A DNA stretch of 25,867 nt from the IMG/VR virus record IMGVR_UViG_3300034104_005696, positions 1 to 25,867 of that record, one strand, 5' to 3'. The notes under the pieces were generated by a model that worked only from the letters and a program-made list of their open reading frames with translations, was not told the DNA's origin and searched no databases. This document shows positions 1 through 25,867 of the stretch, piece after piece. Numbering within the stretch: the first letter of the stretch is position 1; every line of letters starts with the position of its first letter. Origin of the DNA: a virus. Lineage: Duplodnaviria; Caudoviricetes. Both the position numbers and the translations under genes were made by a program.

Positions 1-70
1 GGAGACCGGGTGACCCCGCCAGGAATAGCGACGGCCCACCGAGGCGGGCCCCCGAAGGGACCACCCGGCC
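1..70 (-). ncRNA. candidate structured RNA or 5' leader (multi-branch, tRNA-sized)
   Basis: Minus strand GGCCGGGTGG (70-61) pairs with TCACCCGGTC (13-4) and encloses a c(UUCG)g hairpin plus two further possible hairpins. It begins 6 nt after a TACGCT -10-like hexamer. There is no T-loop consensus and the 3' end is cut by the window edge. Confidence 0.35.
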
Positions 71-76
71 GGAAGT

Positions 77-92
77 AGCGTATCCGGTCCGG
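77..92 (-). promoter_or_regulatory. putative promoter motif CCGG(A/G)CCGGA-TACnnT, copy 1
   Basis: Minus strand CCGGACCGGATACGCT; near-identical to CCGGGCCGGATACAGT at 22896-22881; both are intergenic and end in TAnnnT. Confidence 0.45.
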
Positions 93-101
93 GGGTCCGG
101 T

Positions 102-192
102 GGCGCTGTAGCGTCCAGGAGGGGAGCGGCGGCGGCCTCGGGGGTGGCGTGTCGGGCCGTGGCGTCGGGGCGCTCCTGGAGGCGCTGTAGCG
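102..192. repeat. 12-bp direct repeat GGCGCTGTAGCG (102-113, 181-192) with internal dyad CGCT-N2-AGCG
   Basis: Exact copies read directly in the intergenic DNA upstream of the putative promoter at 77-92. Confidence 0.55.
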
Positions 193-193
193 G

Positions 194-508
194 TCAGGGG
201 GCGGGGTTTCGCTCGAGGGCCCGGGCGACGGTCCCCGCGGCGCCGGCGGCGGCCTCGGTGCGCGCGGCCTGGCGCTCGGGGGCGCTCGAGCTCGGGGGCG
301 CCACCGCGGGCGCGGGGATCAGGTCGATCGTCCCCGTCCCGGCCAGGAGCTCGGGGGCGGGGAGCTCGAGGGCGTAGGGCGCCGGGTCGGGGAAGTCCTC
401 GAGGCGCCAGGCGCGGGGGGCCAGGTCCTCGAGGAAGGGACCAGGCGGGCGGGCCTCGGCGGGGGAGCTCGAGGCGGTGAGGGCCAGGGCGGCGAACAGG
501 ATCAACAT
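194..508 (-). CDS. hypothetical exported protein (signal peptide, Pro/Ala-rich)
   Basis: ATG preceded by GAGG, 15 nt after the tail tube stop; N-terminus MLILFAALALTASSSPAEA resembles a signal peptide with an A-x-A cleavage site. Confidence 0.6.
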   Translation of the reverse strand: MLILFAALALTASSSPAEARPPGPFLEDLAPRAWRLEDFPDPAPYALELPAPELLAGTGTIDLIPAPAVAPPSSSAPERQAARTEAAAGAAGTVARALERNPAP

Positions 509-523
509 GGCGGCGGCCTCGGA

Positions 524-967
524 CTACAGGGGGATCACGGCGTCGATCGACAGGCTCCACTTGATCAGGGCCCCGGACCCCTCCCCGCCGGCGTCAAGCT
601 GGGGGAGCTCCCGGCCGGTGATCATCATCCCGTCCAGGAGGTAGGACCGAACCACGGTCCCGGCGCCGTCCCGAAGGTGGACCGTGGCGGCCCGCTTGTG
701 AAGGGGGGCGCCGGTCTTGCACATCAGCCACCAGGCCTCCAGGGCGATGATCTCGGCCGTATGGTGGGCGTAGGTCTCCCCCTCGGTGCTCACGGCCTTG
801 GTCACCGCGGTGGACTGGACCGTCTGATCGGCCATGGTCGCGGTGATCAATTCCTCTTTCAACGCCCCGATAGACTTCCACACGGTGTCGGGGAGTCCGA
901 GGACGATCAGGAGGTAGGAATTGGTCATTGCGGCGTTGGGCTGAACCGCGCCTTTGGGGAGGGACAT
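524..967 (-). CDS. contractile tail tube protein (T4 gp19-like)
   Basis: 147 aa directly after the sheath; KRAATVHLRDGAGTVVRSYLLDG...ELPQLDAGG pattern typical of tube proteins; strong GGAG RBS. Confidence 0.85.
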   Translation of the reverse strand: MSLPKGAVQPNAAMTNSYLLIVLGLPDTVWKSIGALKEELITATMADQTVQSTAVTKAVSTEGETYAHHTAEIIALEAWWLMCKTGAPLHKRAATVHLRDGAGTVVRSYLLDGMMITGRELPQLDAGGEGSGALIKWSLSIDAVIPL

Positions 968-1010
968 AGCGGGGATCTCCAGGAGGGGGGAGGGAGGGGG
1001 TCAGGGAGGC

Positions 1011-1029
1011 GGGGGCCTCGAGGGCCCCC
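1011..1029. other. GC stem-loop between sheath and tube genes
   Basis: GGGGGCC-TCGAG-GGCCCCC; no U-tract, so more likely an mRNA stability/processing element than an intrinsic terminator. Confidence 0.35.
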
Positions 1030-1039
1030 ACCTGGGGGA

Positions 1040-3766
1040 TCAGGAGGCGGACACCCCGCGCGGGCCGATCTGGAAGATCACGCGCTCGGCGGTGGCCACC
1101 ACCTGGAACCCGATATCCGCGTGAAGGTTGCCCAGGTCCCGCTCGGTCGTCGGGTTGTTGCTGGCGTCCACCTTGATCGAAACCTGATCCTCGAACGCCG
1201 GGCCGTCCACGTCGTCGAACCACCCGGAGAGCCACCAGGACGTGAACAGGGCCCGGATCTGGCGCTTCACCTCGGTGAAGGTCACCGCGTTGATCTGGCG
1301 GAAAACCAGGGCCTCGGTGTTCACCAGGAGGGTCCGCCCGATATGGGACCGGGTCAGGCGCTCGTGAAGGAACGGGCGGCCCCCGTCCCCGGCGATCCGG
1401 TCCCCGAAAATGAAGATCCGCGGCCCACGCTTGCGGATCTCGATCAGGCCGTAGCCCCCCAGGAGCTCACTGTTCAGGCGCCGATCTTGCGTCGGGAGAT
1501 CCTTGGCGATCGGGGACAGGAGGGCCGTGGTCCCGGCGCCGGCCTGGTGGTAGCCACTGGCCTCCACCGCGATCTTGGCCGTCCGGCCGAGGACCAGGCC
1601 GATCACCGGACAGGTGTAGAGGCCGGACCCGTAGGGGGACTTCACCAGGCAATAGGACGGCCACACGGCGGGCGCGTAGTCCTGGGGGGCGCCGATCGCG
1701 AGGTTGGCCTTATGCCAGGCCACGGCGCCGGCCTCGGTGGTCACCGTGTCGGGGATCTCGGCATAGAACACGGCGTTATGCTCATAGGCCCACTGGATCG
1801 CGGCGGCTTGCGCGTCCGCGTCGGTGATCCCAGGCATGGCGGCCCGGATCACCCCGGTGTTCACGATGTCCAGATCGTTCAGGGGGGAGGCCCCGAGGTC
1901 CCAGGCGGCGGCGTAGTCGTCCGCGGTCACCGAGGCCAGGCCGTCGTACCCGCCCCCGAGCTCCTGGCGCCACTGGAGGCGCGCGATCGTCGCGTTGGTC
2001 CCGCTGGCGGCCTGGCCGTTGGTGAACCCCACCACGGCGTTCAGGGTCCCGGATCCCAGGGTGATCGTGGCGCTCCCCCCGAAGTCCTGGAGGGCGGTAA
2101 CGATCAGCTTGTCCGCGGCGGACACGGTGAACGCCACCAGCTTGGCGGCGGCGGACCCCGCGCGGGCCAGCTCCTGAGCGTTCAGGTCGGCCGCCAGGGC
2201 GGTGGTGGTCTCGGCGGCGCCCCCCAGGGACTCGGTCAGGGTGTAGGGCCCGGACCCGCCCACCGAGTAGATCAGGGTCAGGGTGGCGGCGTTCAGGGCG
2301 AACGGGCCCGCGGTGGTCCCGGTCATGGTCGGGGCGCTCGGCGCCAGGACCCCGTCGGCCTCGAGGTCCACCCCGTTGGCCAGGGTCACGGTCTCGTGAT
2401 CGTTGGACACCACCCGGTAGCGGGTGGACTGGTCCAGGCCCTCGGACGGGCCCGCGGCGATGTAGAGATACCCACCCTTCCCCTTGAGATCCGCGGGGAG
2501 CGGGCGCGCGTAGATCACCAGGCGGGTGGTGGCGTCGGCGGCCACGGCGCCGGCGCTGATCGTCCACCCGGGGAGCCAGGCATGCTGGGAAGCGTAGGCC
2601 ACGCCGGTGGTCCCGCCAGGAAGGCCGGTCACCGTTCCCCCGTCCTCGAGCTCCACCCCCACCGTGTAGGTGGTGGCGCCGGTGAAGGTGATCGTGATCG
2701 TACAGGGGATCGGGTCGGCCCCCCAGGTCACGTCGTTGACGGTGTCCAGGTAGGGGTTCCCGGTCCCGCTCGAGGTCCACCGGATCACCTGGAACGTCAG
2801 GGCGTTGGCGTCCACGCCGGCGGGCGCGGGGATCTCGGCAAAGTTGGCCGGGAGCTGGTACGGGTCGGCCGGGTCCCCGGTGAAGTTGTCCGCGGCGCTC
2901 CCGAGCTCCCAGTTGTCCACCCGGTCGGTGGTGATCGTGTCGAACCAGTAGCGATCCCCCGTGGCGTCCAGGTCCACGTTCTCCCAGGCCTTGGACGCCA
3001 GGCCGTCGGTGTAGGCGGACAGGCTGAACGTGGTAGACCCCTCCCCACCGTCCTGGACTTCCACGGCCAGGGCCTCCAGGTTCCCGGTGAGCTCGTGGGC
3101 GTTCTCGAGCTCGAGGCGGAACCGGCCGTCGGTCCCGGCCAGGGTGGCGGCGGTGAAGGAACCGGACACAGTGAACACGCCGGCGGTGGTGTTCCCGGTG
3201 ATCAGGTACTCGGTGGCGCTGTCATCGTTGGGGAAGGTGAGGATCGCGCCCTTCCACGCATCCTTCAGGGGGGTGATCCCCAGGTTCACGGTGGCCCCGC
3301 TCACGGCGCTGGCGATCGTGCCGATGTCCCCGGCCTGGCGCTTCCGGCGCCCACCCCACCGGCCACCGTTGTGGGCGGTGAGCTCGAGGACCACGGTGGG
3401 GGCCTTCACGGCCTCGGCGCGCTCGAGGATCCCGCGGTCCACGTCCCGGTTGTAGAGATTGATCGAGGCCTTCACCTCGGATCCGTCGGTCACCCGGTAC
3501 GCGTACAGGTGGCCCGCGCCCACGCCCACACTGTAGAAGTGTTCGGCGGCCAGGGGCGCTTCCGAGTCCTGGGAAAGTCCCCCGAGCTGGCGCCGGTAGT
3601 CGGGGAGGCCCCCGGTCAGGTCCACCAGCTCGGCCACGGGGCCGCGGCGGAACGCGCCCACCAGGAGCGTGGAACCGAGCGGGCCGGCCTGGATCGGCTT
3701 GGCGGGGGTGACTTCGCGGACCTGGACGCCAGGGCCGGCGACGGCGCCGAAAATGCGGGTGGGCAT
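1040..3766 (-). CDS. tail sheath protein with large Thr/Gly-rich insertions
   Basis: N-terminal PGVQVREV...LVGAFRRGP; C-terminal IFGDR...FLHERLTR...SIKVDASNN...GNLHADIGFQVVATAERVIFQI are sheath-family signatures; precedes tube gene. Confidence 0.92.
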   Translation of the reverse strand: MPTRIFGAVAGPGVQVREVTPAKPIQAGPLGSTLLVGAFRRGPVAELVDLTGGLPDYRRQLGGLSQDSEAPLAAEHFYSVGVGAGHLYAYRVTDGSEVKASINLYNRDVDRGILERAEAVKAPTVVLELTAHNGGRWGGRRKRQAGDIGTIASAVSGATVNLGITPLKDAWKGAILTFPNDDSATEYLITGNTTAGVFTVSGSFTAATLAGTDGRFRLELENAHELTGNLEALAVEVQDGGEGSTTFSLSAYTDGLASKAWENVDLDATGDRYWFDTITTDRVDNWELGSAADNFTGDPADPYQLPANFAEIPAPAGVDANALTFQVIRWTSSGTGNPYLDTVNDVTWGADPIPCTITITFTGATTYTVGVELEDGGTVTGLPGGTTGVAYASQHAWLPGWTISAGAVAADATTRLVIYARPLPADLKGKGGYLYIAAGPSEGLDQSTRYRVVSNDHETVTLANGVDLEADGVLAPSAPTMTGTTAGPFALNAATLTLIYSVGGSGPYTLTESLGGAAETTTALAADLNAQELARAGSAAAKLVAFTVSAADKLIVTALQDFGGSATITLGSGTLNAVVGFTNGQAASGTNATIARLQWRQELGGGYDGLASVTADDYAAAWDLGASPLNDLDIVNTGVIRAAMPGITDADAQAAAIQWAYEHNAVFYAEIPDTVTTEAGAVAWHKANLAIGAPQDYAPAVWPSYCLVKSPYGSGLYTCPVIGLVLGRTAKIAVEASGYHQAGAGTTALLSPIAKDLPTQDRRLNSELLGGYGLIEIRKRGPRIFIFGDRIAGDGGRPFLHERLTRSHIGRTLLVNTEALVFRQINAVTFTEVKRQIRALFTSWWLSGWFDDVDGPAFEDQVSIKVDASNNPTTERDLGNLHADIGFQVVATAERVIFQIGPRGVSAS

Positions 3767-3775
3767 AGGGGGATC

Positions 3776-5143
3776 CTACTCGGTGAAGGTGGAGGGGACG
3801 TAACCGCCGGAGCGGACAAGGGGGACGGGGGTGGCGGCCTGGCGGGCCTGGCGGGGGTAGGTCAGGGACCAGGTGGCGCGGGCCTCACATACGCCCACGG
3901 CCAGGGTCCCCGTGGACTCCACGGGTTCCTGTAGCTGGCGAACGGTGATCGGCTGGCCGGTTTCGGGGGACACCAGGGCACGATAACCCGAGCTCCCGAG
4001 GAAGTCCCCGAGGGCCGCGGCGATCCGTTCCACGTCGCTCCCGAGCTCCCCGATCACCCGGATCTCCAGTCCCGAGGTCACCAGGGCGGTGGGCGGGAGG
4101 ACCAGGGCGGTGGGCGGGTCGGTGATCACGTCGGCCACCAGGGCGTCGGCCTGGCCGAGGACCTGATCACTGGTCCCGCTCGGGGCGATGTAGACCGCCG
4201 GGAGGCGGGCCACCTGTTCCAGGTCCCGGTTCCGGCGGACCACCAGATCGGGGACGTACCGGAACTCCAGGCGGTAAACGTGGCCCACGGTCAGGGGGGC
4301 GGTGGGCGTCCAGGCGCCGGCGGCGTAGCTCCCAGGGACTTCCTCGAGCTCCTGGGGATCGTCGGTCAGGTCGAACACGGCATCCACGCCGGTGATCGTG
4401 TACCCCCACTCGGACCCGGTCAGGGTGATCGTGGCGGCGGTGGCGGCGGTGGCGGTCAGCTCGAGGACCCCGACAACGGACAGGGAGGCCCGGAGCTCGG
4501 CCAGGAGGGTACGGAACAGGGCGTCGTCCAGGGGAGACACCTGGCGGACCCCGTAGGCCACGCGCGCCCCATAGAACCCCGGGGAGTAGTCGGGATCGGT
4601 GGTCCCCAGGAAGGCGATCACCGCCAGGGACCGGATCGAGGCCGGGAGCTCGGGGAAGTTGGCCTGCAGGTCCGCGGCGGTGTTCCAGTCGGCCAGGGCG
4701 TCCACGGGGGTGGTCCAGTCGGCCCCGTCCCACCAGAGGGCCTGGGAACCGTCCCACAGGCGGAACAGGACGTAGGTGGCCCCGTCCGCGTCCTCGGGTT
4801 CGGTGATCAGGAGCTCGAGGGCGTCCCAGGAGCGTAGGCCCTCGGCGGTCATGGTCGGGGTCCGGGCCGTCCTGGCGCCGGCGGCGGCCAGGTCCCAGGT
4901 GGCGTCGGTGGTGTAGGCCCCGGCCTCGAGCTCGAGGACCGCGGCCGCGGCGAACAGCTCCCCGGTCAGCTCCCGGGTGTAGGCGCTCCCCCCCAGGGCG
5001 TCCCCGCGGCGCCAGGTGGGGCCGAGGATCGACCAGTCCACCCCGTCGGTCCGGGTCATGGCGGCGCCCTCCCCCTCGAGGGCGGCGTAGGCCTCGGGGG
5101 TCACCCCGAGCTCGAGGATCAGCGATCGGAGCTGGCGGGCCAT
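3776..5143 (-). CDS. neck / tail-terminator-like structural protein with N-terminal extension
   Basis: Real start is ATG 5143 (MARQLRS), TAATG overlap with the upstream stop. Directly before sheath; C-terminal RLPAVYI...LEIRVIG...ARATWSL resembles tail terminators (inference). Confidence 0.6.
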   Translation of the reverse strand: MARQLRSLILELGVTPEAYAALEGEGAAMTRTDGVDWSILGPTWRRGDALGGSAYTRELTGELFAAAAVLELEAGAYTTDATWDLAAAGARTARTPTMTAEGLRSWDALELLITEPEDADGATYVLFRLWDGSQALWWDGADWTTPVDALADWNTAADLQANFPELPASIRSLAVIAFLGTTDPDYSPGFYGARVAYGVRQVSPLDDALFRTLLAELRASLSVVGVLELTATAATAATITLTGSEWGYTITGVDAVFDLTDDPQELEEVPGSYAAGAWTPTAPLTVGHVYRLEFRYVPDLVVRRNRDLEQVARLPAVYIAPSGTSDQVLGQADALVADVITDPPTALVLPPTALVTSGLEIRVIGELGSDVERIAAALGDFLGSSGYRALVSPETGQPITVRQLQEPVESTGTLAVGVCEARATWSLTYPRQARQAATPVPLVRSGGYVPSTFTE

Positions 5144-5844
5144 TAGCTTCCCCCGGAAAAGGCGGCCTGGACCGCTTGGGCGTAGGTATCCCCGATCATC
5201 CGTTGGAAGTCCGAGGACTCGGCCACGCGCGCCAGGTAGGGCCTGGCCGGGATGATCCACACGTCCCGGGCGGGCCCGCTCCCGGCGGTGGAGGGGTGGG
5301 AAGCGAACCACCAGCGGCGCTGGCGCTCGGTCCACCGGTGGCCCTTTTTGGACAGGCCGAGGGTTCCCGCGGCGCTGGACACGCTGGCCCGCTGGCGCCG
5401 GTTCAGGGCGGCCAGGGCCTCGGGGGAGAGCTTCGATCGGATCATGGCCCACACCTTGGCGCGGACCTTGGGGTGTTGCTTCACGTTGATCGTGGCGCCT
5501 TCATGGACGATCAGGGCCACGTTTACCAGCTTGTCCCCGGACTTGGCGCGGATCACCCCCATGTTCAGATGGTACGGGCCGTCCACCTGGTAGGTCATGG
5601 ACTGGAACAGATCCCCCTTGTCGACCAGGGGCTTACTGGACCCCTTGAGGATCACGGTCACCGGGCTGTTCGGGGCGTACACCCCGGCCCGGATCTCCCG
5701 CCGAACCGAGGCCACAAACGTCCGGCCCACCCGGTCGGCCGCGGTGGCCAGGCGGCGCGCCAGGCGGGCCCGGAAGTCCCGGGCGTCCATGGCCTTGAGG
5801 TACGCGTCCCAGGCCCCGGTCAAGCGGATCCCGCCGGTGGCCAT
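5143..5844 (-). CDS. virion morphogenesis / tail completion protein (Mu gpG / HK97 gp10-like)
   Basis: Start ATG 5844 (TAATG overlap); motifs APNSPVTVILKGSSKPLVDKGDLFQSM, VHEGA and IPARPYL. Confidence 0.8.
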   Translation of the reverse strand: MATGGIRLTGAWDAYLKAMDARDFRARLARRLATAADRVGRTFVASVRREIRAGVYAPNSPVTVILKGSSKPLVDKGDLFQSMTYQVDGPYHLNMGVIRAKSGDKLVNVALIVHEGATINVKQHPKVRAKVWAMIRSKLSPEALAALNRRQRASVSSAAGTLGLSKKGHRWTERQRRWWFASHPSTAGSGPARDVWIIPARPYLARVAESSDFQRMIGDTYAQAVQAAFSGGS

Positions 5845-6299
5845 TACAGGCCCCCCTCGGACCCTTCCCGGGTCGGGTGGCGGTCCTCGATCGAGATCAC
5901 CACCAGGCGCCGGCGCCGGCGTTCCTTCCCGCTCCCGTGGGCCTCGGAAACGTACCAGGACACGGCGCGGATCTCGGTCCCGTCCTCGGCGGCGATCCCG
6001 GTGATCCGGTCCCCCGAGCTCGGAACCCACCCGCTCGAGCCGATCCCGGTCCAGGACCCGTCGGGCCGTTGCGTCCCCTCGGCCAGGAAGGCGATCGACG
6101 CCCGCTCGGTGAGCTTGGCGCCCCCCTGGCCAGGCCCGCGGCTGTTCCGGTTGCTTTCGTCCACCTGGCCGAGGATCACCAGCTCGGTGGAGCGGGCGAT
6201 CCGCGCGTAGTGTTCCCCGGCCAGGTCGTCGGTCCTGGTGGTGGACCGGTCGATCGGCTGGATCGTCACGCGCTCGGGGTTGATCAGGCGGGCGCGCAC
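5844..6299 (-). CDS. putative head closure (stopper) protein
   Basis: GTG at 6299, 4 nt after upstream stop; 151 aa, beta-rich, GDRIT motif; between adaptor and tail completion genes. Confidence 0.6.
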   Translation of the reverse strand: MRARLINPERVTIQPIDRSTTRTDDLAGEHYARIARSTELVILGQVDESNRNSRGPGQGGAKLTERASIAFLAEGTQRPDGSWTGIGSSGWVPSSGDRITGIAAEDGTEIRAVSWYVSEAHGSGKERRRRRLVVISIEDRHPTREGSEGGL

Positions 6300-6303
6300 G
6301 GGC

Positions 6304-6678
6304 TTAGCCGCGGCGCTTGGGGCGCTCGGTGGAGCTCGAGGCCTCGGGGGGCGGTTCACCCGCGGCGGTCTCGGGGAGCTCGGCCTGCAGCTCGAGCGCG
6401 GGGGCCTGGGGGGCGCCCTTCATGGCGGGGACACCAGGCGCGGGCGCGGGCGAGGCCTTCCCGAAGGTGAAGTCGACGGCGATCCCCTGGCGGGTGGCGT
6501 CGGCCTTCACCAGATCGGCGTCGGCCTCGGTCAGGAGCTCGGTGGACCCGGCCCGGAAGATCATGGACCGGCCACGCTGGCGGCCAGGCGCGCCAGGCTT
6601 CCCGACGCCGGCCTCGAGGGTGATCGTTCGGGTGGGACGGTTCGGGCGGTAGGACACGGGGATCAGGTTCAGGGTCAC
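6304..6678 (-). CDS. hypothetical protein (124 aa)
   Basis: GTG at 6678 with AGGAG RBS; fills the gap between adaptor and stopper. The listed 316-aa ORF is over-extended. Confidence 0.65.
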   Translation of the reverse strand: MTLNLIPVSYRPNRPTRTITLEAGVGKPGAPGRQRGRSMIFRAGSTELLTEADADLVKADATRQGIAVDFTFGKASPAPAPGVPAMKGAPQAPALELQAELPETAAGEPPPEASSSTERPKRRG

Positions 6679-6692
6679 GGGAGCTCCTGGGG

Positions 6693-7520
6693 TCAGTAGA
6701 GGCGCCGGGAGCGGCGCCGGGGAGGGGGTGAAGGGAGGGTAACCCTTGCGGGGGCCCGGAACCGGGCGATCAACAGGTCCAGCTCCCGCGCGGTGGTCGG
6801 CCCACCGCCCACGGCGCGATCCCCGAGCTGGTAGGAACGGCCCTGGGTGGACTCGGCCACCAGGGCCCCGCGGTGGAGGTCCTCGAGGCCGTCCGGATCG
6901 TCGGGGGTGACCAGGTGGCGGATCACCAGGAGGGCCAGGGCGCGGCGAACCAGGGCGGGGACGGCCCCGGCCTGGTCCAGGTATCCCCAGGTGGCGGTGA
7001 CGTGGATCGAGGCCACCCCCAGGGGCCAGGTGGCCAGGTTCCCGGGTTCGGGGGACCTGGTGGCGAACGTGGCGCCCTCGGGGGCCACCAGCTCGATCCA
7101 CGGGTTGTCCCGCGGGTCCGAGCTCCCGAGGCCGGCCCCGTCGTTGACGGTGTAGAATTCCGAGTCCACGGCGGTGGTGTCGGTCCCGATCAGGATCTCG
7201 GTCACCCCGGCGCCCTCGAGCTGGGAGACCGAGACCACGGGGAAGGGGAGCCACAGGCGCGATCCCCGGTTCCCGTCCAGGTGGAGGACCCCGGTTCGGG
7301 CCACAAAAAACCGGCCCGTAGCGGCCTCGAGGAAGTCCCGGGCGGCCTCCAGGGCGGTGGTCAGGGGGCCGTCGTCGGGGGCGTCGGTGTAGGACGCCCC
7401 GAGCTCGGCCCGGAGCGCGGCCAGGGCGTCGGCCTCGGGGTCCTCCCCCTCCACCCCGGCCGGGAGGAAGTAGCGCCAGGCCTCGGGGTGGGACAGGGCG
7501 GACAGGTCAAGGGCGGCCAT
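6693..7520 (-). CDS. head-tail adaptor (HK97 gp6 / SPP1 gp15-like)
   Basis: ALEAARDFLEAATGRFF, IHVTATWGY...VPALVRRALALLV and ELDLLIARFR are adaptor-type motifs; AGGAG RBS. Confidence 0.8.
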   Translation of the reverse strand: MAALDLSALSHPEAWRYFLPAGVEGEDPEADALAALRAELGASYTDAPDDGPLTTALEAARDFLEAATGRFFVARTGVLHLDGNRGSRLWLPFPVVSVSQLEGAGVTEILIGTDTTAVDSEFYTVNDGAGLGSSDPRDNPWIELVAPEGATFATRSPEPGNLATWPLGVASIHVTATWGYLDQAGAVPALVRRALALLVIRHLVTPDDPDGLEDLHRGALVAESTQGRSYQLGDRAVGGGPTTARELDLLIARFRAPARVTLPSPPPRRRSRRLY

Positions 7521-7615
7521 GGATCAGCTCCTGGAGGAAACGAGGAAGGCCCCGGGGGTGGTGGCCACGCCACCCCCACCCGGGGCCCTCGAGGGCGGCG
7601 CGGCGGCGGGAGGGC

Positions 7616-8530
7616 CTACGCTTCCACCGGGCTCGAGACCAGGCGGTAGAAGTCCACTTCGAAGGAAAAGCGGCCCTCAATGTAGGTCGTCGTGCTGGCG
7701 AACTCGATCGACCAGGTGTCCCCGGGCTTGAACGTGTTGGCGGCGGTGGGGGCCCCGAGCGGGAGGACCACCCCGAGGGCCGAGGCGCCGGCCATGGCCA
7801 CCCCGTCCGAGCCGGTCACGTTGGTGGTCCCGATCTCGAGGTTCGGGGTGGTCCCCTTGGCGCCGGTGGTGATCGCCTTTTCGGTGATCGCGCGCCAGGC
7901 GCCGATCTTCCCGTACATGGCCGGACAGGGCTTGGCGGTCAGGCCGTCCCCGTTGGCGATGTCCGCGGCGTCGATCGTGTGGCGCTCCCGGTGGCTGAAC
8001 ACATAGACGGCGGCGTCCCCGTCCACGCTGTCGGTCTCGTCCCCGGTGGTGGCCTTCCGGTCCGGGTTCACGCCCATGGGGCGGACCGTGTGATCGATCT
8101 CCTCGAGGGTGACCACCGTTCCCGAGTCGCGGGCGAACTTGACCCGGCCCACGCGGGCGTACTTCACGCCCTCGGTGGAGGGGATCGCGGCTTCCACGTC
8201 CGCGTCGGTGGGGGCCGAGGCGCCGGCGCTGGTCAGGGCGGCGGTCCCCTGGACGGCCACCAGGTACGCCTTGTCGGTCGTCGGGAGGTAGTAGACCACC
8301 ACGTCGGTGATCACTTCCGAGGAAGCGGCCAGGGTCCCCGTGTAGCAGTCGAGATCCGCGCGGCCACCGAACTGGTGGGCGTGGTCGTCCAGGACCGCCA
8401 CCCCGGGGGCCACGTTGATCACCTGGACCGCGGTGGTCAGGGTGGTGGCGCTGGCCAGGAGGAACAGGCCGATCAGGAAGGACCGGGATCGGTGGGCGGT
8501 GAGGGTTTCGTGGCCGGTATCGAGCAACAT
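7616..8530 (-). CDS. virion structural protein, probable head decoration
   Basis: Thr/Ala/Gly-rich, beta-type composition; between capsid and adaptor; shares a 20-nt RBS region with the tail tube gene. Confidence 0.6.
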   Translation of the reverse strand: MLLDTGHETLTAHRSRSFLIGLFLLASATTLTTAVQVINVAPGVAVLDDHAHQFGGRADLDCYTGTLAASSEVITDVVVYYLPTTDKAYLVAVQGTAALTSAGASAPTDADVEAAIPSTEGVKYARVGRVKFARDSGTVVTLEEIDHTVRPMGVNPDRKATTGDETDSVDGDAAVYVFSHRERHTIDAADIANGDGLTAKPCPAMYGKIGAWRAITEKAITTGAKGTTPNLEIGTTNVTGSDGVAMAGASALGVVLPLGAPTAANTFKPGDTWSIEFASTTTYIEGRFSFEVDFYRLVSSPVEA

Positions 8531-8560
8531 GGCGGGGATCTCCAGGAGGGGTGGGCGGCC

Positions 8561-9547
8561 TTACTCGGCCAGGGAGTCGGGGGACGGGGCGGCGGCGCGG
8601 GCGGCGGGGGCCGCGGGCGCCAGGAGGGCGGACAGGCCGGCGATCAGCTCGGCCCGGGTACGGAGGGCCCGGAGCTCGGGAGGAACGGCCAGGCCGGCCC
8701 GCTCGGCCAGCTTGACCAGGTCCCCGAGCTTCCGGCCACCAGGGGAGGCCAGGGCGGCCACCAGCTCGGCGCGGTGGGCCTCGAGCGCGGCCGCGGCGGC
8801 CTGGGGGGCGGTGGAGGGGTCGGCCTTGGCCTGGCGGGCGGCCTCGGCGGCCTCGGTGGCCAGGCGCTCGGCCTCGAGCTCCTGGCGGGCCAGGCGGGCC
8901 ACGGCGCCGGGGTCCGAGTCCCCCCAGGCGGGGGCGTCGGGGGGCGCGGGGGCCTTGGGGGCCTCGAGCTCGGCGCGCATACGGGCGGCCTCCCGCTCGA
9001 GGCCGGATCGGTCGGGGGCGACGGCGGCCGCGGGGGCGGCCTCGAGGCCCTGGGAGTCGTCGGCCCCGAGCTCGGGGGCGGGGGCCCCGGGGTCCACCTG
9101 GTCGGCCTCGAGCTCGGGGGCCTCCACCTGGTCGACCACGGTCTCGGGGAACACCACGGCCAGGAGGCCGGGGCCGATCCCCTCCAGGAGGGTGGCGAAC
9201 CGGGGGAGGTTGGCGGTCACCAGCTCGAGGTAGGCGGCGCGGTCCTCGGGGGACAGGTTGACCACCGCGGCGGCCCTCGAGTCCAGGGCGCCGATCGTCT
9301 GTTGGTAGCACACCTGGGCGGCGCGGCTGAACCGCGGCCCCACGGGGGCGGGGGCGGGCTTGGACTGGACGGGGGAGATCAGGCCACAGGTCAGGCGCGG
9401 ATCCTTTTTCAGGCCCGCGGCGTCGGGGTGGCCCACCGGGAGGGTGAAGGATCCCCCGCGGACCAGGGTGGAGGTCCCCCGCTGGAACTTCGAACACTTC
9501 ACCGTGAACCGGTAAAGCTGGCGGGTACTGGTGGCTCGCTCGGCCAT
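8561..9547 (-). CDS. hypothetical protein with C-terminal Rho-N/HeH-like helical motif
   Basis: ATG with GAGG RBS; KLGDLVKLAERAGLAV...TRAELIAGL resembles Rho-N/HeH motifs often found right after phage capsid genes. Confidence 0.6.
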   Translation of the reverse strand: MAERATSTRQLYRFTVKCSKFQRGTSTLVRGGSFTLPVGHPDAAGLKKDPRLTCGLISPVQSKPAPAPVGPRFSRAAQVCYQQTIGALDSRAAAVVNLSPEDRAAYLELVTANLPRFATLLEGIGPGLLAVVFPETVVDQVEAPELEADQVDPGAPAPELGADDSQGLEAAPAAAVAPDRSGLEREAARMRAELEAPKAPAPPDAPAWGDSDPGAVARLARQELEAERLATEAAEAARQAKADPSTAPQAAAAALEAHRAELVAALASPGGRKLGDLVKLAERAGLAVPPELRALRTRAELIAGLSALLAPAAPAARAAAPSPDSLAE

Positions 9548-9598
9548 GGGGGGATCCTCGAGGGTCAGGGGTCGGGGTCGGTCGGTGTCCAGGTGGGG

Positions 9599-9638
9599 GT
9601 AGCTCGGGAGGGCCTGGGAGGCCCCCCCGAGCGGCTAC
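9599..9638 (-). terminator. stem-loop right after major capsid stop (terminator or mRNA stabiliser)
   Basis: GCTCGGGAGGGCCT-GGG-AGGCCCCCCCGAGC (9602-9632), 14-bp stem with one mismatch; no U-tract. Confidence 0.5.
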
Positions 9639-9641
9639 GGA

Positions 9642-10922
9642 TCAGCTCCCGAAGGACTGCGAGGCGGGAACGATCCCCTCCTGCATGATCAGGGCGTCGT
9701 CATTGTAAACGACAAAGTCGGCCTCATAGAACACGTCCAGGCGCCACCGCTCGGCCTCCTGTTCCCACTTCCGGTAGGCGCGGACCTTGCGGCACAGGAC
9801 CACCACCAGGTTCCGGGGGTTGGTCAGGAGGCACGGGGCACAGTCGGCCACGTCCAGGACGTAGTCGCCGGCCGTCGTGCTGATCGTGGACTGGCCGAGG
9901 TTCCCCGCGGTGGTGATCACGTTGTGGGAGCTCACGTTCTCCACGCTCACGTCCTCGGTCTCCCCCGTGTCGGTGAAGGTGACCCGGACCACGCGATCGA
10001 GGTTGGCCACGGCGTAGCCGCCGAACAGCGTATCCACCCGGAGCGTGATCGTTCCGTCCCCGTTGTCGGTCACGGTGTCGGCCGAGCTGGTGGAGCCGGT
10101 CAGGGTGTCGAACCCCTGATCCGTCGGGAGCTGGGGGACCAGGATCGGGGGGATCCCGCCGGGCGCATAGCGGCGGCGCTCGGTGAGGGCCTGATCGGTG
10201 AGCTGGGAACCGCCCCCCAGGCTGGTCAGGTACTCGGTGAAGTTGTCGTCCAGGGCGGGGGGACAGAACCAGCGGAGATCCGGATCGTCCCGGAACTGCG
10301 AGGGCATCCGGCGCAACATGGCCGGGTAGAGGGTCCGCGCCCACGCGCTCCCGCGGGTGGTCGTCCGGTAGCCGCCACCGGATCGGCCCTGCTTGAGCCA
10401 CCCGTCCCGCTGGCGCAGGAGGCGATCGAGGCGGGTGGAGCTCCCCAGGGTGGTGTCACCCCGGAGCGCGGCCTTTGCCAGGTCGTTCCCCATGGCCTTC
10501 CCGAACGCTCCCCGCACCTTCCCGTCCAGATCGGGCTCACCGCTGGCGCGGGACTCGGACAGGTCCTCGAGCGTCAGGAACCAGGTGGCCTGGAACTTCT
10601 TGGCGCTGTAGGACTTGTGATCCGTGTCCGGGTGGGTTGCGACGGTCGATCCGCCGTTCTCGCTCACGCCCTCGGTCACCGTGTCGGTGATCTCGATCGT
10701 CGGGAGCTGGCCGGCGCGCTGGTCGCGCATACGGACCGAACACGCGGCGAGCCACCCGGCCTGGGCGACGGTGAGATCCACCAGGCTGTCCACCTGGGCG
10801 CGGTTCATGTAGTCGCCGGTCGCCAGGCTGTCGGTGGTGGGGACTTCCGGGGAGAGGGCCTTACGGACCCCCATTCGGTCAAGGGAGGCGCCAACGCGCT
10901 CCAGGAGGTCGGTGGTAGACAC
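9642..10922 (-). CDS. major capsid protein (HK97 fold, P2/XkdG-like) with beta-rich insertion
   Basis: GTG with GGAG RBS; motifs MNRAQVDSLVD, AMGNDLAKAALRGD, DGWLKQ, MPSQFR, LLTNPRNLVV, EADFVV. Confidence 0.88.
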   Translation of the reverse strand: MSTTDLLERVGASLDRMGVRKALSPEVPTTDSLATGDYMNRAQVDSLVDLTVAQAGWLAACSVRMRDQRAGQLPTIEITDTVTEGVSENGGSTVATHPDTDHKSYSAKKFQATWFLTLEDLSESRASGEPDLDGKVRGAFGKAMGNDLAKAALRGDTTLGSSTRLDRLLRQRDGWLKQGRSGGGYRTTTRGSAWARTLYPAMLRRMPSQFRDDPDLRWFCPPALDDNFTEYLTSLGGGSQLTDQALTERRRYAPGGIPPILVPQLPTDQGFDTLTGSTSSADTVTDNGDGTITLRVDTLFGGYAVANLDRVVRVTFTDTGETEDVSVENVSSHNVITTAGNLGQSTISTTAGDYVLDVADCAPCLLTNPRNLVVVLCRKVRAYRKWEQEAERWRLDVFYEADFVVYNDDALIMQEGIVPASQSFGS

Positions 10923-11010
10923 GGTGGGATCTCCAGGTCAGGGGACGGGGGTGGACGGGGGGAGGGGTGGAGGGCCCGGCGGCGGGCCCGTCAGGTGGTG
11001 GAGGGGAAGG

Positions 11011-12309
11011 CTACCCGGGCCGGGTGGCGGTGAAGTCGAACGCCGAACCCTTCCACGCGGACCCGTCGGACTTGCGGGCGGTCTCGGGGTCACCGGCCCC
11101 GCGGGGGCGGTTCGGGGTCTCGGCCAGCTTGGCCACGCGCTCGGTGGTGAGGATCAGGGCCTCGGCCAGGCCCACGCGGTGGCCTTCCTTCCCGGGCTCC
11201 CCCACGCCCTTGATCACGGTCTCGAGGCCGTCCACCTTGTCGGTGGCGGGCTTCACGGCCTTGGCGACCATGGCGTCGATCTGCGGGCCGAGGCGCCCCA
11301 CGATCGCGGCGATCATGGTCTCGGGGTCGCTCATGCTCCCGTCCACGCTGGAACCCTGGCCGAGCTGGCGCGGGAGCTCCCCGGTGGGGAGCGCGGCCTG
11401 TGCGGGGCCCATCACGGCGCCCTTGAACACGGCGGCCGAGGCCTCGAGGGCCACGGCCTGGAGGCGGGCGGGGTCGGTGACGCCGGCGGCCTTGGCCACC
11501 TTGACGGCGGTTTCGGCGGCGGCGGTGGCAATTGCGGCGAGCTTGATCGGATCCATGGCGGGGGCCTCGGGGTCGGGGGTGGAGAGGGGGTCGGCGGCCT
11601 TGGCGGCCTTTTCGTTGGCGGTGAGCAGGGCGGACAGGGCCGCGCGGGTAGCCTCGAGGGCCGTAAGCGCGGACTGGATTGTATCCATGTTCGCGGCGCT
11701 GATCACCTTTCCCGCTTTTTGGGCGATCGTCGGGTCGCTCGGGAGACCGATCGGGGCGGCCTTCATGGCCAGGGCCAGGGCGGTGGCGTCCTCGGCCTTG
11801 GTCACCGGGAACCGATCCACCAGGTCCAGAATGTGGGCCCGGAACTGGTCAAGGGCCACGCTGATCGCGGTCCGCTTGTCCACGATCGTGGCGTCCTCCA
11901 GGATGTTCCCGATCACTTCCCACAGGGCGTCGGTGGCCTGCCAGCGGGCGCGGTTCAGGGCCTCGGCGGCCAGGGCGGCGTTGAAGTCCGTAGGCTCCCC
12001 GTCCTTTTTCACGGTGGAGAGTCCCAGGGCCTTCATGGCCATGGCGGGGAGGGCCAGGAGCGGGCCGAACACCCCGCGCCACCAGCTCGAGGTGTCGGGC
12101 CCCGCGCCACCGTGGGCGGCGGTGAAGATCGGGACCTGGGGGGCGGGGGAGTCGGGGTCGGCCTTGGCCACCGAGATCACCCGCTGGTTGGCGCCGGCGC
12201 CCACCAGGGACAGGAACCCGGCGGGCTCCCCGGTCAGGGGGTCCACCTGGGAGGGGTCGGACATCAGGGTGATCACCGTGCGGCCGTCGGCCGTCGGGAG
12301 TCTGGACAT
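11011..12309 (-). CDS. capsid scaffold / protease-associated protein
   Basis: Likely start ATG 12309. N-terminal FLSLVGAGANQ matches the SLV-x-x-x-AN motif of prohead-protease-linked proteins; KAGKVISAAN motif; Ala-rich helical C-terminus; directly before the capsid gene. Confidence 0.7.
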   Translation of the reverse strand: MSRLPTADGRTVITLMSDPSQVDPLTGEPAGFLSLVGAGANQRVISVAKADPDSPAPQVPIFTAAHGGAGPDTSSWWRGVFGPLLALPAMAMKALGLSTVKKDGEPTDFNAALAAEALNRARWQATDALWEVIGNILEDATIVDKRTAISVALDQFRAHILDLVDRFPVTKAEDATALALAMKAAPIGLPSDPTIAQKAGKVISAANMDTIQSALTALEATRAALSALLTANEKAAKAADPLSTPDPEAPAMDPIKLAAIATAAAETAVKVAKAAGVTDPARLQAVALEASAAVFKGAVMGPAQAALPTGELPRQLGQGSSVDGSMSDPETMIAAIVGRLGPQIDAMVAKAVKPATDKVDGLETVIKGVGEPGKEGHRVGLAEALILTTERVAKLAETPNRPRGAGDPETARKSDGSAWKGSAFDFTATRPG

Positions 12310-12320
12310 ACCGGAGGGGT

Positions 12321-12899
12321 TCACGCGGTCACCGTGGGGGAAGGGGGGCGGCGGACAACGACGGGGATCTTGCGGACCACCGCTTGGAAGCTCACGGCGT
12401 TGATCGTCCCGGCCTCCACCGCGCTCCACTCGGGAGACCCGGGATCGAGCTCCACCACCACCACCCAGGCTCCCGGGAAAAAGTGAGGGGATCCGATCTC
12501 GGGGGTGTTCAGGAAGGACTGGACCACGCGGGCGGTGTCCCGGCTGATCTGATCGTGCTGAACGTCCACGCGGCGGGAGTCGGTCAGGAACCCGTGGGCC
12601 AGTTGCTCGAGGTCCTGGGGTAGCATGGCTTCCCCGTGGGCGTCGATCGGGTCCAGGGCCCGGCGGGCCAGGTCGGGGGAGGCGGCCGCGGCGGCCGTCC
12701 AGTCGGGGGCGGTGGCGCCGGCCTTGGCGGCGAGCTCGAGCGCCAGGCCCTCGAGCTCGGCAAACGCCACCGGGTCGAACGGTAGGTAGGCCTCGAGGTA
12801 GATCAGGCCACGATCAAGGCCCCGAACCGCCCCCTTGCGGGTTCGGACCACGCGGCCGGTGATCTGTCGGGCGCCTTCCACGGTGCGATCGAGCTCCAC
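12321..12899 (-). CDS. XkdF-like prohead serine protease
   Basis: LIYLEAYLP, IDAHGE, VDVQHD, VVQSF, PGAWVV, WSAVEAGTINAVSF follow the XkdF-family pattern. Confidence 0.85.
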   Translation of the reverse strand: MELDRTVEGARQITGRVVRTRKGAVRGLDRGLIYLEAYLPFDPVAFAELEGLALELAAKAGATAPDWTAAAAASPDLARRALDPIDAHGEAMLPQDLEQLAHGFLTDSRRVDVQHDQISRDTARVVQSFLNTPEIGSPHFFPGAWVVVVELDPGSPEWSAVEAGTINAVSFQAVVRKIPVVVRRPPSPTVTA

Positions 12900-12917
12900 C
12901 GAGGCGGTATAGCACGA

Positions 12918-13976
12918 TCAGCGGCGGGAGCGCGGCGGGCCTTTTTTCACCAGGTCGGCCACGGCCAGGGCCACCAGTGATCGGCGGGCCAGGAGCGCGG
13001 GCGCCAGGACGGCCACCCGTTCGGGCGCCAGGCCCCCGAGCTCGAGGGCCCGGCGGGCCTGGTCCTCGGTCACCGCGGCCAGGCGCTCGGCCATGGGGGC
13101 CAGGAGCTCGGGGGAGCTCACCCCGCGGGCGTAGTCCTCGAGCTCGAGGACCTGGCCGAGCTCGGACACGTCCCCGGGGGTGAAGGCCCCGTCCGGGCGG
13201 CCGTGGGCCCGGTAGGCCAGGCACCCGGACAGGTCCCACCGGACCAGGAGGGCGGACCCGGGGAGCTGGTAGCGGCGGGCCTTGATCCCGTCGGGGATCC
13301 GGCTGTTCCCGATCCACACGTCGGCCGGGAGCTCCTGGACCAGGTCGGTGGACACGTCGGCCGGAACCAGGTGGAGGGGGAACCATGCGGCCAGGCGCGG
13401 CCAGGCCACCGCGGGCCGGCCCTCGAGCTCCACCAGGCGGACCGCGGGCGCGGCCACGCCCACCAGGCGGTACAGGGCGGCCGCGGCCACCGTCATCCCG
13501 GCCTGGTCCGCGGTGGGGAAGGTTCGGACCGTCCACCGCTCCCCGGTCACCTGGTCGACGTAGGCTCGGCCCCCGTCCTCGAGGCTCGCGGGGGTCACGG
13601 CCTCGAGGCGGCGCCCCATGGCGGCGGGGGACAGGGCGGCCGAGGGCCCCGGGCGTAGTGCGGCCTGGGCGGGCGACGGTGGCGCCGGCGGGGGAGCTCC
13701 ACCCGCCAGGACCTTGGCGCGGTCCAGGAGCGTAGCCGGGGGCGTGGGCGGGGCCCGGTAGGGGTTCCCGTGCGGGGAGGCCTCGGCCATGGCGCCGTCG
13801 TCGGGCGGGGACACGGGGAGCGGGGGATCGAACACTCCCAGGGCGTCGGCCTGGTGTTCCACCCCGTTGATCACGATGATCTGGCCGGCGCCGGTGGCCT
13901 TCCCCCCGCTGATCTTGGTGGTGTAGCCGGCGGGCCAGGAGGGGTCAGGCTTGAACGGTGGGACGGTGGGGGGCAT
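12918..13976 (-). CDS. pseudokinase, degenerate paralog of the kinase domain in the upstream MuF fusion
   Basis: ATG 13976 with GGAGG RBS; C-terminal ~210 aa align colinearly by eye with the MuF kinase domain but lack the catalytic Lys, Glu and Asp. Confidence 0.72.
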   Translation of the reverse strand: MPPTVPPFKPDPSWPAGYTTKISGGKATGAGQIIVINGVEHQADALGVFDPPLPVSPPDDGAMAEASPHGNPYRAPPTPPATLLDRAKVLAGGAPPPAPPSPAQAALRPGPSAALSPAAMGRRLEAVTPASLEDGGRAYVDQVTGERWTVRTFPTADQAGMTVAAAALYRLVGVAAPAVRLVELEGRPAVAWPRLAAWFPLHLVPADVSTDLVQELPADVWIGNSRIPDGIKARRYQLPGSALLVRWDLSGCLAYRAHGRPDGAFTPGDVSELGQVLELEDYARGVSSPELLAPMAERLAAVTEDQARRALELGGLAPERVAVLAPALLARRSLVALAVADLVKKGPPRSRR

Positions 13977-14007
13977 GGTCAGGCCTCCAGTGTGGGGGTG
14001 GTCGGGG

Positions 14008-16464
14008 TCATGGCTCGAGGACGGCCTGAACAAGCCAGTAGCCGGCCGGCGTCTTTTTTGCTGTAAGGACGCGGATCTTTGAACGCATACCCAACAGGAT
14101 CTCCTGTTCGGCGGGGCATTGTGTGAAGTCCTCCACCCAGGCGCCCTTCCCGCCCTTGGGGATCAGGATCTTGAACATCACCGAGTCGCGGGAACCCTTG
14201 AACCGGCTGGCGGCGTCCTCGGCCAGGGACGTGGACCGGAACCCCGGATCGAGGTTGATCCGGCCCTCGGCCTCCCCGGCGGCCCCCTGGAGTAGGGCCT
14301 GGGTCCAGGCGCCCCCCTCGGCCCCGCGCCATACCACCACGTCCTCGGGCATGGTCGAACCGTCGATCGCGGACTGGCGTAGCTTGTCCGCGGCGTTGGC
14401 GGCCTTCCCCGCGCGTAGGTCCCCGTTGATCACGTCATAGGCGCCCCCGGTGTAGTCCCGGAGCTCGGCCTTTTCGGCGGCGTTCATGCGGCGGTGGGGG
14501 ATCAGGTGTTTGTCCCCCCAGGCCTTTGTTTTGGCGTCATACTTCCCGAACTTCTGATCGGCCGCGTTCAGGCGCCGGATCTCGGCCAGGGCCTTCCCCT
14601 TGGCCTCGAGCTTGGCGGTTCGGTCGTCCAGGAGGGCGACGATCGCTCCCCGGTCCGAGTCGGTGATCTCGGTGTCGGCGGCCAGGTAGCGGCCCCACCC
14701 GCCGGCCTTTTTCTCCAGGGCGGTGATCGCCTTGATCTGGTCCTCGAGGCCCTGGATCTCCATGGCCTGATCGACGCCGGCGTCCCGCATGATCCGGGCG
14801 TACCCGGGGTTGGACCCGTCCCCGTACTTCCACCATTCGGACATATCCGCCAGGTGGTGGGGGGACTTCCGGGCGCCTTGGGCGCGGTGGAGGAAGGCGG
14901 CCCCCTGGTCGATCCGGGCGATCCCGCCCCCGGGGAGCTCCACCATGTTGTCCATGGACAGGCCGGCGGCGTCCCAATTCGCGGTCAGGACATCAGCGGC
15001 GAACCCGTCCAGGGCCTTCACGGCCCGGGCCTTGGTCGCGGCCAGGGTGGCCCCCCTGGCGCGGGCCTCGAGGGTCCCCAGGTTGTCCATGATCTCGGAC
15101 GCGTAGGCCAGGCGGCCGTCCTCGGTCCTGAACAGCTCGGACTTGGGGGCCCCGAGGCCGAGATCCCGGTAAAGCCTGTTCGCTACATGCTCCCCGGCGG
15201 CCTGGCCGGGATCCTTGTAGAACTTGACGTAGCGGGCCACCCCGTCGGTCCCCGTGTAGAACCCGCCGTCGTTGGACCCCGCGGGCCCCGCGGTCCGCTG
15301 GTGGAGGATCACCCGGTGGCGTGGCTCGGCGGCGGCCGCGGCGGCCACGGGCTTGGGCGGGCGCGGCTTGGGGGGCGGCTTGGGGGTGGTGGCGTCCACG
15401 TCCCCGAGCGGATCGAGCTCCTGGTGACTGATCGGGGTCCAGGTGACCACGTCCACCGAGGATCGACAATGGAAGTGAAGCGGGGGCCAGGCGATCCCCT
15501 TGGCCTGGAGGTCCTGGGGGGTCAGGAGGGCCCCGGACGGGTCCTCGAGGTCCCGGAGCTTGGGCCACGGGCTGATCGCTTTCCAGTCGTCGGGGTTGTC
15601 GGTGGCCAGGAGCTGATCCCGGAGCTTCACCGCGCCCTTCACGCTGAACCGCTGGCCGTCCAGGCGGCGGCATACGTCGGACGTGCGTTCGTCCAGGGGG
15701 TTGACGTATTCGTACACGGTGGCGCCGGTGGCGGCCATGGCGCCCACGGCCCCGAAGGAACGGGCCCGGGTTGCGACGGTGGCGGCCAGGCCCCGCCAGT
15801 AGGTCCGGGATCGGTCATGCTCGGCGCCGAACGCGGCGGCCAGGGCGTCCCCGGCCTCCACCCGTCCCAGGCCCCCCTGGATCGCCACCTTGTCCACGAT
15901 CGCCAGGAGCTTGGCCGAGTCGAGCTGATCCCCGTAGGCCTTCCCGATCCAGAACGTCCCCGCGTTGGTCAGGCCGTGGATCGCGTCCTGGTCGGGGAGG
16001 GAAAACCCGGCCGTCCACCCCATGGGGGTGGTGATCTCGGACTTCCCCAGGGCGGCCGCGGCGGCCATGTAGCGGCCGAGGGTGGCGGCCTCCTGGGGGT
16101 TGGCGGTGAAGTCGGCCCCGGCCCGCTCGAGCTCATTCTGTAGCTTGTCCAGGCGCCGGCGGGCCTTTTCCTTCCACCGCGGATCGGCGTCGGCCGTGGC
16201 GGCGAGCTCGGCCAGCTCCCGCGCGGTGGCGGTCACGTTCGGGCGGGTTTCGTCCCAGGCCGAGGCCATGAAGGCCTCGAGGTCCCCGGCGATCCCGGTG
16301 TAGACCTTGGGGGTGGCCTTGATCGCCAGGACCTGGCGGATCATCCCGTCCACCACGTCCAGGGCCTTCACGGTGACGTGATCGGCCCCGGTGGCGTCCA
16401 GGTTCCACCGGTCAGCTCGAGGCCCGAAGTAGGCGGCCCGGGCGGCGGGTCCAGTGAGGTCCAC
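14008..16464 (-). CDS. MuF (SPP1 gp7-like) head morphogenesis protein fused to HipA/PI4K-like kinase and VIP2-like ADP-ribosyltransferase
   Basis: MuF: DERTSDVCRRLDG...PPLHFHCRS. Kinase: GSNDGG, YVKF, GEHVA, ANWD...DN, RIDQG. ART: YT...INGDLR, VWRG, FRSTSL, EQEILL (R-STS-ExE). Located right after portal. Confidence 0.88.
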   Translation of the reverse strand: MDLTGPAARAAYFGPRADRWNLDATGADHVTVKALDVVDGMIRQVLAIKATPKVYTGIAGDLEAFMASAWDETRPNVTATARELAELAATADADPRWKEKARRRLDKLQNELERAGADFTANPQEAATLGRYMAAAAALGKSEITTPMGWTAGFSLPDQDAIHGLTNAGTFWIGKAYGDQLDSAKLLAIVDKVAIQGGLGRVEAGDALAAAFGAEHDRSRTYWRGLAATVATRARSFGAVGAMAATGATVYEYVNPLDERTSDVCRRLDGQRFSVKGAVKLRDQLLATDNPDDWKAISPWPKLRDLEDPSGALLTPQDLQAKGIAWPPLHFHCRSSVDVVTWTPISHQELDPLGDVDATTPKPPPKPRPPKPVAAAAAAEPRHRVILHQRTAGPAGSNDGGFYTGTDGVARYVKFYKDPGQAAGEHVANRLYRDLGLGAPKSELFRTEDGRLAYASEIMDNLGTLEARARGATLAATKARAVKALDGFAADVLTANWDAAGLSMDNMVELPGGGIARIDQGAAFLHRAQGARKSPHHLADMSEWWKYGDGSNPGYARIMRDAGVDQAMEIQGLEDQIKAITALEKKAGGWGRYLAADTEITDSDRGAIVALLDDRTAKLEAKGKALAEIRRLNAADQKFGKYDAKTKAWGDKHLIPHRRMNAAEKAELRDYTGGAYDVINGDLRAGKAANAADKLRQSAIDGSTMPEDVVVWRGAEGGAWTQALLQGAAGEAEGRINLDPGFRSTSLAEDAASRFKGSRDSVMFKILIPKGGKGAWVEDFTQCPAEQEILLGMRSKIRVLTAKKTPAGYWLVQAVLEP

Positions 16465-16467
16465 GGG

Positions 16468-18513
16468 CTACACCCCCAGGTGGGGGGAGGCCTCGAGGGC
16501 CGAGGCCTCGGCCCCGAGCTCGGCCACCAGGGCCTCCCGGAGCGCCAGGAGCTCGGCCAGGTGGTTCCCGGTGACCAGGGACTTGACCACCGGGCCAGGC
16601 TTCCCAGGCTTCCCGCCAGGCGCCGGCGGCTTCCCCTTCCCACCAGGCGGCGGGGGGCCTCCAGGAGCTCCACCCGCGGCGGCGGTGGCCTCGGCGGCCT
16701 CGGCCTTGGCCTGGCGATCGGCCTCGGCCGCGGCGTCGGCCTTGGCGGCGGCCTCGGCCACCAGCTCCCCCAGGGGCTTGTTCGGGTCCAGGGTGGCGGC
16801 CAGGAGGGCCACGGTCAGGGACAGGGGGCGATCCCCCCAGGGCTCGGTGATCAGGGTCACGGCCTCCCCGGTGATCTTCGAATACAGGCGGGCCATGGCG
16901 TTGGGAGAGATCCCGCCGGCCTGGACCATGGGGCCGAGGCTGGCCAGGGCGGCCGTATCGTCCCCGGTGGTGGCGCCCTTGATCTTGAACGCCCACAGGT
17001 TGATCCCCATACGGGGGAAGATCACCCGGTTGAACAGGGCTTCCCACCGGCCACGCCGGATCGGCGTAAAAACCTGTTCCTCCCCGATCGCGCGGGCGGT
17101 GTCGGCCGCGGCCCGGTTGCTTTCCGCTTCCGAGTCCCCGAAGTAGATCCCCCCCAGGCGGAACGCGGCCCGGATCCGGGTCGGGGCCTGGCCGAGTAGG
17201 GAGTCGCGGCCCTGGTAGATCCCGGTAGGGAGCTCGGTGGCCAGTGACTCGAGGGCCATCCTGGGGGGCGCGTCCTTTGTTTCGTCCAGGGGGTCCCCGG
17301 TGGCGGCGGTCTCGGCCTCGATCGGGATCACGTCCCAGGCATGATCCCGGCCTCGAGCTCCCCCGTTCAGCTTGTCCGCCAGGTCGGCGGTGGAGGACGG
17401 GCGCCAGGTCCCGCCGGCCACCATCAGGAGCTTGACCCCGATCGGGGCGTTGTCGAACCAGTCGACCACCAGCTCGGCCGCGGACCTGGCGGCCCGGACG
17501 TGGGGGATCGAGCCGATCCAGCGGGGGACCCCGTAGGGGGTGGAGGGATCGTAGATCCGGCGGATCACCAGCTCGGTGGCCTCCAGGCTGTTCCCCTCGG
17601 GGTCGGTCCCCCAGGGCTCGGCCTGGATCGCGCCGTTCCTCCAGTTGACGTGGCGGGGATCGGCGTAGGACTTGAAAAAGACCGTCCGGCCTTCCTTCAC
17701 CTGGACAAACAGGCGGAACCGGCGCCACCGCTGGACGATCACCAGCTCCCCCGAGTCGGGGTGGCGGATCGGTTCCTCCACCAGGACGGGTAGGCCCTCG
17801 GGGCCCATTCGGACCGTGGCGGCCGGTACATGCTCCAGGCTGGCCTCCCGGCCGGTCCGGTCCCGGAGGACTTCGATCGCGCCCCACCCCATGGTTTCCA
17901 CGTCGCGATCCACCTTGTCGATCAGGGCCTCGAGGCCTTCCTGGTGGGCCGCGGCCAGGAACAGGAGCAGGGCGGACCGCTCGGCCTTGGCCTCGGCGGG
18001 TACCTCGAGCTCCTGGCCGGTGGTCGGATCCTTGGTGTCGAACAGGGGGACCAGCTCATAGCCGTGGCCCCCGATGTTCACGGCCATGGCGTCCACCGCG
18101 GCGGGTAGGGTCTCGGACTCTCCCACGGCCTGGCACAGGAGGATCGGATCGTAGGGCGGGGGGAGGATCTGGCCGGCCTCGGCCAGGAAGGACCAGGTGG
18201 TGGCCGAGTCGGGGATCTGGCGGCTGGCGGCCACCACGTCCAGGGCCCGGCCGGGGACCTTGGGGAGCGTCCCCGGCGTCCCCGAGCTCGGGACCTGGCC
18301 CGGGCCGGCGTCATAGGCCCCGCCCTCCAGGAGCTTCCTGGACAGGCCCCACCCCATGGCGGCCGCGCGGGCGCGGGCGGTCAGCGGGAGCTCGGGGGCG
18401 GGCTCGAGGATCACGCGGGGGGCGCGGGCGCTCGAGGCCACCGGTTCCCCGGCCAGCTCCCCGGACGTGTGGACCCGGTCGGTGGAAGTCTGGAACGTGC
18501 GGGGGGTAGTCAT
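16468..18513 (-). CDS. portal protein (PBSX-like)
   Basis: Follows terminase with ATGA overlap; LPPPYDP, ETMGWGAIEVLRD, LEHVPAATVR, YGVPRWIG, FDNAPIG, NRAAADTA motifs. Confidence 0.9.
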   Translation of the reverse strand: MTTPRTFQTSTDRVHTSGELAGEPVASSARAPRVILEPAPELPLTARARAAAMGWGLSRKLLEGGAYDAGPGQVPSSGTPGTLPKVPGRALDVVAASRQIPDSATTWSFLAEAGQILPPPYDPILLCQAVGESETLPAAVDAMAVNIGGHGYELVPLFDTKDPTTGQELEVPAEAKAERSALLLFLAAAHQEGLEALIDKVDRDVETMGWGAIEVLRDRTGREASLEHVPAATVRMGPEGLPVLVEEPIRHPDSGELVIVQRWRRFRLFVQVKEGRTVFFKSYADPRHVNWRNGAIQAEPWGTDPEGNSLEATELVIRRIYDPSTPYGVPRWIGSIPHVRAARSAAELVVDWFDNAPIGVKLLMVAGGTWRPSSTADLADKLNGGARGRDHAWDVIPIEAETAATGDPLDETKDAPPRMALESLATELPTGIYQGRDSLLGQAPTRIRAAFRLGGIYFGDSEAESNRAAADTARAIGEEQVFTPIRRGRWEALFNRVIFPRMGINLWAFKIKGATTGDDTAALASLGPMVQAGGISPNAMARLYSKITGEAVTLITEPWGDRPLSLTVALLAATLDPNKPLGELVAEAAAKADAAAEADRQAKAEAAEATAAAGGAPGGPPPPGGKGKPPAPGGKPGKPGPVVKSLVTGNHLAELLALREALVAELGAEASALEASPHLGV

Positions 18514-20330
18514 GCGGCTTCTCGCTCCCGAATGGGGAAGGGGTCGGAATAGAACCCGGGCGGGGGTGGTCCGAGGACCTTAGCCCGGGCCTGGTTCCGG
18601 TGGCGCATCCACCGGCGGATCACGGTGATCGCCATCCACAGGCTCATAACCGTGTCGTCGTGGGCCTCCCGGCCGAGGCCGTGGGCCTCGAGGACCAGGG
18701 TATCGATCCGCTGGCGCTCGGCCTCGGTGGCGTTGGCCAGGTCGATCCGGCCGAGCTCGAACGCCAGGGCCATCCCAGGTACGCCCTCCCATAGGGAGCT
18801 TTTGGCCTTGGTGGTCGTATGTCCCACGATCGGGAGGCCGGGGACGGCCCGCAGCTCGATCTCGTGAATCCGCTGGGCGGCGTTCCGTTCGATCACGACG
18901 TAGTCCGCCCCCGTGATCTCCTGTTCCATGATCACCCGGGCCCGGAGCTCGGCGGGGGTCAGGCCTCGGCGCCGGTAGATCCGGCGGACCTGCAAGCGAT
19001 CCCCCGCGGTCAGGCCCACGGTCACCCCACAGGTGAAGTCCGAGTCCTTGATCATGGCTTCCCGCTCGTTGTCCACGATCCCGAGGTCCCAGGCGGTCAC
19101 CAGGACCTGGTAGGCGCTCGAGTTGCCGGCCCGCTCGGCCAGCTCCACCGGGTCCCAGGTACTGATCGACACGTCATAGGCGATCCGCGGGGGCGGGGAG
19201 TAGAGGAACCCCAGGCCCTGGCCCCGGTTCCTGGCGGCTTGTAGCCACTCCCACCGGAAAATAGCGGTCTCATTGTCGATCGGCTGGTTCAGGTATTCCT
19301 GGGCGAACGCCAGGGATCCGATCTCCCGGCGCCGGATCTCCAGGGACTCGGCGGACCAGTATTCGGGCCACAGGATGATCGGGCCTTCCGGGTCGGGGAG
19401 GCCGGCGGTGGAGTAGCGCGCGGCGTACCGGCGCTTGAGCCACCCGGGGAAGTCCTCGGGGGACAGGAGGCGGGAGAGCAGGCTGTCGGCGTGTAGGATC
19501 GTCCCCACCACGATCGTGGCCAGGCGGCCGGCCACGCCGGTGGGGATCAGGGCCCGGGTGAACCACCGCCGGAGCTTGACCCGCTGGCCCTCGGTCTCCA
19601 CGGCCTGATCGTTCTCCAGGTCGTCCACCAGGATCAGGGACGGGCGGCGGCCCTTGCGTACCAGGCCTCGGACCTTGGACCCGGCCCCCATGGCTCGGAT
19701 GATCGTACCGTTGGCCAGCTCCAGGTGGGTCTCGGTCCACTTCCGGCGGTCCTGGCGGGTCGGGGCCTGGTTCCCGTAGGCGGCGATCAGGCCCTCGTTG
19801 GCCTCGAGCTCGTCCCGTATGTCCATCACGCGGGCGCGGGCCTGGTCGATCGTGTCGGACACGATCACGATGTAGGGGGCGGCGGGCTCCCCGGTGATCG
19901 CGTCCAGGAAGTGAGGCATAGACCGCCACTCGAGGGCGGCCATAAGCGGGACCCCCAGGACCATGGCGGTGGACTTCCCGTGGCCTCGGGGGCACGCGAT
20001 AGCGGCCGAGGTCCGGCGCTCCCCCTCCACTTCCCGGCGCCACAGGATGGCCTCAACGTCGGCGTACAGGGCGCGGTGAAAGTCGCCGGCGCCGGCGGTG
20101 AACAGGTGGGACAGGTGGCGGCCCGTCCAGGCCTCGATCCGGGTGGAGCTGGCGCGGCGCTCGAGCTCCCGAAGGGTCAGGATGGACTGGATCAGGAGGG
20201 ACCTGGCCAGGTCCTCCCCCTCGAGGGCGGGGGCCTTGGCCTTGGCCTTGGCCCTCGAGGGCCTGGCCTTCCCCGAGCTCGGGGGCGTGCGGCGGCCCCC
20301 GGCGGGTCGGTCAGGCTGAACGATCGGCAC
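18510..20330 (-). CDS. terL: terminase large subunit
   Basis: Walker A CPRGHGKST, Walker B LILVDDLE, coupling motif VGT, FAQEYLNQP, nuclease AWDLG...SDFT...HDDTVMSL. Confidence 0.95.
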   Translation of the reverse strand: MPIVQPDRPAGGRRTPPSSGKARPSRAKAKAKAPALEGEDLARSLLIQSILTLRELERRASSTRIEAWTGRHLSHLFTAGAGDFHRALYADVEAILWRREVEGERRTSAAIACPRGHGKSTAMVLGVPLMAALEWRSMPHFLDAITGEPAAPYIVIVSDTIDQARARVMDIRDELEANEGLIAAYGNQAPTRQDRRKWTETHLELANGTIIRAMGAGSKVRGLVRKGRRPSLILVDDLENDQAVETEGQRVKLRRWFTRALIPTGVAGRLATIVVGTILHADSLLSRLLSPEDFPGWLKRRYAARYSTAGLPDPEGPIILWPEYWSAESLEIRRREIGSLAFAQEYLNQPIDNETAIFRWEWLQAARNRGQGLGFLYSPPPRIAYDVSISTWDPVELAERAGNSSAYQVLVTAWDLGIVDNEREAMIKDSDFTCGVTVGLTAGDRLQVRRIYRRRGLTPAELRARVIMEQEITGADYVVIERNAAQRIHEIELRAVPGLPIVGHTTTKAKSSLWEGVPGMALAFELGRIDLANATEAERQRIDTLVLEAHGLGREAHDDTVMSLWMAITVIRRWMRHRNQARAKVLGPPPPGFYSDPFPIREREAA

Positions 20331-20333
20331 GGG

Positions 20334-20918
20334 TCACCCCTTCCCGGTGGTTCCGGTCCCCGGGTGGACGGTGAGGCCGAGGGCCCGGGTTCGGGCCTCG
20401 AGCTGGCGGTGGCGGCGCTCGAGCTCGGGGCGGTCCAGGCCCTTGAGCTCGGCCAGCTCGGCCACCAGGCCGGTGTCCTCCCCGTCCCCGTCCCCGTCCC
20501 CCAGGGCCTCGGACCCCTGGACCCGGCCGGTGGCCAGGTGGTGGAAGTCGGGGTGAGACCGGGCGGCGAGCTCGATCAGGGCGCGGTTAGCCTGGAGGGC
20601 GGCGTGGTATTGCGGGCGCGGCCCGCTGGCGGCCTTCACCGCGATCGAGCGGATCCGGGCCTTGGCGGTCCCGATCTCGATCGCGCTGGCGTCCCGGTCG
20701 GAACACAGGGCGGCGAACTCGGCGGCCACGTCCACAATGTCCCGCCGGGCCGTGGCCTCGGACACCGAGACCCGGCCGATCGGGGGCGGGAGGTCCACCC
20801 CCAGGGTCAGGATCTTGACGATCTCCCCGTCGGGTAGGCCCTCCACCAGGAGGCGCCGGACCAGGCGCTGGCGCTCCACCACCTGGTAGGCCTTGGCCTT
20901 CACCGAGGCCGAGGGCAT
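20334..20918 (-). CDS. putative terminase small subunit (N-terminal HTH-like)
   Basis: Start ATG 20918 (TGATG overlap); GLPDGEIVKIL...VSEATARRDI is HTH-like; immediately upstream of terL. Confidence 0.65.
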   Translation of the reverse strand: MPSASVKAKAYQVVERQRLVRRLLVEGLPDGEIVKILTLGVDLPPPIGRVSVSEATARRDIVDVAAEFAALCSDRDASAIEIGTAKARIRSIAVKAASGPRPQYHAALQANRALIELAARSHPDFHHLATGRVQGSEALGDGDGDGEDTGLVAELAELKGLDRPELERRHRQLEARTRALGLTVHPGTGTTGKG

Positions 20919-21172
20919 CAGCTCCCCCTCGGGGCGAACAGGGGCCCGGGCGTGGCGTGGGGGGCGTGGCTCGGACAGAGATCCAGGTCGACGCCGATCG
21001 GCGTGGAACACGGCCTGCAGATCGGCGCGTCACAGGTCCGGCCTGGTCCGATCGGGTGGTCACACGCCAGGGCGGCCACCCGGCCACAGGAACACCGAGG
21101 CCGAGGCCGGCGGCCCCGGGAACACACGATCACCCGGCCGAGGGTCGGGGAGCTCACGATCTCGCATGGCAT
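20918..21172 (-). CDS. small Cys-rich zinc-finger-like protein
   Basis: 84 aa with CSC, CD, CDAPICRPC and CPSH; tightly packed between the MTase and the small terminase candidate. Confidence 0.7.
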   Translation of the reverse strand: MPCEIVSSPTLGRVIVCSRGRRPRPRCSCGRVAALACDHPIGPGRTCDAPICRPCSTPIGVDLDLCPSHAPHATPGPLFAPRGS

Positions 21173-21175
21173 GGA

Positions 21176-22849
21176 TCACGCTCCCAGGACGGCGGGCCCG
21201 CCCTCGAGGACCAGGGCGCCGGGTCCAGGGTCGATCATGGCCTCCCGGGCCCACGCGGTCCACCGGTGGCGGATCACGTCACACCAGGCGGGGGAGAGCT
21301 CACACAGGACCGCGCGGCGGCCCGTGCGGGCGGCGGCCAGTAGGGTGGTCCCCCCACCGCCGAACAGGTCCACCACCAGGTGGTCGGGGTCGGTGGAGGC
21401 CTCGATCAGCTCCTGGATCAGGCCGATCGGCTTGGCGGCATTGTGGACCCGCTCGGCCCCGGTCACCCGGTTGTACCGTAGCAGGGCGCGGCGGCCGTCC
21501 TCGAGCTCCACCCCGTCCGGGTCCTCAGCCACCAGGTTCCCCCGCTCGGGGCCGTCGTCCCCGTCGGTGGCGGGGAACCCGTGGATCACGTTGGACTTGA
21601 GGACCATACGCGCGCCCCCGCTCGGGGCGCTGAACATGCGGGTACGTTCGGGGACGTTGGAGAAAAACCCGATCTCCTCGTAACTATTCGCCCATTGACT
21701 CCCGAGGCCCCCGCCCCCCTTGTCCCAGATCAGCTTGTTCTTGGCGGTGAGCTTGACCAGGCCGGCGGCGTCCCACCAGGCGGCCCACGATCGCCAGTCG
21801 CAACAAACGTAGGCGTGCGCCCACGGCCTCCCGACGCGGCGGATCATGTCCAGGATCGAGCGGAAAAACGGGCGGATCAGCTTATCGTCCGCGATATCGG
21901 CCCCCAGGCCGGTGGAGCTCCCGTAGATCGCGAACGGGGGATCGGTGAACACCAGATCGGCCAGGTCGGTGAACCCGCTGGCGGCGTCCCCACCGAGGGC
22001 CAGGGCCAGGGTGGTCACGCTGGTACAGTCCCCGCACACCAGGCGGTGGGGGCCGAGCTGGTAGACCGTCCCGGGCTTGCTATCGGCCACGCGCGGGGGC
22101 GGGGGACACGCCGGCGGGGCCACGGCCCTGGGGTCGGGCTTCCCCTCGGCGCGCTTCACCAGCTCGAGGACTTCCACGGCGCTGAACCCGCTTTCCTCGG
22201 CAATACGGGCGGCCGTGTCCCCGGCGGCGGACCAGTCGGCCATGATCGCGGCCAGGCCGTCGGTCCGCCAGGTGGCTTCCTCCTGGATCCGGTTGTCGGC
22301 CACCAGGTCCCGGACGGCGTCCTCCCAGGTCCCGCCCTTGAACCGGACGGGGACGTAGCCGGGGCCAGGAGCTCCCGGGATCGTGAACTCGGGATCGGCC
22401 TTGAGGATCGCCAGCATGGACAGGCGCCGGCCGTGGCCCTTCACAATCCGACGCGTCGGCCAGTGAGCGGTCAGAACGGTGGTGAACCCGTGGCGCCGGA
22501 TCAGGGCGGCCAGGCCCTTCACCTGGCGGGCCGGGTGGTTCCGGGGGTTGTCCTCCCAGGGGGTCAGGTCGGACAGGGGCCACCAGGCGGCCACCACGGT
22601 GGTGGGGTCGGCCCCGTCCTCGAGCTGGTGGGGCTTCACGTCGGCCAGGAGCTGGACCCCGGGATCCTGGTGGGCCGGGCGCTCGGGGTCGGGCTCGAGG
22701 TCCACGTCGGTCCCCTCGGTCTCCAGGAGCTCGGGGGGTGGAGCTCCACCAGGCGCCGGGGCGGCGGGGGTGGGCGTCGGGGGGCGCCGGGGGGCGCCCT
22801 TGGGGGGGTTCGGGGCGTCCCCGGTAGGCTTCCGTCGGTCGGTGGTCAT
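21176..22849 (-). CDS. ParB-like domain + beta-class amino (N6-A/N4-C) DNA methyltransferase
   Basis: ParB-like LTPWEDNPRNH...IVKGHGRR...ADNRIQE; MTase HRLVCGDC, DLVFTDPPF, LIWDK, HNAAKP, VVDLFGGGGTT, CELSPAWCDVI; ATG 22849 with GGGAG RBS. Confidence 0.9.
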   Translation of the reverse strand: MTTDRRKPTGDAPNPPKGAPRRPPTPTPAAPAPGGAPPPELLETEGTDVDLEPDPERPAHQDPGVQLLADVKPHQLEDGADPTTVVAAWWPLSDLTPWEDNPRNHPARQVKGLAALIRRHGFTTVLTAHWPTRRIVKGHGRRLSMLAILKADPEFTIPGAPGPGYVPVRFKGGTWEDAVRDLVADNRIQEEATWRTDGLAAIMADWSAAGDTAARIAEESGFSAVEVLELVKRAEGKPDPRAVAPPACPPPPRVADSKPGTVYQLGPHRLVCGDCTSVTTLALALGGDAASGFTDLADLVFTDPPFAIYGSSTGLGADIADDKLIRPFFRSILDMIRRVGRPWAHAYVCCDWRSWAAWWDAAGLVKLTAKNKLIWDKGGGGLGSQWANSYEEIGFFSNVPERTRMFSAPSGGARMVLKSNVIHGFPATDGDDGPERGNLVAEDPDGVELEDGRRALLRYNRVTGAERVHNAAKPIGLIQELIEASTDPDHLVVDLFGGGGTTLLAAARTGRRAVLCELSPAWCDVIRHRWTAWAREAMIDPGPGALVLEGGPAVLGA

Positions 22850-22880
22850 GGTCAAGGCTCCCGCTGTTTAGAGCTGAAAC

Positions 22881-22899
22881 ACTGTATCCGGCCCGGATA
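22881..22899 (-). promoter_or_regulatory. putative late-operon promoter (motif copy 2) overlapping palindrome TATCCGG-C-CCGGATA
   Basis: TACAGT hexamer at 22886-22881 in an AT-richer patch about 30 nt upstream of the MTase start; perfect 7-bp inverted repeat at 22885-22899. Confidence 0.5.
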
Positions 22900-22943
22900 G
22901 TCGGCGCCTACTCGGTCCCCCTCGAGGCCCCCGAGCTCCCGTC

Positions 22944-23007
22944 CCACTGATCACCGCCAGGGGGCCACTGATCACGCGAACGGCCCGATCGGGGGGCGAT
23001 CGGGCCG
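22944..23007. repeat. direct repeat CCACTGATCAC x2 (21-bp period) plus 11-bp inverted repeat
   Basis: Copies at 22944-22954 and 22965-22975; CGGCCCGATCG-N5-CGATCGGGCCG at 22981-23007. Confidence 0.6.
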
Positions 23008-23077
23008 TCGGTGGAGGGTTCGGGAACCCTTGGCGGGGGTCCGGGTGGACCTGGTGGGCGGGGGCCGGGCGGCCTGA

Positions 23078-23347
23078 TCAGCGGGGAGGGGTGGCGCGCT
23101 CGAGCTCCTGGCGGGCCAGGATGTCCCCGGCGGTGACCAGCTCCCGGACGGGGCCCTTGCACAGGGGACAGGCCTTTTTCCACCCGCTGGCGAACAGGAG
23201 CGGGGCCAGGACCAGGCCGAGGCCACAGGTACAGGCGGCCAGGAAGGTGAAGGCCAGGCCGGTCCCCAGGGTGATCCCAGGAGCTCGAGCGATCACGGGG
23301 CGGGCGCACGTTGGACAGTAGGCGGTGGGGGTCGGGGTGGTGGTCAT
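23078..23347 (-). CDS. LITAF-like zinc-ribbon membrane protein
   Basis: ATG 23347 (ATGA overlap); CPTC, hydrophobic segment containing CTCG, then CPLC. Confidence 0.7.
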   Translation of the reverse strand: MTTTPTPTAYCPTCARPVIARAPGITLGTGLAFTFLAACTCGLGLVLAPLLFASGWKKACPLCKGPVRELVTAGDILARQELERATPPR

Positions 23348-23541
23348 TCGGGCCTCGGGTAGATCCTGGCGTGGGGGAAGGGTCGGAACTGGCGGGCGGC
23401 CTTGAGGGCGCGATCGGCGGTGGCCTGGGATCCGTAAACCTTGGCGCTGGTCACCACCAGGGTCCGGCCCGGGTCCCCCTTCCACGGGGCGATCCAGACG
23501 CCGGGCTCGAGCTCCACCACCGCGGCCACGGCGCCGGTCAC
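23344..23541 (-). CDS. hypothetical protein (65 aa)
   Basis: GTGA overlap at start and ATGA overlap at end; VVELEPGVWIAPWKGDPGRTL reads as a globular protein. Confidence 0.7.
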   Translation of the reverse strand: MTGAVAAVVELEPGVWIAPWKGDPGRTLVVTSAKVYGSQATADRALKAARQFRPFPHARIYPRPE

Positions 23542-24080
23542 CGGGGACCCCAGGGGGTCGGGGTCACCCCGTTGGGAAGGCGGGAGGGGTGGCGGGGAGC
23601 TCCCCGCGCGGTCACTCCCAGGGACTCGAGGGCGGCCCCGTTCGCTTCCACGATCGCGGTCACGATCTTGACCCGTCGGGCGGCGTCCCGGTTGTCCCAG
23701 TCCCCCCAGGCGGCGATCACCCGGGAACAGGACCGGGCGGCGTGGGCCAGGGCGGCGTCGTTGGCCTCCCCGATCGGGTCCTCCCCGGCGCTGTTCCTGG
23801 CCAGGCTGAACAGGACCCGGGGATCGGTGGCGCGCCAGGCAAACAGGTTCAGCATGTAGAACCCGCCGGCCCCCAGGGCGCGGGAGTAGGCGCGGCAACG
23901 TCGGATCGTGTGATCGTCGTCCTTTTCGTCGGCGGTGGAGGGGTTCAGGCCGATCCATGCGATCGAGGGCCTGGAGGGGTCCCACACCCGCCACAGGGTG
24001 TAGCGCCAGCGGCGGCACGGGGACAGGTAGGCCCCCCGGTCCTCGGGGAGCTCGGGGGCGGGGTCGGTCGGGGTGGTCAT
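23538..24080 (-). CDS. DUF1643 family protein
   Basis: ATG 24080; LSPCRRWRYTLWRVWD, WIGLNPSTADE..DDHTIRRC, NLFAWRATDP, VIAAWG, PRHP. Confidence 0.9.
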   Translation of the reverse strand: MTTPTDPAPELPEDRGAYLSPCRRWRYTLWRVWDPSRPSIAWIGLNPSTADEKDDDHTIRRCRAYSRALGAGGFYMLNLFAWRATDPRVLFSLARNSAGEDPIGEANDAALAHAARSCSRVIAAWGDWDNRDAARRVKIVTAIVEANGAALESLGVTARGAPRHPSRLPNGVTPTPWGPR

Positions 24081-24673
24081 GGTCGGGGCCTCGGGGTGGT
24101 GGTGGAGGGGGCCGTCGGGCGGCCCCGGTACAGGGTCTCCCAGGCCTGGCGGTCCTGTTCCTGGATCGTGACGTGTCGGGGGTCCTCGGCGCGGTAGGTC
24201 AGCTCCCCCACCAGGCCGGGGAGGCGGAACCGGATCAGGCCCTGGCCCACCGGGTAGCCGTGGGCCCGGAGCTCGGTGGCCTCGGGGAGCCACGCGCGGA
24301 TCCGGTCCTCGAGCTCGAGGGCGTGGGCGGCCTGGTCGGCCCGGGCCCGGCGGTGGCGCTCGAGCTCCCCCAGGTCCCGGATCTCGGTCACGGGGAAGGC
24401 CCCGGGGCGCTTGTCCACCGGACAGTGAAAGCGGCCCGTCCTGGCCCCGTCCTCGGTCTCCCCGATCCCCCACCTGGCGTACAGGTGGCGGGCGGCCCCG
24501 AGCTCGGGGATCTCGGTGTCCTCGGGGCCTTCCTCGGCCTGGTACTCGAGCTCGGCCCGGACGGCGGCCACGGCCAGGGCCTCGGGGTGGTGGCCCCGGA
24601 CGTACCAGGAGCTCGGGGGTTCCTCCCAGGTCAGATCGACCACGGCGGGGAGCGGGGGCGTGGGGGTGGTCAT
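24077..24673 (-). CDS. hypothetical protein (198 aa)
   Basis: ATG 24673 with ATGA overlaps on both sides and GAGG RBS. Confidence 0.7.
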   Translation of the reverse strand: MTTPTPPLPAVVDLTWEEPPSSWYVRGHHPEALAVAAVRAELEYQAEEGPEDTEIPELGAARHLYARWGIGETEDGARTGRFHCPVDKRPGAFPVTEIRDLGELERHRRARADQAAHALELEDRIRAWLPEATELRAHGYPVGQGLIRFRLPGLVGELTYRAEDPRHVTIQEQDRQAWETLYRGRPTAPSTTTPRPRP

Positions 24674-25218
24674 GGGGCCTCGGGGGTGGTGGTCAGGGCC
24701 CGGCGGTCCTGGTGGGCGTCCCCGGCCCTCGAGGCGGCGCGGTACGCGTCCACCAGGTGATCGGCCACGGGGGTGGTGTCGGTGTCGGTGTCGGTGGGCG
24801 GGAGGGGGAAGGCGCCGTCGACGTAGCCGGCGGTGGTGAACTCCAGGAGCTCGGCCAGGGTGGCGCGGTGGCGCGCGTAGGCCTCGGCGGCCAGCTCCAC
24901 CAGGTCGGCCGGGCCGGTGATCGTGATCGAGTCGCGCCACCGGGTCCCCTTCCCGTCGTCCCGGGCGTAGCCCGTGCGGCGCGGCTCGAGGCCGTGGAAC
25001 CGGGCCACCCGGGCGGCCAGGTGGCGCTCGAGCTGGTGGACGTAGGCCAGGATCCGGGTGGCCTCGGGGGCCTCGAGGCCTGGTAGGGCGTCGGGGCCGT
25101 ACCGGGCCTCCAGGCGCTCGGCCGCGGCCCGGGCGTTGGCCCGTTCATGCTCGGGGGTCCGGGGGTCCTCGGCCAGGGCCAGGATCGCGCGGTAGGTCTC
25201 GCGGGGGTCTCGAGCCAT
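24670..25218 (-). CDS. DUF2786-like N-terminal domain protein
   Basis: ILALAEDPRTPEHERANARAAAERL matches the DUF2786 helical hairpin pattern; ATG 25218 follows the upstream stop by 2 nt. Confidence 0.65.
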   Translation of the reverse strand: MARDPRETYRAILALAEDPRTPEHERANARAAAERLEARYGPDALPGLEAPEATRILAYVHQLERHLAARVARFHGLEPRRTGYARDDGKGTRWRDSITITGPADLVELAAEAYARHRATLAELLEFTTAGYVDGAFPLPPTDTDTDTTPVADHLVDAYRAASRAGDAHQDRRALTTTPEAP

Positions 25219-25220
25219 GA

Positions 25221-25424
25221 TCAACGTCCCCCGAGCGGGCGGAACGTGATCCGGCCGTTGCGGGCCACGGTGGCGCTAGCGATCGGGGTGAAGGTCCGGT
25301 CCACCACGGTCCACCGTTCAGGGGTCCGGCGGCCAGGGCGCTCCCGGGTTCGATCGGCGAACGCTCGATCGGCGGCGGCGTAGCCGCGGCCCTTGGCGGC
25401 GGCGGTGATCTCTTGGGGGGTCAT
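25221..25424 (-). CDS. hypothetical protein (67 aa)
   Basis: ATG with GGAG RBS; fills the gap in the coupled gene string. Confidence 0.65.
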   Translation of the reverse strand: MTPQEITAAAKGRGYAAADRAFADRTRERPGRRTPERWTVVDRTFTPIASATVARNGRITFRPLGGR

Positions 25425-25441
25425 GGTCTCGGTCTCCAGGG

Positions 25442-25867
25442 CTACAGGTCGGGGAGGGCGTCAAGCGGGGGGAGGCCCGGGCGGGCCTCGAGGGCGACGG
25501 CGTGAAGGGCGGCCCACCCGGCGGGGTCCCCGCGGTGGACCAGCTCGAGGGCCTGGCGGCCCCGGGCGGCCAGCTTGGCGGCGGCCAGGAGGTCCGGGTT
25601 TCGGCGGAACATGGCATCGTCCCACCGGCCCCGGGCGTAGGCCTCCCGGGCGCTGGTCAGGGACTGTCCCAGGAGCTCCCCGCGGCGCTCGGGGGGCCGG
25701 GTCCAGATCCACCCGGTGACGTACCAGGCCTCCACCATGGCCAGGAGCTCGGGGAGGCTCGAGGGCGTGGCCATCCCGGGCCCGTTGGCCGGGTGGTGGG
25801 GATCGTCCAGGACCTGGCCCACCGCCAGGGCCGGCGCGGGGGCCGAGGGCCTGGCGGGCGCCGGCGG
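25442..25867 (-). CDS. hypothetical protein, probably 5'-truncated by the window edge
   Basis: Frame of ORF 25442..25822 stays open to the window end; codon usage like neighbouring genes. Confidence 0.55.
   Translation of the reverse strand, partial: PPAPARPSAPAPALAVGQVLDDPHHPANGPGMATPSSLPELLAMVEAWYVTGWIWTRPPERRGELLGQSLTSAREAYARGRWDDAMFRRNPDLLAAAKLAARGRQALELVHRGDPAGWAALHAVALEARPGLPPLDALPDL

What the first reader, a model, noticed from the sequence alone, without database searches (positions are those of the whole stretch)
12918..15300. Active kinase / pseudokinase paralog pair: a dead kinase copy sits in the immunity slot behind a MuF toxin
Seen: the gene starting 31 nt after the MuF fusion aligns block by block with the MuF kinase domain. 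Pairs (active/partner): NDGGFY/EDGGRAY, YVKF/WTVRTF, QAAGEHVANRLYRDLGLGAP/QAGMTVAAAALYRLVGVAAP, DGRLAYA/EGRPAVA, AADVLTANWD/PADVWIGNSR, ELPG/QLPG, RIDQGAAFLHRAQG/RWDLSGCLAYRAHG, DMSE/DVSE. The structural scaffold is kept, but the ATP-binding Lys is Arg, the alphaC Glu is Thr, and the catalytic Asp and following Asn are lost; only the Mg-binding Asp remains. Established: MuF polymorphic toxins are usually followed by an immunity gene. Inference: the intact 352-aa pseudokinase (own GGAGG RBS) is an antitoxin, decoy, allosteric regulator or packaging partner for a virion-delivered kinase. I do not know of a described phage system with this layout.
Basis: partly seen in the sequence, partly recalled or inferred. 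Interest (0 to 1): 0.88.

Follow-up and report, generated by a model that had tools for sequence, protein, structure and literature searches.

The report
Dead kinase outlives its phage toxin
A lake phage carries, right behind a head protein tipped with a kinase and an ADP-ribosyltransferase, a conserved copy of that kinase family stripped of its catalytic residues; related phages keep this copy even when the head protein has no kinase, so it is likely a non-catalytic partner of the head protein and not the kinase's antidote.

Summary
The 352-aa gene behind the MuF–kinase–ART gene encodes a kinase-fold domain that lacks the Lys, αC-Glu, catalytic Asp and Mg-binding Asn (profile E=1.3e-6 against 0.024 for the best of 2,000 shuffles; best fold CtkA, Z 9.9).

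The cognate-antitoxin reading does not hold. The pseudokinase is an old family tied to one head-gene clade. It lies two genes behind MuF, whole or cut by a contig end, in three loci whose MuF carries a HExxH peptidase and no kinase; a fourth shows its first 18 codons. It is a domain inside ten large proteins, nine MuF-type and nine without an intact kinase. None of 80 other viral kinase loci has a dead copy nearby. A tree rejects a local duplication (p-AU 1e-6).

In relatives a ~100-aa ORF fills the immunity slot; here a slot-like segment is fused to the pseudokinase in place of the family's N-terminal repeat.

Best reading: a former MuF domain kept as a cargo-independent, non-catalytic MuF partner. 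Binding is untested. Intact-plus-degenerate kinase tandems recur in phage effector proteins (10 of 146). New variant of a known kind.

The parts
14008..16464 (-). MuF-kinase-ADP-ribosyltransferase fusion gene, 818 aa
   Evidence: ORF; Pfam Phage_Mu_F and ADPrib_exo_Tox; N-terminus matches homologue P0006
15457..15885 (-). MuF domain (residues 194-336)
   Evidence: PF04233 E=1.5e-6, 29.3 bits against a cut-off of 29.6; TIGR01641 E=4.6e-9
14569..15312 (-). Kinase domain of HipA/CtkA type with all five catalytic residues (K414, E425, D498, N506, D519); activity predicted
   Evidence: 120 of 120 listed homologues score as motif-intact; weak HipA_C/HipA_2 hits in relatives, below Pfam cut-offs
14059..14526 (-). 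ADP-ribosyltransferase domain (residues 647-802) with STS (744) and EQE (786) motifs
   Evidence: PF03496 E=4.5e-22; motif places
13984..13988 (-). GGAGG ribosome-binding site of the partner gene
   Evidence: sequence, 7 nt before ATG 13976
12918..13976 (-). Partner gene, 352 aa: slot-like N-terminal segment fused to a pseudokinase domain
   Evidence: ORF with GC3 0.88-0.99 in five blocks; pN/pS 0.44 over 13148-13578 against a relative in run X6
13692..13976 (-). N-terminal ~95 residues: not the family's helical repeat; resembles the N-terminal extension of P0131; candidate immunity ORF for the MuF cargo (inferred)
   Evidence: local score 83 against a maximum of 60 in 1,000 shuffles; no hit of the repeat profile here; BLASTP E=3e-4
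12942..13646 (-). Pseudokinase domain (residues ~111-345); catalytic positions read R151, T162, R226, G230, D248
   Evidence: profile test, model and fold search, Atlas TM 0.82 to a MuF/ART cluster, family alignment
12321..12899 (-). XkdF-type prohead protease, the downstream neighbour in the clade
   Evidence: PF14550 E=1.8e-10; same place in L011, L012, L094
16468..18513 (-). Portal protein; marks the head-gene clade used for the locus survey
   Evidence: phrog_12 E=3.3e-4; 45-59% identity to L004, L005, L011, L012
18510..20330 (-). Terminase large subunit
   Evidence: phrog_38 E=8e-56
9642..10922 (-). Likely major capsid protein
   Evidence: phrog_1623 'virion structural protein' E=2.9e-33

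Best explanation
The partner gene encodes a kinase-fold domain without its catalytic residues that likely began as an inner domain of this phage clade's MuF head protein and likely still works as a non-catalytic MuF-associated adaptor, whichever enzyme MuF carries. Shown: the fold and residue loss; its fixed place between the MuF unit and the prohead protease; its presence with kinase-ART or peptidase cargo; its occurrence inside MuF chains; purifying selection. Inferred: cassettes of cargo plus small ORF were swapped in behind MuF and left the domain as a free gene; the protein binds MuF or the portal vertex and helps load, hold or eject the extended MuF. Also inferred: in this phage a deletion fused the small slot ORF, the likelier immunity candidate, to the pseudokinase.
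For: Peptidase loci keep it: L006, L011, L012, and its first 18 codons in L004. It sits inside ten large proteins, nine with a MuF N-domain and nine with no intact kinase; P0148 is MuF plus pseudokinase only; locus L091 shows such a fusion behind terminase and portal. Its N-terminal repeat recurs in several copies between MuF and the domain in these fusions. Stand-alone members form one group (SH 99-100) beside the less decayed MuF-fused forms. A same-clade phage with a short cargo-less MuF has no copy in 88 kb, 86% complete. 24 stand-alone members of 273-359 aa, median identity 34%, keep the fold core; pN/pS 0.44, Fisher p=0.01.
Against: No binding, virion or expression data. The domain is dispensable for a head (L094/L095, one phage). 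The direction of change is not rooted: P0148 nests among stand-alone forms and may be a later fusion. Cargo swapping on the MuF tree needs three changes, but starred branches force only one. Peptidase contigs are 7-29% complete where assessed, so a kinase elsewhere in those genomes is not excluded. At least two more loci probably pair it with kinase-ART (P0002/P0124, P0009/P0129; inferred only from equal contig lengths). P0144 has an intact kinase directly before it. The slot-ORF link rests on one protein.
Confidence: 0.45

Rival explanations
1. It is a broad decoy: a dead kinase that would bind and block HipA/CtkA-type kinases of the host or of competing phages, kept as orphan immunity whether or not the phage has its own kinase.
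For: Independence from the phage's own cargo is what orphan immunity predicts. The kinase family is common in phages (331 matching stretches in viral contigs; 14 cultured-phage records). Phage orphan antitoxin-like counter-defence is known (PMC11825919, abstract start seen). Prophage kinases act in defence (KKP, PMC12328805, passages seen).
Against: It is confined to one head-gene clade and one position in a head operon. It is found fused inside MuF. It is absent from 80 other kinase loci. No PADLOC match.
Confidence: 0.18
2. It is itself a delivered effector: a substrate-trapping or target-masking dead kinase that would bind a host protein after injection, like any other domain of a polyvalent protein.
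For: In fusions it stands among cargo domains, before a C-terminal domain. Eight of ten large-protein forms carry Asn at the catalytic Asp position, a classic trap change (the reading is my own knowledge). Polyvalent-protein domains are proposed to be injected effectors (PMC5512222, passages seen).
Against: Stand-alone forms lose that Asn motif and have no evident packaging domain. Most conserved residues look structural and several are shared with the intact kinases.
Confidence: 0.17
3. It is the cognate antitoxin or allosteric regulator (Fam20A-like) of the adjacent MuF kinase.
For: Adjacent in this window and in the X6 relative; probably adjacent in two more loci (equal contig lengths); in tandem with an intact kinase in P0144. 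Intact-plus-degenerate tandems occur in 10 of 146 proteins. Fam20C/Fam20A share the fold group (rows 25, 32, 49; Fam20A's role from abstracts of PMC5413348 and PMC5865150).
Against: Kept in three full kinase-less loci plus one start. Nine of ten large-protein forms have no intact kinase in the chain. 0 of 80 kinase loci and one complete genome lack it. The pseudokinase tree mixes kinase and peptidase loci, and sisterhood with the kinase is rejected. It is far longer than the <150-aa ORFs typical of MuF immunity (PMC5576092, passages seen).
Confidence: 0.13
4. It is a decaying relic of an old cargo cassette with no present function.
For: Catalytic residues are gone; pN/pS (0.44) is higher than the kinase's (0.17); the window's copy lacks the family's N-terminal repeat; one clade member lacks the gene.
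Against: 24 intact reading frames at a median 34% identity with 43 columns conserved in at least 80% of rows; significant excess of synonymous change; own ribosome-binding site; normal codon bias.
Confidence: 0.05

Closest known systems
MuF polymorphic toxins with a downstream small immunity ORF (Jamet et al. 2017, PMC5576092; passages read)
   Same: MuF gene directly behind the portal, with C-terminal enzymes; relatives have a 101-114 aa ORF right behind it.
   Different: A kinase cargo is not named there ('kinase' 0 occurrences). The gene behind MuF here is 352 aa, and a conserved pseudokinase follows the slot ORF whatever the cargo.
Polyvalent proteins and MuF-fused ARTs of phages (Iyer et al., PMC5512222 and PMC9503650; passages read)
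   Same: Multi-enzyme head-associated proteins, modular cargo, Alt/VIP2-type ART fused to MuF, an inactive domain noted inside phage Mu MuF.
   Different: The kinases described there lack the C-terminal subdomain; this family keeps a helical C-lobe. No free-standing or tandem pseudokinase appears in the passages seen.
HipA-family kinases, HipBA and HipBST (PMC8262856; passages read) and H. pylori CtkA (PDB 3akj)
   Same: Fold (CtkA Z 9.9; HipA 4pu3 Z 6.9) and, in the MuF kinase, the core motifs. In HipBST the antitoxin HipS is homologous to a part of HipA.
   Different: HipS matches the non-catalytic N-subdomain, not a whole dead kinase. No HTH antitoxin here. Pfam HipA hits stay below cut-off. 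Context is a phage head operon.
Fam20A/Fam20C pseudokinase-kinase pair (abstract starts of PMC5413348, PMC5865150) and JAK JH2-JH1 (recalled)
   Same: Dead kinase beside or in tandem with an intact paralogue; Fam20 shares the atypical fold group.
   Different: Eukaryotic. Fam20A binds ATP and serves its kinase; this family has lost the nucleotide-binding residues and mostly occurs without a kinase.
KKP kinase-kinase-phosphatase module of prophage Pf6 (PMC12328805; passages read)
   Same: Two kinase-like genes side by side in a phage.
   Different: Both KKP kinases form the toxin and a phosphatase is the antitoxin; it is an accessory defence module, not a head gene.

Membership tests
MuF polymorphic toxin locus | MuF domain gene directly downstream of the portal in the packaging module | tested here: met
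   Portal ends 16468, MuF starts 16464; PF04233, TIGR01641 and PHROG hits
MuF polymorphic toxin locus | C-terminal enzyme domain that varies among relatives | tested here: met
   Kinase-ART here; HExxH peptidase in L004, L005, L006, L011, L012; none in L094
MuF polymorphic toxin locus | Separate small (<150 aa) ORF directly downstream | tested here: not met
   The next gene is 352 aa; a slot-like segment forms its N-terminus. Met in four peptidase loci and in L001, L002
MuF polymorphic toxin locus | Toxicity, and packaging into virions | not testable with these tools
   Needs expression and virion proteomics
Cognate immunity protein of the MuF kinase | Occurs with its toxin and is exchanged with it | tested here: not met
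   Present in 3 full kinase-less loci plus one start; absent from 80 kinase loci
Cognate immunity protein of the MuF kinase | Binds and neutralises the toxin | not testable with these tools
   Needs co-expression and binding assays
Pseudokinase (sequence definition) | Protein-kinase-like fold | tested here: met
   Profile homology; CtkA Z 9.9, rmsd 4.5, 186 aligned; Atlas nearest named clusters HipA_2 at 0.93 and 0.92
Pseudokinase (sequence definition) | Loss of catalytic Lys, catalytic Asp or Mg-binding residues | tested here: met
   0 of 24 stand-alone members keep Lys, Glu, Asp or Asn (Lys column gapped in 16); 13 of 24 keep the DFG-type Asp; 12 of 12 intact controls keep all five
Pseudokinase (sequence definition) | No phosphotransfer in vitro | not testable with these tools
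   Some pseudokinases catalyse other reactions (SelO, SidJ: reference titles seen in PMC13519141)
HipA/CtkA-like kinase (MuF cargo domain) | Gly-rich loop, Lys, catalytic and Mg-binding motifs | tested here: met
   GSNDGG, K414, E425, D498, N506, D519; assignment of roles by analogy to HipA, from my own knowledge
HipA/CtkA-like kinase (MuF cargo domain) | Score above a curated HipA family cut-off | tested here: inconclusive
   No hit for the window's domain; relatives reach HipA_C E=4.5e-5, below cut-off
HipBST-type toxin-antitoxin module | HTH HipB and N-subdomain HipS genes beside the kinase | tested here: not met
   Neighbours are portal, pseudokinase and protease
Fam20A/JH2-type allosteric pseudokinase | Stays with an intact kinase and binds it | tested here: inconclusive
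   Adjacent here and in P0144, but 9 of 10 large-protein forms and the peptidase loci lack a kinase; binding untested

The most novel reading that the evidence does not exclude
Tailed phages have repeatedly built kinase-pseudokinase pairs into their virion-delivered MuF effectors, and one dead lineage became a free gene that acts as a dominant-negative brake or decoy for HipA/CtkA-type kinases: its own, the host's or a rival phage's. That would be a JAK- or Fam20A-like control logic inside a phage particle, and a toxin fold recycled as immunity.
Probability: 0.25. Interest if true: 0.82.

Novelty: new variant of a known kind. Interest (0 to 1): 0.56.

Why it matters
MuF effectors are thought of as an enzyme plus a small antidote gene. 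This clade adds a third, constant member: a selected pseudokinase that outlasts cargo swaps and appears either inside MuF or as its own gene. It offers a handle on an open question, how extended MuF proteins are loaded, kept quiet and ejected. It also points to an unannotated phage kinase family: cultured phages such as Pseudomonas phage Dolphis carry the intact domain under 'ADP-ribosyltransferase' or 'hypothetical' labels. Intact-plus-degenerate tandems recur in that family. If a decoy role held, it would be a new kind of phage counter-defence.

Tried and rejected
Read-through fusion to the protease: the partner's TGA is in frame with the XkdF ORF, 18 nt apart. Rejected: the 11 homologues aligned end at about the same place, and in L011 and L012 the two genes are in different frames. 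Frameshifted N-terminus: no other frame of the window carries the family's repeat; the X6 contig over 13118-14329 has only two compensating gaps. Recent duplication of the window's kinase: rejected by AU test. No hit for the partner in Pfam, PHROGs, NCBIfam, PADLOC, PDB sequences or cultured phages. Partner-pattern scans of viral contigs found nothing, although L011 and L012 hold it, so these scans are insensitive. The genome-contig scan returned only an intact kinase (L089). The N-terminal 79-95 residues gave no loci and no usable Atlas hit. No complex model and no model of the MuF kinase were obtained, so binding between partner and cargo stays open. A Foldseek search of PDB was not run. No RNA holder listed. 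No sigma-70 promoter match and one chance-level terminator. Earlier findings of the scan: four look-ups, nothing. Paper searches that found no description of a phage or MuF-linked pseudokinase in their listings; subscription journals and supplements were not seen.
Full report
Setting. The window is a 25.9-kb virus record, 72% G+C, found in lake-water runs. The minus strand carries a head module: terminase 18510-20330, portal 16468-18513, MuF fusion 14008-16464, partner 12918-13976, XkdF-type protease 12321-12899, a scaffold-like ORF 11011-12429, a likely capsid gene 9642-10922, and further down a tail sheath. The MuF protein has a MuF domain (194-336), an unannotated middle domain (~385-632) and an ADP-ribosyltransferase (647-802).

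The observation. Coordinates, the 31-nt gap, the GGAGG site and the motif pairs are as stated. Pairwise BLASTP alone gives E=0.12, so I tested by profile. The middle domain had 167 homologues among 8,000 scored candidates; 120 were listed. A profile of 119 of them, without the window's own, scores the partner at E=1.3e-6; the best of 2,000 shuffles reached 0.024. A profile of 12 partner-family proteins found 680 proteins at E<=0.001 among 1.84 billion, 27 at <=1e-30, and its tail is made of motif-intact kinases. The partner model is middling (pLDDT 59, four sequences), yet its best match among 48,161 chains is CtkA (Z 9.9), then MavQ (7.8), with PI4K, Fam20, CotH and HipA lower. The Atlas's own model aligns with TM 0.82 to a MuF/ART cluster. 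K414, E425, D498, N506, D519 read R, T, R, G, D in the partner.

It is a real, selected gene. Among 24 stand-alone members, none keeps Lys, Glu, catalytic Asp or Asn, and 13 keep the last Asp; 12 of 12 intact controls keep all five. I chose these 24 for full length, leaving out fragments, weaker hits, P0131, L006 and the duplicate L012. They run 273-359 aa at 24-75% identity, median 34%. Against a relative in run X6, the partner shows pN/pS 0.44 (Fisher p=0.01) and the kinase 0.17. These counts use the listed differences only: 40 of 46, and the 30 listed for the kinase stretch, from single low-depth contigs.

It does not follow the kinase. I fetched loci by MuF, portal, capsid and kinase queries. 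In the window's head clade (portal 44-59% identical where aligned), L006, L011 and L012 have MuF with a HExxH peptidase-like cargo and no kinase hit, then an ORF of 101-104 aa, then the pseudokinase. In L006 the contig end cuts it; in L011 and L012 protease, scaffold and capsid follow. L004 shows the same order and ends 18 codons into a protein identical there to P0128. L005, L009, L010 and L090 end too early to tell. L094/L095, one phage of the clade by capsid and protease, has a short MuF, no cargo and no pseudokinase in 88 kb. Conversely, none of the best 80 of 331 viral kinase matches has a degenerate copy within 5 kb; 64 have at least 1.5 kb behind the kinase ORF, and none belongs to this clade. 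A complete genome with MuF-kinase-ART has no match to the partner profile. Limits: the peptidase viral contigs are 7-29% complete, so a distant kinase gene is not excluded. Two further kinase-ART pairings (P0002/P0124, P0009/P0129) are inferred only from equal contig lengths.

Where it came from. Ten large proteins among the top hits hold the same module inside one chain. Six have a Pfam MuF hit, five below cut-off; three more align with the MuF N-domain; P0153 shows none. Only P0144 also has an intact kinase, directly before the module; P0148 is MuF plus pseudokinase alone. These forms are less decayed: eight of ten have Asn for the catalytic Asp. The family's N-terminal helical repeat occurs several times between MuF and the domain in most of them. 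In trees, stand-alone members plus P0148 form one group (SH 99 in 54 rows, FastTree; SH-aLRT 100 in 22 rows), next to the fused forms. The window's kinase groups with other intact kinases, and forcing it together with the partner is rejected (p-AU 1.1e-6). P0128, from the peptidase-type phage, nests with P0124 and P0129. On a MuF N-domain tree the cargo label needs three changes, but support is weak. The trees are unrooted; 'fused first, split later' is the simpler reading of the decay gradient, not a shown order.

The immunity slot. Jamet et al. report that 89.4% of 191 MuF toxin genes are followed by an ORF under 150 aa (PMC5576092, passages). The four peptidase loci have such ORFs, related to each other (4 of 6 pairs at or above the best of 500 shuffles or nearly so) and unrelated to the window's N-terminus. 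L001 and L002, kinase-ART loci of other clades, have 76-78 aa ORFs. In the window, residues 1-95 do not match the repeat profile but match the N-terminal extension of P0131, which precedes an intact repeat plus pseudokinase (score 83, maximum 60 in 1,000 shuffles). I infer that a slot ORF was fused to the pseudokinase and the repeat lost. The nearest relative, P0122 (66%), keeps the repeat. This rests on one protein.

Mechanism. A constant, non-catalytic, MuF-fusable domain in a head operon, absent where MuF has no cargo, fits best a MuF-associated adaptor for loading, holding or ejecting extended MuF (0.45). Most conserved residues look structural; W198 and R234 are specific to the dead family and may close the nucleotide site (inference). 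Rivals: broad kinase decoy (0.18), delivered binding effector (0.17), cognate antitoxin or allosteric partner (0.13), relic (0.05). No binding, virion or expression evidence is in hand.

Wider theme. Among the 146 new proteins, ten carry an intact and a degenerate kinase in one chain, eight carry two intact and two carry two degenerate; all 120 proteins carry one intact domain. The set was picked by a degenerate profile, so it is enriched. The degenerate copies fall in several places on the tree, suggesting repeated origins. Three cultured phages hold one intact domain and no dead copy on the same strand within 4 kb.

Comparison. MuF toxins, polyvalent proteins and MuF-ART fusions are described (PMC5576092, PMC5512222, PMC9503650, PMC3482391; passages read). 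The polyvalent kinases there lack the C-terminal subdomain, unlike this family. HipBST uses a HipA N-subdomain homologue as antitoxin (PMC8262856, passages). Fam20A is the classic dead activator (abstract starts). KKP pairs two active kinases (PMC12328805, passages). Five searches listed nothing on a phage or MuF-linked pseudokinase; the library lacks most subscription journals and I read no supplements.

Verdict. A real and apparently undescribed phage pseudokinase family, but a cargo-independent member of a MuF module, not the dead twin and antidote of this kinase. New variant of a known kind; interest 0.56.

Noticed in passing
P0144, P0166, P0170, P0173, P0174, P0176, P0205, P0260, P0261, P0276: Phage effector proteins with an intact kinase and a degenerate kinase in one chain; the dead copies fall in several tree positions.
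   Followed up: partly
L004:8805-9149, L006:3918-4223, L011:7680-7994, L012:11475-11786: A family of ~100-aa ORFs directly behind MuF-HExxH peptidase cargo; candidate peptidase immunity proteins. L011's had no NCBIfam hit.
   Followed up: partly
L001:1813-2049, L002:4299-4529: Similar-looking 76-78 aa ORFs behind MuF-kinase-ART in other head clades; candidate ART or kinase immunity.
   Followed up: no
P0144, P0145, P0151, L091 C-terminal ~450 aa; L089:5479-8118 C-terminal part: A conserved C-terminal domain without Pfam hit follows the (pseudo)kinase in MuF fusions; likely an unnamed enzyme cargo.
   Followed up: no
P0144-P0161, between MuF and the kinase-like domain: A ~50-100 aa helical repeat in 2-6 copies; the same unit starts the stand-alone pseudokinases. 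No family match.
   Followed up: partly
window 13979-14011 (-): A 10-codon mini-ORF starts in the MuF stop (ATGA overlap), holds the GGAGG site and ends 2 nt before the partner's ATG; possible translational coupling or remnant of a slot gene start.
   Followed up: no
window 12899-12920 (-): Partner stop and protease ORF are in frame, 18 nt apart, with no clear ribosome-binding site; not conserved in L011 or L012.
   Followed up: yes
window 11011-12429 and 16353-16320 (-): Repeated hydrophobic-x-Lys-Ala/small motifs in the scaffold-like protein and the MuF N-terminus; possible prohead-protease sites (recalled analogy).
   Followed up: no
L127:2060-5728, L128, L129: Cultured phages Dolphis, ECML-606-1 and DSL-LC01 carry an intact, unannotated kinase domain of this family in very large proteins; tractable models.
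   Followed up: partly
L185, L202, L203: Two neighbouring ORFs each with an intact kinase domain.
   Followed up: no
window 21176-22855 and 23538-24473 (-): ParB-like domain fused to an N6/N4 DNA methylase, and a DUF1643 gene, upstream of the terminase.
   Followed up: no
L094:7603-9336: Scaffold-like protein with an inserted cysteine-rich repeat stretch.
   Followed up: no
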